From positions 2,624,001 to 2,688,000 of the forward strand of contig CBDBCY010000004.1 in the NCBI GenBank assembly GCA_965203555.1: a DNA stretch of 64,000 bases, read 5' to 3'. Positions 1 to 64,000 of the stretch are shown piece by piece (positions within the stretch are counted from its first letter, which is position 1; every line of letters begins with the position of its first letter). This DNA is from Acidimicrobiia bacterium. Lineage in GTDB: Bacteria > Actinomycetota > Acidimicrobiia > Spongiisociales > ZC4RG35. The translations under genes and the position numbers were made by a program. The notes under the pieces were generated by a model. It was not told the origin of the DNA. It searched no databases and was given only the letters and a program-made list of their open reading frames with translations.

Positions 1-1
1 G

Positions 2-1003
2 GTGACCGGATCGGTTACCGCCCTGGCTTCCCGGCTGGTGATCAAGGGCGAGGTAGGTGGGTCGGTGGTTGCCGGGGCAGCCGATGTGACCGTCACCGGC
101 CAGGTGGGAGGTGATGTGGTGGTGGGAACGCTGGACCTTCAAGTGAATGGAGCAGTGGGAAGAGACATTCTGGCCGCTGCCTGGTCGGGTAGTGCGGCAG
201 GGGAGGTCGGGAGGGATTTGAGAGGTCTCTTCCGGTACCTGGACCTCGGCGGGGAGATCGGAGGAGACGTGGAGATCCGGGCGAGTCGGCTCGGCGCCGG
301 GGAGCGGCTGTCCGTTCGGGGAGACATGGACTACCAGGCTGCGCGCCTGTCCGGGCAGGAGTACTTGGAGAGCAACGTGGCAGGTACACTGGTCAACCGC
401 CGAGCGCTTCCACCCAACATACGGATACGGGCCTTTCGACTGATGGCCATCCTGTTCGCGTCGCTGCTGGTCTTGGTCGCAGGGTTGGTTGTCGTGCGTC
501 TGGCGTCCTCTCTGGTCGAGGCAGCCGCGCAGCGGGCGATCAAAAAGCCTTGGCGCAGTCTCGGTAAGGGCCTGATCGTCGCCGTGTCGCCCCTGGTGGG
601 CCTGGCAGCGATGTTGATGGTCGTGGTATGGCTTCCGCTCTACATCTGGGGGCCGTTGCTGATAGGTGGAGTTCCGTTTCTGGCCATTGCGGCGGGAGGT
701 TGGTTGCTGGCGTTGCTTGTCTCCCATATACCGGTGGCGGTGGCTACGGGACGAATGCTTGGTAAGGTCTTAGGCCGCGAATGGGATACTGCAGTGGCCT
801 ATACGGTCGGTGCGGTTGCCTATTTGTCAGCATTGCAGATTCCGGTGTTGGGGTTGCCGTTGGTAGCGACCGCTACGGTCCTGGGAGCAGGGGGGTGGAT
901 GGGAAAAGGACGCCGAAGTTCTGCGATTCACCCCCAGTCCCAGGGTCGTATTCGAAAGCGAGAGGATTTGGCATCGACGGGGGATCCCCGTCTTTCGGAA
1001 TGA
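2..1003 (+). CDS. Membrane protein with N-terminal bactofilin/polymer-forming-like beta-solenoid repeats (5' truncated by window edge)
   Basis: Repeated (V/I)xG(E/D)VGG(D/S)V units followed by about 5 hydrophobic helices. Confidence 0.65.
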   Translation: MTGSVTALASRLVIKGEVGGSVVAGAADVTVTGQVGGDVVVGTLDLQVNGAVGRDILAAAWSGSAAGEVGRDLRGLFRYLDLGGEIGGDVEIRASRLGAGERLSVRGDMDYQAARLSGQEYLESNVAGTLVNRRALPPNIRIRAFRLMAILFASLLVLVAGLVVVRLASSLVEAAAQRAIKKPWRSLGKGLIVAVSPLVGLAAMLMVVVWLPLYIWGPLLIGGVPFLAIAAGGWLLALLVSHIPVAVATGRMLGKVLGREWDTAVAYTVGAVAYLSALQIPVLGLPLVATATVLGAGGWMGKGRRSSAIHPQSQGRIRKREDLASTGDPRLSE

Positions 1004-1043
1004 CTCTGCAGCGTCGGCGGCGAGCCGCCTTGCACATGTCTTG

Positions 1044-2123
1044 TCAGCTGGCGGCCAACAGATTCTTCAGTTCATCGCAGAGGCGGTCGGTGTCGTCCTG
1101 GTCCACTCCGATGTGGGTCACGATTCGGATCCGCCGTTCCCCGAAGGCGCCCACCAGGCAACCCCGGGAGAGCAACCGGTCGGCAAGTTCGGCGGCGGTG
1201 GGGCCGTGCGGGGATATGTCGAAGATCACGATGTTGGTGTCGGCCGGCAGGACGTTTTCCACCAGTGGCAGGTCTTCCAATGTCGACGCGATCTGGGCGG
1301 CGTGTCGGTGATCGTCCGCCAGTCGCTCCACGTTGTGATCGAGAGCGTAGAGGCAGAGGGCCGCCATGAATCCGGACTGTCGCAGGCCCCCCCCCAACAG
1401 CTGCCTGAGGCGCCAGGCTCGCTGGATGAATCCCTCGGAACCGACCAGGAGAGCGCCGAAGGGACAACCCAGGCCCTTGGTGAAGCAGATGGTGACGGAA
1501 TCGTATCCGTGGGCGTAGTCCGCGGCCGAGATGCCGGTTTTGACCACCGCGTTCATCAGGCGAGCGCCATCCAGGTGGGTGGCGATCCCCGCCTCGGCCG
1601 CCACTGCGGCCACCTCCCTCAACCTCTGCAGCGGCCAGACTGCGCCACCACCGAAGTTGGCAGTCTGCTCAACCACCACCAGTGAGGTCTCGGGAATGTA
1701 CAGGTTGCCCTTGGGTCGCAAAGCGGCCGTGACCTGCTCGGGACTGAACATGCCGTTGTGGCCGTCCACCATGTGGGTCTGCACTCCTGCCAGAAGACCG
1801 GGGCCGCCGCCCTCGAAGTTCAATATGTGCGAGGACCTTTCACATATCATTTCCTCCCCCCGGCGGCAATGAATCGCAACGGCTATCTCGTTGGCCATGG
1901 TTGCCGAAGGCATGAATAGGGCGTCTTCCTTGCCGAGAAGCTCAGCCGTCCGCTCCAAAAGCCTGGTCGTCGTCGGGTCCTCCCCCTTTTGCTCGTCGCC
2001 GAGAGGTGCGTCCATTGCGGCTTCTCGCATCTCCCGGGAAGGCATGGATTTGGTGTCGCTATAGAAGTCGGCGATACCCGGCGGCAACGGGCCTGCCTTC
2101 TTACCTCCGAAGGTACCTGCCAT
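1044..2123 (-). CDS. ltaE: PLP-dependent low-specificity L-threonine aldolase family protein, copy 1
   Basis: xSDT, GDE..GEDPT, HLDGARL and CFTKGLG (PLP lysine) motifs, C-terminal RIRIVTH. Confidence 0.85.
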   Translation of the reverse strand: MAGTFGGKKAGPLPPGIADFYSDTKSMPSREMREAAMDAPLGDEQKGEDPTTTRLLERTAELLGKEDALFMPSATMANEIAVAIHCRRGEEMICERSSHILNFEGGGPGLLAGVQTHMVDGHNGMFSPEQVTAALRPKGNLYIPETSLVVVEQTANFGGGAVWPLQRLREVAAVAAEAGIATHLDGARLMNAVVKTGISAADYAHGYDSVTICFTKGLGCPFGALLVGSEGFIQRAWRLRQLLGGGLRQSGFMAALCLYALDHNVERLADDHRHAAQIASTLEDLPLVENVLPADTNIVIFDISPHGPTAAELADRLLSRGCLVGAFGERRIRIVTHIGVDQDDTDRLCDELKNLLAAS

Positions 2124-2318
2124 TTTCTACTCCCTTTCTCGAGGCTCCGTCACCGCATGATCTTGCCAGAGCGCAGTTTACCGGTTCGGGAACCCACACT
2201 CGGTTGAGAGAGGACCAAGGCGGGCGCGATCATTGAAATCGTTGCCGCGGAGGGCACGAACCTTCCCGGCACGGAGGCGGAAGCCTAGAGTGCTGAACAT
2301 GCTGAGGACCCCGTTCTG

Positions 2319-3398
2319 TCAGAGGGGGGTGAGAAGAGTCTCCAACTCCGCGCACAGGCGATCGGTGTCATCCTGATCGACTCCCAGGTGGGTCACGATT
2401 CGTATCCGCCTCTCGCCGAAGGCGCCAACTGCGAAGCCCCGGGAGAGCAACTCGGCGACCAGTTCGGCTGAAGTCGGACCCTGTGGGGAAATGGTGAAAA
2501 TCACGATATTGGTGTCTGCCGGCAGAACGGTGTCCACCAGCTCCAGGCCTTCCAGGAACGATGCAATCTGATCGGCGCGGCGATGATCGTCCGCCAATCG
2601 CTCCACGTAGTGATCGAGGGCGTACAGGCAGAGGGCCGCCATGAACCCGGACTGTCGCAGTCCTCCTCCGATGAGTTGCCGAAGGCGCCAGGCCCGCTGG
2701 ATGAACTCCTCGGAGCCGGCCAGCGCCGCCCCGAACGGACTGCCGAGTCCCTTCGAGAAGCAGAGGGTGACGGAGTCATAGCCCTCTGAATACTCACTGG
2801 CCGAGATGCCGGTCTTGACCACCGCGTTCATCAATCGAGCCCCGTCCAGATGAGTGGCGATTCCGGCCTCGGCGGCTACGTCGGCCACCTCTCTCATTTG
2901 CTGCAGGGGCCAGATCGCGCCGCCTCCCATGTTGGCGGTCTGCTCCACGGACACCATCGAGGTCTCGGGAATGTACAGGTTGCCCTTGGGTCGCAGAGCT
3001 GCGACAACCTGCTCGGGGCCGAACATGCCGTTGTGACCGTCCACCATGTGGGTCTGCACTCCCGCCAAAAGTCCCGGGCCGCCGGCTTCGAAGTTGACTA
3101 TGTGCGAGTTGCGTTCGCAGATGATCTCGTCGCCGGGGCGGCAATGGACCGCAATGGCGATCTCGTTGGCCATGGTTGCCGCCGGCATGAACAGCGCGTC
3201 CTCCTTGCCGAGCAGTTCGGCCGTTCGCTCCAACAGCCTGGTCGTGGTCGGATCTTCGCCCTTCTGCTCGTCGCCCAGGGGTGCGTCCAGCGCTGCTTCC
3301 CGCATCTCGCGGGGAGGTATCGACTTGCCGTCACTGTAGAAATCAGCGGTGCCCGGCGGCAATGGGGTTGCTTTCTTTCCTCCGTAGGTGCCCGCCAT
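2319..3398 (-). CDS. ltaE: Threonine aldolase family protein, copy 2 (tandem paralog)
   Basis: Same length (359 aa) and motifs as 1044..2123; about 31 differences in the first ~220 aa by manual count. Confidence 0.85.
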   Translation of the reverse strand: MAGTYGGKKATPLPPGTADFYSDGKSIPPREMREAALDAPLGDEQKGEDPTTTRLLERTAELLGKEDALFMPAATMANEIAIAVHCRPGDEIICERNSHIVNFEAGGPGLLAGVQTHMVDGHNGMFGPEQVVAALRPKGNLYIPETSMVSVEQTANMGGGAIWPLQQMREVADVAAEAGIATHLDGARLMNAVVKTGISASEYSEGYDSVTLCFSKGLGSPFGAALAGSEEFIQRAWRLRQLIGGGLRQSGFMAALCLYALDHYVERLADDHRRADQIASFLEGLELVDTVLPADTNIVIFTISPQGPTSAELVAELLSRGFAVGAFGERRIRIVTHLGVDQDDTDRLCAELETLLTPL

Positions 3399-3529
3399 TT
3401 CTTGGCCGCCTTTCTGCGATAGGGGTCACTACATATGCCTTGTCCATAGCATCATACGGGGATTCGATGGTCGTCGTCCATCCCCGGATTGCTTTTGGGC
3501 GGCTCTCGGCCAAGCACTCCTCGGTCTCT

Positions 3530-4888
3530 CTAGACCATCGGCCACGGCGACGGGAACCCGATTCCCGTTACTTTTCGTATCCGTTTGCCGACGTTCTCAA
3601 CCTGCCGTATCAACTCCCATAGATCATCCACAAACCGCGGCTTGCCTGCCTCCACCACCACCCTGCCTTCGACAATCACCGTATCTACCGAATCGCCGGT
3701 GCTCGAGTACACAAGATTCCGGACCGGATCAATCAAGGAACGCCACTCGGGGCGTCGGGTGTCGAAAAGAACCAGATCACCTTTCCTGCCCACCTCAATG
3801 GCGCCCAACGAATCGCGGGCCTGCAAGGCAGCGGCGCCGGTTCGGGTTGCCAGCTCAAGTGCCGTCTCGGCCGGTATGAGGCGCCGATCACCGCGAACGT
3901 CCTTGTAAACGGTTGCCGCCAGGTTCATGCAGCGCACCATGTCCGAGAAGTTGGAACTGTTGACAGAGTCCGTTCCCAGGGATACCGGTACGCCCGCGTC
4001 CAACAACTCGGGAAGTCTTCCCCCTCTACCGGTGTTGGCGCCGCCTTTCATCACTGTGCTGGGACAGATCACGACCCCTGCCCCGGATCCGGCAATGAGT
4101 TCTATTTCGAGTTCGGTCAGGTTCATGCAGTGAGAGAGCACAATGTTGGGAGCAAGAATCCCCAGCTCCGCAAGTCGCTCGGTCGGCGTAGGTCCTGTCT
4201 CCCCGGCGCCGCCCGAGTGATGGAGCGTCAGGGCGGTGCCGTATCGATCGGCGATCTTCTTGGCGCCGACCAGAAGCTCAGGAGTACAGAAGTTGAGGGA
4301 AAACGGCATGGCCCAGGCCCGCACCCGTCCTGACAGGCATCCATCCAGTTCCTTGACAGAAGCCTCCAAGCGTTCCAGGGCATCGCGTGTGTCATAGACC
4401 GGAAGATTCAACTCGTTCTCCCGATCCTGGACCTGTTCACCGGTCACCACCCGGCATCCGGCCTTCTCATAGGCAGCCAGGCACGCCTCCGGGTGTTTGG
4501 TGGTGCCCGGATCGACGAAGGTCGTGGTTCCCGTCCGGAGCAGTTCCGCCAAGCCGAGCAATGTGGTCAGGTACTCTTCCTCCTCGTTCATCACCGATTG
4601 CATGGCGAACACATGCTTCAACCGGTTGGGGACGTCATCGGGGAAGATGCCGCGGACAGAATGGGCATAGCTGATGTGCATGTGTCCATTCACGAACCCG
4701 GGGGTGACGACCATGCCGGTTGCGTCGATGGTCCGCTCCGCTTGGACCCCGCCCAATTCGTGGGCTTTGCCGACGTGGGTGATCTGTCCATCTCGGACCA
4801 CGACCGAGCCGTTTCGGATGATCCGCCTTCCGTCATCGACGGTTATGACGAATCCAGCCTTGTCGATCTTGAGGCTCGAACCCGTCAC
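3530..4888 (-). CDS. Metal-dependent amidohydrolase (MTA/SAH deaminase / Atz-Trz-like subgroup)
   Basis: PGFVNGHMH (HxH), GTTTFVD, SHC, LGTDS and GAIEVGRKGDLV motifs. Confidence 0.85.
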   Translation of the reverse strand: MTGSSLKIDKAGFVITVDDGRRIIRNGSVVVRDGQITHVGKAHELGGVQAERTIDATGMVVTPGFVNGHMHISYAHSVRGIFPDDVPNRLKHVFAMQSVMNEEEEYLTTLLGLAELLRTGTTTFVDPGTTKHPEACLAAYEKAGCRVVTGEQVQDRENELNLPVYDTRDALERLEASVKELDGCLSGRVRAWAMPFSLNFCTPELLVGAKKIADRYGTALTLHHSGGAGETGPTPTERLAELGILAPNIVLSHCMNLTELEIELIAGSGAGVVICPSTVMKGGANTGRGGRLPELLDAGVPVSLGTDSVNSSNFSDMVRCMNLAATVYKDVRGDRRLIPAETALELATRTGAAALQARDSLGAIEVGRKGDLVLFDTRRPEWRSLIDPVRNLVYSSTGDSVDTVIVEGRVVVEAGKPRFVDDLWELIRQVENVGKRIRKVTGIGFPSPWPMV

Positions 4889-4993
4889 GCTGTTTTCCCT
4901 TCGCCCCGGCTCCCAGCTCCCCTGATTCCCGGCATGAATCGCCGCGAGACGGAAGTGGCCTGCAATCTGCGTTTCAACGCAGCCGTTCCCCGA

Positions 4994-6346
4994 TCAACGT
5001 CTGGCTCCCTGCTTCGCCAACTCTCCCGTGTTCACCAGGTTTCGCGCCGACAGATACTCGGGGTCATCATAACGGTTGAGAAGAAACAACTCCGAGTAGT
5101 CGGGGAGGTCGCTGCCGGCGATATAGCAGCCGACCAGTTCAGCGGCGCCCGTGCAAATCATCACCCCGTATCCCGACATCCCCGTAACCAGATAGAACCC
5201 CTCGGGGCCTGCCGGTCCGATAAGGGGAAGGTTCTCCGGCGTTTTCATCACCCATCCGCCGTCAACCACCGAGTAGGGCAAGTGATGACGATAACGGCTC
5301 AGAGAGGGCATCATCGTGGCCATTCCGCGCATGACCGCCTCGGGAAACATGAAGTCCGGCGCCGGCGCAGGCCAGGTTGGCCGATCTTGAACGACGGGCC
5401 GGTAATTCCAGAGAGCTTCGAAAAAGGGTGAGTCGGCCCCTCCCTCCGGCCGACCGAAGACCGGCGTGGCGATCTCCTCCAGCAACTCGTTGAACCCTGC
5501 ACCGGTCAGGGCAGATCTCTCTTCGTCACTCCAGTCGATAGTTACAGGATCGGTCCACAGGAGCATTGGAGCGTCACGGGGAAACGCTCCGAGGTGGTCC
5601 CTGAATGACACCTTGTGGTGAAGCGATGCGTGCAGGGGCAGTTCCACTCCCACCAGGCGCGCCAACTGAGGCGACATCGGCCCGGCGGCATTGATCACGG
5701 CCGGTGTCGAAATTCGCTGGCCTGACCGTAGTAAGGCGCTTGACACCTTTCCCCGTACGGTCCTTATGTCAACCACCTCATCTAGGACAACCTCTGCTCC
5801 GTGGCGCCTTGCCTCCTCCAGCATGAAGGCCCCCAGTTGCTGGGCGCTGAGCCATCCCCCTCGTCGAACGAACAAAGCACCCATTGCTCTGTCGCTCAGG
5901 TAAGGAAACCGGCTCAGCAAAGCTTCGGGAGTCTGGTAGATGTCGAATCCCCTCTCTTCCCCGGGGGGGTCGCCAGGCTGCCGGTTGATTCGCACGGGTC
6001 CTGCGCCGAACTCCGAACTCGCCTGCGCCGCCCTCGTGAGGGATGCCAATTGCTCAGGATCACCGGTTAGGAACAGGTATCCCCTCCGTGACATGTTGAA
6101 GAAGTTGTTTGATTGGTACTTGAGGACCTCGAGAATGTCAATGGAGCGATTGGTCAGGTCAACCATCGGCCTGTTGGGGAAAAAGTTGCGATAGCACTCC
6201 GATGACTTGTCGGAGGTGAGCGACAGTGGAGGACGGGGATCAACGACAGTCACTTTGTCCACGCCCCGTGTCGCTGCCAACTCGTAGCAAGTGGCGACAC
6301 CCGCGATACCGGCGCCAACCACAACCGCCCCAGCTTGCTGCGCCAT
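4994..6346 (-). CDS. FAD-dependent oxidoreductase, DAO/sarcosine oxidase beta-like
   Basis: N-terminal VVGAGIAG, INAAGP, TPENLPLIG and GMSGYG motifs. Confidence 0.85.
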   Translation of the reverse strand: MAQQAGAVVVGAGIAGVATCYELAATRGVDKVTVVDPRPPLSLTSDKSSECYRNFFPNRPMVDLTNRSIDILEVLKYQSNNFFNMSRRGYLFLTGDPEQLASLTRAAQASSEFGAGPVRINRQPGDPPGEERGFDIYQTPEALLSRFPYLSDRAMGALFVRRGGWLSAQQLGAFMLEEARRHGAEVVLDEVVDIRTVRGKVSSALLRSGQRISTPAVINAAGPMSPQLARLVGVELPLHASLHHKVSFRDHLGAFPRDAPMLLWTDPVTIDWSDEERSALTGAGFNELLEEIATPVFGRPEGGADSPFFEALWNYRPVVQDRPTWPAPAPDFMFPEAVMRGMATMMPSLSRYRHHLPYSVVDGGWVMKTPENLPLIGPAGPEGFYLVTGMSGYGVMICTGAAELVGCYIAGSDLPDYSELFLLNRYDDPEYLSARNLVNTGELAKQGARR

Positions 6347-6619
6347 TCTTACTGCTTCCCGAAAGTTTCGCCTGCGGCCACCTGCAGGACGGCATAGACC
6401 GCTGCCGGTTGATCGATCATCGGTTGGAACACACTTGCCATCGCAGACTCACGCGCTCAAACGATACTTGGGTCCACTCCCGAGGCGTCCGCAGCAGCGG
6501 CTGTTTGACTGCAAGTCGTCTGGTTACTGTCAACCGTCGAGAAGCCAACGGGTGATGCTTGCACTCTCTGTGGTTGCCTTGGTTCAGGGTGTCACTGAGG
6601 TGTCGTCAAAAGGAAATAG

Positions 6620-6635
6620 TTGCAATCGCTTGCGA
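6620..6635. promoter_or_regulatory. Candidate LacI-type operator in the divergent intergenic region
   Basis: TTGCAATCGCTTGCGA is a near-palindrome with central CG, resembling the TGnAAnCGnTTnCA pattern. Confidence 0.4.
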
Positions 6636-6773
6636 TAGCGACAATTGCCAATTAGTGTTTTCTGAAAGCTGTAGATGCTCTATGGGAGCAGTGTGGCGAA
6701 AGGAAAGGTCTTTCGCCATTGACCATCAAAGACCCCCTGTGCCAAGCGGGGATTAGAAAGGAGTAGCAAGAAC

Positions 6774-8378
6774 ATGAACAGAATCAGACGAGGAGGCGGA
6801 AGATGGCTGGCGTTGGTAGCGGTGCTTGCACTGGTGCTGGCCGCCTGCGGGCAGGATGACCCCGCCCCGACCACCGAGGCGCCGCCAGCCACCGAGGCGC
6901 CGACCACCACGGCGGCGCCGACCACCACGGCGGCGCCGACCACCACTGCCGCGCCGGAGCCGGAGAGTGTTGGAATAGTGATCGGTCTGGGCACGGAGCC
7001 CGGATCACTCGATCCTCAAGCCGTTGACCAGTTCGCCATGTTCAACATCAATGACAACGTCTTCGACAAACTGGTGACACGTAATGCCGCTGGCGACCTG
7101 GTGCCTGGAGTAGCTACTGACACGGGAACTCCCATAGACGACACCACCTGGCAATACACGGTGCAAGAAGGGGTCACCTTCCACAACGGAGAGCCTCTCA
7201 ATGCCGATGCCGTGGTGCACAGCGTCCTTCGCATTATCGATCCGGACTATCCGACACCGCTCAAGGACAACCTCGGAACGCTGGTGGGTGCGGAGAAGGT
7301 GGACGAGCACACGGTGAACATTCTCACCAGCGGTCCTGATCCGCTAATTCCGACCAGGATGACCCTGCTGTACCTGGTTCCTCCCGAAGCATCCCAAGGC
7401 GAGGACTTTGGAGAGAATCCGGTGGGATCAGGTCCCTACAGGTTCGTATCCTGGGAGCGCGGCATTGCCGTCGAACTGGAGGCGAACCCCGACTACCGGG
7501 GTGACGCTCCGTCCGTAACCAATGCGCGGTACGTGTTCATCGAGGAATACGGGACGCGTCTTGCCGGGGTCCTCAACGACGAGATCGACCTCATGGTCGA
7601 CCTGCTGCCCGAGGACGCTGGAAGGGTGGCGCAATCTTGGAGCACTCCCACCGGGCTGAAGCAGTTCATCGTGTCCTTGAACGCTCGCGCCGGCAGTCCT
7701 GTTGAGGACGTGCGCGTCCGGCAGGCTCTCAACTATGCGGTGGACAAGGAGGCAATTGCCGAGGGACTGTTCTCGGGAATCGCTGAAATCCTCCAGGGGC
7801 AGATGCTGAATCCCAACTGGTTCGGATTCAATCCCGACCTCGACCCCTATCCGTACGATCCCGACCGCGCCCGCGCTTTGCTGGAGGATGCCGGCGCCAC
7901 CGGGCTGGAAATCCAACTTGTCTCCCTGGTGGGCAACTCGCTGCTCGACCGCGAGACCACCGAGGCGGTGGCGGCCTTCTGGAGCGAGGTGGGTGTGAAC
8001 GCCGAGATATTCATACCCGAGTTCTCCGAGTACATCGACCGCCTCATAGATCGCGAAAGTCGTCCCGACGCCATATTCGTACCGCATGACAACATCCTGT
8101 TCGACGGTGACCGGACGCTGTCGGCCTATTACCACTCTCAGGGTTGCTGCGGTTCCATGGACCCGTCAGAAGCGGATGATTGGATTGACAGCGGAAGAAC
8201 GGAGATCGACCAGGCCGAACGGCTGCGGCTCTACCAGGCTGTCGGTCAGCAGGGACACGACGAGGCATGGTATGTCTGGCTGGTCAGCATTCCCAACGTC
8301 TTTGCCGGGACAGACCGGATCGACTGGTCCGCCCGCGCCGACGGTTTGATCCACCTGGTGGACATAGCAGTCTCATAG
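6774..8378 (+). CDS. ABC transporter substrate-binding lipoprotein, family 5 (Dpp/Opp type)
   Basis: Lipobox LAAC, Thr/Ala/Pro linker, SLDP, TFHNGEPLNADAV, VGSGPY and DVRVRQALNYAVD; RBS AAAGGAG. Confidence 0.92.
   Translation: MNRIRRGGGRWLALVAVLALVLAACGQDDPAPTTEAPPATEAPTTTAAPTTTAAPTTTAAPEPESVGIVIGLGTEPGSLDPQAVDQFAMFNINDNVFDKLVTRNAAGDLVPGVATDTGTPIDDTTWQYTVQEGVTFHNGEPLNADAVVHSVLRIIDPDYPTPLKDNLGTLVGAEKVDEHTVNILTSGPDPLIPTRMTLLYLVPPEASQGEDFGENPVGSGPYRFVSWERGIAVELEANPDYRGDAPSVTNARYVFIEEYGTRLAGVLNDEIDLMVDLLPEDAGRVAQSWSTPTGLKQFIVSLNARAGSPVEDVRVRQALNYAVDKEAIAEGLFSGIAEILQGQMLNPNWFGFNPDLDPYPYDPDRARALLEDAGATGLEIQLVSLVGNSLLDRETTEAVAAFWSEVGVNAEIFIPEFSEYIDRLIDRESRPDAIFVPHDNILFDGDRTLSAYYHSQGCCGSMDPSEADDWIDSGRTEIDQAERLRLYQAVGQQGHDEAWYVWLVSIPNVFAGTDRIDWSARADGLIHLVDIAVS
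6868..6958 (+). repeat. 18-bp-period tandem repeat encoding APTTTA-like linker
   Basis: GCGCCGACCACCACGGCG repeated, with degenerate flanking copies. Confidence 0.8.
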
Positions 8379-8389
8379 GAACCGACTCA

Positions 8390-8437
8390 TTCGACACCGG
8401 GCGTATCATCGGAACGGGTGACGCGCCCGGTGTCGAA
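8390..8437 (+). terminator. Strong intergenic stem-loop after the SBP gene (mRNA stabiliser or partial terminator)
   Basis: Perfect 14-bp IR TTCGACACCGGGCG / CGCCCGGTGTCGAA; no U-tract. Confidence 0.6.
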
Positions 8438-8457
8438 GCAATGAGACTGGAGTAGCC

Positions 8458-9387
8458 ATGGGCCGGTACCTGCTGAAGCGCCTGTCCCAAGCGTTGCTGG
8501 TAGTGGTCTCGGTCATGGTGGTCGTGTTCATCGTGACGCGGCTCATCGGAGACCCGGTGGCGGTGATGCTGCCGCTGGAGGCCACGGAGGAGAATCGAGC
8601 AGTCCTGGAAGCCCAACTCGGTCTGGACAGACCGATCCTGGTCCAACTGGGCGATTACATTGCGGACGCGGTCCAACTGGATCTGGGCGACTCTCTGTGG
8701 CAACGACGCCCGGCCATCGACATCGTTCTGGAGCGATTGCCCCCGACCATTCTCCTGGTTGGGGCCGGCTTCGCCCTGGGGGTCCTGCTTGGCGCTGTGA
8801 TCGGGGTGGTCTCCGGAATGCGGCCTGGCGGGTGGGTGGATCGGGCTGCCGTAACCCTGGGTCTGCTCGGGGTTTCGCTCCCCCAGTTCTGGATCGGGTT
8901 GGTGTTGATCGTCTTCTTCAGTGTGGGTCTGGGGTGGTTTCCGACCTCCGGTTCGGGCGGCATCGAGTATCTGGTGCTTCCGGCGTTTGTGCTCGCCCTG
9001 CCGATAGTGGGACGTATCGCCCTGGTCACCAGGTCTTCGATGATCGACGAATTGAACGCCCAGCACGTCAAGGACGCCACTGCCCGGGGAGTTTCCCGGG
9101 CTCGCATCGTGATAGTCCATGCCTTCAAAGGCGCCGGAATCGCCACCATCACTATCGCAGGTTGGGAGTTGATCGGAGCGCTGGCCGGTGGAGCGGTGGT
9201 GGTCGAGACGGTGTACGCCTGGCCGGGGATCGGCTTCACCGCCATGCAGGCTATCGAGCGGCACGACATCATCCTCGTTCAGGCTGTGGTGTTCGTGGTG
9301 GCGATCATGGTGGTCACGATCAACGTCATTGTGGATGTGACCTACACGATGCTCGATCCCCGAGTCAAGTTCGATCGGGTGTCATGA
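8458..9387 (+). CDS. ABC permease, DppB/OppB type
   Basis: MGRYLLKRL, GDP, LGLDRP, EAA-like ATARGVS and LDPRV motifs. Confidence 0.92.
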   Translation: MGRYLLKRLSQALLVVVSVMVVVFIVTRLIGDPVAVMLPLEATEENRAVLEAQLGLDRPILVQLGDYIADAVQLDLGDSLWQRRPAIDIVLERLPPTILLVGAGFALGVLLGAVIGVVSGMRPGGWVDRAAVTLGLLGVSLPQFWIGLVLIVFFSVGLGWFPTSGSGGIEYLVLPAFVLALPIVGRIALVTRSSMIDELNAQHVKDATARGVSRARIVIVHAFKGAGIATITIAGWELIGALAGGAVVVETVYAWPGIGFTAMQAIERHDIILVQAVVFVVAIMVVTINVIVDVTYTMLDPRVKFDRVS

Positions 9388-10310
9388 GTTCGGTCTCCTC
9401 CGGCGCTCGGGACCACCGCCGGCGATCGGCGGCATGGCTCATGCGGATTGTTCGTGATCCCACCGCCCTGTTCGGAGTCCTTGTCCTGGTGTTGCTGGTT
9501 TCGACCGCCCTCTTCGCCCCCTTGATCGCTCCGCTCGACCCCAACAAGCAAGATCTGGGCGCCCGCCTGCTCCCTCCCTTCTATGCCGAGGGCGGCTCGT
9601 TCGAGCACATCCTCGGCACGGATCAACTTGGTCGGGACGTGTTTTCCCGGATCATCCACGGCGCCAGGATTTCCCTGACCATCCCCCTGGTGGCGGTCAC
9701 CATGGCCGGGGTTTTCGGGACCGCGGTGGGCCTGCTGGCCGGCTACCGGGGCGGAAGGACCGACTCGGTGATCATGCGCGTCGTCGACACGCTTTTCTCC
9801 TTCCCAGGCCTTCTCCTGGCGTTGACGATCCTGGCAGTGGTGGGGCCGAGTTTCTGGACGCTGGCGATCGTGCTTTCACTCCGGATTTGGATGGTGTTCG
9901 CCAGGATGACCCGGGGCCTCGTGCTCTCTGCGCGAGAAGCTGAGTACGTGGAGGCGGCGGAACTGATCGGCGCGTCGCCGGTCCGCATCATGATGCGCCA
10001 CATCGCCCCCAACCTCACCGCGCCGTTGCTGACCTTGGCGGTGCTCGAGTCGGCCCATGTGATCCTGTCGGAGGCCGCCCTCTCGTTTCTTGGGTTGGGC
10101 ATCCAACCACCCCAGACGTCGTGGGGATTGGACGTGGCGATCGGTCGACAGTACGTCTTCTCCGCTCCCTGGTTGATCATCTTTCCCGGACTGGCGATAG
10201 CGGTGGCGGTGCTGGGTATCAATCTCCTGGCCAGTTGGCTCAGAGTGGCGGCCGATCCCGAGGAAAGCGCCAAGCGGTTCGCGGCGGCAGCCGACGCCCC
10301 TGTCGGTTAG
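9384..10310 (+). CDS. ABC permease, DppC/OppC type
   Basis: ATGA overlap with upstream gene; HILGTDQLGRD, EYVEAAELIGAS and LSFLGLG motifs. Confidence 0.92.
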   Translation: MSSVSSGARDHRRRSAAWLMRIVRDPTALFGVLVLVLLVSTALFAPLIAPLDPNKQDLGARLLPPFYAEGGSFEHILGTDQLGRDVFSRIIHGARISLTIPLVAVTMAGVFGTAVGLLAGYRGGRTDSVIMRVVDTLFSFPGLLLALTILAVVGPSFWTLAIVLSLRIWMVFARMTRGLVLSAREAEYVEAAELIGASPVRIMMRHIAPNLTAPLLTLAVLESAHVILSEAALSFLGLGIQPPQTSWGLDVAIGRQYVFSAPWLIIFPGLAIAVAVLGINLLASWLRVAADPEESAKRFAAAADAPVG

Positions 10311-10315
10311 TCGGG

Positions 10316-11326
10316 ATGGGCAGGGACCACCACCTCCTTGAGGTCCGTGATCTCAAAGTGGTATTTCCGGCTCGGGGCGGCACGGTCCAGGCTGTCCGGG
10401 ACGTCTCCTTCACCGTCGATCCGGGCGAATCACTGGGGATCGTCGGCGAGTCCGGGTCGGGCAAGAGCACCATCGCGCGAGCAGCCCTCGGGTTGATCGA
10501 ATTGCCGGGCAGGATAGTCAGGGGGGAGGTTCTGTGGAAAGGCCGTTCGCTGCGGGACAAGAGGATCGCCCGCCGGATTCGCGGCCGGGAAATCAGCATG
10601 GTGTCCCAAGACCCCATGGCGTCGATGAACCCCATCCTCACGGTCGGCACGCAGATGACCGAGGTCATGACCCGGCATCTGGGCCTCAGCAGGGCGCAAG
10701 CCCGCACTGCAGCAGCCGATCTGCTGGAGAAGGTGGGGATTCCCGACCCGAAGCGCCGTCTCGGACAGTACCCGTTCGAGTTCTCCGGAGGCATGCAGCA
10801 GCGGGTGGTGATTGCCATAGCGCTCTCCTGCGATCCCATGATGCTGATCGCCGACGAGCCGACCACGGCTCTCGACGTGACCACCCAGGCGCAGATCCTC
10901 GATCTGATCTTCACACTCCAGAGGGACCTGGGCCTGGCCCTCCTGCTGATCACTCACGACCTCGGAGTGGTAGCCGGGGCCTGCGACCTTCTCAAAGTCC
11001 TTTACGCGGGAGAGATCGTCGAGTCAGGAACGGCCGACCAGTTGTTTCATCGGCCCCATCATCCGTACACCGCCGCTCTCTTGGGTTCAACACCTCGCCT
11101 CGATGTGAAGGCGGAGCGCCTGGTGGCGATCGAGGGCCAGCCTCCCGATCTTCGCCTCGATCATATCGGCTGCAGCTTCGCCCCTCGATGTCCCTACTCG
11201 ACGGGCCGGTGTGAGTCAGCCTCTCCAAGTCTGGGGACATCTTCGGAGGGACGGGCATTTGCCTGCTGGCATCCTCTCGATCATCGACTGGGTTCGGCCC
11301 CTGACCGGAAGCATGGACATGGCTAG
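10316..11326 (+). CDS. ABC ATP-binding protein, DppD/OppD type
   Basis: [29 protein letters not shown] and Cys-rich C-terminus. Confidence 0.92.
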
Positions 11327-12296
11327 TCCTCTGCTCGAAGTTGAAGGGCTGACAGTCACATACAACGTCGGCCGCGAGGGCTTCTGGGGTCAACGCCAAA
11401 CGCGTCTCACGGCGGTTGACGACATCAGCTTCTCGATCCAGCGGGGCGAGACGTTCGGCCTGGTGGGGGAATCGGGCTCCGGCAAAACCACAACCGGGCG
11501 CGCCATTCTCGGAAAGGTGCCCATCACCTCCGGCCGTGTCAGATTTGCCGGGCGCGACATCACCGGTGTGGAAGGCCGGGAGCGGCGGTCGATACGCCGC
11601 AACATGCAGTTGATTCCCCAGAATCCCTATGGAAGCCTCAATCCTCGTATGAAAGTGCGGGACCTGATCGCCGAACCCCTGGTGGTACACCGGCAGTTCA
11701 CGAGCGCCAGGCGAGCCACGGAACGAGTGGTGGAACTCCTCGAATTGACGGGGATGAACCCGCACGACATGCACAAGTATCCCCATGCCTTCAGCGGGGG
11801 ACAACGTCAAAGAATCGTCATTGCGCGGGCGCTGGCTCTCAACCCGGATCTGATAGTCGCCGACGAGCCGGTGTCCGCCCTGGACGTTTCTATCCAAGCC
11901 CAAGTCGTCAACTTGCTGCAGGATCTGCAGGGCCGGCTCAATCTCACCTACGTCTTCATAGCACACGACTTGGCCGTTGTGCGTCACATCTCCCACCGCA
12001 TAGGGATCATGTATGCAGGGAAGCTGGTTGAGGTTGCGAATTCCGAGAGTGTTTACCGGACTCCCATCCACCCTTACACCGAGGCCCTGCTCTCTTCCGT
12101 TCCGATCCCGGATCCGCGGATCCAGCGCGGCCGAGCGGGGGAGGTGATCCAGGGCGAGCCGCCGGACCCGATACACCCGCCCGCCGGTTGCCGGTTTCAC
12201 ACCAGGTGCCCTTTGGCTGAGCCGCGCTGCCGTGAGGCGCCGCCGCCCCTGGAAGTGAAGACACCTCGACACGAGGCAGCCTGTTGGCTGCGATAG
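11313..12296 (+). CDS. ABC ATP-binding protein, DppF/OppF type
   Basis: [25 protein letters not shown] and GCRFHTRC; start could be 11319. Confidence 0.92.
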
Positions 12297-12363
12297 CCGC
12301 TCGGCCGGTTCGTGCCGGACCCGGGTCCGGTCACCCCAGGGGTGGGAACCCCTCGGCTCGGCG

Positions 12364-13593
12364 ATGAAACGGCTGGGTCCCTCCTACAACGGGCTCCTCA
12401 CCGCTTTCACGATTTCCAATGTGGGCAACGGGGTGCTGATTGCGGCGCTCCCGTTGTTGGTGGCATCCAGCACCCGGAACCCGCTGGCGATTAGTGGACT
12501 GATGGTGGCCGCCGGGATTCCCTGGCTGTTGATCGGGCCTTTCTCGGGGGCGATCGTGGATAGAGTGGATCGTCGGAGCGCGATGGTTCTGGCTGAAGCG
12601 GGTCGGGTGGCAATCATGGGTGCAGCGACCCTCTATGTTTTCGGAGGCGGTGACTCGATCATTGCCCTGTATGCGCTGCTGATCGTCGTCGGGGTCGGTG
12701 AGACCTTCTTCGACGCCGCCGGTCTTGCTCTGGTCCCCGGTTTGGTGACTTCTGTTCAGTTGGACGCCGCCAACAGTCGGCTGTTTGGAGCTCAGACCCT
12801 GGCTCAACGGTTCATAGGACCCCCGCTGGGCGGGTGGCTCTTTGCCTTCGCAGCCTGGGTGCCTCTTGGCGTGGACGCATTGAGCTTCTTGGCGGCCGCC
12901 CTAGTGGCATTGTGGCTTCCAAGGGGCGCCGTCCGGGAACGGTCGCAACGTCCCGGCGGCGGGTTGATGACCGAGACGATCGAAGGCATCCAGTGGGTGT
13001 GGCGGGACTCCGTCTTGCGGGCATTCGTTGTCGGATCGGGATCCCTTCACTTCGCAAACGGAGCGGGCCTGTCCGTCCTTGTTTTGGTGGCCCAGGACCG
13101 CTACCGACTCACGGGCTTCGGCTTCGGGCTGACCCTTAGCGCGTTGGCTGTCGGGTTCATCCTCGGTTATATCGCTGCGCCTTCGGTTGCCGCCAAGTTT
13201 CCCCGCGCGAGGATTTGCGTGGTCTCAGTGGTCGGTGCGGCATCCGGTTTCCTACTGGTGGCGGGATCGAGTCTCGCCATGGTAGGCGGGTTGGGACTGG
13301 CTCTGGTCGGAGCTTCCGGCGCTCAGTTGAGTGTTGTGGCCATCTCCTATCGCCAAGCGGCGGTGCCGGACCGGATTCTCGGACGGGTGATGGCTGGTTT
13401 CCTGTTCGTCGGACACGGAGCGACTCCGGTCGGCGCCCTGGTCGGGGGACTGGTGGCTGCATGGGCGGGAGTCGGCTACACGTATGTTGCTGCGGCGCTG
13501 TCCATGGCAGTGGTGGCGCCCTACCTGTGGATCGCTTTGAAGGACAAGGAACTCGATCCCGGTCGCCTGGGAGGGGAGTCAACGGACTCGTAG
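12364..13593 (+). CDS. MFS transporter (H+ antiporter/MefA-like)
   Basis: About 12 TM helices, GAIVDRVDRR motif A, VPDRILGRV. Confidence 0.85.
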   Translation: MKRLGPSYNGLLTAFTISNVGNGVLIAALPLLVASSTRNPLAISGLMVAAGIPWLLIGPFSGAIVDRVDRRSAMVLAEAGRVAIMGAATLYVFGGGDSIIALYALLIVVGVGETFFDAAGLALVPGLVTSVQLDAANSRLFGAQTLAQRFIGPPLGGWLFAFAAWVPLGVDALSFLAAALVALWLPRGAVRERSQRPGGGLMTETIEGIQWVWRDSVLRAFVVGSGSLHFANGAGLSVLVLVAQDRYRLTGFGFGLTLSALAVGFILGYIAAPSVAAKFPRARICVVSVVGAASGFLLVAGSSLAMVGGLGLALVGASGAQLSVVAISYRQAAVPDRILGRVMAGFLFVGHGATPVGALVGGLVAAWAGVGYTYVAAALSMAVVAPYLWIALKDKELDPGRLGGESTDS

Positions 13594-13607
13594 CCGGCCT
13601 CCCCTCA

Positions 13608-14225
13608 TCACGGCGGGCCGCCGGGGGGACCGTAATGGCGGAGTCCTTCTTGGAGGTTCTGGGGGGTGTCCACCGAGAACCATGATCGGCCGTCTTCCCC
13701 CCAGGACCTCCACACCGGCGCCGCGACGACGGTTCCCCGCAACCGGGGGATGACCGGTTGCAGAGACTGCTGCGTTCGGGCTGCCTCCTCCAGCAGGGGA
13801 AGGGATCGCGCCGGATAGGCGCCGCAGGTCACCTGGTAGTGGCGGTCCATCGGAACGGCGGGCTGGGGATGGACATCCAAGATGGCAGCCAGGGTGGCGG
13901 GCCGGACCCAGGGTTGGTCGACACCAACCACCAGCACGGACCGTCCGCCTGCCTTTATCAGGCCGGTGACGATGCCGGCGCTCGGTCCCCGGCGGCCTGC
14001 CACGGCGTCCGGTACCGAGCGAATGCCCTCCGCGGTCTCCCGGCCGACCACCAGCACCTCGGAAACCACCTGCGACAGGGCCGCGAACACCCAGTCCAAC
14101 ATGGTGCGCCCCTCCAGGATCGTCCGAGCCTTGTCCGAGCCCATCCGCCGGGATCGACCGCCGGCCAGGATCACTCCCAGGGTCTCCGGGGAGGGGGTGC
14201 GAGGTGGGGACGGGGAGAGATTCAA
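13608..14225 (-). CDS. mobA: Molybdenum cofactor guanylyltransferase
   Basis: ILAGGRSRRMGSDKA, GPSAGI, VDQP and SVDTP motifs; the TTG start at 14225 is a best guess within a longer ORF. Confidence 0.8.
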   Translation of the reverse strand: MNLSPSPPRTPSPETLGVILAGGRSRRMGSDKARTILEGRTMLDWVFAALSQVVSEVLVVGRETAEGIRSVPDAVAGRRGPSAGIVTGLIKAGGRSVLVVGVDQPWVRPATLAAILDVHPQPAVPMDRHYQVTCGAYPARSLPLLEEAARTQQSLQPVIPRLRGTVVAAPVWRSWGEDGRSWFSVDTPQNLQEGLRHYGPPGGPP

Positions 14226-14259
14226 TGTCGGGGAAGGTGAGCCAATACAATCGCAGGGA

Positions 14260-15510
14260 GTGAAGCAACAGGTTACCGATCCGGATCTCTCTGGCCTACG
14301 GCGCCGATTGCTATACGTTCTCTTCGCCGGCACGACCATGGGATGGGTCGGCTTCATTGCCACCCTGACGGTGGCCACGGTGGCAGCCCGTTCCCTGACC
14401 GGATCAACGGTCTTGGCGGGTATTCCACTGGCGGCCGGGGCTTTGGGACAGGCGTTGGGTACCAACCTGTTCGGGAGGTTGAGCGCCAGCCGCGGTCGTC
14501 GGTTCATCATGCTGATGGGCCCGCCGCTCTCCGCTCTGGGAGCAGCATTGGAAATGGTGGGGGTGGTGGCGGGTCGGTACTGGCTGTTGGTTGCCGGAGC
14601 GGTGTTCGTGGGTGTCGGCCTGGGCTCCCAGCACCTGTCCCGGTACGTCGCCGCCGAGTTGGCTGAGGAACGGCGCCGGGGACTGACGATGGGGATCCTG
14701 GTGTGGTCCGGGGCCATCGGCGCGGTGGTGGGGGCCAATATGGTGGAAGGGGTAGGCCAGATGGTGGAGGGCAGCCTGGGTACGCAGTACGCCGGGGCTT
14801 TTCTGCTGGCGGCAGTGGCGTTTCTTCTCACCTGGTTGCTGTTCTGGTGGGCCCTTCGTCCGGATCCTTCGAGGGTGGCGGTGACCGCCCAAGCGGCGGT
14901 CCCAAGCGGAGGAGGCCGCACGGTGGGCGCGGCGCTGAGACTGCCGGCCGTGCAGGTGGCCATTCTGGCCTTGATTTCAGCCCAAGTGGTGATGGTGACG
15001 GTGATGACGGCCACGCCTCTTCGCATTGAGGACGCGGGGTACGGTCTGAACACAGTCGGAGTGGTGATCTCCACTCACACAGCGGGAATGTTCGTCTTCG
15101 CACCCTTGGTAGGAAAGTTGGTCGACCGCATAGGTTTTCTGCCGGTCCTGGGCATCGGATTATTCGTTACCTGGGTCTCTCTGCTCCTATCGGGGATCGC
15201 CCCGTATGACGGGTACGGGATGTTGAACGCCGGGCTGTTTCTGTTGGGACTGGGTTGGAGCTTTTCCTTCGTGGCAGGTAGTTCCATGTTGTTTGCTGCT
15301 GCTCCGGGTGACATCCGCCAAGTGGTGGAGGGGTGGGCGGATTCGGTGACACACATCATGGTTATGACCGGCAGTGCCGCCGCGGGAGTCCTCATGAGCG
15401 CCATCGGGTTCGGTCTGCTGAACCTGGTGGCGGCTGTGTTCTTGCTGGCAATCCTCTTGCTGGTCTCTATCGCCCCCAGCCTTCGGACCGAGCTTGCGGC
15501 CCGACCATAG
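14260..15510 (+). CDS. MFS transporter, tandem copy 1
   Basis: About 12 TM helices, GKLVDRIG; GTG start, TACAAT -10 at 14246-14251. Confidence 0.85.
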   Translation: MKQQVTDPDLSGLRRRLLYVLFAGTTMGWVGFIATLTVATVAARSLTGSTVLAGIPLAAGALGQALGTNLFGRLSASRGRRFIMLMGPPLSALGAALEMVGVVAGRYWLLVAGAVFVGVGLGSQHLSRYVAAELAEERRRGLTMGILVWSGAIGAVVGANMVEGVGQMVEGSLGTQYAGAFLLAAVAFLLTWLLFWWALRPDPSRVAVTAQAAVPSGGGRTVGAALRLPAVQVAILALISAQVVMVTVMTATPLRIEDAGYGLNTVGVVISTHTAGMFVFAPLVGKLVDRIGFLPVLGIGLFVTWVSLLLSGIAPYDGYGMLNAGLFLLGLGWSFSFVAGSSMLFAAAPGDIRQVVEGWADSVTHIMVMTGSAAAGVLMSAIGFGLLNLVAAVFLLAILLLVSIAPSLRTELAARP

Positions 15511-15522
15511 AATCGCAGGGGA

Positions 15523-16767
15523 GTGAAGCGTCAGGTTGCCGATCTCGAGTTCACTGCAGTTCGGCGTCGTTTGGTTTATGTGCTCTTTGCGGGAGCGATG
15601 CTGGGCTGGATTGCATTCGTATCCACCCTCACGGTCGCCACCGTGGCGGCCCGTTCCCTGACGGGGTCGACCACTCTTGCCGGACTTCCCCTGGCAGCCG
15701 GAGCGCTGGGTCAGGCCTTGGGCACCAACCTGCTCGGACGGTTGAGCGCTCGGCGCGGTCGCCGATTCATTATGTTGATCGGACCTCCGGTGTCAGCCAT
15801 AGGCGCCGCATTGGAGTTGGCAGGTGTGGTCTGGGATCGGTATTGGATGTTGGTGGGAGGAGCGGTGTTCGTGGGCATGGGGGTGGGCGCCATCCATCTG
15901 GCCCGGTACGCCGCAGCTGAATTGTCCGACGATCAGAGCCGTGGACGGGCGGTGGGGATCCTGGTTTGGTCGGGTACTGCCGGATCCCTGGTGGGGGCCA
16001 ATCTTGTGGATGGCGTCGGCAAGATTGTGGAGGGCGCGCTGGGCACACCCTACGCCGGCGCATTCCTCCTGGCAGTTGTGGCCTTCCTTCTCTCCTGGCT
16101 CACGTTCTGGATAGCGCTGCGTCCCGATCCCTCGGCAGTGGCAGTGACGGCAGAGGTGGCGCCCACTGCCGGAAGCGGGGGCTCCGTGGGTTCAGCCCTC
16201 ATGCGACCCTCGGTCCAATTGTCCATTCTGGCTTTGCTGTCAGCGCAGGGGGCGATGGTGCTGGTGATGACCGCCACGCCGCTTCGCATCGAAGACGCAG
16301 GGTATGGCCTGAACATCGTGGGAGTGGTCTTTTCTTTCCACGCGGTGGGGATGTTCGCTTTCGCTCCGTTGGTTGGAAAGATCGTCGATCGTATGGGAAA
16401 ACTGCCTGCACTGGGTCTCGGCGCCGTATTGACCTGGACATCGCTGTTTCTCTCCGGGACCGCTCCTTACGAGGGCTATTGGATGCTGAGCGCCGGGCTG
16501 TTTCTTCTGGGGTTGGGTTGGAGTTTTTCCTTTATAGCGGGTAGTTCCATGTTGTTTGCCGCGGCGCCCGCCGATGTCCGCCAGGTTGTGGAGGGATGGG
16601 CGGATTCGGCGATCTGGACGATGGTCATGGTGGGGAGCGTGGTGACGGGAATCCTGATGAACGCTATTGGCTACGGTCTTCTCAACCTGGTGGCGGCGGG
16701 CCCTCCCCTGGTGATTGTCCTGCTGGTACTGGCCACCCCGAGACTGAGAGCGGAACTTGCGGGCTAG
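15523..16767 (+). CDS. MFS transporter, tandem copy 2
   Basis: Colinear paralog of 14260..15510 (shared ALRPDPS, MTATPLRIEDAGYGLN); TAGAAT -10 at 15508-15513. Confidence 0.85.
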   Translation: MKRQVADLEFTAVRRRLVYVLFAGAMLGWIAFVSTLTVATVAARSLTGSTTLAGLPLAAGALGQALGTNLLGRLSARRGRRFIMLIGPPVSAIGAALELAGVVWDRYWMLVGGAVFVGMGVGAIHLARYAAAELSDDQSRGRAVGILVWSGTAGSLVGANLVDGVGKIVEGALGTPYAGAFLLAVVAFLLSWLTFWIALRPDPSAVAVTAEVAPTAGSGGSVGSALMRPSVQLSILALLSAQGAMVLVMTATPLRIEDAGYGLNIVGVVFSFHAVGMFAFAPLVGKIVDRMGKLPALGLGAVLTWTSLFLSGTAPYEGYWMLSAGLFLLGLGWSFSFIAGSSMLFAAAPADVRQVVEGWADSAIWTMVMVGSVVTGILMNAIGYGLLNLVAAGPPLVIVLLVLATPRLRAELAG

Positions 16768-17042
16768 GTTGCCGAGCCGTGTGAACTGCGGAAGCAACCC
16801 GGCCGGTCGAACGGGCATATAGGTGTTCGGGTGGTTCACTTCTCCGAACCGGCCCAGGGATGGCTTTACTGCTTTCGGGATGGATGTGGCTTCTCACGCT
16901 GGGTAGCGGGGCAAATTGCCTTGATGCACTCCAGACCGGTTCAGCCTGTGTAGGCAAGGGCCTATCGCTGTCCTATCGACCTCGACCAGTTGCTCCCGGT
17001 ATCGGATGATCAGGCGGAGGAACAAGGGGTGGTGCCGCAGGA

Positions 17043-17072
17043 ACATTCCAAGATCAGGCAATCTTGGAATGT
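17043..17072. repeat. Perfect 12-bp inverted repeat spanning the antitoxin stop codon
   Basis: ACATTCCAAGAT-caggca-ATCTTGGAATGT. Confidence 0.85.
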
Positions 17073-17725
17073 CTTACGGCATCGCGGTACTGCTCATCGG
17101 TCAAGCCCCACATTGCCTTTATCGATTCCGTGGGCTCACCGGCTGCTACGGCCTCGACAATGTCATATACGCGGAGTCGGCGCCCCTTGAACGTGGGCTC
17201 TCCCGAGGCGTATTCAGGATCCAACACCACGTGCTCAGCCAAATGAAAGCGAATCACGGTGCCGCCGGCGTCGTATTCGGCTTCCTGCTGGAATCGGCGC
17301 ACTGCCATCGAGGGCAGTACCATCTGTCCCGAACGTATTACGAACCACAACGGCCTATCGAGGTTCGTTTCGTCTTGGACTCGTTGCACCAGTTCGCATC
17401 CTTCGACATCGAGGAAGGGCCTGGCGGTAGCCAGTGGATGTGCCGTTCCGAAAGTTTCCCGGAGGGCCTCAATGGCTGGGCGCATCCGGAAGATGTTGAT
17501 GCCGGCGGTCCTGTACTCTGAAATCAGGCGAGTCTCCACAAACTCGCCCCAGGTAACGATCGTCGATCCCGTCGGTTGATGTCTGACGATGGGTTCATAC
17601 CGTCTGCCAAGCCGTTCGTAGCCATCAATCCAACGCTTCGATGTGCCTCGAGACAGTTCCAGAATCCGGTCGACCTGACCTACTCCGTAGACTTCGCGAT
17701 CAAGCAGCGACGCTACGTTGTCCAT
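17054..17725 (-). CDS. DUF433-domain HTH protein (VapB45-like putative antitoxin), no adjacent toxin
   Basis: N-terminal HTH-like segment, TWGEFVE, HPLA; C-terminal VVLDPEYASGEPTFKGRRLRV...AVAAGE typical of DUF433; ORF can extend to 17764. Confidence 0.75.
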   Translation of the reverse strand: MDNVASLLDREVYGVGQVDRILELSRGTSKRWIDGYERLGRRYEPIVRHQPTGSTIVTWGEFVETRLISEYRTAGINIFRMRPAIEALRETFGTAHPLATARPFLDVEGCELVQRVQDETNLDRPLWFVIRSGQMVLPSMAVRRFQQEAEYDAGGTVIRFHLAEHVVLDPEYASGEPTFKGRRLRVYDIVEAVAAGEPTESIKAMWGLTDEQYRDAVRHSKIA

Positions 17726-17838
17726 GGCGTGATCCTGCCGTTTGCCGTCATTCGTCCCCTTCACAGTTCATGTGATGAGGATGCTAACCGACAACTGTCC
17801 CGCCGCCCGGCCGGCCTGGCATGGGTCCCTTCAGCAAT

Positions 17839-17880
17839 TGTCCGGGTGAAGGTTACGGCTGTCCGGGTGAAGGTTACGGC
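17839..17880. repeat. Perfect 21-bp tandem direct repeat (2 copies)
   Basis: TGTCCGGGTGAAGGTTACGGC x2. Confidence 0.9.
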
Positions 17881-17951
17881 GCCGCCGTCCTTGGCGCCCG
17901 GTCGCCCGGTCATGGGAGTTTTTGCAGTGCTACCGGTTGAGACGCCTCCCT

Positions 17952-18644
17952 CTAATCGGATCGGGCTCGACTTGTGGACAGACGATATCCCCACCAGATA
18001 AGAGAAGCGGCGGCGAGCAGGGAGACCGAGAAGGCGGAGGACTCGTTGAGAAAGCCCAGGATGGTGCCCCCGGCGGCGGCTGCCAGGACTCCCGCCACAA
18101 TGGCCAGGTTCGCCAACGCCCGCCTCCGATTGGACTTGCGGAACCGGACGGCCCCCCACAGAGCGGCCGTCACCAGCACCAGGGTTCCCATGCCTCCGGC
18201 AATCGCCGCCAGCAGACGGGGACCGAACCCCGCCTCGGCAATGGACGGGAAGATGTCGGAGGGAATTCCACCCTCGGGCAGGGCTCGATGAAATGGCGTG
18301 ACGCTCACCAGCGTGGTCGCAATGGCGGAGAAGCCGAACAGACCCACCGTCATAATGTGCCCTGCTCTGCGGCCCACCGAGAGAAAGACCGATCCCAGCG
18401 CCAGGAACGGGATGTTGAGAACTGCGCCGAACAGGAAGAAAACCCGGTAGTTGAACCCGTGCCATCCCCATCCCAGGGCAGAGAACAAAGCCCAAACGGC
18501 CAGTGAGAACATGGCCATTCCCGCCGTGTAGGCTGACAGGTGCGGTCGCGGGCGCCGGCGCAGGTCACGGGCAAGGTCCAGGGTGGCGGCGGTTGAGACT
18601 ACTGCAGCGGTGACAGCAAAACCCAGGGCGAGGAGATTGCCCAC
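17952..18644 (-). CDS. Hypothetical multi-pass membrane protein (about 7 TM)
   Basis: 230-aa hydrophobic ORF filling the gap; divergent from cocE-like gene. Confidence 0.7.
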   Translation of the reverse strand: MGNLLALGFAVTAAVVSTAATLDLARDLRRRPRPHLSAYTAGMAMFSLAVWALFSALGWGWHGFNYRVFFLFGAVLNIPFLALGSVFLSVGRRAGHIMTVGLFGFSAIATTLVSVTPFHRALPEGGIPSDIFPSIAEAGFGPRLLAAIAGGMGTLVLVTAALWGAVRFRKSNRRRALANLAIVAGVLAAAAGGTILGFLNESSAFSVSLLAAASLIWWGYRLSTSRARSD

Positions 18645-18680
18645 GCGGGAGATGCTATCAGGCGAGAAGGAGAATTCTTA

Positions 18681-20414
18681 ATGAGCGGACCAAGGCCCTG
18701 GCCGGGAGTACCGGATGTCACCGTGGAGCGGGACGTTCCAGCTCGGATGCGAGACGGAACCGTTCTTTACGCGGATGTCTATCGTCCGGCGACCGACGCC
18801 CTGCTGCCGGTGCTGCTGATGCGCTCTCCCTACGACAAGCGCAACGCCACCTCGCCCTTTGGCCATGCCCACCCCATCTGGTACGCCTCGCAGGGATACG
18901 TGGTGGTGATCCAGGACTGCAGGGGCAGAGCGACCTCGGAAGGCGAGTTCTATCCCTATCTTTACGAGTCCTCGGACGGGTTTGACACCGTCGAATGGGC
19001 AGCGCGTCTCCCCGGCGTCGACGGCCGGGTGGGTATGTGGGGGTTTTCCTATGTGGGCGCCACCCAGATGCTGGCCGCGGTCCAGCGTCCGCCCAGCCTG
19101 ACTGCCATCGCCCCCGCCTTCACCGCCTCCCAGTACTACGAGGGATGGACCTACAACGGCGGCGCCCTTTCTTTGGCCTTCATCCTCTACTGGGCCAATC
19201 TCCTGGCTTTGGATACTGCCCAGCGAGCCGGCGACCGGTCCGCCTTCGAAGCGCTGGGAACCTCTCTGGCTGAGGCGCCCGGGTGGTATTGGTTCACCCC
19301 TCTTCGGGATTACCCGCCTCTGTCCGACGGATACGCCCCCTGGTTCTACGACTGGCTCGAGCACTGCACCTATGACGACTACTGGAAGAGGTGGTCGATT
19401 GACGAGGACTACAGCCGGATAACCGTTCCCTCCTTGCATGTGGGAGGTTTGTACGACGTGTTCGTCTCCGGCACGGTCCGCAACTTTTCGGGTCTGCGGG
19501 CCGAAGCCGGCGCCGAGACGGCCCGCAGTGGCCAGAAACTGCTGCTGGGACCGTGGACCCACATGCCTTGGAGTCCCCTGGGATCGTCGGAGGGCCGCCC
19601 GCCCGACACGATCGAAATCGACGACTGGCACCTGCGATGGTTCGATCAGATGATCAAGGGAAGGGACACGGGGGTGCTGGACAGTCCGGTCACCGCCCAT
19701 CTGTACAACGGAGGATGGAGGCACTATGACGACTGGCCTCCGTCGGGAGTGGAGTACCAGGACTGGTTCATTCACTCCGCAGGACGGGCGAACTCCAAGT
19801 TTGGAGATGGGGTGCTGAGCCGTCGAGGACCCGGAGAGGAGCCTGCTGATCTGTACGTCTACGATCCGGCCCTTCCCTCGCCCAGCCAGGGCGGTCACTC
19901 TTGTTGTTTCGACACGATCACTCCGATGGGACCCGCTGACCAGCATGCTTCCGAGACGTCCCGTATGGTTCTGGTCTACACCTCCGATCCCCTCCCACGA
20001 GAGATGACGTTGCTGGGAGATGTAGCCGTTACCCTGTGGGCTGCCACCACCGCCGCGGACACCGACTGGACCGCCAGATTGTGTGCAGTGGATGCCGAAG
20101 GCGTCTCCATCAATCTGCAGGAGGGAATCATCCGGGCGCGCTACCGGGAATCGCTGTCCGATCCCACCCCTATCCGGCCTGACCGGGTCTACCAGTACCG
20201 GATCGACCTGGGTCCGGTGGCGGCTGCGGTAAAGGCCGGACACCGGCTGCGACTGGTCTTGGGGAGCTCGGACTTTCCCCAGTGGGACCGTAACATGAAC
20301 ACTGGCGGCCCTCTGTTCGCCGAGCCCTCCAACGCCGGTATGCCCGCCACCCAGACCGTTCTCCACAACCTTTCTCATCCCACCCGTATAACTCTCCCCG
20401 TCCTGGAAGGATAA
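18681..20414 (+). CDS. CocE/NonD family serine hydrolase (peptidase S15-like)
   Basis: MRDGTVLYADVYRP, RSPY, QDCRGR, GFSYVG nucleophile, GPWTH and SSDFPQWDRN motifs. Confidence 0.92.
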   Translation: MSGPRPWPGVPDVTVERDVPARMRDGTVLYADVYRPATDALLPVLLMRSPYDKRNATSPFGHAHPIWYASQGYVVVIQDCRGRATSEGEFYPYLYESSDGFDTVEWAARLPGVDGRVGMWGFSYVGATQMLAAVQRPPSLTAIAPAFTASQYYEGWTYNGGALSLAFILYWANLLALDTAQRAGDRSAFEALGTSLAEAPGWYWFTPLRDYPPLSDGYAPWFYDWLEHCTYDDYWKRWSIDEDYSRITVPSLHVGGLYDVFVSGTVRNFSGLRAEAGAETARSGQKLLLGPWTHMPWSPLGSSEGRPPDTIEIDDWHLRWFDQMIKGRDTGVLDSPVTAHLYNGGWRHYDDWPPSGVEYQDWFIHSAGRANSKFGDGVLSRRGPGEEPADLYVYDPALPSPSQGGHSCCFDTITPMGPADQHASETSRMVLVYTSDPLPREMTLLGDVAVTLWAATTAADTDWTARLCAVDAEGVSINLQEGIIRARYRESLSDPTPIRPDRVYQYRIDLGPVAAAVKAGHRLRLVLGSSDFPQWDRNMNTGGPLFAEPSNAGMPATQTVLHNLSHPTRITLPVLEG

Positions 20415-20415
20415 G

Positions 20416-21267
20416 ATGTCCCGCAGTATCAGGGCCGAAGCCCGCCGACCAGCCCAGGATCAAAGTTCGCGCCCTGGGAACCGAGCCCGCTTTACCGGGA
20501 AAAACGTTTTCGTAACCGGAGCGGGCAGCGGTTTCGGACGCCGTACCGCCGAGCGTTTCGCCTCCGAGGGGGCGGCCAACCTGTACCTGGTGGATCGCCG
20601 CCCCGAACGATTGGAGACCGCGGCGCCCGCCATAGCCGAACTCGGCGCCAACCCGGTCCCGATCTGTGTTGATCTCGGTGAGACCGCCGGATGCGAAGAT
20701 GCGATCGAGCAGGCCCTGGCGGTCGATCCCCGCCTGGACGTGTTGGTCTCCAACGCGGCGGCCTGGGTGCAGGTGCCTTTCATCGAAATGAGCAACGACG
20801 ACTGGCGGCGGGTGATGTCGGTCAATCTCGACGCCTATTTCACCCTTTCCCAGCGGGCCGCCCAGGCAATGAAACAGACCGGTGGCGGGGTGATCCTGTT
20901 CACCTCCTCCATCAGCGCTCTGGGACATGGACGGAACTTCACCGCCTACTGCGTGGCAAAGGCGGCGATCATTTCACTGGCCAAAGCCATCGCCGTAGAA
21001 CTGGCGCCATGGAAGATCCGGGCCAATTGCGTCAGCCCCGGCCCGGCCGACACCCAGCAGTCGGTCGACATCGCCGGGGAGGAACTGATGGACAAGTGGC
21101 GGGCGGAGGGCTTCCCGGTGGTACCCATGAATCGGCTGGCGGCCGTTGACGACATCGCCTCGGCCTTCCTGTATCTGGCCTCCGACGACGCCAGATACGT
21201 AAGCGGAGTCAACCTGGTGGTGGACGGCGCCTACACCGCCCAGGTGTACGACCTTCCCAAGAGCTAG
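20416..21267 (+). CDS. SDR family NAD(P)-dependent oxidoreductase
   Basis: TGAGSGFG, NAA, YCVAK (YxxxK), IRANCVSPG and VDGA motifs. Confidence 0.92.
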   Translation: MSRSIRAEARRPAQDQSSRPGNRARFTGKNVFVTGAGSGFGRRTAERFASEGAANLYLVDRRPERLETAAPAIAELGANPVPICVDLGETAGCEDAIEQALAVDPRLDVLVSNAAAWVQVPFIEMSNDDWRRVMSVNLDAYFTLSQRAAQAMKQTGGGVILFTSSISALGHGRNFTAYCVAKAAIISLAKAIAVELAPWKIRANCVSPGPADTQQSVDIAGEELMDKWRAEGFPVVPMNRLAAVDDIASAFLYLASDDARYVSGVNLVVDGAYTAQVYDLPKS

Positions 21268-21521
21268 GTGGTTAGTTCCAAGGTTTAGTGGTCGTATGCG
21301 ATAGGGCCCACCTTTTGGGGGTTTAGTACCCGTTGCCGGGTAGATTCTTCTCTCCGTTGGCTTCGAACATCGACCCCAGCTGCACTAGAACACCGTTATT
21401 CACTGTTGTTGTGAAGATTGGCCTTCTAGTGAAAATCGATCAGTGGTATTGAATACGCCGTAACTTTGTGGGCCCTGCGCGTTTTTTTGGGATTGGTGGT
21501 CTGGCTGGTGGGTGGTGGGGT

Positions 21522-21808
21522 TCATGTTAGGAGGAGTGCTCGGGCGGCGTAGTTGTGGTGGTTGGTGAAGCCGTGGGCGGTGCGTCGGAGGGTTTGGATG
21601 AGGTTGTTGATGCCTTCCAGGGGTCCGTTGGAGCGGCGGGCGTGGTGCCAGATGAGGATTTCTTTTGACCAGTTGAGGACGGTGGTGACGGTGTGGTAGT
21701 ACTCGGGTATGTGTCCGGTTTCGTAGAGGGTGACGAACCGTTCGAGGGCCTCGAGCGCGGTGGGGAGGTCTTTGGCCTCGTAGAGGCCGTAGAGTTGTTG
21801 GAGAGCGT
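21522..21808 (-). pseudogene. ISL3 transposase C-terminal fragment
   Basis: SNGPLEGINNLIQTLRRTAHGF..NY; in frame with ...PRLRVAWDA at 24096+ once the IS21 is removed. Confidence 0.85.
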
Positions 21809-21949
21809 TGTTGGCGATCACTGAAATTCCCCAGTCTCGATCACTGAAATTCCCCACCCTCTGGGAGCAAATACCCGTTGTTGGGTAGGGCTCTCTCCAA
21901 GCTAGGCGATTGTCATGTCACTAGCTGTGGAGAGGAGCCCTATCCCCTT

Positions 21950-23248
21950 ATGTTGGTACTGGAGGAGTGCGTGGAAGTTCATGCTTTGAGGAGGCGGGGG
22001 TGGTCGATCTCGGCTATTGCTCGTCATTTGGGAAGAGACCGGAAAACGATACGGGCGTATCTGTCGGACGGGCGAGCCCCGGGCGAGCGTGCCCGGGCAG
22101 AGACGGATCTGTTTGATGAGTTCGAGGCGTATGTGCGGCAGCGGTTGTCTGATGATCCGCATGTGTGGGGGTCGGCGCTGTTCGACGAGGTGGTGGCTTT
22201 GGGCTATGAGCAGAGCTATGTGACGTTTGTGCGGAAGGTCCGTCTTCGGGGCCTGCGGCCGTTGTGTGGCGCCTGTGCGGGTACCAGGGGCCGGGCCACG
22301 GCGATTATTGATCATCCACCGGGTGAGGAGTGCCAGTGGGACTGGGTGGAACTACGTGACGCCCCGTGGGGAGCCACCGCTCATGTGCTGGTGGGAGTGC
22401 TGTCGCACTCGGGCCGGTTTCGGGCGTGGATCACGTCCCGCCAGGACCAACCCCATTTGGTGGAGGGTCTCGACCAGGTGTTGAGACGACTGGAGGGTAC
22501 CCCGCGGCGGTGGAGGGTGGATCGGATGGCTACCGTGGTGGCGGCCAGTGGTCGTATCCAGCCGTCGTTCGTTGGGGTAGCCAAACACTACGGGGTGGCT
22601 GTCGATCCGTGCCCACCGCGCCGTCCCCAACGGAAAGGCGTGGTGGAAAAGGCCATCCACTATGTCTCTCAGCGGTGGTGGCGCACCGCAGCGGTGACCA
22701 GCATCGCCGAAGCACAGCACAGCCTGGACAGCTTCTGCCAGACCGTGGGCGATCTTCGCCCACGGCGGGAGAGCACGGTGGGCGAGCTGGCCGATAACGA
22801 GCCTCTCCTCGAGCTTCCTGCGGTGCCTTACCCGGCAGAAGGGATCCTGGAGCGCAGGGTGACATCCAACGGGCTGGTATCGGTACGCGGTAACCGATAC
22901 TCGGTGCCACCAGGGGTGATAGGAACCCAGGTCACCGTCCGTTGGAGGCTCGGTGACCCCACCATCAGCATGTTCTCGGCCAGTGGCCGGCTGGTCGCTA
23001 CCCACCAGCAGGCACCCCGCGGTATGGGACGGGTGGTTCGGCTACCCGAGCACACCGCTGCTTTGGAGAACGTGGTCCTGGCCGAGTTCACCACCAAACC
23101 ACCGTGCAAACCCAAACCCAACCGTCCGCCATCGGACGCGGCTTTGGCTATCGCCGCCGGTATCGGAGACCTGTACACAGAAACGGTGATCGATCTGGAG
23201 GTGTACCAGCGGCACATCGACCAACAAAACCGAAAAGCGGGTCTGTGA
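21950..23248 (+). CDS. istA: IS21 DDE transposase
   Basis: HTH (SISAIARHLGRDRKTIRAYL), PPGEECQWDW, VDRM, KGVVEK and NRYSVP motifs; RBS GAGGAG. Confidence 0.93.
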   Translation: MLVLEECVEVHALRRRGWSISAIARHLGRDRKTIRAYLSDGRAPGERARAETDLFDEFEAYVRQRLSDDPHVWGSALFDEVVALGYEQSYVTFVRKVRLRGLRPLCGACAGTRGRATAIIDHPPGEECQWDWVELRDAPWGATAHVLVGVLSHSGRFRAWITSRQDQPHLVEGLDQVLRRLEGTPRRWRVDRMATVVAASGRIQPSFVGVAKHYGVAVDPCPPRRPQRKGVVEKAIHYVSQRWWRTAAVTSIAEAQHSLDSFCQTVGDLRPRRESTVGELADNEPLLELPAVPYPAEGILERRVTSNGLVSVRGNRYSVPPGVIGTQVTVRWRLGDPTISMFSASGRLVATHQQAPRGMGRVVRLPEHTAALENVVLAEFTTKPPCKPKPNRPPSDAALAIAAGIGDLYTETVIDLEVYQRHIDQQNRKAGL

Positions 23249-24030
23249 TGAACCAATCGGTGTACCAACAACTACGAGGCCATCTGGCCTACCTCAACCT
23301 ACCCGCCGCGGCCGAGGCGCTCCCCACCCACCTCGAACAGGCACGAACCAACCGTGAAAGCCACACCGAGTTCCTTGAAGGTCTACTTCGAGTAGAAGTA
23401 GAGACCACCGAACAGCGGCGATGGGAAACCCGTCTCAAACTGGCCAACTTCCCCACCCGCTGGAAACTGGAAGACTTCGACTTCACCGCCCAACCCAGCA
23501 TCGACGAGAAACTGGTACGAGAACTCGCCACCGGGGCCTACCTGGCCGACGCCACCAACGTTTTGTTCATCGGACCGCCCGGCGTGGGCAAAACCATGCT
23601 GGCGGTCATCCTGGGCCGCGCCGCGGTAGACACCGGACACAAGGTGTACTACACCACCGCAGCCGACCTGGCGGCGCGGTGCCGCAAAGCCGCCCTACAA
23701 GGACGATGGGCCCAAACGTTGCGGTTCTTCAACACCCCCAAAGTGTTGATCATCGACGAACTGGGCTATCTGCCCATGCCGGCAGAAGACGCCGCCACCC
23801 TGTTCCAGGTCATCTCCAGACGGTACGGAAAAGGGTCGATCATTCTCACCACCAACCTCGGTGTCGCGTCGTGGGGAGAGATCTTCTCCGACCACACCAT
23901 CGCCGCCGCCATGCTCGACCGACTGCTCCACAAAAGCGTGGTGTTCACCATCACCGGCGACAGCTACCGCCTCAGAAGCTACCAAGCCCAAGCCCGAAAA
24001 CACCGACCGAAAGGAGACCTGCTAGCCTAA
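23248..24030 (+). CDS. istB: IS21 helper ATPase
   Basis: GPPGVGKT, LIIDELGY, TTN, AMLDRLLH and GDSYR; TGATG coupling to istA. Confidence 0.95.
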   Translation: MNQSVYQQLRGHLAYLNLPAAAEALPTHLEQARTNRESHTEFLEGLLRVEVETTEQRRWETRLKLANFPTRWKLEDFDFTAQPSIDEKLVRELATGAYLADATNVLFIGPPGVGKTMLAVILGRAAVDTGHKVYYTTAADLAARCRKAALQGRWAQTLRFFNTPKVLIIDELGYLPMPAEDAATLFQVISRRYGKGSIILTTNLGVASWGEIFSDHTIAAAMLDRLLHKSVVFTITGDSYRLRSYQAQARKHRPKGDLLA

Positions 24031-24095
24031 AACCACCCAACCCAGGGTGGGAACTTTCGCTGATCGACTCTGGGGACTTTCGATGATCGTCATCA

Positions 24096-25009
24096 GCGTC
24101 CCAGGCGACCCGTAGACGCGGGTACGCCTCGAACAGTTGTTTGAGGCGTTTTTTCTCTTCGGGGGTGATATTGGCCTTTCTTTTGAGGAGCAGGTACCGG
24201 GCGCGGAACAGATCCGGGTGCCAGGCGGGTTTGACGCCGGGGGGCTGGCGGCGTTGCAGGTCCCGGCGTACCAGGGTCAGATCCTTCGGTGATACCGGCG
24301 GGCGGCGTGGAACCGGTCCAGGACATGACAGGCCGAAGGCAGGTAGCGGACGATGGCTGCCTGGTAGGAACGGGAACCGTCTGAGACCACGACCTGTACG
24401 TTCTGGCGCCAGTGGGGTCCCTGCTCGATGAAGAACCTGCTCAACGCCTGTTTGGACCGTCCGGGGAACATGGACAGGATCTCGCCGGTGTCGCCGTTGA
24501 CAACAACGGTTACATAGCGGTGGCGTTTGCGGATCGATGTTTCGTCGATCAGCAGCACCCGGCATCTTTGGCGACGGCGGCGGGTTCGGATCAAATGGGA
24601 CCAGTCGGTGACCAGGCCCATGATCAGGTGCCAACTGATCTGGTGGCGGCGGGCCACTGCCCGCATTGGGCATGGCCTGGGCGTCCTGGACCAGCCGGCG
24701 GGCCAGCCGGCGCGTTATACCACCCACAAACTGGGGGTGGGTTTCCATGTGCCGTTTGGTGCACCGGTCGCATACGTACCGTCGCCTGGGTCCATAACAG
24801 CACGGTCAAACGTCCGCTCACTTCCAGGTCGCGGATTCGCCGCTGGCGGCGGTCGTGCACCCGCCGGCACGACCGGCCACAATGCGGGCACTCGGACAGC
24901 TTCTTCGCCGAGACCACCTCCACCACCAGCTCCCCGACGGTGTCAACCACCACCTTGGTCACCCGTACACCACGCAGGTGCAACCGGACCGGCATAACAT
25001 CAGCATTCA
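24096..25009 (-). pseudogene. ISL3 transposase N-terminal/central part with several frameshifts
   Basis: CPHCG zinc finger, RRIRDL, IDETS..KRHRYVT, VSDG...Y and LDRFH motifs spread over different frames. Confidence 0.85.
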
Positions 25010-25343
25010 TTGAGGCCTCCTGGACTAGGCGTTTTTGTTTCACCACCTAATTCCAGCGAGGCCTCAACCCCTAACCAAGGACCCCCTCCCTAACCCTGCT
25101 CCCCACAAATACGCGCAGCCTCACTTTGTGGGAGACGATCCTGTCGCATGTGCAGGATTGCTTCGGGCATGAGATCCTCAAATAGGGCCGGTTGCTATGG
25201 GGACACCGGAGAGTTCCCAGGAGGCGCCACCAGGGAGTTGGGCCCGCCGCGGATTCTCTGTCTGGACCTACCCGGCGGGGCGTTGGCAGTGTCGGGACCG
25301 GCAATGGCCGGCAGTGACGAAGCGCGGGCTATCGGATAGAATA

Positions 25344-26516
25344 TCACCCGGCCAGGAGCACTGCCGTTTCGGCGATGATCTCGGCGGCCAGGGCGGTGTC
25401 CTCTATCTCCACCCACTCTTCGTCGGAGTGGGCCTGGTCTATGGAGCCGGGTCCGAAGACCACGGACGGAATGCCTTGGGGGGCGAACCAGGCGCCGTCC
25501 GTTCCGTAGGGAACACCGATGGGCTGACCCGGATCACCGAGGATCGACTGGCGGGCGGTCTGCAGAGCCCTCACCAAGGGGTGGTCTAACGGGGTGTCCA
25601 GTGGCCCCATGTCCAAGGAGGACTTGTGCAGGCGAGTCTCGATTCCGCTCTCCGCCAAACCGGCCAGCAGTTCTTCGATGTCGGCCAGGATCTCATTGGA
25701 GTCCTCTCCGGGATTGACGCGACGGTCCATGCTGATCACGCACTGCGCCGGAACGATATTGAGCGCCGTGCCTCCACGGATCAGCGAGGTGTTGATGGTC
25801 GGGCTTCCCACCAGCGGATGGCTGATCTCTGTCAACGTCGGGATGTATCGGTCCTCCAGGGCGTCCAGCACCCTGGACATGTTGTGTATGGCGTTCACCC
25901 CCAAATGGGGTTTGGAGGAGTGGGCGGGTGAGCCCACTGTCTCGATCTCGAAACGGAGCACTCCCTTGTGGGCGGTGGCCAACTCCAAGCCGGTGGGTTC
26001 CCCCACGATGGCCATGTCCATGTCGGATCGCTCCTCGCACAGCGCCATCGCTCCGGTGCCGGAGACCTCTTCATCGATCCCTCCGACGAACAGGATGGAA
26101 CTGCGCTCGCTGGGATCGAGACCGCGTATCATGTGCAACGCCTCCACCATGGCGACCAGCGAGCCCTTGGTGTCGCAGGCGCCGCGTCCGTGTACTCGCG
26201 TACCTTCCACCACCGCTTGGGGCCAGGCCTTGCCCGAGGGCGTCACCGTGTCGAGGTGGGCTTGCCACATCACCAGCGGTGCGCCGGTGGCCCCCTCCAG
26301 GCTGACTAGGATGTTGTCCCGCCCGCCGGGATGGACAGTCTGACGGCTGGGGTTCATTCCCTCCGCCTCGAAGTAGTCGAACAGGGCCGAAGCCAGCTCG
26401 GCTTCACCGGGTCCCCCGTCAAGGGCGGGATTCACCGAGTGGATGCTGACAAATTGCTCAAGAAGAGAACGGATACGGGACCGGTCGGCGACACCTTGGA
26501 ACCTGGACATTGCCAT
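25344..26516 (-). CDS. M20 family metallopeptidase/deacylase (ArgE/DapE-like)
   Basis: AHLDTV, GRGACDTKG, DEE, GEPT, AHSS and GPGSIDQAH motifs. Confidence 0.9.
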   Translation of the reverse strand: MAMSRFQGVADRSRIRSLLEQFVSIHSVNPALDGGPGEAELASALFDYFEAEGMNPSRQTVHPGGRDNILVSLEGATGAPLVMWQAHLDTVTPSGKAWPQAVVEGTRVHGRGACDTKGSLVAMVEALHMIRGLDPSERSSILFVGGIDEEVSGTGAMALCEERSDMDMAIVGEPTGLELATAHKGVLRFEIETVGSPAHSSKPHLGVNAIHNMSRVLDALEDRYIPTLTEISHPLVGSPTINTSLIRGGTALNIVPAQCVISMDRRVNPGEDSNEILADIEELLAGLAESGIETRLHKSSLDMGPLDTPLDHPLVRALQTARQSILGDPGQPIGVPYGTDGAWFAPQGIPSVVFGPGSIDQAHSDEEWVEIEDTALAAEIIAETAVLLAG

Positions 26517-26584
26517 GATGCTAATGGGGGATCAAGACCTGACCTTCTCGCATATCTTCCGGTTCGGGGGTAGTTTTGCCTTAC

Positions 26585-27280
26585 ATGAGACTCTTGGTCG
26601 TGGAGGACGAGGTCGATCTGGCCAATGCCGTGGCGCGGGGGTTGCGTCGCAGCCGTTACGCGGTGGATGTGGCCCATACGCTGGAGGACGCTTTGCTGAG
26701 ATTGGTCTCGGCCGGGTATGACCTGGTGATCCTGGATTGGAACATGCCGGACGGAAAGGGAGTAGATTTCTGCCGCCGGTTGGTGGACGGGTCGATCGCC
26801 ACTTTCGAGGACCGACCACGGGTGTTGATGCTGACCGCCCGAGATGCGGTGGAGGACCGGGTGAAAGGCCTTGACTCGGGAGCGGATGACTATCTGGTGA
26901 AGCCCTTCGCCTTCGCCGAGTTGTTGGCCAGGGTGAGGGCCATCCTGCGCCGGGACGAAGATACCAGCCCCGTGCTGGTGGTGGGAGATCTGCAACTGGA
27001 CACGGCCCGCTTCGAGGTCTTTCGCGGGGCGCAGCCCGTACGGTTGACGGCCAAGGAGTTTTCCTTGTTGGAGTATCTGATGACCAGGGCAGGCGTGGTT
27101 CTTTCCCAGGAGACTCTCTTGGAGCATGTGTGGGACGAGGCGGCCGATCCTTTCACCAACACCGTGAGGATGACCCTCTCCAACCTCCGCAAGAAACTGG
27201 GAAAACCCCCTGTCATCCACACCGTGCCGGGGCGGGGATATGTGTTGGGCGCCGATTCTTCTCCGATAACCGCGTTATGA
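26585..27280 (+). CDS. OmpR-family response regulator
   Basis: LLVVEDE, LDWNMP, GADDYLVKPF and TVPGRGY motifs. Confidence 0.93.
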   Translation: MRLLVVEDEVDLANAVARGLRRSRYAVDVAHTLEDALLRLVSAGYDLVILDWNMPDGKGVDFCRRLVDGSIATFEDRPRVLMLTARDAVEDRVKGLDSGADDYLVKPFAFAELLARVRAILRRDEDTSPVLVVGDLQLDTARFEVFRGAQPVRLTAKEFSLLEYLMTRAGVVLSQETLLEHVWDEAADPFTNTVRMTLSNLRKKLGKPPVIHTVPGRGYVLGADSSPITAL

Positions 27281-28455
27281 AGCTTCCGCCGGTCTTCTCT
27301 TCCATCAGGTTCCGTCTGTCGGTGCTTTCTTCTCTGGTGGTATTCGTGTTGGGATCGGCGGCCGTCATCTCCATCTTCTTTGTGATCCGCCACGGGTTGC
27401 GAACCGACCGGGTAATGGGACTGGTGCTCACTCCCGGCGAAACCGTCGTACGCGGGGGAGTTCGCTACATCATTCCCCAGCTGGAAATGCGACAGTTCCA
27501 GACGGTGGAGACGGTCCTGCGGGAGCGAATCCTGGAGGACATAACCGGCCTCATCCTGTGGGGACTGGTCTGGCTTTTTCTGGTCAGCCTGGTGATGGGT
27601 TGGTTTCTGGCCGGCCGCAGCCTGCGTCCCATCGGCCAGATCGCCGAAGTGGCCGAGAACATCCAGGCCCAGGATCTCAGCCGGCGGATCAACCTTTCGG
27701 GGCCCGACGACGAGCTCACCCGGCTGGCCGGCACTTTCGACGCCATGCTCGATCGGCTGAGTGGATCCTTTCGGCTTCAACAGCAGTTCCTGGCTTCCAC
27801 TTCTCATGATCTTCGCAACCCTCTGGCCGTGATCCGTTCCAACCTGGAGGTGAGCCTGGCCGACCCCGCCGCCACGGCCGAGGACTGGAGGGAGACCGGG
27901 GAGGTAGTCTCCCGCGCCGCTCGCAAGATGTCGGGGATGATCGATCGTCTGCTGGAAGCAGCCCGCTGGGAGGTTGGGTTCCACAGGTTTTCCGAGTTGG
28001 ACCTGGCTGATCTGGTTGCTTCCACGGCTCAGGCGGTGACTGCATTGGCGGAGGAGAGGGACCTGCGGGTGCAGGTGAGAACCCAACCGGCTACCGTGTC
28101 CGGGGATGCGTTGGCTCTTGCCCGCATTCTGGAGAATCTGCTCGACAACGCCATCACAGCTTCTCCGCCAGGCACTTTGATCGAACTGGATTGCGGTGAA
28201 AGGGACGGATGGGCGTGGATGACGGTGGCCGACCGGGGTCCGGGCCTTGATCCGAGTCTGATCTCGGGGGACTCCCACGTCGGAGGGGGTCTGGGTCTGG
28301 CCATCGCCCGTCATCTGGTCGAGTCCCACCGCGGAGAACTGGCTACCTTCCAAAGAGAGAGCGGCGGGGCCGCGATGGTGGTGTGGATACCTTCCCTGAA
28401 TCCTTCGGGGGACGAGGCCCCGGTTGATATCAATCCGCTTGACAGGCCTCAATAG
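27277..28455 (+). CDS. HAMP-domain sensor histidine kinase
   Basis: Two TMs, DELTRLA HAMP, SHDLRNPL, NLLDNA, DRGPG and GLGLAI; ATGA overlap. Confidence 0.92.
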   Translation: MKLPPVFSSIRFRLSVLSSLVVFVLGSAAVISIFFVIRHGLRTDRVMGLVLTPGETVVRGGVRYIIPQLEMRQFQTVETVLRERILEDITGLILWGLVWLFLVSLVMGWFLAGRSLRPIGQIAEVAENIQAQDLSRRINLSGPDDELTRLAGTFDAMLDRLSGSFRLQQQFLASTSHDLRNPLAVIRSNLEVSLADPAATAEDWRETGEVVSRAARKMSGMIDRLLEAARWEVGFHRFSELDLADLVASTAQAVTALAEERDLRVQVRTQPATVSGDALALARILENLLDNAITASPPGTLIELDCGERDGWAWMTVADRGPGLDPSLISGDSHVGGGLGLAIARHLVESHRGELATFQRESGGAAMVVWIPSLNPSGDEAPVDINPLDRPQ

Positions 28456-28501
28456 GGGTTTACGGTCTTTTTACCGTAAACTTGGGCAAGATAGGTTTGT
28501 T

Positions 28502-30058
28502 ATGACAGAAACTCCACCCTCCGAAGATTCTCCGAGGAATCAGTCTTCCAGGCCCGTGGAAGGTTCCCTCGAAGATTCTCTCACACTCAGCGACCGGAGC
28601 ATCACACCGGGCGACGATTCAGAGAGTGAATCGGACCGAGAAACCGGCGCCGAGGGACTTGACGGGAGGGCCGCCTCAACCAAGGTAGAAGAACCCTCTC
28701 CTCAACTGTCTGACGGCCAAGATGCCGAACATGATCAAGAGGCGGGGGCGAGCGGCAGTCCTATGACACACGCCGCGGACGTCTCGCTGTTCTCGTCCTC
28801 CATCGACGAGCAAACGCCATCTCCCGGGAAGAGGAGAGCCTTTCAGGAAATAGGATGGAAGATGATGGCCGTGGCCGGAATTGTGCTGCTGGCGGCAGGT
28901 TTCGTCGCCGGTGTCTTCTTTCCCGAAGCGGCGCCCGAGCAGGAGGTAGCGGTGGCCACCACGGCAACAACCGTGCCTGCCGTCGAGACTCCCACCACTA
29001 CCACCTCAGCTGTTCCCACTACCTCTGCATCTACTACTTCACCTCCCACTTCCGCTCCGTCGACCACTGTCCAAGTCGAGCCAGTGATCGTTCCGCCGCC
29101 CGATCTGGTCGTCACCGACGAGCCTGTCTCGGATGTGGCCAACCGTCTGGTGCCCTCGGTCGTTCACCTGGAAATCGGCAGTGAGAACGTATTCGAGCAG
29201 GGGGCGGGTAGCGGGGTGGTCTTCGACAGCAACGGTTATATCCTCACCGCTGCCCACGTGGTGGAGACAGTTGTGAATGACGGCGCAGAATTGACTGTGC
29301 GTCTTTCCAGCGGCGACCGGATGCCCGGGGAGGTGGTCGGGACCGATCCGGAAAGCGATGTGGCGGTCGTGAAGGTGCAGCGTTCAGGTCTGATACCGGC
29401 CGAGCTTGCACTGCAGGACCAGCCGAGAGTGGGCCAAATGGTGGTGGCCGTGGGCAGTCCGTGGGGATTGGAGTCCTCGGTCACCTCCGGGGTGATCAGC
29501 GCCGTCGACCGCATAGTGGAGGGAAGGCTTTTGCACCAAAGCGACGCGGTGTTGTATCCGGGGAACTCGGGTGGTGCCCTGGCGGACCGTTACGGTCGGC
29601 TGATCGGCATCAACGTCTCGATTTTCACAGACTCGACCACTTTGGAAGCGATCGAATTTCAGGGGGTGGGGTTTGCGGTCCCCATCGACGTCGCCTACCG
29701 GGTGGCGCAGGCTCTCATCGCCGGAGAACCCGTCCACGTCGCCTTCCTGGGAGTCAGCGGACGCGACACCCTGGGCGATGCTGGCGTGGAAATAATGGAG
29801 ATCTTCCCCGGTTCCGGGGCGGAGAGGGCGGGGTTGCAGGTGGGCGACATCGTAGTGGCGGTTGGTGGTCAACCGGTGACCGGGATCTCGGATCTGGCTG
29901 CCCGCATCAGGCATCTGGTGCCCGGGGACGTGATTGTCCTGGATGTCCGTCGTGGGGACGAGGAGTTGCTCCTGGCAGCCACCCTCCTGGCGCGAAGTGA
30001 CGTGCTGTCCGACGAATCCGGCGAACAGTCCCCTGAGGAGGAATCCGAGGGAGAATAA
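28502..30058 (+). CDS. Membrane-anchored HtrA/DegP-like serine protease with PDZ domain
   Basis: TM, Thr-rich linker, GSGVV, TAAHVV, DVAVVK, PGNSGG and C-terminal PDZ (GLQVGDIVVAV). Confidence 0.9.
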   Translation: MTETPPSEDSPRNQSSRPVEGSLEDSLTLSDRSITPGDDSESESDRETGAEGLDGRAASTKVEEPSPQLSDGQDAEHDQEAGASGSPMTHAADVSLFSSSIDEQTPSPGKRRAFQEIGWKMMAVAGIVLLAAGFVAGVFFPEAAPEQEVAVATTATTVPAVETPTTTTSAVPTTSASTTSPPTSAPSTTVQVEPVIVPPPDLVVTDEPVSDVANRLVPSVVHLEIGSENVFEQGAGSGVVFDSNGYILTAAHVVETVVNDGAELTVRLSSGDRMPGEVVGTDPESDVAVVKVQRSGLIPAELALQDQPRVGQMVVAVGSPWGLESSVTSGVISAVDRIVEGRLLHQSDAVLYPGNSGGALADRYGRLIGINVSIFTDSTTLEAIEFQGVGFAVPIDVAYRVAQALIAGEPVHVAFLGVSGRDTLGDAGVEIMEIFPGSGAERAGLQVGDIVVAVGGQPVTGISDLAARIRHLVPGDVIVLDVRRGDEELLLAATLLARSDVLSDESGEQSPEEESEGE

Positions 30059-30111
30059 GCCCAGCTGCGGGTGGCGGTTCCGCGGATCGCTCCTCCATTG
30101 AGAATGCTATA

Positions 30112-30245
30112 GTTCGGCATGTCCGCCGAGAGACAACGGCGGTTCGTCCCGGATGCAGCGAAGTTCGGTTGAAGTCCGACGCTGTCCCGCAACTGTCAAG
30201 CCCCGAGAGAGGGGATGAGCCAGGACGCCTGGTTCCGGGATGACG
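30112..30245 (+). ncRNA. Cobalamin (B12) riboswitch, compact form
   Basis: GAAGTTCGGTTGAAGTCCGACGCTGTCCCGCAACTGT core and GAGCCAG B12-box-like element, directly upstream of btuF-like gene; boundaries approximate. Confidence 0.85.
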
Positions 30246-30327
30246 GATGAACCTCGGATGAAGGTGTAGTTCGTCGGCGGGGTTCCCCGTCTGACACTCT
30301 TCTCCTTCATCCTCCTCAACAAGGAGG

Positions 30328-31455
30328 ATGTTTATGTATGCGAACACCCCACCCAGGGGTGGAAGGTGGCTGGTGCTGCTGGCGTTGTCGGCACTGGCCT
30401 TGGGCGCCTGCGGAAGTGAGGGCTCTTCTGCAGTCGAGTCCGGCGTCACCACGGAAGCTCCCACCACTACCGCGACGGCCCCGACCACCACTGCGGTCCC
30501 AACCACGACGGCCCCGCCGACCACCACCACGGCGGCGCCGCCCACTACAACTACAACCACGGCGGCGCCGACCGTCACCACGGAAGCTCCCACCACGACG
30601 GCGCTGACCACTACAACCACGCAGGCGCCTCCCGCTTTTCCGGTGGATGTGAGGGATTCGCAAGGCACAGTTACCATCTCTGCTCGGCCGGAGCGAATTG
30701 TCTCCCTGTCGGGGTCGACCACCGAGATGCTTTTCGCGATCGGCGCCGGTTCTCAGGTGGTGGCGGTTGACAGCTATTCCTATTACCCGCCCGAGGCGCC
30801 GGTCACGGACCTGTCCTCATTCAGTCCCAATGTCGAAGCCATCACCGCTTTCGATCCCGACCTGGTGGTCGTATTCTATGACCCGGGCGACCTGATGTCG
30901 TCGCTGGGGACACTGGGGATCCCGGCGCTAATGATGCAATCGGCAAGCTCTCTCGACGATGTCTGGCATCAGATTGAACAACTCGGAATCGCCACCGGCC
31001 ATCGGATGGAGGCCGATGACCTGATAGCTTCGATGCAGCACCGGATCGAGGAGATAGTGGCCGACCTTCCGGAGGTGTCATTCACCTATTACTACGAACT
31101 GGATCAGAACCTCTACTCCGCGACCTCCGCCACCTTCATCGGACAGGTCCTGGGCCTGCTCGGTCTTGAGAACATTGCCGACCCTGCCGATGAGCAGGGC
31201 TACGGGTATCCCCAGCTCTCTTCGGAGTACATCGTCGATGTGGATCCCGATATGATTTTTTTGGCGGACACCTTGTGCTGCGGGCAGAATCTGGAGACCG
31301 TTTCCGAGCGCCCCGGATGGTCGGCGCTCACGGCGGTGACCAATGGGGCGGTGGTGGAGCTCAATGATGACATCGCCTCCCGGTGGGGTCCGCGGATTGT
31401 GGACCTCCTGGAGGTAGCCGCGGTCGCAGTGGTTGAGTTGGCAGCCCGGGGTTGA
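30328..31455 (+). CDS. btuF: Cobalamin ABC substrate-binding lipoprotein
   Basis: Lipobox LGAC, Thr-rich linker, PERIVSLS..TEMLFAIG and SRWGPR; riboswitch upstream. Confidence 0.85.
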   Translation: MFMYANTPPRGGRWLVLLALSALALGACGSEGSSAVESGVTTEAPTTTATAPTTTAVPTTTAPPTTTTAAPPTTTTTTAAPTVTTEAPTTTALTTTTTQAPPAFPVDVRDSQGTVTISARPERIVSLSGSTTEMLFAIGAGSQVVAVDSYSYYPPEAPVTDLSSFSPNVEAITAFDPDLVVVFYDPGDLMSSLGTLGIPALMMQSASSLDDVWHQIEQLGIATGHRMEADDLIASMQHRIEEIVADLPEVSFTYYYELDQNLYSATSATFIGQVLGLLGLENIADPADEQGYGYPQLSSEYIVDVDPDMIFLADTLCCGQNLETVSERPGWSALTAVTNGAVVELNDDIASRWGPRIVDLLEVAAVAVVELAARG

Positions 31456-32510
31456 GCGCCTTGACGCCACCAGCGTTGGTCCAGCCGTCCCGGGTGGGAC
31501 CGGGGAGACTGATGCTGGCGGTGGCGCTGGGAGCGACGGTGCTGGGGGTTGCTCTCATGGTCGGACCGGCCGGGTTGGATATGGGAGGAGTAGTCGCCGC
31601 CCTGCTGGACCGATTTCCGTTACTGGAAGTGGAGAGTTCCCTGACGGACCGTGAGTTGGCCATCCTGTGGGAGATTCGTCTGCCACGGGCGGTCATGGGC
31701 ATCCTGGTCGGAGCTACCCTGGCTTCAGCCGGCGCCGCCTACCAGGGAGTCTTCCGCAATCCCCTGGCCGATCCGTATCTGCTGGGGGTGGCGGCCGGCG
31801 CCGGTCTGGGCGCCACGGTGGCCATTCTGCTGCGCGCCAGGGGTTTTCCCAACATGCCATTGGCCCCGCTTGCTTTCGTTGGTGCGGTGATGGGTGTGGC
31901 GCTTTCCTACGGACTGTCCCGGACCAGGGGCAGGGAGCGCCGATCGGCTACCACCCTGGTGCTGGCGGGAGTGGCGGTGGCGTCCTTTCTGACCGCGGTT
32001 CAGACTTTTCTTCAGCTGACCAATGTCACGACCCTGCGGGAGGTCTACAGCTGGATACTGGGTCGTCTGGTGACGGTGGGATGGGGCGACCTGTACGCGG
32101 TGCTGCCCTACATGCTGGTCAGCTGGCTGGTGTTGCTGGCATTCCGCAGAGCCCTCGACGTGATGGCCGTGGGAGACGACGAGGCGGCTGCCCTGGGGTT
32201 GTCGCCCCGCACCGTAAGACTGATCGTGATCGCGGCGGCCACCCTGGGGGCGGCGGCGGCCGTGTCGGCCAGCGGGCTGATCGCTTTTGTGGGGATCATC
32301 GTTCCTCACACGGTCCGGTTGCTGGCCGGTTGGAGCTACAGGGTGATCATTCCGCTGTCGCTCCTGGTGGGAGGCGCCTTTCTTGCCGCCGCTGATCTGG
32401 TGGCCCGCACCGTGGTGTCTCCTGCCGAGTTGCCCATCGGGGTGGTGACCGCCTTCCTGGGCGGTCCTTTCTTTCTGATGGTTCTGCGGACCTCTGGAGA
32501 TCTGGAGTGA
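31452..32510 (+). CDS. btuC: FecCD/BtuC-family permease
   Basis: IRLPR, FRNPLADPYLLG and ELPIGVVTA..GGPFF motifs. Confidence 0.88.
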   Translation: MSALTPPALVQPSRVGPGRLMLAVALGATVLGVALMVGPAGLDMGGVVAALLDRFPLLEVESSLTDRELAILWEIRLPRAVMGILVGATLASAGAAYQGVFRNPLADPYLLGVAAGAGLGATVAILLRARGFPNMPLAPLAFVGAVMGVALSYGLSRTRGRERRSATTLVLAGVAVASFLTAVQTFLQLTNVTTLREVYSWILGRLVTVGWGDLYAVLPYMLVSWLVLLAFRRALDVMAVGDDEAAALGLSPRTVRLIVIAAATLGAAAAVSASGLIAFVGIIVPHTVRLLAGWSYRVIIPLSLLVGGAFLAAADLVARTVVSPAELPIGVVTAFLGGPFFLMVLRTSGDLE

Positions 32511-33331
32511 CCGGTCTGCAGGTGCGGAACGTCTCGGTGGTCCTGGGAGAAGCCCAGGTCGTTGACTCGGTGACCCTCTCGGTTGAGGAAGGGGAGTGGC
32601 TGGGACTGATCGGTCCCAACGGAGCAGGCAAGACCACCTTGCTGAGGGCCATCACCGGCGCCACGGTCACCGACACCGGGGAGGTGAACTACAGGGGAAG
32701 GGATTTGAGCCGACTCGGCGCTCGCCAAAGAGCCAAGTTGATGGCGGTGGTCCCTCAAAACCCGGTGGTTCCCTGGGGGATGGGGGTCAGTGATTACGTC
32801 CTGCTGGGTCGAACTTCCCATGTCGGATGGCTCGGTCGGGAGACCCGTACCGACTTGGAGATCGCTCACCGGTCCCTACAAGCCCTGGGCCTGGAGAAAC
32901 TGTCCCGACGCAGGCTCGATGAACTGTCCGGGGGTGAGTTGCAGAGAGCGGTTCTGGCCCGCGCCCTGACCCAGGACGCTCCACTGCTCATTCTGGATGA
33001 GCCGACCTCTTCTCTCGATATCGGTCACGGACAGCAGATGATGGAAAGGGTCGACCGTCTCAGACATGAACAGCGCCTGACGGTGATCAGCGCCTTGCAC
33101 GACCTGACCTTGGCGGCACAGTTTTGCGACCGTTTGGTGATGATGTCGGGAGGGAAGGCGATCCTGGATGGGCCTCCCCGTTCCGTGATCACCGAAGGCG
33201 CTTTGCGCGACCACTATGGAGCGCAGGTGCGGGTCCTTTCGGGCCCGGAGTTCGGAGTGGTGGTGATCCCCCTTCGAACCGGCGCTGAGGCCGAGGAGGA
33301 AAAAATGATGGGGACCGCCGGCGTTTTATAG
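32507..33331 (+). CDS. btuD: Cobalamin/siderophore ABC ATP-binding protein
   Basis: GPNGAGKT, LSGGELQR, LDEPT and HDL motifs. Confidence 0.85.
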   Translation: MTGLQVRNVSVVLGEAQVVDSVTLSVEEGEWLGLIGPNGAGKTTLLRAITGATVTDTGEVNYRGRDLSRLGARQRAKLMAVVPQNPVVPWGMGVSDYVLLGRTSHVGWLGRETRTDLEIAHRSLQALGLEKLSRRRLDELSGGELQRAVLARALTQDAPLLILDEPTSSLDIGHGQQMMERVDRLRHEQRLTVISALHDLTLAAQFCDRLVMMSGGKAILDGPPRSVITEGALRDHYGAQVRVLSGPEFGVVVIPLRTGAEAEEEKMMGTAGVL

Positions 33332-33354
33332 GATTTGCCGAAAGGAGAACGGAA

Positions 33355-33924
33355 ATGACCATACAGGAAAGGCCGCCCACCGAAGGCCCTTCGATCGGAT
33401 CGGGTCGGGCGCCGTCATTGGTGCTGGTTCACACCGGTCACGGCAAGGGAAAGAGTACCGCCGCGTTCGGAACCATGCTGCGGGCGGTTTCGAGAGGATG
33501 GAAGGTGGCGGTGGTGCAGTTCCTCAAATCGGGTAAGTGGAAAGTTGGGGAGGAGAAGGTCGGACGCAGTCTGGGCGTGGACTGGTGGGCCTTGGGGGAT
33601 GGTTTCACCTGGGACTCTGAGAACATGTCCGAGACCGAAGCAGTGGCGCGAGAAGCTTGGTCCTTTACCCGTCGGCTGGTCTCGGCAGGGACCCACCGGA
33701 TGGTGGTGCTCGACGAAGTGACCTACCCCCTCAACTGGGGATGGATCGACGAGAGTGAGATGCTGGAGATGATCCGCAGTCGACCTTCCCATGTCACCGT
33801 CATACTCACCGGGCGCGATGCTCCCGACTCCCTGATCGAAGCAGCCGACACGGTCACCGAGATGGTCAAAGTCAAACACGCATTCGATCGGGGAATCAGG
33901 GCCCGTCGAGGGATTGATTTCTAA
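33355..33924 (+). CDS. cobO: Cob(I)yrinic acid a,c-diamide adenosyltransferase (CobA/CobO/BtuR)
   Basis: HTGHGKGKSTAAFG, VQFLK, LDE, LTGR, ADTVTEM..VKH and GIDF motifs. Confidence 0.93.
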   Translation: MTIQERPPTEGPSIGSGRAPSLVLVHTGHGKGKSTAAFGTMLRAVSRGWKVAVVQFLKSGKWKVGEEKVGRSLGVDWWALGDGFTWDSENMSETEAVAREAWSFTRRLVSAGTHRMVVLDEVTYPLNWGWIDESEMLEMIRSRPSHVTVILTGRDAPDSLIEAADTVTEMVKVKHAFDRGIRARRGIDF

Positions 33925-33926
33925 AT

Positions 33927-34451
33927 GTGATAGAACTTTGGTTGGTTCGGCATGGCGAGACCGACTGGAATCGCGACTTTTTGCTTCAGGGCTGGGTTGA
34001 CACACCCCTCAACAGCACCGGACGCGATCAAGCCCGGGAGTTGGCCGACAGGCTGGCAGGTCGGACATTCACCGGGGTGTGGAGTTCCGACCTTTCCAGG
34101 GCCGTCGACACCGCCCGACTGGCCTTCGGCGAGCCCACCCGGGACGCCGCTTTGCGAGAACTCGATTTTGGCGACATCCAGGGGCTGAATTGGCAGGGGC
34201 TGGCGCCGCAGATGCGGAGAAAGATGATCGCTTTCGACGGGTTCGCCGCGCCCGGGGGAGAGTCGAACCAGCAGATGAAGGAAAGAGTGGTGAAGTTTCT
34301 GGGAGGGCTGGCGGACGGAGTGCATCTCATATTCACTCATGGCGGGGTTATCCGCATGCTGCGCCGCATGTGCGATGATGACCGTTTCCCCCAGCAGTGT
34401 GAGATAGCCAGATTGGATTGGACCAACCGACGCGCTCTCGAGTTGGACTGA
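33927..34451 (+). CDS. Histidine phosphatase family protein (CobC-like by context)
   Basis: RHGETDWN, SSDLSRA..TA, LRELDFG and THGG motifs; in the B12 operon. Confidence 0.8.
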   Translation: MIELWLVRHGETDWNRDFLLQGWVDTPLNSTGRDQARELADRLAGRTFTGVWSSDLSRAVDTARLAFGEPTRDAALRELDFGDIQGLNWQGLAPQMRRKMIAFDGFAAPGGESNQQMKERVVKFLGGLADGVHLIFTHGGVIRMLRRMCDDDRFPQQCEIARLDWTNRRALELD

Positions 34452-34508
34452 GCCCAAGCCGCGGAGTGCGAATTCCTGCCGCAACGCGGTGATTAATCTC
34501 AGAGGAGA

Positions 34509-35207
34509 GTGCGGGAACCAGTGACCACCGGACGATGGACGATCCCTGACCTGGCCATGATCGCCCTGGCCGGTCTGGTAGGTTCGATCCTGCCGGTTAT
34601 TCTCGGTGCGGGGACCGATGTGATCCTGCTCCTGGTGGGTCAGTTCGTGTTTACCGCCGCAGCGCTGTGGTTGGTGGGAAAGGCCCGCGGGAGAGACTTT
34701 CAGCACCTCGGGTTCGTGGTGGAGGTCCGGGACGGGCTGATGCTTTTTCTGGGGGCAGGACTGCAGATTCTCTTCGCCATCCTGTTCCTGCCCCTGGCGA
34801 TGCTGGTGGGATTGGAGAGCGAGCCACAGTCTCTGGCCGGCGAAATCGCCGGCGCCTCGGGGACTTACCGACGGCTGGCGCTGTTACTGCTGGTGGGCCT
34901 AATGGGTCCCATTCTGGAGGAACTGATGTTTCGAGGGGTTCTGATCGTGGCCCTGGTCGGTCGATTCAAGGCGAAGGGGGTGATCATCGGTTCGTCCGCC
35001 GCCTTCTCGGCTTTCCACATAGTTGGAGTCTCCACGGTTCAGCCACTGGAGTCCAGTGTGGTGCTGGTTCCCCAGTTGTTCCTGTTCGGAGCGGTGTTGG
35101 CCTACCTTCGAATCATGAGAGAACGACTGGGGCCGGCAATCTTCGCCCATGCCGGATTCAATCTGCTGAGCCTGTCGGTACTTCTCTTCTTTCCCGAGTT
35201 GCTGTAA
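34509..35207 (+). CDS. CPBP/Abi family intramembrane glutamic protease
   Basis: EELMFRG, FSAFH and HAGFN motifs. Confidence 0.88.
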   Translation: MREPVTTGRWTIPDLAMIALAGLVGSILPVILGAGTDVILLLVGQFVFTAAALWLVGKARGRDFQHLGFVVEVRDGLMLFLGAGLQILFAILFLPLAMLVGLESEPQSLAGEIAGASGTYRRLALLLLVGLMGPILEELMFRGVLIVALVGRFKAKGVIIGSSAAFSAFHIVGVSTVQPLESSVVLVPQLFLFGAVLAYLRIMRERLGPAIFAHAGFNLLSLSVLLFFPELL

Positions 35208-35209
35208 AA

Positions 35210-36385
35210 TCAGAAGTCAAACGCCGGCAGCCGTCGTTCCAGCAACGCTTCATAGGGATCCTCCACCCGCAATGACGGGCGTTCTGCACGAATATCGTCC
35301 CAAACTGCACGCATTTCCGGAGTGGCGCGATATCGGCGGCCTCGTTTCTCCCCAATGGCCTTCAGGAGACCGGCTCGGTGCATAGCCAGCAGGTCACGGG
35401 TTCCTGTCATATCGCTGATTTCCTCGGATAGTGATTTGTTGACGATTTTGACGTAGAGCGACCGCCAGAGAGTGCGGCCACGGGCAGCATCTTCGAGTGC
35501 TCCGACAACCCGGTCCGGGAGTCTGTGCCGGGTGGCGAGATCCTGGCACCGGGTGGAAAGCGCTTCGAACTGCTCCGTCCGCCTCTGCAAAGTACGGGCT
35601 TGCCGATAGTGGGCCGTGAGGCAAAATTTGATCCAGGGGCCGGTACTTAGCTCTGGCTCCCATCTACCGTGATGGACTGTGCTCAATGCCCTGTAGTAAC
35701 TAGGGGTGTTACGTCCCAGGTACTCCTCGATACTCGAGAAGACCGTGTCCAGGATGCCTTCCGATGCGAGGACAAGAGTCTGAACACAGCGAGCCATCCT
35801 CCCATTACCGTCGCTCCAAGGGTGGACCATTACGAGGTTCAGGTGCGCCATGGCGGCGGTGACCATGGTTGGATGGGTGCTTTGGTTGATAGCGTCAAGG
35901 GTTTCTGTCACTAACTCCTCCACCAAATCCCGGCTCGGGGCGGTGTATACCACCTGCCCGGTTTCGTCGGTGACGTAAATCGGACCAGGCCGCCACTGGC
36001 CCGGATTCTTTTTTAGGTTGTATTTCATGATCATGAAGTGCAGGCCTAAGAGGATCGAGCGGTCAATTCTCTGATCGGATTTTGCCAACTGCATCACGTA
36101 AGTCATAGCGTCGCGGTAGCCGGCTATGGCGTGCCGGGTCTCTTGGCGGGTGTCCATGGGTTCCTCTTCTTCGATCACGGCAGCCACGTCCTCGGCGGTT
36201 GCGTGGTAGCCCTCGATGGAATTGGAACCTTGAACTGCTCGGGCAAAGGATGCCCGGCGTAGGGTTCCATACCATCGGCGTGGGTAGTGGAGGCGGAAGC
36301 GGAGCGTCTTACGGAGTGCGGCAATGGATTCCAGCACTTGCTGGTCGGCGTCTGTCAGGTCGGGTGGTTGATAAATCTTTGACAT
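35210..36385 (-). CDS. Fic family protein (class II, N-terminal autoinhibitory motif, probable C-terminal HTH)
   Basis: HPWSDGNGRMAR Fic motif; SNSIEG inhibitory (S/T)xxxE(G/N) motif; C-terminal TRDL..M...GLL...GEKRGRRY. Confidence 0.88.
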   Translation of the reverse strand: MSKIYQPPDLTDADQQVLESIAALRKTLRFRLHYPRRWYGTLRRASFARAVQGSNSIEGYHATAEDVAAVIEEEEPMDTRQETRHAIAGYRDAMTYVMQLAKSDQRIDRSILLGLHFMIMKYNLKKNPGQWRPGPIYVTDETGQVVYTAPSRDLVEELVTETLDAINQSTHPTMVTAAMAHLNLVMVHPWSDGNGRMARCVQTLVLASEGILDTVFSSIEEYLGRNTPSYYRALSTVHHGRWEPELSTGPWIKFCLTAHYRQARTLQRRTEQFEALSTRCQDLATRHRLPDRVVGALEDAARGRTLWRSLYVKIVNKSLSEEISDMTGTRDLLAMHRAGLLKAIGEKRGRRYRATPEMRAVWDDIRAERPSLRVEDPYEALLERRLPAFDF

Positions 36386-36607
36386 GTCAATTATTAATGG
36401 TCTTATGGATAGTCTGCGTCTATAAATTATAGATGCAATTAGATGGTAGGTAACTAACACGCCAGGTTAGGACCTCCGGGCTTATAGGTGAGGCCAGCCG
36501 ATGGACCGCGCATTAGGGGCGGCCAACCGGTCCAATGCGGCAGAACCCCACGTTTCAAGGACCTGTGGGCGGCGGCACGCCTTTTCGAATTTGGTAGCTT
36601 CCTTTCG

Positions 36608-37516
36608 ATGGAGGAGAGCGGACTGCGCCCAGGACAGCCGGGCGCGGGCGCGGGGCGGCCGTTGGCGAAGAAGGGGACCCTGCTGGCGGTGGGGGCGGTG
36701 ATGCTGTTCGGCTGTTTCGCGGTGGTGGCCATCGATGTGCTTCAATACCACACTTCCGCGGAGTTGACCTTCCGGAATTCGATCATCTCGGGGGTGGTGC
36801 TGGGGGTGGCCGCCGCCCGCAGGGGTGGGCTCCGTCCTCAGGGCCGCCTGGGAATCCTGTTAGGAATGGGCGGCTGCGTGGCGGCGATGGCGCTGTTGTT
36901 CTTCACGGCTCTCGAGAGGCTGGGCGCCGGACCGGCAATCACCCTTCAGTTCATCACGGTGCTGGTGGTGATGGTGTGGACCCAGGCGGTGCGGAAGGCA
37001 CGGATTCCCACGGTTGCCTGGGTGGCCGGGGCGGTGACCGTACTGGGGATATCCTTGGTGGTGGAGGCCTGGGTCTGGGAAACGGTGGATGTGGTGGGGA
37101 TCACGACGGGGGCGGGGTCTGCGGTTTTTCTGGCAGGGTACCTGCTGTTGGCCGATCGTGCGGCAGAACACCTTTCCCCCTGGACCATCTCTGCCTACGC
37201 GATGGGAATCGCGGCATTGTTGGTGCTGCCGATTTCCGGGATAGGACCCATGGATCTGCCGGCATCCCACTGGTGGTCGGTCCTGGCCCTCGGTGTGGTC
37301 GGAACCGCGGTGCCGGTGGTGTTGGAGGTGGCCGCGGTGCGCCACGCCGGGCCGGGGCCGGTGGGAATGATCATCCTCACCCAGCCGGTGGTGGGCAGCG
37401 TCGCCGCCTGGTTCCTCGTGGGACAGATCCTCAGCCCGATACAGGTAGTGGGCATCGGGATCTCCCTGGCCGCAGTGCTACTGGTGCAACTAAAAGTCAC
37501 CGAGGCTCTGGCATAG
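36608..37516 (+). CDS. EamA/DMT family transporter, copy 1
   Basis: About 10 TM helices, ALERLGAGPA.TLQF and LTQPVV motifs. Confidence 0.85.
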   Translation: MEESGLRPGQPGAGAGRPLAKKGTLLAVGAVMLFGCFAVVAIDVLQYHTSAELTFRNSIISGVVLGVAAARRGGLRPQGRLGILLGMGGCVAAMALLFFTALERLGAGPAITLQFITVLVVMVWTQAVRKARIPTVAWVAGAVTVLGISLVVEAWVWETVDVVGITTGAGSAVFLAGYLLLADRAAEHLSPWTISAYAMGIAALLVLPISGIGPMDLPASHWWSVLALGVVGTAVPVVLEVAAVRHAGPGPVGMIILTQPVVGSVAAWFLVGQILSPIQVVGIGISLAAVLLVQLKVTEALA

Positions 37517-37525
37517 CGTCAACCT

Positions 37526-37564
37526 GGGATCAGGTACCCGACCGCCATCCTGACATGTGTTCCC
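37526..37564 (-). pseudogene. Duplicate of the last ~10 codons and stop of ahcY
   Basis: 34/39 nt identical to 38605-38643; encodes EHMSGWRSGT* versus EYMSGWRSGT*. Confidence 0.85.
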
Positions 37565-37673
37565 CCCGGACTATGTGAGTCCTCCGCCGAGGGCGCCACC
37601 GGCCATCAGGGCATCGGGGCTTTGGTATGCAATAGGTGATGGCCGCTTGCACCAGGTTGGTAACTTCTCTTTG

Positions 37674-38582
37674 ATGAGCGTGGGCCGAATTGACGAGGGC
37701 AAACCCGGCCCGGGTTTCGTGAGACCCCAGGCGCGGAGGGGGACCCTGCTGGCGATTGTGGTGGTATTGCTGTTCGGTTACTTCGCGGTGGTGGTGATCC
37801 AACTGCTCGACTATCACAGATCCATCGAGTTGGCCCAGCGCCACCAGGCGATCGCCGGGCTGGTGCTGCTGGTGGCGGCCCTGCGAAAGGGGCGCCTCCA
37901 TCCACGCGGCCGTCTCGGAACGCTGGTCATTACGGGCTGCGCCATGGCGGTGATGGCAATGCTGCTCTTTACCGGCCTGGAGAGATTGGGGGCCGGTCCG
38001 GCCATGACCCTGCAGTTCGTAGCGGTGCTGGCGGTGATGGTCTGGGCGCAGGTGATAGGAGGGGTCCGAGTGCCGTTGGTTGCCTGGCTGGCGGGGCTGG
38101 TCACCATGCTGGGCATCTGCATGGTGGTGGAGGCTTGGGTATGGGAACGGGTGGACCTGATAGGGATAGCCGCGGGGGTGGGGTCAGCGCTGTTCCTGGG
38201 CGCCTACTTTCTATTGGTCGACCACCTGGCAGAGCAACTCCCGCCGCTCACCATCGCCACCTATGCCTTGTTGACAGCCGCTTTGTTCCTGACGCCCGGC
38301 GCCGGGTTGGGTCCCCTGGATCTGCCGGTCCCCCAGTGGTGGTGGCTGCTGGCCCTGGGCGTGATGGGGACGGCTGTCCCGATGTTGCTGGAGGTGATCG
38401 CCATCCGCCTGGCGGGTCCGGGTCCGGTGGGGATGATCCTGCTCACCCAGCCGGTGGTGGGAGGGGTGGCGGCCTGGATCATGCTGGGACAAGCCTTGTC
38501 CCCGGGCCAGATCTTGGGGATCGCCGTTTCGCTGGCGGGGATCCTGTTGGTCCAGATCAAGTTGGCCGAGGCGCGTTCGTAG
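37674..38582 (+). CDS. EamA/DMT family transporter, copy 2
   Basis: Colinear paralog of 36608..37516. Confidence 0.85.
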   Translation: MSVGRIDEGKPGPGFVRPQARRGTLLAIVVVLLFGYFAVVVIQLLDYHRSIELAQRHQAIAGLVLLVAALRKGRLHPRGRLGTLVITGCAMAVMAMLLFTGLERLGAGPAMTLQFVAVLAVMVWAQVIGGVRVPLVAWLAGLVTMLGICMVVEAWVWERVDLIGIAAGVGSALFLGAYFLLVDHLAEQLPPLTIATYALLTAALFLTPGAGLGPLDLPVPQWWWLLALGVMGTAVPMLLEVIAIRLAGPGPVGMILLTQPVVGGVAAWIMLGQALSPGQILGIAVSLAGILLVQIKLAEARS

Positions 38583-38608
38583 CTCGACCACCGGTTCGTC
38601 AGCCGGGA

Positions 38609-39856
38609 TCAGGTCCCTGATCGCCATCCCGACATGTATTCCCGTTGCTCCCCGGTCAACTCCTCCAGCCGTCCCCCCAGCGCCTCGATCTTGATGCGGG
38701 CCACCATCTGGTCTATATCGGTCGGCAGCACGTAGACCTGGGGCGTCAGGGAACCGTGGTTCGCGACCAGCCAACGCAGCGCCAGGACCTGGTTGGCGAA
38801 GGATAGGTCCATGACGTCGGCGGGGTGCCCTTCGGCTGCTCCCAGGTTGGCCAGACGGCCCTCCGCTACCAGAAACAGTCGACGCCCGTCATCCATTCGG
38901 AACTCCTCCAGGTTGGGACGAACCGTTCGTCGCTCCGCCGCCTGGTCGGCCAGAGCCTTGACGTCGATCTCCACGTCGAAATGGCCGGCGTTGGCCAGAA
39001 TCGCCCCGTCCTTCATCAGGTCAAGGTGACTCTCGGCCAGAACGTGCCGGTTGCCGGTCACGGTGATAAAGATATCCCCCTCCGCGGCGGCCTGCTGAGC
39101 CGTGAGGACCCGGTAACCGTCCATCAGGGCGCGCAGCGCTCTGACCGCGTCCACTTCCACCACGATCACCCGGGCGCCCAGGCCGTCTGCCCGGATGGCC
39201 ACGCCCTGTCCGCAGTGGCCGTAGCCCACTACCACCACCGTGGAACCGGCCACCAGCAGGTTGGTGGAGCGGATAATCCCGTCCAGGGTCGACTGACCGG
39301 TGCCGTAGTAGTTGTCGAACAGATGCTTGGTGGCGGAATCGTTCACCGCCACCACCGGAATCCGCAGGGCGCCTTCCCGGGACATGGCCCGCAGACGATT
39401 TACCCCGGTGGTGGTCTCTTCCGTGGCCCCCATAGGCGAGAGTTCGGGATGGCGGCGATGAAGGGCGGAGATCACGTCACCTCCGTCGTCCACCAACAGA
39501 TGGGGCCTGCGGCTTAGCACCTCCTCGATGTGGCGGTGGTAGCGGTCCGCGTCCTCTCCGCGGATGGCCATCACCTCCATCCCCTCGGCTGCCAGTGCGG
39601 CGGCCACGTCGTCCTGGGTGGAGAGAGGATTGGATGCGCACAGAGAGATTTCAGCCCCGGCGTCTGCCAGAGCGAGCATCAGATTGGCGGTCTCGGAGGT
39701 CACATGCAGGCAGGCGCCCACTCTCAAGCCGTCGAGCGGACGGTCATCTGAGAGTTGTTTCCGGACAGCGCCGAGCACCGGCATCCGGCTGGCGGCCCAC
39801 TCCACCCTCATCCGACCCTGTGGCGCCAGCCCGGGATCGGCCAGGTCAGAAGGCAT
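38609..39856 (-). CDS. ahcY: Adenosylhomocysteinase
   Basis: MPVL, CLHVT.ETA, SNPLSTQD, EETTTG, KHLFDN.YGTGQS, NAGHF and GHPADVMDLSFANQ motifs. Confidence 0.97.
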   Translation of the reverse strand: MPSDLADPGLAPQGRMRVEWAASRMPVLGAVRKQLSDDRPLDGLRVGACLHVTSETANLMLALADAGAEISLCASNPLSTQDDVAAALAAEGMEVMAIRGEDADRYHRHIEEVLSRRPHLLVDDGGDVISALHRRHPELSPMGATEETTTGVNRLRAMSREGALRIPVVAVNDSATKHLFDNYYGTGQSTLDGIIRSTNLLVAGSTVVVVGYGHCGQGVAIRADGLGARVIVVEVDAVRALRALMDGYRVLTAQQAAAEGDIFITVTGNRHVLAESHLDLMKDGAILANAGHFDVEIDVKALADQAAERRTVRPNLEEFRMDDGRRLFLVAEGRLANLGAAEGHPADVMDLSFANQVLALRWLVANHGSLTPQVYVLPTDIDQMVARIKIEALGGRLEELTGEQREYMSGWRSGT

Positions 39857-40898
39857 GCGTACCGGAGTTCGGATCGGACGAGATCTGCATGAGTTCCTTG
39901 AGACGGTCGATCAACTTCACTGTCATGGGATCGGCGCCTGAGCGTCGGGCCAGTTCCCAGGAAAAGAGATCCCCCATGGACACCAGGCTGATCAGCCGCG
40001 CCAGTGGTGATATTCCTTGGGTCCAAACCCCTCCCACCCAGGTGACCCGGTCGGCGGTGAGTCTCTCCAGTAGTTCGAATCCACGGGATACGCCGGGATG
40101 TTCGTCACTGTCTCGCAGTGCGATGATGCCCACCCGCCGGCGCGCCAGTCCCTGGGGAAGATCCCAACCGACTATCTCGTTGTGAGTGGCCTCCGGCAGG
40201 ACTCCGATAAAGGCGGACCGCTTGGCGTTTTCGTTGGTCTGCGTCTTCCATCGGTAGGCGGCCACCCGGGTGAGCGGCGCAGACCCGTAGATACCCACCA
40301 TCCTGCCTCCCATGGCTGCCGCCAACTCCGAGGCAAGACCCATACCCTCCCCCTTGGGACCGGAAAGGCTGTCGGCTATCTGTGCGGCTTCTTCAAGAGC
40401 AGGTGTGCAGTCCTCGATGATCCCGGCCTGGTCGGCCACTCTCAGCAGCGCCGACAGTCCGAATCCCAGGGCTGACCGGGGCTGGTACCCCCCTGGTATC
40501 AACACCAGTTGATGCCCGGCCAGCGCGGCTCGTTCCGCCAACTCGCCTCCGGAGGTGATGGCAGTCACCCACAGCCCCAGGTCCCGGGCCGACTTCCAGG
40601 CGGAAAGCGTTTCGGCCGTGTTTCCCGAGTAGGAGACCACCACCACCGAGGGCCGCAGGTTGGCCGCCCACCGGGGCAGTCCGTAGTTCTTGTGAACCGT
40701 GGTGCGCCAGCCCTCGGCGGCCGCCACAGCCTGCAGGAAGTCTCCGCTGATACCCGATCCCCCCATTCCGCACACCAGGAGTTCTCTTTCCTTCGTCTTG
40801 ACCGGCTCCAGCGCCAGGTCTGCACCCCAGCGCAACTGGGCGCCCAGGGCGGTCATCTGGAATCTCATCTCCGCCAGCCGGGAGTGGCTTTTAGTCAT
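39846..40898 (-). CDS. Bifunctional phosphoglucose/phosphomannose isomerase (SIS)
   Basis: GMGGSGISG, SYSGNTAET, QPRSA, RWKTQ.NENAK and PE..HNEI motifs. Confidence 0.9.
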   Translation of the reverse strand: MTKSHSRLAEMRFQMTALGAQLRWGADLALEPVKTKERELLVCGMGGSGISGDFLQAVAAAEGWRTTVHKNYGLPRWAANLRPSVVVVSYSGNTAETLSAWKSARDLGLWVTAITSGGELAERAALAGHQLVLIPGGYQPRSALGFGLSALLRVADQAGIIEDCTPALEEAAQIADSLSGPKGEGMGLASELAAAMGGRMVGIYGSAPLTRVAAYRWKTQTNENAKRSAFIGVLPEATHNEIVGWDLPQGLARRRVGIIALRDSDEHPGVSRGFELLERLTADRVTWVGGVWTQGISPLARLISLVSMGDLFSWELARRSGADPMTVKLIDRLKELMQISSDPNSGTHAF

Positions 40899-41055
40899 CT
40901 ACCACTGTCATTATGGGAACGCCGTCGGCATTTATCAAGTAGGACCGTTCGCAACGGTCGCAGAGGAGCGTGGTTTCCTGCTCGACCAGGAGCAGTTTCT
41001 CCTTGCACACCGGGCATGCCAGGATGGCCGGCAGTTGCGGATCGATGAGGCCCAT
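40891..41055 (-). CDS. Trm112/YcaR family small protein (absent from ORF track)
   Basis: Manual translation MGLIDPQLPAILACPVCKEKLLLVEQETTLLCDRCERSYLINADGVPIMTVVDD*; abuts manB stop. Confidence 0.85.
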   Translation of the reverse strand: MGLIDPQLPAILACPVCKEKLLLVEQETTLLCDRCERSYLINADGVPIMTVVDD

Positions 41056-42429
41056 TCAGGGCTGGACCAGGCTGCGCACCTGGGAAACCAACCGGTCCAC
41101 CGCAGGTTGGTCGGGTCCCTCCACGTTCAGCCGGAGGAAGGGCTCGGTGTTGGAGGGGCGCAGGTTGAACCACCGGTCGGGCCAGGAGACGGTCAGGCCG
41201 TCCAGCCGGTCCTGTTCGACCGATGAAAACGCCTCCGCAACCTTGGCCAGGGACCCGGAGCGGTTCGCTACCGCCAGATTGATCTCACCCGAGGCATGGT
41301 AGGGCGCCACATCGCTGTGCAGTTGCGACAGGGGTCGTTTCTGCTCGGAGAGAATGCGCAGCAGGGCCAGGGTGGCCAACATGCCCGAGTCTGCCCGGTA
41401 ATGGGCGGCGAAATAGTAGTGCCCGGAATGTTCTCCGCCGAACAAAGCTCCGGTCTCGGCCATCATCTGCTTCATAAAGGAATGTCCCACCCGAGACCGG
41501 ACGGGGACGCCCCCGCCGGCGATGATGGCTTCGGGAACCGACCGGGAACAGATCAGATTATGGACCACCTTGGCGCCCGGTTGGGAGGCGAGGAAGGAGC
41601 GGGCGATCAAGGTGGTGACCGCGCTTCCCGACATCGGTGCTCCCCGGTCATCGACGAAAAAAGCCCGGTCCGCGTCTCCATCGAAAGCCACTCCCAGGTC
41701 GGCGCCCACCGCTCGGACCTCTTTGACCAGGTCGGTGAGGTTGGCGGGATCTATGGGGTCGGGCGGATGGTTGGGGAAAGTCCCGTCGGGAGTTAGATAC
41801 AGTCCCGTCACTGTGACCGGCAGGCGGGAAAACACCGGTCCCACCACGGTGGCGGCCATGCCGTTCCCGCCGTCCACCACCACCCGCAGGGGGCCTATCT
41901 GGTCGGGACTCACGACGGAGAGCACATGGTCCACATACCCTTCGGTGACGTCGCAGACCGAAACCCGGCCGTGGTTGGCGGAGGCGCCCGGATCGGTCAT
42001 GGCCAGGCGGCGGATCTCGCCCAGCCCCGAGTCGGCCCCGACCGGGGATGCGCCCGGCAGGCACAGCTTGATTCCGTTCCATTGCGGCGGATTGTGGGAG
42101 GCGGTCACCATTGCTCCGGCCACCGACCGGGCCCCGGACACGTAGTAGAGCACCTCGGTGGCTACTTCTCCCAGGTCCAGAACGTCTACGCCGGCCGAGG
42201 TGACGCCTCCGATGAAGGCGCCGGCCAAACCGGGTGAACTGCTTCGGCAATCACGTCCGACCGCCACCGCATCGCCACCGGCGAACCGGGCGAACGCCGC
42301 GCCGATCCGGCGGGCGTGATCGGGAGTGAAGTCACCGGCCGCGACATCTCCCCTGATGTCGTAGGCCTTGAACAGCCCTTCTATCTCCTTGCTCCTTCCC
42401 TGTTGGTCTTCGAGGTGGCGGTTGCCCAT
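41056..42429 (-). CDS. manB: Phosphomannomutase/phosphoglucomutase
   Basis: FKAYDIRG, TASHNP, FDGDADR, GEHSGH and RPSNTEP motifs; start uncertain. Confidence 0.92.
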   Translation of the reverse strand: MGNRHLEDQQGRSKEIEGLFKAYDIRGDVAAGDFTPDHARRIGAAFARFAGGDAVAVGRDCRSSSPGLAGAFIGGVTSAGVDVLDLGEVATEVLYYVSGARSVAGAMVTASHNPPQWNGIKLCLPGASPVGADSGLGEIRRLAMTDPGASANHGRVSVCDVTEGYVDHVLSVVSPDQIGPLRVVVDGGNGMAATVVGPVFSRLPVTVTGLYLTPDGTFPNHPPDPIDPANLTDLVKEVRAVGADLGVAFDGDADRAFFVDDRGAPMSGSAVTTLIARSFLASQPGAKVVHNLICSRSVPEAIIAGGGVPVRSRVGHSFMKQMMAETGALFGGEHSGHYYFAAHYRADSGMLATLALLRILSEQKRPLSQLHSDVAPYHASGEINLAVANRSGSLAKVAEAFSSVEQDRLDGLTVSWPDRWFNLRPSNTEPFLRLNVEGPDQPAVDRLVSQVRSLVQP

Positions 42430-44714
42430 CCCGCCAGTCGCTTTCTTGCCCGGGGAACGCCCAGGACAGCCAGCCCGGCCAGCGTCAGAGCCCAACCCAG
42501 CCACTCGGCCCAGGTGTTCTGAAACTCCAGCACTACCTGTTTTTGGGTCGGGATCACCAGCATCAGGGACGGAGCGGCCAGATAGGGTCCTTCGGCGCCG
42601 GTGGCGTTCCAATTGGGGAAGTAGGAGACCTTGACCAGATGGGGAACTCCCACAGCCTCGGTTTCGAAGGAGATCCGGTGATCCTCCACCACAATGTTGC
42701 TGACCGACCCCATTCGTTCGGGGAGGATCACAGGCCGTAGCAGGGAGGGATCGGAGACGGACGCCCAGCCGTATTCGGGAGGGGCCTCCTCCACCACCCA
42801 CAGATCGGCGTTGTTCAGGGTCTCGAACCAGGCCAGGGAGAAATTGAAGAAGTCCGGTTCCCCATCCGGGCTCTCTTCGAAGACCGATGGCTGGAATCGG
42901 GCTATCTCCACCAGCCGGGTCGGTGGCGCCTCGTATATGTGAAAGGGTCCGGCCACCCCCACCTCCCGCAGTTCAGGGTATTTGGCGGCCTCCTCGGTGG
43001 CCTCCGGTGTGAAGGAGATGTAGTAGCGCACGCCGAACATGTCGAGATGTCGCAGTCCCCGGTCCATGGCGAGATTGTGATATCGCAGCCCCGGCACCGG
43101 ATTGGAGCCCTGCTTGCTCATCTCCGAAATGGTGATGAAGATAAAAGGCATACTCATCGAGGACTCAAAGAACAGTCCCTCCATGGAGGGATGACTCCAC
43201 TCCGACCAGTAGGGGATGAGCATGGGAGCCATGGGAGTCCCGTACTGGTCTATATCCCGGTTGTTCTCCCACAGCACCCGTCCCGGTTCCAGCCCAGCCA
43301 CCAGGGTGTTCATGTCGCGGTATTCGGTCCAGCCCGCCTTGGCCTCGTAGCCGGAGTAGTTCCACCTCGACCAGCCGGCCAGGTAGGAGACCCCGGCCAG
43401 CGACCCCGCTCCCACCCCCACCGCCAATACGGCCGCCACCAGGCTTTTCACCGGAATAATCTGCTGGCGGATATACAGCACTGTCACCACTGCGATCGCT
43501 ACCAGCACCGTCCCGAACACGATCGGCCACCTGCCTCTCGAATCGGTGGCGGGAATCAGTATGCCGGCCACCAACGCCACCGAAGCCACGGTGGTGATGG
43601 CTGCGGCCGCGGGAGAGGCGGACCGGGGCAGGCGCCGGGCGAGCACTACCACCAGGGCGCCCACCGCCACCATGGCGAAGAACACCACCCCGAAGTACCA
43701 GTAGGGAAGAAGCCGCCCGTTGTAGAGCTTCCACCGGTCGTCCAGGAACAATTCCGGGAACTGGCGAGTGAGTCTTATCGGCAGGGGAAAGTAGACAATG
43801 GGCGCCGCTGTGGCTATCAGCAGGGGAACGATCTTCCAGACCTCGCCGGTTCGCCGGGCGCGCCGCAGCGCCCAGACCAGGCCGATCAGAGCCAGTGGAA
43901 GCAGTACCCAGATCTCGGTGGGAAAGAATTCCCGCCACTTGGTGAGAGGGCTCCAGGCCAGATCGGAGCTGTATCCCAGGTTGGCGAGGAACGGAACCGA
44001 CCAAAAGCCCGTCAGCGCAAAAGCCCAGGCCGAGACAACTATCAGAGGGCGGCGGCCTCTTTTGATAGTCAGGAAGGCCACAGTGCCCAATACCAACACC
44101 AGGGTGGTCAGCAGGTGGCACAGGACAGTGATACAGAACACCGCGGCCGTTCTGGGGAGAAGCCGGGATTCGCCGTCTATCACCCGGATCAACAGTCCCA
44201 GATAGATGAAGCCCAGACTGAAGGACCAGGCGTAGGTGAACTCCCCGGCCAGGGTGGAGGCTACGTTCCCCCCGTAGATGGTGAAGCTTTCCATCAGGGC
44301 GTAGACGGTTCCGCCTGCGGCGGCCACCAGGGCTACCAGACGCTGGAACCCCAGGGCCTTGGACAGGAAGTAAACCGCTGGGGGCAGCAGAAGCAAACCT
44401 CCCACGGTGACCAGCTTGAAGGCCACCCCGTAGGGCAGCACCAGATCCAGAAGGACGATGACCAGCGAGGGCAGCGGAAAATAGAAGTAGAAGAGAGGGA
44501 AACCCGCGAACCAGGCATTTGACCACCCCAGCAAGCGACCGGAAGGCAACAACACATCCCGCATGGCGGCCGGTCCCAGCACATGAGCGCCCATGTCGCC
44601 GCCGGAGGGAGTGTTGTCCACAAACAACAGGTGAGGGCTGAGCACGGCCAGCACCATGGCGGAAAGGACCGCCAGCACCCAACCCGGGTACCAGTAAACA
44701 GAGAGCCGTCTCAT
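42381..44714 (-). CDS. Large polytopic membrane protein (PTPS-related/YfhO-like, GT-C-type glycosyltransferase candidate)
   Basis: GGDMGAH after TM1, W..GFPLFYFYFP, about 13 TMs, extracytoplasmic C-domain with VSYFPNW. Confidence 0.7.
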   Translation of the reverse strand: MRRLSVYWYPGWVLAVLSAMVLAVLSPHLLFVDNTPSGGDMGAHVLGPAAMRDVLLPSGRLLGWSNAWFAGFPLFYFYFPLPSLVIVLLDLVLPYGVAFKLVTVGGLLLLPPAVYFLSKALGFQRLVALVAAAGGTVYALMESFTIYGGNVASTLAGEFTYAWSFSLGFIYLGLLIRVIDGESRLLPRTAAVFCITVLCHLLTTLVLVLGTVAFLTIKRGRRPLIVVSAWAFALTGFWSVPFLANLGYSSDLAWSPLTKWREFFPTEIWVLLPLALIGLVWALRRARRTGEVWKIVPLLIATAAPIVYFPLPIRLTRQFPELFLDDRWKLYNGRLLPYWYFGVVFFAMVAVGALVVVLARRLPRSASPAAAAITTVASVALVAGILIPATDSRGRWPIVFGTVLVAIAVVTVLYIRQQIIPVKSLVAAVLAVGVGAGSLAGVSYLAGWSRWNYSGYEAKAGWTEYRDMNTLVAGLEPGRVLWENNRDIDQYGTPMAPMLIPYWSEWSHPSMEGLFFESSMSMPFIFITISEMSKQGSNPVPGLRYHNLAMDRGLRHLDMFGVRYYISFTPEATEEAAKYPELREVGVAGPFHIYEAPPTRLVEIARFQPSVFEESPDGEPDFFNFSLAWFETLNNADLWVVEEAPPEYGWASVSDPSLLRPVILPERMGSVSNIVVEDHRISFETEAVGVPHLVKVSYFPNWNATGAEGPYLAAPSLMLVIPTQKQVVLEFQNTWAEWLGWALTLAGLAVLGVPRARKRLAGWATATSKTNREGARR

Positions 44715-44751
44715 CGGGGATGCGGGGGGCGTCGGCCCGGTCCGCCGATTT

Positions 44752-44991
44752 TTAAGCGGCTCCCGACTCCTTGGCGGATTGGAACATCTCGGTGACGTTG
44801 CGACGGTCGAATAGCGTCCATTTTATGGGAGGCGCAAGACGATCGGCGTGTTCCCGACAAAGGGCCGATAGCACATCATGTGGCGCCGAAATGCCTATGT
44901 CCCACAGCCAGACCCGATGGTTCTGGTAATCGATAGCCATCCACGCCGAGGCAACTTTTCCACACCGATAGCAGTTTGGGGCCATAGCCAA
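44752..44991 (-). CDS. DUF3499 family protein
   Basis: CYRC ... LCREHADRLAPPIKW pattern; usual position upstream of manB in actinobacteria. Confidence 0.7.
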   Translation of the reverse strand: MAMAPNCYRCGKVASAWMAIDYQNHRVWLWDIGISAPHDVLSALCREHADRLAPPIKWTLFDRRNVTEMFQSAKESGAA

Positions 44992-45005
44992 CCCACTTTA
45001 AGGCG

Positions 45006-45389
45006 TTACTGCAGGTAAACAAAGGATTTCCAACGCTTCAGCAACCGAACGGAAGGCATCCCCTCCCACACCCGACCCACTCCATCTTCATCCACCGCGG
45101 CGGTGGTCGGGACCCGGTCGATCCCATGGTATGCAAACGGTTGCGGCGACTCCGTCCACTTGATCTCACGGAATCCCTTTGGTCCCAGGACCTCGATCAG
45201 TCGTTCCCGGACGGGATCGCATCCGGGGCACCTGCGGGAGGTGAACAACACGACTCCCGGATCCAGGCCTGCCATGGCGCGGCGCCGGGGACGTCGGCGG
45301 TCCACCGTCCTCGCCACCAAGGCAACCGCCAAAGCAACAACCAGCGCTACGAGGGGAACCAGCCATCCGAGCGTTTCGCTGTCAAACAT
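45006..45389 (-). CDS. Membrane-anchored thioredoxin-like protein
   Basis: N-terminal TM, FTSRRCPGC (CxxC), VPT cis-Pro motif. Confidence 0.7.
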   Translation of the reverse strand: MFDSETLGWLVPLVALVVALAVALVARTVDRRRPRRRAMAGLDPGVVLFTSRRCPGCDPVRERLIEVLGPKGFREIKWTESPQPFAYHGIDRVPTTAAVDEDGVGRVWEGMPSVRLLKRWKSFVYLQ

Positions 45390-46863
45390 CGGTGGTTTCC
45401 GGTTTCCGGGCCGAGGCAAAAATCCTGTCTCGCAGCGTCCTCAACCCCCGGCTCACCGATACCGGGTAAGGCGCGGGTTCGATCAGGTCAAGGTACTCGG
45501 GAGAAAGCCGGGCAATGTCCTCTCGGCGTCTCTTCCGCGCAGCCTCAAGGCTTTCGGGCCCGGCCGGCTTGCCTTCTGCTCCCCACACCTCCTCCATAAG
45601 ATGCTCACAGCTGCCAGGCGCTCCATCGCTTGGTCTCTCGTCCGCCAGGGTGACCAGATCTCCTGCTGCGGCGCCGTCCGGACGGTAGCGGCGCCACAGG
45701 CCCTTGCGTCCGGGGATGGCGCTTTTGGCCAGGTCGTCGGTGAGCTTGAAGGCCGGTCTCCAGTCCCGGTCCTGGCGGATGGCGGCCAATTTGTAAACCC
45801 CGTCGAGGCTGGGAGACCCATGGGAGGTGACCAGTCGGGTCCCTACCCCGTACACCAGCCGACCGATCATCCGATCCGGGTATTCTGAACGTCGCGCCAG
45901 TTCATCGGTTATTCGGGCGATGGCAAGTTCATCCAGCCGGTCCGACAGAACGATGGTCGCATCTTCGAAGCCTGCGCGGTCCAGCATCAGAGCCGCCGCC
46001 AGCGCCAGGGGGGCCGGGTCTCCCGAATCGAGGCGAATCCCGACCGGTCGATGTCCCTTGCGACGCAGCTCTTCAAACACCGTTATGGCATTGGGAACAC
46101 CTGACTCCAAGGTGTCGATGGTATCCACCAAAAGCACGCAGTCGTCGGGATAGATCCGGGCAAAAGCGCGGAAGGCCTCGAGTTCGCTCCCTCCCAGGGC
46201 TATGAAAGCCTGTACCAATGAGTGGGCATGGGTACCCTTTGCCTGTAGCCCGGCCTTGTGGGAGGCGCCGACATTCGACGAGAAGTCCGCTCCACCCACC
46301 AGCGCCGCCTCGGTGGCCAGGTTGGCGCCCATTCCCGCCGAGCGGCGCATCCCGAATTCGAGAACCGTTCCCGATCGCGCCGCCCGCTTGACCCGGGCGG
46401 CCTTGGTGGCGATCAGGGTGGCGAAGTTGCGGTGGTTCAGCAGGGCGGTCTCCAAGAGTTGTCCCAGCACCACAGGTCCCTCCACCACTGTGATAGGGGT
46501 ATGGGGGTGAACTACCCGGCCATCGGGAACAGCCCGGATGCGGAGGCGGCGGAAGTCCCCGTGTTCCTCCAGCCAGTCAAGGAAGTCTTTGCCGAACAGC
46601 GCGGCGCCCGAGCCCGACCGCATCGCGGCGAGGGTGCAGCGTTCCGAGTCGCCGAAGCGGAAGGTCGCCACCCGGTCCAGCAGGGACTCGAGGCCGGCCG
46701 AGACGCAATAACCGGCCCGATGATCTCCGTAGGAGGGGTAGGTACGGAAATAATGTTCGTAACAGGCTCGGTAATCAGCGATCCCGTAGCTGACATAGAC
46801 CTGGGCCATGGTCAATTGATACAGGTCGGTGAACAGAGCACCGCGTTGGAGAGAAGGCGCCAT
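45382..46863 (-). CDS. pncB: Nicotinate phosphoribosyltransferase
   Basis: TDLYQLTM, EFGMRR, GTHAHS, LVDT, GIRLDSGD and GVYKL motifs. Confidence 0.93.
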   Translation of the reverse strand: MAPSLQRGALFTDLYQLTMAQVYVSYGIADYRACYEHYFRTYPSYGDHRAGYCVSAGLESLLDRVATFRFGDSERCTLAAMRSGSGAALFGKDFLDWLEEHGDFRRLRIRAVPDGRVVHPHTPITVVEGPVVLGQLLETALLNHRNFATLIATKAARVKRAARSGTVLEFGMRRSAGMGANLATEAALVGGADFSSNVGASHKAGLQAKGTHAHSLVQAFIALGGSELEAFRAFARIYPDDCVLLVDTIDTLESGVPNAITVFEELRRKGHRPVGIRLDSGDPAPLALAAALMLDRAGFEDATIVLSDRLDELAIARITDELARRSEYPDRMIGRLVYGVGTRLVTSHGSPSLDGVYKLAAIRQDRDWRPAFKLTDDLAKSAIPGRKGLWRRYRPDGAAAGDLVTLADERPSDGAPGSCEHLMEEVWGAEGKPAGPESLEAARKRRREDIARLSPEYLDLIEPAPYPVSVSRGLRTLRDRIFASARKPETTDV

Positions 46864-46992
46864 TTTCTCACAGAGATTACGCACAACCTTGGGGCGCAAC
46901 AGACATCGACCGGCAGAAGGGCGCAGGTCTTTAACGGGCAGTCCAGTGGGTAATGCCCGCGCCCTGGATTTTGGGCCGCTACGGTACTCCCC

Positions 46993-48186
46993 ATGAGCGC
47001 TGTTCTTTCGGTCATCAATGGCCTTGTGTTCAACGGCGTCTCCCTGTCGCCGACCGAGCATCAGGTCCACATGGAGGGAGGGAAGGTGGTCGGCCTCCAC
47101 GGTCCTCCGCCCGATGGCGCCCGGGTCATCGATGCCCGTGGGCGCCTGGTCACACCGGGATTGATAGACGCACACTTTCACGCCTACGGGATCGGCTTCG
47201 AAATGATTGAAGTCGAGCGGCTGCCCATGAGCTATGTCGCCCACAAGGCGGCCCGGCGGCTTGAAGCGGTTCTTCGCCGGGGATTCACCACCGTGCGGGA
47301 TCCGTCGGGGGGCGACATAGGGCTGCGCATGGCCCTTGACCAGGGTCTTATCCCTGGGCCCCGTTACCTGTACACCGGTCCGGCGCTCACCCAGACCGGC
47401 GGTCACGGGGATCCCCGCCCCGAACATCTGCTTGCCGAGCACTCCTGTGGTTACTTGAGCGAGATCGTGGATGGAATCGGGAACCTTCGTAGAGCCGTAC
47501 GAGAGCGTTTCCGTACCGGCGCGCATGCCATAAAGATCTTTACCTCGGGTGGAGTGATGTCTCCCACCGATCCCATCCGGCTGGTGCAATACGACCCCGA
47601 GGAGGTCCGGGCGGTGTGTGCCGAGGCTGCCCGTCGGGAGTCATACGTCGCCGCCCACGCCTACTCGCCGGAAGCCATCGTTCACTCTGTGGCGAACGGT
47701 GTGAGAACCATTGAACACGGGAACCTGCTGGATGCCGATTCCGCCTCCCGCATGGCTGAACACGGCGCTTTCCTGGTGCCCACCCTGATCACCTATGACG
47801 CCATGCGGAGGAGAGGAGATGCTTTGGGGCTGCCGGAGGTGTCGCGTCGGAAGAATCTTGAAGTAATGGAGGCGGGCCTGGCTTCGGTCGAGATTGCCCG
47901 CCGTGCGGGAGTTCCCGTCGGCCTGGGAACCGATTTGATCGCTGACCTGGAGGACGATCAACTCCAGGAGTTTCGCCTCCGTTGCGAGGTGGAGGATGTC
48001 GGGGAGGTTCTGCGGTCTGCCACTTCGGTGAATGCCAAGATAATCCAACGTTCCGATCTGGGAGCGATCCGGGTCGGAGCTACCGCCGACCTCGTGGTTC
48101 TAGCGGGAGACCCGTTCAAAAGGCCCGACGTACTTTGGAATCCGGACCGAACAGTTGTCAAATCGGGAACAGTGGTCCAAACCTGA
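46993..48186 (+). CDS. Amidohydrolase family protein (prolidase-like subgroup)
   Basis: PGLIDAHFH, GFTTVRD, TGGHGD, IKIFTSGG, AHAY, IEHG and GTD motifs. Confidence 0.88.
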   Translation: MSAVLSVINGLVFNGVSLSPTEHQVHMEGGKVVGLHGPPPDGARVIDARGRLVTPGLIDAHFHAYGIGFEMIEVERLPMSYVAHKAARRLEAVLRRGFTTVRDPSGGDIGLRMALDQGLIPGPRYLYTGPALTQTGGHGDPRPEHLLAEHSCGYLSEIVDGIGNLRRAVRERFRTGAHAIKIFTSGGVMSPTDPIRLVQYDPEEVRAVCAEAARRESYVAAHAYSPEAIVHSVANGVRTIEHGNLLDADSASRMAEHGAFLVPTLITYDAMRRRGDALGLPEVSRRKNLEVMEAGLASVEIARRAGVPVGLGTDLIADLEDDQLQEFRLRCEVEDVGEVLRSATSVNAKIIQRSDLGAIRVGATADLVVLAGDPFKRPDVLWNPDRTVVKSGTVVQT

Positions 48187-48306
48187 TCGACGCAATGCGA
48201 TTACCTCTCATCGAAGTGGGATCAGTCAGTTAGGCGTATCCTCCCCTGTTGGCCCTTTACATGACGGAATTTCCATGCTCGGTTCCACCACAGAGGGAAT
48301 AAGGCG

Positions 48307-48345
48307 CTACAGCGTCCAAGTGTCCAGGACAACCGTGAACCCCAA
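48307..48345 (-). pseudogene. 12-codon N-terminal stub of a PIN-domain toxin
   Basis: TTG-start (M)GFTVVLDTWTL-stop, 3 nt after the antitoxin stop; resembles PIN N-termini of the type MxFTVVLDxxVLY. Confidence 0.6.
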
Positions 48346-48348
48346 CTG

Positions 48349-48807
48349 TCACCGCATCTTCTTGGGAGGAAGGGCAGTTCGCTCGTACATACCGCTTTCC
48401 TCGGCGATCTCGACCATGTGATCCAGGGAAGACCGGCGCTCCGTGGAGCGGCGCTGCCGAAATTCAAGCACATCTGTGAGCAATACCCGCCGGTGGCGTC
48501 CGGGTTGTTCGAACTTGATCTCGCCGGACTCCAGCAGTTTGACAAAGGTCGGTCGACTGATGCCGAGCAGATCAGCTGCCTGCTGGGTCGTAAGGCGTTG
48601 GTGGATGGGCGCCACTATCACTGCTTGACCCGCGGCCATCGCTTCGACCACACTGCTTAGCACTTCAAAGACTTCTTGGGGAAGAACAAGGTGAGGTCCT
48701 TCGGGCGGTGAAAGCGTAATCGGTCCCTGATGACGGCGGAATAGGGCCATGAGTTCATCCAAGGGCTCTTCAGGCGGTAAGACCGGACGTTCGCGTAGTG
48801 CAGCCAT
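48349..48807 (-). CDS. Excisionase-like HTH (HTH_17) DNA-binding protein, putative antitoxin
   Basis: LTTQQAADLLGISRPTFVKLLESGEI...GRHRRV; RBS AAGGAG. Confidence 0.85.
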   Translation of the reverse strand: MAALRERPVLPPEEPLDELMALFRRHQGPITLSPPEGPHLVLPQEVFEVLSSVVEAMAAGQAVIVAPIHQRLTTQQAADLLGISRPTFVKLLESGEIKFEQPGRHRRVLLTDVLEFRQRRSTERRSSLDHMVEIAEESGMYERTALPPKKMR

Positions 48808-48853
48808 TTGGTGATGCTCCTTTCGCCGACGCCCATCATAAGATGCAAAACGA

Positions 48854-48873
48854 AAAAAACGTAAGCGTTTTTT
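48854..48873. promoter_or_regulatory. Candidate autoregulatory operator of the HTH_17 gene
   Basis: Perfect IR AAAAAACG-taag-CGTTTTTT plus an adjacent AAAACG copy, about 50 bp upstream of the start. Confidence 0.5.
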
Positions 48874-49249
48874 GTATTCCGCATGGTGCACGAGGGTCGA
48901 AAAAACGCCGAAGTCATCGGCCCGCCCTCCGGGAGTCATTCGAGAAAGCGCCACTGTGGACCTAGTGGCACCAACCGGCAACCCCTTCGACCGGCCGGAA
49001 GCACGGTGGACCTCCCGACGGACCGTGATCCCGTCGGGGAAGGTCGCCTCTACCTGACCTCCGGTATAGCTGCCGCTCGAACCGCCGCGCCCATCCCATC
49101 CACCCTGCTGTATTCTTATTCACAACGACTGATGAATACTGTTGGACCCGCGAGGCGCCATGGACTGTTTACCTGATCGCCTCCACCTTATTCCATCCCT
49201 GCATCGCCGCATCAGGCGGCATCCGGCCATTCGGGTGGGCTGAAATCAG

Positions 49250-51001
49250 ATGACGTTTCCCTACAGTGACGAGTCAATCCGTGCCCGCCTGCGGCTCGGT
49301 GAGGATAGCGGATGGGAGTTCAAGGAAGTCGAGTTCCACGGCGATCACCCGGCGTCATGGCATCGTAACGCCTGGGCCGACGAGGTTGCCGCTTTCGCCA
49401 ACGCCGGGGGTGGGGTTCTTCTCATCGGCGTCACGGATGCAGGCGTGGTGTCGGGCATGTCACGCGGTCGCCTCGACGAAGTAGAGCGACTGGTCGGGGA
49501 GGTCTGCCGGGATTCCTTCAAGCCCGCCGTCCGAGTGGCCATATACCGCGGGGAACTGGACGACAGATACTTCCTGCTCGTCGAGATTCCCAAAGGACAT
49601 GCCCAGTACGACAGCCCCGGCGGCAGTTACATTCGTGTCGGCAGCTCAAAGCAGCCGATGACGCCCGACGAGCGGATGCGCCTGGCGCAGCGAAGAGGCC
49701 AAGCCCGGTTCATCGGCGTCGACGAGCAGACGGTGGCCGACACCGGTTTTGACACACTTGACAAAAGGCTGTGGAAGCCGCTGCTGAGCGTAGAGAGCCT
49801 GGCGGACCCTGTGTTGGGACTGGAGAAGCTGGGTTTCTTTGCGACGGACGAGCGTGGCGTGGCGCGAGCCACTGTTGCCGGCGTGTTGGCGTGCACAGAG
49901 GACCCTGAGCGCTTTCTTCCGCATGCCGTCATCAACGCCGTGCGTTACCGCGGAACAGATCGCGCCTCCGGGCAGATAGACGCCCAGGAGATAGGAGGTC
50001 CGATCGATCGACAGATCAAGCAGGCTGTCACATTCGTGAAACGCAACATGCGGGTGGGCGCCCGCAAGGATCCCGCCCGTGAGGACCTGCCCGAATACAG
50101 CATGCGGGCCTTGTTCGAGGGCGTGGTCAACGCGGTAGCGCACCGCGATTACTCGATGGGCGGCAGCCGTGTGCGTCTCGCTGTCTTCTCCGACCGGCTG
50201 GAGCTCTGCTCGCCAGGATCTCTTCCCAACAATCTGACCATCGACAGCATGGCGGAACGCCAATCCACAAGGAACAGCGTGCTTGCTTCTGTGCTCGGTC
50301 GAATGAACGCAGGTGGCATGGAAGGCGCCGAAGGCAGACGGTTTTTCATGGAGCGCCGCGGTGACGGAGTCCCGATCATCCGCCGCGAGACGAAGGCTCT
50401 CACCGGGAAGGAACCGCGGTTCCGGCTCATCGACGACTCGGAACTATGTCTCACGATTCCGGCTGCGGAGACCGATTTCGGACCGGCGACCGTCACTATC
50501 ACCGTTCGTCGGAACCAGGCGCCGCTTGCGGGAGCGGACGTTGTGGCGTTGTTCCCCAACGGGACATGGAAGCGCGGGTCCACGGACTCAGAGGGAGAGA
50601 CACACCTCGACCTGCACGCCGTGCATCTGCCGATGACGGTATTCGCAGCCGCCCCGGGCTGTGCCGCCCGTGTCGAGCCCGAGTGGATTCCGGCGCAACG
50701 GCCGCTCGCCGTCGATCTGACGCCTCTACCCGCTGGCGGATCGGTCGTGTTCCCAGAAGCCACGGGTCACATCCCCGGCCTCGCCGGCCGGCTGAATCCT
50801 ATCCTCGACACCGGTAATCGCACCTACCTCTACGCGACCAACATTGCCATAAACGGTGGACGGATCCAGCCGGTCTCATTCGTACCCGGAGAAGAGGACC
50901 TGCACATGATGGACGCCGATGGTGCAGAGTTCCTTGTGCAGGTGGTGGCCATCACGGGACGTTCGTCAATCCTCGAATATCGCCCCGTCTCCCGCACGTA
51001 G
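49250..51001 (+). CDS. Schlafen/AlbA_2 domain plus HATPase_c_4-like domain plus beta-rich C-terminal domain(s)
   Basis: GEDSGWEFK, AFANAGGG.LLIGV.D; EGVVNAVAHRDYS, DRLELCSPG, RN and MERRGDG; C-terminal PLAGADV...TDSEG...AAAPG. Confidence 0.8.
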   Translation: MTFPYSDESIRARLRLGEDSGWEFKEVEFHGDHPASWHRNAWADEVAAFANAGGGVLLIGVTDAGVVSGMSRGRLDEVERLVGEVCRDSFKPAVRVAIYRGELDDRYFLLVEIPKGHAQYDSPGGSYIRVGSSKQPMTPDERMRLAQRRGQARFIGVDEQTVADTGFDTLDKRLWKPLLSVESLADPVLGLEKLGFFATDERGVARATVAGVLACTEDPERFLPHAVINAVRYRGTDRASGQIDAQEIGGPIDRQIKQAVTFVKRNMRVGARKDPAREDLPEYSMRALFEGVVNAVAHRDYSMGGSRVRLAVFSDRLELCSPGSLPNNLTIDSMAERQSTRNSVLASVLGRMNAGGMEGAEGRRFFMERRGDGVPIIRRETKALTGKEPRFRLIDDSELCLTIPAAETDFGPATVTITVRRNQAPLAGADVVALFPNGTWKRGSTDSEGETHLDLHAVHLPMTVFAAAPGCAARVEPEWIPAQRPLAVDLTPLPAGGSVVFPEATGHIPGLAGRLNPILDTGNRTYLYATNIAINGGRIQPVSFVPGEEDLHMMDADGAEFLVQVVAITGRSSILEYRPVSRT

Positions 51002-51339
51002 AAGACGATCACGCGAACAAGAGCCGTGGATCCGGCCTTACTCAGGCTCACCTGAATCCGTGGGAGAGGTTTCAGGTTGACCAAGTCTCTCAGCGAACGG
51101 TTGCGGAGTTCGGGTCGGATCAGATGAGCGGGCAGGAGCAGGTCGGACCACGGGCCATTGCCTCGGGTTCGGCAGCCTTGATCACCAACATCCCCCCTCG
51201 GGCAAGTGACGGTTTTCAGCCCTCCGGGGCAGGCGGTTTTTCCAACCTTCGTTTCCCTCCGGATAGATCGGCAGGCATCCTCCATTGGGTGGGTGGTATG
51301 AGGATATGCCGGTTACGCTGGGGATTGATGAGGAGACCA

Positions 51340-51702
51340 GTGTTGAACACTTCCGACATCGACTCGCACGATCCCGCATGGCTTGAAGAAACCGAGCGGA
51401 TAGAGTCGGAGATGGTCGCCGAGTTCGACGAACATGGCCCTTTTACCCCCGGGGACACGCTGTTCGCCACCGGACATTACAAGGAAGACCGGCTGGTGTG
51501 GTTCGATTTCCTGACTGCCGCTTTGGACGACATCATGAGAGAATGCGCTATTCCCGAGGAGCAGAGGGAGCAACGGAGGTTGCGGTACCGTAGTTTCACG
51601 GAGGACTTCCTTCGACACTGCGACGGAGCGGAGAAGACGCTTCCCCTGCTTGACGACCAGGAGGGAAAGCACTCCTACGTCCTCAGATTCGCCCCGCCAT
51701 GA
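51340..51702 (+). CDS. Hypothetical acidic protein
   Basis: AGGAG RBS before GTG/TTG; stop overlaps the next start (ATGA); no recognisable motif. Confidence 0.55.
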   Translation: MLNTSDIDSHDPAWLEETERIESEMVAEFDEHGPFTPGDTLFATGHYKEDRLVWFDFLTAALDDIMRECAIPEEQREQRRLRYRSFTEDFLRHCDGAEKTLPLLDDQEGKHSYVLRFAPP

Positions 51703-52235
51703 CCGAGCGCTATGTGGTGCTGCCCCGCGGCGTCAACGTCGGGCGGCACAATCGGGTTCCGATGGCGGAGTTGCGGTCGAAGCTGGCCGAGGAAGGGTAC
51801 TCTCGGATAGTCACCGTCCTGCAAAGCGGGAACTTAATCGTTTCGGTCGAGTCGCGCAGTCCGAACGAAGTAACTTGTGCGGTTCAGCGGTTGCTCAGCG
51901 AAAAGTTCGGCGTCAACGTTCCCTGCGTTGTCCGCACGGCGGACCAAGTTCGCGCGGTGCTGGAGCGCAATCCGTTGCGGGAGGTTGTCACCGACCCGGC
52001 TCGTTACCTGGTGAACTTCCTCTCCGAGCGACCCGATCCCCAAGCGGTGAAGGCTTTGCTGGAAGAGGAGCACAGTCCGCAGGCCATCGCCATCGAAGGC
52101 ACCGAGGCATACATCTGGACTCCCCATAGCGTCAGAACGATGACCCTGTCATATGCGTACCTCCAAAAGAGACTCAACGTGGTCGCCACCGCCCGCAACT
52201 GGAGAACTCTTCAGAGGATCGTCGCCAAGCTCTGA
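51699..52235 (+). CDS. DUF1697 family protein
   Basis: RGVNVG..N.VPMAELR, LQSGN and TARNWRT motifs. Confidence 0.88.
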   Translation: MTERYVVLPRGVNVGRHNRVPMAELRSKLAEEGYSRIVTVLQSGNLIVSVESRSPNEVTCAVQRLLSEKFGVNVPCVVRTADQVRAVLERNPLREVVTDPARYLVNFLSERPDPQAVKALLEEEHSPQAIAIEGTEAYIWTPHSVRTMTLSYAYLQKRLNVVATARNWRTLQRIVAKL

Positions 52236-52307
52236 TCTCCGGCCCCCCGGACAGGAATTGGAGGTTGAAGGTCGGCACGGGAGTGGTTACTCTTCTGTTT
52301 TGAGATC

Positions 52308-52895
52308 ATGACCGCAGCTTCCCCCAAGACCGCACTGGTGGTGGTGGATGTCCAGAACGACTTCGCCGATCCGCAGGGTTCGTTGTACGTGCGGGGGGCG
52401 GGTTCAGTGGTGGCAGCGGTTAACCGGTTGGTGAATAGCGCCGTCGCCCAGGGTTGGGCGGTGTTCTACACCCAGGACTGGCATCCGGAGACCACGCCCC
52501 ATTTCGCCAAGGACGGTGGGATATGGCCGGTCCACTGCGTGGGAGGATCCACCGGAGCGGCCTTCCATCCCGATCTGGTGGTGAGAGGGGTGTCCGTGAA
52601 GAAGGGCGGCGCCGGCGAGGACGGCTATTCGGGATTCACCATGCGGGATCTGGTGGAAGGCAGGGACCGGCCCACCGAACTGGATTCGCTTCTGCGCCGG
52701 GACGGGGTCACCCGGGTGGTGGTGGTCGGTCTGGCGTTGGACTATTGCGTGAAGGACACTGCCCTGGACGCGGTCCGGTTGGGATACGAAGTGGAGGTGC
52801 CCCTGGGCGCCACCGCGCCGGTCAATCTGTCTCCCGACGACGGGAACCGGGCTATCGCTGCGCTTCGCGGGGCCGGGGTCTCGGTTACCGGCTGA
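52308..52895 (+). CDS. pncA: Nicotinamidase/pyrazinamidase
   Basis: VDVQNDF, QDWHP, WPVHCV, YSGF and GLALDYCV motifs. Confidence 0.9.
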   Translation: MTAASPKTALVVVDVQNDFADPQGSLYVRGAGSVVAAVNRLVNSAVAQGWAVFYTQDWHPETTPHFAKDGGIWPVHCVGGSTGAAFHPDLVVRGVSVKKGGAGEDGYSGFTMRDLVEGRDRPTELDSLLRRDGVTRVVVVGLALDYCVKDTALDAVRLGYEVEVPLGATAPVNLSPDDGNRAIAALRGAGVSVTG

Positions 52896-54495
52896 GGGAC
52901 TCGCCTCGACGCAGAAGGAGTCGGCGGTAGGTCTTCCACAGCGGATTCTCGGCGGGCCGCAAGGTGGGAAAGAGTATCACGTCCCGGATGTGGGCGCGAT
53001 TGGTCAGCAGCATCACCAAGCGGTCGACTCCCAGGCCCAGGCCTCCGGTGGGAGGCATTCCGTAACCAAGTGCCAGCACGAAGTCCTCGTCGACGGGATG
53101 CAACTCCGGATCGTCCGCACCCAGGAGAGCAGCCTGGTTCTCGAATCGGGAAAGTTGGTCGACCGGGTCGTTTAGCTCCGAGAAGGCATTGGCGAACTCC
53201 ACCCCGGCGATGAACAGTTCGAAGCGTTCGGTGAGTCGGGGATCGCCGGGGCACCGGCGCGCCAGGGGAGAGACTTCCAGGGGGTAATCCGTTACGAAGG
53301 TGGGTTCCAGCAGTTCGGGAACGGCCAGGCGGTCGAATATTTCGTAGATGATCCGCCCGCTGGTCCACTCTTCCGCTGTATTCAGCCCCCGTTTCTCCGC
53401 CTGTCCCTGCAGGGAGTCGGGGGGTATGTCCAGGGTGACCTCTTCTCCCATCACTTCGCTCACCAACTCCAGCATGGGTACTTCCCGGTAGGGTGGTTCC
53501 AGGGAGAGGGGGGTTTCCAGCATGGGCCGTGTCCCGGCAGCGTCGGCGCCGGGCCCCCCGGCCACTGTGGTGGTTCCCGTGGCTTTGACGGCCACCGCCG
53601 GAATCACCTCCTCGACCAGTCTCATCACGTCCCGGTAGTCGCAGAAAGCCTGGTAGGACTCCAGCATGGTGAACTCGGGGTTGTGGGAGGAGTCCACCCC
53701 TTCGTTGCGAAAGATCCGGCCGATCTCGAACACCCGCTCGAACCCCCCGATGATCAGCCGCTTGAGGTACAGTTCGGTGGCGATCCTCATGTACAGCTCT
53801 ATGTCCAGGGCGTTGTGATGGGTCAGGAACGGCCGGGCGGCTGCTCCGGCCGCCCGGGAGGTGAGGATGGGAGTGTCGACCTCCATGAACCCGCGCTGAT
53901 GGAACTGGTTGCGAAGTTCGGACACCACCGCCGAGCGGATCTCGAAGGTCCGCCGACTCTGTGGGTTGACCACCAGGTCCAGGTGTCGACGCCGGGAGCG
54001 TTGCTCGACGTCCCGCAAGCCTTTCCACTTGTCGGGCAGCGGCGCCAAACATTTGGCGAGAAGGTCGATCTGCTTCACGTCGATGGATAGTTCCCCGCGC
54101 CGGGTGGTGATCACTTCGCCGGTGGCGCCCACCCAGTCGCCGAGGTCGAGGCGGGATATCACCTCCTGAGACTCGGGTTGCAGGCCGGACTGCGATACGA
54201 AGAGTTGCAGATCGGCTCTCTGATCGGAGAAGGTGATGAACACGAGTCGTCCGAAATTGCGGATCAACCGGACTCGCCCAGCCACCGACACCACTTTCCC
54301 GGTGCGCGCATCGGGCGCCAGGGTTCCGTACCGGTCCCTGATCTGTGAGGCGGTGTGGGTTCGATCAAACCGGGTCGGCCACGGTTCGATGTTCCGGGAG
54401 GCGAGGCTCTCCAAACCGTCGAGGCGTTCTTCGAGGACCCTTCCCCACAGCCCTGCACTGCCAGGCTCGGGGCGATCCGGTCCTTGGTCGTCCAT
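52885..54495 (-). CDS. lysS: Lysyl-tRNA synthetase (class II)
   Basis: GAAARPF.THHN, YLKRLIIGG, FRNEG...HNPEFT, ERFELF and YGMPPTGG.G.G.DRL motifs. Confidence 0.97.
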   Translation of the reverse strand: MDDQGPDRPEPGSAGLWGRVLEERLDGLESLASRNIEPWPTRFDRTHTASQIRDRYGTLAPDARTGKVVSVAGRVRLIRNFGRLVFITFSDQRADLQLFVSQSGLQPESQEVISRLDLGDWVGATGEVITTRRGELSIDVKQIDLLAKCLAPLPDKWKGLRDVEQRSRRRHLDLVVNPQSRRTFEIRSAVVSELRNQFHQRGFMEVDTPILTSRAAGAAARPFLTHHNALDIELYMRIATELYLKRLIIGGFERVFEIGRIFRNEGVDSSHNPEFTMLESYQAFCDYRDVMRLVEEVIPAVAVKATGTTTVAGGPGADAAGTRPMLETPLSLEPPYREVPMLELVSEVMGEEVTLDIPPDSLQGQAEKRGLNTAEEWTSGRIIYEIFDRLAVPELLEPTFVTDYPLEVSPLARRCPGDPRLTERFELFIAGVEFANAFSELNDPVDQLSRFENQAALLGADDPELHPVDEDFVLALGYGMPPTGGLGLGVDRLVMLLTNRAHIRDVILFPTLRPAENPLWKTYRRLLLRRGESLSR

Positions 54496-54551
54496 CAGGC
54501 ATCAACCTAACAGGGCAACCGAGCAGAAAAGAAAGATCACTCCTCCCCGCC

Positions 54552-54697
54552 GAAAAGTAACCGACCCGCCCCCGGGAGGGGAGGGAGGGCGGGCCGGTAT
54601 GTGCCTGCCGCCCCGGGAGGGGTGGAGGGCGGTCAGGCTGCCCACCGGCCTTCCGGGAGGGGACGGGGAAAGCCGGCAGGAGGTCTGTTGTTGTGGA
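54552..54697 (-). ncRNA. Candidate three-hairpin sRNA with C-rich loops (6C/cuckoo-like) or structured lysS leader
   Basis: Three GC stems (54561-97, 54603-38, 54645-76), each carrying CCCCUCCCGG; upstream promoter; UUACUUUU after the last stem. Confidence 0.65.
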
Positions 54698-54702
54698 ATC
54701 GA

Positions 54703-54732
54703 ATAATAATCAGTTCGGAGAAGCTATGTCAA
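54703..54732 (-). promoter_or_regulatory. Sigma70/SigA-type promoter
   Basis: TTGACA (54732-54727), 18-nt spacer, TATTAT (54708-54703), in an AT-rich patch. Confidence 0.75.
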
Positions 54733-54743
54733 CTGAATAGTAC

Positions 54744-55508
54744 TTAAGAATTCAACTCCAATACCACCAGCAAACCCCGCAGGGTCAGATCGTCCTCTAT
54801 GTGAGTAATGGTTTCGCAAACCGGCCCGATCAGGCGAGCCAGGCCGCCGGTTGCCACCACCGGCAAGGCCCCCAGACGTTGTTCGGTGCAGATCCTTCTC
54901 ACCAGACCGTCCACCAGACCGGCCCATCCGAACACCAGGCCGCTCTGCACCGCTTCGGTGGTGTTGCGCCCGGTGGCCTGCCTGGGTGCAGTCAACTCCA
55001 CCCTGCGAAGGGCGGATGCGGCGGCGGCCAGGGCGTCTCCCGCCACCTGCACTCCGGGAGCGATGGCGCCCCCACAGTAGGCGCCCGATGAGTCGATCAC
55101 ATCCACGGTGGTGGCTGTTCCGAAATCCACCACCAAGACCGGAGCGCCGAACCGCTCTACTGCTCCGATGGCGTTCACCACCCGGTCGGCGCCCACTTCC
55201 CGAGGATTGTCGATCCGGATCTGGATGCCGGTACGCACTCCCGGTCCAACCACTGTCACCGGGCCGTTTACCAATTCCGTCAGGACGGGCCGGATGGCGG
55301 AGACGGCGGTGGGCACCACGCTGGAGAGCGCCGCGCCGAGCAGGGGCAGCGGGACTTCGGACAGCAGGCCGCTGAGAAGGATGCGGTATTCGTCGGCGGT
55401 GCGGGATACATCGGTGGAAATCCGCCAGCGATGCTCCAGTGACCGGCCTCGATAGGCCCCGATGACGGTCTGGGTGTTGCCGATGTCCACGGCTAGGAGC
55501 ATGCTCAC
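54744..55508 (-). CDS. coaX: Type III pantothenate kinase
   Basis: DIGNT, SSVVP, VGADR, DFGTATT, GGAI.PG and ATGG motifs. Confidence 0.95.
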   Translation of the reverse strand: MSMLLAVDIGNTQTVIGAYRGRSLEHRWRISTDVSRTADEYRILLSGLLSEVPLPLLGAALSSVVPTAVSAIRPVLTELVNGPVTVVGPGVRTGIQIRIDNPREVGADRVVNAIGAVERFGAPVLVVDFGTATTVDVIDSSGAYCGGAIAPGVQVAGDALAAAASALRRVELTAPRQATGRNTTEAVQSGLVFGWAGLVDGLVRRICTEQRLGALPVVATGGLARLIGPVCETITHIEDDLTLRGLLVVLELNS

Positions 55509-56407
55509 CTGTAGAGAAGACTAGGCGCCCGCAAAAAGATGCCCCGGTCCACCTTCAGCCCGGTAGGGCCCCGGTCGAAGAATAGGTTGTCGATCAGTCT
55601 CACTTTGCCCACCTCTGCGGCCACCGCCAGAAAGGATGGACGGTCGAGAGTTCGGAGCAGGGAGGCGTCGCGTTGATCGGCCAATTCCATGTACTCCCAG
55701 TCCAACCTGCCACCAGTTCCTCTAACCAGGCACCGGAGACGATCCATTGACCGCTCTCCCTCTTCCACCGCCAGCGCCGCTCTCTCGAGTCCGCGGCTTA
55801 TCTCGAGGGCGGTATCCCGGTGCCCGGGCTCAATCAGGAAGTTTCGGCTGGACAGGGCCAGTCCGTCCATCTCGCGCACGGTGGGGCAACCGACAATCTC
55901 GATGGGAAAGCACAGATCGCGGGCGAGTCGGCGGATCGTGGCCAGTTGCTGGGCGTCCTTTCGTCCGAAGTAGGCTCGGTCGGCCCCCAGTCCGGCCAGC
56001 AGTTTCGCCACCACCAGCGCCACTCCCTGGAAGTGACCGGGTCGGTGCTCTCCCTCCATTGACGAAGCCACCGCTCCCGGCTCTATGGTTATGGACTCAC
56101 CCGGCTTGTACACTTCTTCGGTGGGTGGGGCGAACAGCACGTCCACCCCTGCCTCGGCGGCCATGTGACGATCTCGGTCGAAGCTGCGGGGGTAGGCGTC
56201 AAAGTCGGAGGATTGGTTGAACTGTCGGGGATTGACGTACAGGGACATCATCACCACCTGACACTCCTGCCGCGCCTTGCCGATCAGCGACAGGTGGCCT
56301 TCATGCAGAAACCCCATGGTGGGAACCAGACCGATCGTGCCTTCCGTTGCCCCGCGAGCATGGCGAGCCGCCGACCGGGCGCCGGCAAAGCTGTGGACCA
56401 GTCTCAT
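55505..56407 (-). CDS. panC: Pantoate--beta-alanine ligase
   Basis: PTMGFLHEGH, RPGHF.GV, FGRKDAQQ, GLALSSRN and RLIDN motifs. Confidence 0.95.
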   Translation of the reverse strand: MRLVHSFAGARSAARHARGATEGTIGLVPTMGFLHEGHLSLIGKARQECQVVMMSLYVNPRQFNQSSDFDAYPRSFDRDRHMAAEAGVDVLFAPPTEEVYKPGESITIEPGAVASSMEGEHRPGHFQGVALVVAKLLAGLGADRAYFGRKDAQQLATIRRLARDLCFPIEIVGCPTVREMDGLALSSRNFLIEPGHRDTALEISRGLERAALAVEEGERSMDRLRCLVRGTGGRLDWEYMELADQRDASLLRTLDRPSFLAVAAEVGKVRLIDNLFFDRGPTGLKVDRGIFLRAPSLLYR

Positions 56408-57246
56408 GGCGCCGCCGGGGCCTCGAATAGTTCCAGAATCTCTGCGGCCCTTTCCCCGGCGCCTGCCCGCGATGCCGCCAACCCGCCGAGCGCTCGATAC
56501 TGCCGGGCAATGCTGGGCGACACTGCTGCTGCGGCTCGCAGATGGCCGGCGATGGTGTCGCCATCGCCCCGGACCACCGGTCCGGTGAGCGAACGGTCGG
56601 GTCCCAATCGGAAACAGTTCTGCATCACCTGCCCGGCCAGGGGTTTGGCGTGCTGCAGGGGCACGCCGGCGGCTTCGAACAGATCGGCGGCTAAACCCAG
56701 GGCGGTGGCGAGTCCCAGGGCGACGGTGGCGGCGCCGGCATGGTAGAGGGGTTTCAGGTGGTCATCCAGTACAAAAGTGGCGATGCCCAGGCTTTGGGCG
56801 AAAGCGTCCAGCCTCCTCGCCGCTGTCTCGGCGCCGGCGGTCACCGCCGCGGTGGCTCCGGCCAGGGAAAGCGCGCCCAATTGGGGAGAGGGGAGGGTTT
56901 GAAGGGGATGAAGACACCCGACTTCCATGCCGGTCCTCTCCAGTGCTTCCAGGCGGGTGATGGAAACGAATCCTGACAGGTGGGCTGCCGTCTGGGCGGG
57001 TGGCGGGTCGGATGCCAGGTGACGGGCAGTCTGTTCGATAACGTCGTCGGGGGTGGCCACCAGCAACAAGTCGCACGGCAACAATTCCCGGTGGTCCTCG
57101 ACCCTGGTGCTTTCCAATTCCGGTGGGGTCTTCCCGGAAGGACCGGGAACGGTCTGGACCGTGTGTCCCGCCGACCGGCTGGCGATCGCCAAGGCGCCGC
57201 CGGCCCGCCCCGGTCCGATTACCGCCAGTCTGAGGGGGGTGTTCAC
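56404..57246 (-). CDS. Rossmann-like + DUF2520 protein (PanG-type ketopantoate reductase candidate)
   Basis: IGPGRAG, ATPDD, HLSG, HPLQT, YHA and LTGPVVRGD motifs; coupled to panC. Confidence 0.8.
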   Translation of the reverse strand: MNTPLRLAVIGPGRAGGALAIASRSAGHTVQTVPGPSGKTPPELESTRVEDHRELLPCDLLLVATPDDVIEQTARHLASDPPPAQTAAHLSGFVSITRLEALERTGMEVGCLHPLQTLPSPQLGALSLAGATAAVTAGAETAARRLDAFAQSLGIATFVLDDHLKPLYHAGAATVALGLATALGLAADLFEAAGVPLQHAKPLAGQVMQNCFRLGPDRSLTGPVVRGDGDTIAGHLRAAAAVSPSIARQYRALGGLAASRAGAGERAAEILELFEAPAAP

Positions 57247-57734
57247 TCTCCGCCCAGGTAATTGGGAATCAGCGCCCTTCCCTGGGCGCCGAGTGGGCGG
57301 CCCAGGATCTGTTCGATGATGGTCACCGCCTGCACCGGGCTCGGCACCAGTCCCGTGTCCACCAAAAAGCCGCTCATCAGGCCCCCCAGGTTTTCGTCGA
57401 TCACTTCCCCATGCACCAATACCCTGGAGTCGGGGTTGCCCAACAACTCCCGCAGCTTGTCGAACAGGTGGGTACGTTCCTCCTCCTCCACCTCGGTGCT
57501 GATCGGGACTCGATGAGCCTCGAATCCCGAATCCCGGTACACCTTGATGTTCTGGTTGTTGCTCAACAGGCTCACCACGTCGGTGATACCCGCCTCCTTC
57601 TGCAACCAGAGCACCTCCTGCTGGCGGCGCACCTTGCGATGGGCCGCTCCCAACCCGCCCAGTCTTTCGCTGACCGCCAGGCGGGAATTGATAATCCACC
57701 TGAAACCGCGAGGTTTGAGTACGCCGGCCGGCAT
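57243..57734 (-). CDS. Protein-tyrosine/dual-specificity phosphatase-like protein lacking the catalytic Cys/Arg
   Basis: F.WII...LA.SER.G, GIT.VVSLL; VLVHGEVIDE where VHCxxGxxR is expected. Confidence 0.6.
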   Translation of the reverse strand: MPAGVLKPRGFRWIINSRLAVSERLGGLGAAHRKVRRQQEVLWLQKEAGITDVVSLLSNNQNIKVYRDSGFEAHRVPISTEVEEEERTHLFDKLRELLGNPDSRVLVHGEVIDENLGGLMSGFLVDTGLVPSPVQAVTIIEQILGRPLGAQGRALIPNYLGGE

Positions 57735-57741
57735 TTCCCGC

Positions 57742-59676
57742 TTAGGAAGGAAGGGGCTTTTCGCCGCGAGTGGCTGCCGCCACCCTTTTCCTGCCGGGGT
57801 CGCCCCCGTTCACTCCGGGTGGTGGCAGAAGGCGCATCTCAGGAGTGTCGGTAGCCTGCCACTTGGGCACGTCGAACAACACCTTTGCGATGTCTTCCAC
57901 ATCAAGGGTCTCCTGCTCCATCAGAGCCTCCACCATCCGGTCGAGCGCCGGTCGGTGCGCTTCCAGGATTTGCCGGGCCTCGGAGTGCGCGACCCGGATC
58001 AGCTTGCGGACTTCGGCGTCGATGTCCGCGGCCAACTGATCCGAGTAGTCCGGCTGGCGGGTGTAGTCGCGGCCCAAAAAGACTTCGCCGCCGGGCTTGC
58101 CGTACTGCATCGGGCCCAGTTCGTCGCTCATCCCGTATTCCATCACCATCCGCCGGGCTATGGCAGTGGCCTTTTCAATGTCGTTGGTCGCTCCGGTGGT
58201 GGGGTCGGCGTAGATGAGTTCCTCGGCGCTTCTTCCTCCCAGCAGCATGGCCAGTTGGTCCAGCAACTCCGAACGCTTCACCAGGTACTTGTCCCGGGTG
58301 GGAAGGGCCAGGGTGTGACCCAGGGAACGCCCGCGGGCCACGATCGTCACCTTGTGAACCGGGTCGGCCATGGGGAGGGCCCAACCGACCAGCGCGTGCC
58401 CGGTTTCGTGAAAGGCGATCAGTCGCTTCTCGTCTCCGGACATGACCCGGGCCTTGCGTTCCGGACCGGCGATGACCCGATCGATGGCCTCCTCCATTTC
58501 CTCCATTCCAACCTGGTCATTGTTGCGACGAGCAGCCAGAAGGGCCGCTTCGTTGATCAGATTGGCCAGATCCGCCCCGGTGAACCCGGGAGTGCGCCGC
58601 GCCAGGACTTCGAGATCGATCTCCGGTTTGAGAGGCTTGCCCCGGGAGTGAACCTTCAAAATGGCTTCCCGCCCCCTGATGTCGGGTGCGTCGATCACGA
58701 TCTGGCGGTCAAAGCGCCCCGGCCGGAGCAGAGCCGGATCCAGAATGTCGGGACGGTTGGTAGCGGCGATCACTATCACCCCGGTGTTGGTGTCGAAGCC
58801 ATCCAGTTCCACCAGGAGTTGGTTGAGGGTCTGTTCACGTTCGTCATGACCACCGCCCAGGCCGGCGCCTCGATGGCGGCCCACCGCGTCGATCTCGTCT
58901 ATGAAGATGATGGCCGGACTGTTCTGCTTGGCCTGCTCGAAAAGGTCTCGGACCCTGCTGGCCCCCACCCCCACGAACATCTCCACGAAGTCCGATCCGG
59001 AGATGGAGAAGAAAGGCCTCCCGGCCTCCCCGGCCACCGCCTTGGCCAGAAGCGTCTTGCCGGTCCCGGGAGGACCGAACAACAGCACACCCTTGGGGAT
59101 CTTGGCGCCCATCGCCCGGAACTTGTCGGCGTCGGCCAGGAAGTCTCGGATCTCTCCCAGTTCCTCGATGGCCTCCTCCAAACCGGCCACGTCCTCGAAA
59201 GTGACGTCAGGGTTGTCTTTCTTCACCATCTTGGCTCGGGTCTTGCCGAACTGCATGATGCGGTTGCCCGATCTTTGCATCTGCATGAATATGAAGATCA
59301 TGAAGCCGATCAGAAGCAGCCACGGAAGCATCCCCACCAGCACGCTCCAAGGTCCGGGCGGCTCGTGGTCGGTGTCGTAGGGAACGCCCCGTTCCTCGAG
59401 GATTTCGGCCAGTTGTCCTTCATAGCCCTCGGGGTACTTGGCTACGAAGTCGTACTGTCCCGGTGGGGCGGTCGACCCTTCGTAGCGGCCCCTCGCTTCC
59501 AGGGAGCGGGTGAGGATAAGGACCGATTCGATGCGGCTTTCCTGCACGGCGTCCAGGAATTCACCGGTGGTTATCTCTTGGGAAGGATCGTCGTCGCTGC
59601 CGAAGTTTTGGAAGAGCAGCGCCATTGTGACGATAAGCAGGCCATAAACCAGGAGAATGCGGATACTGCGACGCAA
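57742..59676 (-). CDS. ftsH: ATP-dependent zinc metalloprotease FtsH
   Basis: Two TMs, [36 protein letters not shown] and HETGH motifs. Confidence 0.97.
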
Positions 59677-59770
59677 GGTGTGTTCCTTAGGAGACGATCA
59701 ATTCGGGCAGGGAAAGACAGCAGTTAGGAATCATGGTAGGCCGACTCATGTACTAAGAGGAAGTTTAAAT

Positions 59771-60301
59771 CTAGGCTTGACACAAAATACCCACGTAGGG
59801 CAGGTTCCGGTACTTTCCGTCGTAGTCCAATCCGTAACCGACCACGAATTCCGGCCCGATTCTGAATCCTACGTATTTCACGTCGACGGGAACCCGTTGG
59901 ATGCCCTCTTTGTACAGGAGGGCGGCTATCTCGAGGGAGGCCGGCCCTCGGACCCGAAGACTCTTGATCAAATAGTTGAGAGTCAGCCCGGAGTCGACTA
60001 TGTCTTCGCAGATCAGGACGTGTCGTCCCGCGATTTCCTGGTCCAGGTCCTTTAGGACCCGGACCGCTCCGGACGTCTTGGTGGCGGCGCCGTAGGATGA
60101 GACCGCCATGTAGTCGAACTGTGCCGGGAGACGGATCCGGCGGACCAGGTCGGACATCACCATGAACGTCCCCTTCAACACCCCCACTATCAACAGGTCC
60201 TGGCCGGCGTAGTCAGCGGTGATGCGCTCGCCCATGTCCTGCAGCCGGGCGGCTATCTGATCACCGGTTAGGAATGGCTGTATCGAATCCATCGACCCCA
60301 A
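59771..60301 (-). CDS. hpt: Hypoxanthine phosphoribosyltransferase
   Basis: VLKG, SSYG, EDIVDSGLTL and FVVGYGLDY motifs. Confidence 0.95.
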   Translation of the reverse strand: MGSMDSIQPFLTGDQIAARLQDMGERITADYAGQDLLIVGVLKGTFMVMSDLVRRIRLPAQFDYMAVSSYGAATKTSGAVRVLKDLDQEIAGRHVLICEDIVDSGLTLNYLIKSLRVRGPASLEIAALLYKEGIQRVPVDVKYVGFRIGPEFVVGYGLDYDGKYRNLPYVGILCQA

Positions 60302-60307
60302 TACACA

Positions 60308-61264
60308 TTAGCCGTCTGTGGTGAAAAGGAGCCTGTCGCCGCGGCGGGTAACGATCACACCTTTACCCAATTCGGTCCGGGACGTCCTGCCCCGGGCAAC
60401 GTCCAATACGCGCTGCACCTCGGCGGCGGTCCCACCGTGTGGACCCCGAACCATTCGCAATGCTCGCCGCACGACCCTCGACGAGATGGGCTGCGACAGC
60501 TCGGCCAGGCTCGTGCAGCGAATCTGCGGCCAACCGTTCCGTGAGACTCCCACCGGGACTGCTGCGGCGACTTCCTCCAGGTAGGCAAGATCGGCGGCGG
60601 CCAGTTCCGACAGTCTCAGCAGACCTTGACGTAATCTGGGTTGATAGTCCGCCTCCAGTAGGGGAATCAAACGACGCCGGAGACGGTTACGCAGGTACCG
60701 GGGATCATCGTTTTGCGGGTCGTCCTCCCAGGGGAGACCGGCCAGGGTCGCCACCTCTCGGGTCTCGGAACGCCACACCCCCAGCAGGGGGCGGTGAAAC
60801 CGGCCCCTGCGTGGCGGGATGCCTGCCATGCCGTCCAGACCAGCGCCGCGCAGCAGGTTGTGGAGCACTGTTTCGACCTGGTCGTCGGCGGTGTGTGCGG
60901 TTATCACCACCTCCTCGGAGATGGAGTTTTCGGCCAACGCCCGGTAGCGGGCGGTGCGCAAGGCATCCTCCGACCGGCCCGTTTGGCGGTCAATGAACAC
61001 TTCGTCCAGTTCCAAACCCAGATGTCGGGAGACGGCTTGGGCTGCATTGGCCATGCGTTGAGAATCGGGGAGACCGTGGTTTACATGGACGGCGCGGCAA
61101 ACGCGGCTGGTTCGGAGGGCCAGCCAGGCGGCCGCTGCCGAGTCTGCGCCCCCTGACAGGGCGATCACCAACGGGGAGGTGGGAAACTCCACTCGGGCGG
61201 AAATGTCGGCGGCCAACCGGTCCAGTCGCCGGGTTCGGGTGACCGGGATGGCGTCCTCATCCAT
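60308..61264 (-). CDS. tilS: tRNA(Ile)-lysidine synthetase
   Basis: SGGADS, HVNHGL, ARY, AHTADDQVET, RPLL and D.QN....RNRLR motifs; start uncertain. Confidence 0.92.
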   Translation of the reverse strand: MDEDAIPVTRTRRLDRLAADISARVEFPTSPLVIALSGGADSAAAAWLALRTSRVCRAVHVNHGLPDSQRMANAAQAVSRHLGLELDEVFIDRQTGRSEDALRTARYRALAENSISEEVVITAHTADDQVETVLHNLLRGAGLDGMAGIPPRRGRFHRPLLGVWRSETREVATLAGLPWEDDPQNDDPRYLRNRLRRRLIPLLEADYQPRLRQGLLRLSELAAADLAYLEEVAAAVPVGVSRNGWPQIRCTSLAELSQPISSRVVRRALRMVRGPHGGTAAEVQRVLDVARGRTSRTELGKGVIVTRRGDRLLFTTDG

Positions 61265-61286
61265 CAAGGACGGGGCCGAGGGGGTG

Positions 61287-61568
61287 TCAACCAACTGACT
61301 TATATCGGGACTTGACCACTTTGGTGAAGTAGAGCACCACCGTAACAACACAGAAGATCAGGGCCATGGCCAGGCAGGTCGGCACCAGATAGCGGTATGT
61401 CCAATCGCGCACCGTCTCGGCAGGGGCGGTTTCCTCCACCACCACGGCCGGGACGATCTCCGCCGGTTCCTCCGGCGTCTCCTGAGCCGGGGCGGGAAGC
61501 GCCAATGCCAGGATCACCGTAGCTGCCGAAGCCAGGAGGATCCACCGCCGCCAGTTCATGACCACCAT
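61287..61568 (-). CDS. Small membrane protein with signal peptide and C-terminal TM
   Basis: Signal-like N-terminus (ALPAPA-Q), acidic linker, hydrophobic C-terminus. Confidence 0.6.
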   Translation of the reverse strand: MVVMNWRRWILLASAATVILALALPAPAQETPEEPAEIVPAVVVEETAPAETVRDWTYRYLVPTCLAMALIFCVVTVVLYFTKVVKSRYKSVG

Positions 61569-61581
61569 AGATTACCCGACT

Positions 61582-61830
61582 CTATCTCAGACCCAGGCGT
61601 CTGGTCTCCAGGGCCAACCTTCCCCTCAGACGCTCCATAAAAACATCAGGCACCTCCTCTTTGAGGTGGTGCCTGATGGTGTAGCGAACGCGACGCTCCA
61701 CGATTTCTATGTTCTTACAGGGCGGACAGTACTCGAAATGCTGCACCAGGCGATGCTCGGTCTCGACCTCCAACTCTCCGTCCACGTAGCGGTACAGGTA
61801 GGTTATCACCTGGCGGCACTCTCTAGACAT
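61582..61830 (-). CDS. Zinc-binding anti-sigma factor (RsrA/RshA type)
   Basis: C...YVDGE...HFEYCPPC (HxxxCxxC); overlaps the sigma gene stop. Confidence 0.85.
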
Positions 61831-62401
61831 GTGGAACCTTCGTTGGGGTGAGTCCCCGTTTACTCGCATACTCCCACAACGCTTTTCGCAGGGCATTTCT
61901 TCCCCGGTGCAGTCGGGACATGACGGTGCCCATCGGCACCTCGAGCGTTTGGGCTATTTCTTTGTAGGACAGACCCTCCACGTCGGCCAGCAAGACGGGG
62001 ATCCGATAGATGACCGGCAGGTCCTCGATAGCCTCCACGATGTCGGACTCGAAGATCTGTTCGATCAATTGGTCTTCGGGCGCCCGGGACCAGGACCGGA
62101 CCTGCTCGTAGGCGTTGGATCGGTAGGCCGTGACTTCACCCCCCTCGTCCAACTCTGTCTCCCGGGGACGCCGGGAACGCCGGCGGTACTCGTTTATGAA
62201 AGTGTTGGTGAGAATGCGCATCAGCCAGGCTCTCAAGTTGGTCCCTTCCCGGAATGTGTGATAGCCGCGGTAGGCGCGCAACAGGGCTTCCTGCACCAGG
62301 TCCTCGGCGTCGGAGCGGTTGCGCGCCAGTCGCAGGGCCATGCCGTAGAGCTGTGGAAGCAACTCCACCACATCCTGTTCAAACGTCGCACGGTCCGCCA
62401 T
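61823..62401 (-). CDS. ECF sigma factor (SigH/SigR type)
   Basis: [36 protein letters not shown] and [11 protein letters not shown] motifs. Confidence 0.92.
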
Positions 62402-62529
62402 AAACCCAAACGGTAGCAAACCTGGGGAGGTAGGCAGTCAGCCTTCCGTGTCAGAAGGCCGCTGAACCATGGCGGGGGTGAATCTCGGTGCGGAGACACT
62501 CCGGCGTGGCCGACCGGTCGGGGAAATGG

Positions 62530-63354
62530 CTATTTCGGGGGACGCTGACCTGGCGTGAAAGACTCTGGTAAGAACCTCACCTCTTCCAACTGGTCCAGCA
62601 CTCCCCCCAGGCCGGTGATTGATTCCACCACGGCATCGGGACGGGGAGACGACGGCGGGTGTTTTGTCACTCCGCTGAGGGCCAGCACCGAATACCAGCC
62701 TGCGTTGGCGGCCAGTTGCAAGTCCGTCTCGGGCCGATCACCCACCATCAACACGGTGTCAGTGGATATCCCCTCTCTTATCAACTGGATCATGGGTTCC
62801 TCGGGTTTTCCGGCCGCTACGGCCTTTTGGCCGGTGGCGTATTCCACGGCCGCCACTATTGAACCTGCCGCCGGCCAGATCCCCTCGTCGGTGGGGAAGT
62901 TGCGATCGGTGTTGGTGGCGATCAGTCCGGCGCCGGCCCAAACTGCCTGGCACGCGTCGCGGAGTAGTTCATATGAGAGTTGGGGTGCGAAGCCCACCAC
63001 CACAGCTTTTGCCTCCCTCCAGTCATCCACCACCGGCGCTGCGATGCCTTCCAGGGCTTCAACAATGCCCGGTCCACCCAGAACAAAGGAGGCGGGGCGC
63101 TCCTCTGTCAGGAGGCGCGCAGCGGCCATGGCCGAGGTGAAGACCTGCCCTATCCGGGCCGGGTAACCGGTTGTGTGTCGGATTTTTTCAGCGGTGGCCG
63201 CTTTGGTGCGGCTGGAATTGTTGGTGCAGAACAGCACCTCATAACCTCGCCGCTCGATCTCGGTCAGGGTTTGAGCAGCTCCCCGAACGCCCTCCCGTCC
63301 CAGGTATACGACTCCGTCGAGGTCGAATAGCACGGTTCCCCGGCCGATGCTCAC
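62530..63354 (-). CDS. HAD-IIA (NagD-like) hydrolase
   Basis: FDLDGVVY, TNNS, ATNTD, GKP and VGDRPETD motifs; GTGA overlap. Confidence 0.9.
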   Translation of the reverse strand: MSIGRGTVLFDLDGVVYLGREGVRGAAQTLTEIERRGYEVLFCTNNSSRTKAATAEKIRHTTGYPARIGQVFTSAMAAARLLTEERPASFVLGGPGIVEALEGIAAPVVDDWREAKAVVVGFAPQLSYELLRDACQAVWAGAGLIATNTDRNFPTDEGIWPAAGSIVAAVEYATGQKAVAAGKPEEPMIQLIREGISTDTVLMVGDRPETDLQLAANAGWYSVLALSGVTKHPPSSPRPDAVVESITGLGGVLDQLEEVRFLPESFTPGQRPPK

Positions 63355-63764
63355 AAGATCTCCAGAAGTGAGAACATGGTGGGGACCAACGGATAATCCG
63401 AGACCTGATCCAAGGGAACCCATCGGATGTCTGCCGCGTCGTCGCCGGCCTGCAGTTCTCCGCCGACCACTTCGGCCCAGAAGTCGACCAGGGCAAAGTG
63501 CCAGGCAGGGGGCCGGCCGGGACCCACAGCCTCTCCTACCCACGCCACGGGACCGATTTTCACCTCCAGCCCGGTCTCCTCTCGGGCTTCACGTTTCGCT
63601 GCGTCCTCCCAGGTTTCCCCCCAGTGGACCTTGCCGCCCGGCACTGCCCACAGCCCGGCTCCCGCCCCCCGTCCCCGCTGGACCATCAACAGTTTCCTCC
63701 GGTCATCCACGATTACCACTCCCACTCCGGGTATGGGGCTGCGATCCGGTAGGTGAGCGATCAT
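63351..63764 (-). CDS. NUDIX hydrolase
   Basis: Nudix box GGKVHWGETWEDAAKREAREETGL. Confidence 0.92.
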   Translation of the reverse strand: MIAHLPDRSPIPGVGVVIVDDRRKLLMVQRGRGAGAGLWAVPGGKVHWGETWEDAAKREAREETGLEVKIGPVAWVGEAVGPGRPPAWHFALVDFWAEVVGGELQAGDDAADIRWVPLDQVSDYPLVPTMFSLLEIL

Positions 63765-63822
63765 GGACGGAAGCTTCAGAAACCCCGGCTCCGGCCGGGA
63801 AGGTAAGGCGAAGGACGCAGCG

Positions 63823-63999
63823 TCAGTAGCAGTCGTTGCATATCTTGGACCGGGGAGAGGCTCTCTGGGTCACCCTCTTCACCAGAAAACAAGATTCGCA
63901 CAGAAATTCGTTGAACCGAATGGCATGGTCGTCGGGGTTGATGGAAAGCTCCTCGCGGCGCATGCCGGCAACCTCCTTCGCCTGCTCAGAGGTGAATAC
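63823..63999 (-). CDS. DUF4193 family protein, C-terminal part (runs off the window)
   Basis: Manual translation ...NEFLCESCFLVKRVTQRASPRSKICNDCY*. Confidence 0.75.
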   Translation of the reverse strand, partial: VFTSEQAKEVAGMRREELSINPDDHAIRFNEFLCESCFLVKRVTQRASPRSKICNDCY

Positions 64000-64000
64000 C

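Follow-up and report, generated by a model that had tools for sequence, protein, structure and literature searches.

A conserved three-hairpin RNA element with C-rich loops between coaX and lysS in an Acidimicrobiia bacterium

INTRODUCTION

What does the DNA between coaX and lysS encode in an Acidimicrobiia bacterium (Actinomycetota) whose intergenic region carries three adjacent hairpins on the minus strand? An initial annotation had presented the hairpins as a possible trans-acting small RNA (sRNA) with anti-Shine-Dalgarno (aSD)-like loops, or else as an attenuator for lysS, and had likened them to 6C and cuckoo RNAs. We asked whether the hairpins are conserved as RNA, whether they have a promoter of their own, and how far they resemble described families.

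C-rich unpaired motifs pair with G-rich ribosome-binding sites in the RsaE/RoxS RNAs of Firmicutes. 6C (RF01066) is the RNA named B11/ncRv13660c in Mycobacterium tuberculosis. As defined in the excerpts of PMC1950547 used here, 6C consists of two hairpins, each loop with a run of at least 6 Cs, and it usually lies 200-300 nt from chromosome-partitioning or pilus-assembly genes. The C-rich loops of M. tuberculosis 6C bind the G-rich panD and dnaB ribosome-binding sites without chaperones, according to the cited portion of PMC6486639. Cuckoo RNAs are described in the cited passages of PMC4615179 as alphaproteobacterial RNAs of two to four adjacent hairpins, with varying stems and one shared aSD-like C/U-rich loop motif, CCUCCUCCC; the three-hairpin form is commonest, and most are multi-copy. 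The CIN1 subgroup adjoins a DUF1127 gene.

RESULTS

Genomic context of the element

The element occupies the intergenic region between coaX and lysS on the minus strand of a 64-kb window, by which we mean the whole stretch of DNA analyzed. Upstream lies coaX (54744..55508, minus strand; type III pantothenate kinase, Pan_kinase 6.4e-66), the final gene of DUF2520-panC-coaX. Downstream lies lysS (52885..54495, minus strand), which encodes a class II lysyl-tRNA synthetase with tRNA-synt_2 (4.5e-84) and tRNA_anti-codon domains. Genes on this strand run in the order tilS-like PP-loop gene, ftsH, DUF2520 gene, panC, coaX, element, and lysS; beyond the two immediate neighbors lie panC, the DUF2520 gene, ftsH, and an isochorismatase-family gene. 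We take the lysS-coaX-panC order seen here to be the order around these genes in mycobacteria. The first hairpin starts 64 nt past the coaX stop codon, and the lysS ATG (54495) lies 57 nt beyond the U-rich tract that follows the third, close to the 55 nt or so given initially. The 3' ends of lysS and of the isochorismatase-family gene, which is convergent with it (52308-52895, plus strand), share 11 nt (52885-52895).

Three hairpins present the same C-rich loop

Read along the minus strand, the element begins with H1 (54641..54680), which has a 14-bp stem and a 12-nt loop, CCGUCCCCUCCC, at 54666..54655. It is followed by H2 (54603..54638), with a 12-bp stem, one bulged A and an 11-nt loop, CCACCCCUCCC, at 54625..54615, and then by H3 (54560..54598), with a 14-bp stem and an 11-nt loop, CCUCCCCUCCC, at 54584..54574. 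A U-rich tail at 54553..54559 reads UUACUUUU together with the last stem base (54560..54553). All three loops end in CCCCUCCC and follow the pattern CC-N-CCCCUCCC; each contains 9-10 C, with a longest unbroken run of 4. The 143-nt RNA has a minimum free energy (MFE) of -76.6 kcal/mol (z = -4.82), and none of 200 shuffled sequences folded as well. In its centroid structure (-76.5 kcal/mol), the three hairpins are identical to those of the MFE fold.

The 10-mer CCCCTCCCGG occurs exactly three times on both strands of the 64-kb window, at 54572, 54613, and 54653, all within the element. At least three matches anywhere were reached in 3 of 100 shuffles, a control that ignores both the clustering within 90 nt and the placement in loops. 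When the stems of the modules were compared pairwise by rank from the loop, H1 and H2 differed in both bases of 7 of the 12 rank-matched pairs with pairing kept, while the upper 7 bp of the stem were identical between H2 and H3. The initial annotation therefore stands as to the three GC hairpins at 54680..54560, the shared 10-mer, the tract after the third hairpin, and a plus-strand G-run (GGGAGGGGAGGGAGGG) at 54574-54589. Its statement that the stems differ holds for H1 versus H2 and H3 and for the lower stems, but not for the upper stems of H2 and H3.

H3, which folds alone at -28.5 kcal/mol, is a probable terminator hairpin, and from its sequence the U-rich tail is probably the 3' end of the RNA. 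H3 is atypical as a terminator, having an 11-nt loop and an interrupted U-tract, and it was not called in a consensus terminator scan that accepts loops of 3-8 nt only. Because of these two features termination may be leaky and lysS possibly co-transcribed, in which case the element would be at least partly a 5' UTR.

We also considered readings in which the minus-strand RNA is not the product. A plus-strand RNA was rejected: on that strand the three-hairpin fold is lost, the z-score is -2.0 with an ill-defined ensemble, and the G-U pairs of the minus-strand fold (6 of 41) become A.C mismatches. A coding element was likewise rejected, as the open frames of the window and of the relative described below are not alike in strand, frame, or length, and a 1-nt indel in the second linker would shift any frame across the element. 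Antisense ORFs of 48 and 32 aa, compared with predicted proteins, gave four word-sharing candidates, none at E<=0.01.

The element is conserved in a diverged relative

Genomes were scanned for CCCCTCCC occurring three times with gaps of 24-44, and at least 121 stretches matched. Among the 121 matches listed, folding and a covariance model (R1) identified one true homologue, L021, at 145.6 bits; the next-best locus among these matches, a palindromic repeat that carries the motif in its stem, scored 30.1 bits. The remaining matches examined were tandem, coding, or CRISPR-like repeats, or palindromes with the motif in stems. One such non-homologous group, with members in Novosphingobium, Anaerolineales, Chloroflexota, and others, consisted of palindromic repeats whose long stems pair CCCCTCCC with GGGAGGGG, and another comprised regular arrays with a period of ~36-40 nt, resembling CRISPR or tandem repeats. 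Loci L005, L050, L076, L078, and L098, as well as L007, L026, and L028, bear no relation to the element.

With filters off, R1 matched the 64-kb window once, at 142.8 bits (the next-best match had 11.9 bits, E = 0.48), and gave a single copy in the 8 kb of L021; a REP- or MITE-like repeat would be expected in many copies per genome. A blastn search of the element against plasmids and phages gave no match.

Gene order at L021 is panC, coaX, element, lysS, and then an ORF of ~194 aa on the opposite strand, which occupies the place of the isochorismatase-family gene of the window. This ORF (5751-6335) has the same convergent arrangement after lysS. Between the window and L021, amino acid identity is 88% for CoaX, 77% for LysS, and 72% for PanC, values by which L021 is taken as a different species or genus. 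Four-fold degenerate third positions were identical at 90/157 sites in CoaX, 125/241 in LysS, and 62/132 in PanC (47-57%), so silent-site divergence is near saturation for this base composition. The tight relatives of the window CoaX form ~24 clusters at 87-94% identity, and the next tier, at 64% identity or below, carries names such as 'Acidimicrobiia bacterium'.

Against this divergence, 121 of the 129 columns of the core, from H1 to the tail, were identical to L021. Identity was 37/40 in H1, 35/36 in H2, 39/39 in H3, and 7/7 in the U-rich tail, which makes H3 plus tail invariant (46/46). All 34 loop bases were unchanged, including positions outside CCCCUCCC, and the loop conservation that had been expected in relatives is thus found in the one relative compared. 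Intergenic columns outside the core and the motifs were identical at only 38 of 95 positions (core versus these columns, Fisher p = 3.6e-19).

The eight differing core columns comprise four in the linkers, one in the H2 bulge, and three in the H1 stem. The two linkers differ at 4 of 7 columns, one of them an indel, and the sole change in H2 converts the bulged A to C. In the H1 stem, a U-G pair becomes C-G, a G-U pair becomes G-C, and a C-G pair becomes a C.A mismatch. These changes fall where an RNA structure would tolerate them. Compensatory changes on both sides were seen at 0 of 43 predicted pairs, a count that carries no power at n=2. The structure is supported by energy, by the conservation pattern, and by the comparison of modules, not by ortholog covariation.

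A near-consensus promoter precedes the hairpins

A Sigma-70/SigA-type promoter at 54703..54732 (minus strand) begins 11 nt past the coaX stop codon. Its -35 hexamer, TTGACA (54732..54727), is separated by an 18-nt spacer from the -10 hexamer, TATTAT (54708..54703), and 11 of 12 consensus positions are matched, in agreement with the near-consensus promoter reported initially. This was 1 site in 1.2 kb, compared to 0.1 expected from shuffled sequence. In L021, both hexamers are unchanged (6/6 at the -10, and identical at the -35), with a spacer of 17 nt; in contrast, the promoter spacer is identical at 7/15 columns and the flank back to the coaX stop at 3/9. We infer a transcription start near 54696.

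The 5' leader (54681..54702, minus strand) runs from just after the -10 up to H1, so that its first bases precede the inferred start. It is largely unstructured, and 11 of its 22 columns match L021. The initial annotation had drawn attention to an unstructured ACCUCCU motif here, but in the predicted fold its CCU is paired in the base of H1, and the counterpart in L021 reads ACCACCU; the motif is neither fully unpaired nor conserved. Collectively, the sequence comparisons support a discrete RNA element on the minus strand that is under strong purifying selection and has its own conserved near-consensus promoter, and the conservation pattern reads as the footprint of a functional structured RNA to which that promoter belongs.

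Sequences between the hairpins and lysS

The spacer between the RNA and lysS (54510..54552, minus strand) is 43 nt long and holds GGGGAGGAG, a weak G-U hairpin, and a pyrimidine tract. It matches L021 at 17 of 46 columns, GGGGAGGAG is absent from L021, and terminator-like calls in the spacers of the window and L021 are at chance level. An 11-mer, TAGGTTGATGC (54499..54509, minus strand), ends 3 nt before the lysS ATG and is identical in L021 (11/11) although its surroundings have diverged. This 11-mer may be a -10 element or the ribosome-binding region of lysS. It contains TAGGTT, which we take to fit an actinobacterial -10 pattern, TANNNT; as a -10, TAGGTT would give lysS its own, nearly leaderless start.

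An attenuator for lysS, the alternative offered initially, is not supported by these data, because the flanks needed for alternative pairing have diverged (11/22 columns in the 5' leader and 17/46 in the spacer) and GGGGAGGAG is missing in L021.

Loop complementarity at candidate translation starts

We scanned the 64-kb window for potential targets of the loops, using a crude duplex calculation with a cutoff of -12 kcal/mol or below, a scan weakened by uncertain start codons. Complementarity was not enriched at candidate starts (8.7% of 704, versus 6.9% of 3000 random 25-mers). Around the starts of lysS, coaX, panC, the DUF2520 gene, and ftsH, complementarity to the loops was not convincing. 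A link to the pantothenate genes, suggested by the pairing of 6C with panD in M. tuberculosis, is therefore unsupported here.

In the 35 nt before the start codons chosen for the five genes around the element (54495, 55508, 56407, 57699, and 59676), no G-rich Shine-Dalgarno sequence is obvious. Either these starts are misplaced or the organism uses few strong Shine-Dalgarno sites, and a scarcity of G-rich sites would bear on the possible targets of C-rich loops.

The element resembles 6C and cuckoo RNAs but scores below their thresholds

A search of the whole window against Rfam 15 at gathering thresholds gave no match. In a permissive search of 651 nt, the best matches were the families that had been suggested, 6C and cuckoo/CcsR, though all were sub-threshold. 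6C scored 28.7 bits against a gathering threshold of 47 (E = 0.1) over H2 and H3, CcsR1 scored 25.1 of 65.3 bits, ar14 24.8 of 58.8 bits over all three hairpins, and ar7 15.8 of 60 bits. The corresponding region of L021 scored 23.9 bits for ar14 and 18.0 bits for CcsR1, and gave no 6C match at E<=1.

The likeness to 6C extends to several features. Both occur in Actinomycetota, to which the host class Acidimicrobiia belongs; the element has adjacent GC-rich hairpins, C-rich loops, and U's after the last hairpin; and H2 and H3 together align over the whole length of the 6C model. The promoters are also alike, as 6C of Corynebacterium glutamicum has a strong housekeeping-type promoter according to the cited part of PMC5014011. 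However, the element has three C-rich hairpins in ~140 nt rather than two in ~80 nt, its CCCCUCCC loops fall short of the run of at least 6 Cs stipulated in the cited excerpts of PMC1950547, and it lies between coaX and lysS rather than near partition or pilus genes. These differences add to its low score and to the missing 6C match in L021.

With CcsR1-4 (RF02791) and ar14/NfeR1 (RF02344), the element shares three adjacent hairpins carrying one loop motif, here CCCCUCCC, and the ar14 model aligns across all three. In contrast to the cuckoo RNAs, as portrayed in the cited passages of PMC4615179, the loops of both the window and L021 are CCCCUCCC rather than CCUCCUCCC, the host belongs to Acidimicrobiia rather than Alphaproteobacteria, the neighbors are coaX and lysS with no adjacent DUF1127 gene, and the DNA examined has a single copy of the element, against the several copies usual for cuckoo RNAs. 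Scores in both sequences are also sub-threshold, and the likeness is most simply read as convergence. A looser parallel is Staphylococcus aureus RNAIII, in which several unpaired C-rich (UCCC) loop motifs pair with G-rich ribosome-binding sites (PMC4615179, cited in part). The fold and sequence of RNAIII and of RsaE/RoxS are unlike the element, and neither gave an Rfam match at E<=10. The initial comparison with 6C and cuckoo RNAs is thus borne out as a matter of architecture, and the best reading is that the element may work as they do, by analogy, while belonging to neither family.

DISCUSSION

We have high confidence that the selectively conserved, structured minus-strand RNA gene described here is real. 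As to its function, we lean, by a modest margin over even, toward an independently transcribed sRNA of ~140 nt whose three redundant C-rich loops would pair with G-rich sites on mRNAs, a reading that draws on analogy with characterized RNAs. Such an RNA would be transcribed from its own strong housekeeping-type promoter on the minus strand, with a start near 54696, and would probably end at H3 and UUACUUUU, near 54553. Its three adjacent GC-rich hairpins would each present the same CC-N-CCCCUCCC loop. By analogy with 6C and with cuckoo/CcsR/ar14 RNAs, these loops would most likely bind mRNA segments that are single-stranded and rich in G, for example Shine-Dalgarno-like GGGAGG(GG), and pairing in trans might repress translation or destabilize several target mRNAs. 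Three redundant seeds might provide more avidity or capacity.

An alternative that we consider unlikely is that the hairpins are a cis-acting 5' leader of lysS, with the promoter at 54732..54703 serving as the lysS promoter and any short RNA being a by-product; the leader could act by attenuation at H3, through mRNA stability, or by loops that bind a protein or ribosomes. The arrangement invites this reading, since the element lies directly 5' of lysS on the same strand in both the window and L021, the stretch from H3 to lysS yielded no consensus promoter in either, and the atypical form of H3 makes read-through plausible. The 5' UTR of an adjacent gene is the source of some cuckoo RNAs, according to the cited part of PMC8034643, and the 6C authors cite a hypothesis that C-rich stem-loops are alternative terminators (PMC6486639, cited in part). 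An attenuator or riboswitch, however, needs a conserved alternative pairing, and the flanks have diverged, with identity at 11/22 columns of the 5' leader and 17/46 of the 3' spacer. The sole G-rich partner for the loops downstream, GGGGAGGAG, is missing in L021, and the lysS start region lacks loop complementarity (duplexes of -2.7 and -2.6 kcal/mol). Rfam returned no T-box, lysine riboswitch, or other leader-family match, and the conserved TAGGTTGATGC 3 nt before the ATG could be the -10 or ribosome-binding site of lysS itself. A somewhat less probable alternative is a decoy in which the three identical loops titrate a protein specific for C-rich loops, much as CsrB/RsmZ RNAs display repeated GGA loops. 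The repetition of one motif on separate hairpins and the lack of mRNA-target enrichment in the window scan are what such a decoy would show, and identity at 34 of 34 loop bases is stricter than pairing alone requires; nevertheless, with two sequences that identity fits both models equally. No candidate binding protein is encoded beside the element, and 6C and CcsR, the C-rich-loop RNAs that have been characterized, work through base pairing.

We regard it as very unlikely that there is no dedicated RNA gene, and that the hairpins are instead a terminator or stabilizer array for DUF2520-panC-coaX, a REP-like repeat, or a DNA-level element, for instance a G-quadruplex-capable plus strand. The proximity to the coaX stop codon (64 nt) would suit an array of this kind, as GC-rich hairpins followed by U's can terminate or protect an upstream mRNA, and both the plus-strand GGGAGGGGAGGGAGGG and the many palindromic repeats with CCCCTCCC in other bacteria could be read in its favor. 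Yet a conserved near-consensus promoter stands between the coaX stop and H1, and terminators do not need three near-identical loops of 11-12 nt that remain invariant at saturating divergence. The REP-like matches of the scan pair the motif within stems, but in the element every copy of the motif lies in a loop; the element is also single-copy in the 64 kb and in the 8 kb of L021, and is absent from the plasmids and phages searched. The G-run, for its part, is the automatic result of C-rich loops closed by G-rich arms.

If the trans-acting sRNA reading is adopted, its place among RNA families can be considered. The papers listed in a search on sRNAs in Acidimicrobiia described no such RNA, judged by titles and the start of abstracts, and a full-text search for the loop motif gave, among the matches listed, eukaryotic or (by title) unrelated papers and no bacterial sRNA; regulatory RNAs of Acidimicrobiia appear to be undescribed. 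We tentatively raise the possibility, which we would put at below even, that deep-branching Actinomycetota (Acidimicrobiia) have a family of modular sRNAs with aSD-like loops that is not yet catalogued, with the element as its founding member, and that it is either convergent with cuckoo RNAs or an ancient three-module sister of 6C. The convergent version, if true, would be an independent reinvention of the cuckoo design of several hairpins with one shared C-rich seed, while the sister version would show that, within the phylum, 6C-type RNAs differ in how many modules they have and in where in the genome they lie. On either version, a largely uncultured lineage would have a constitutively expressed global regulator that needs no chaperone and acts on G-rich translation-initiation regions. 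The element opens no new kind of mechanism; it would be a third lineage-specific solution, after 6C and cuckoo RNAs, in which a multi-hairpin C-rich seed is directed at G-rich ribosome-binding sites. It would also support the view that high-GC bacteria rely on G-C-rich, chaperone-independent pairing between sRNA and mRNA, and a model such as R1 would annotate a gene that Rfam 15 misses.

Elsewhere in the window, the ORFs at 42381-44714 (777 aa), 45103-45888, and 51124-51702 are without a Pfam match at 1e-5. An HTH_17 protein (48349-48981, minus strand) adjoins a 583-aa Schlafen AlbA_2/HATPase_c_4 protein (49250-51001, plus strand), and pairs of this type are often found in mobile or defence islands.
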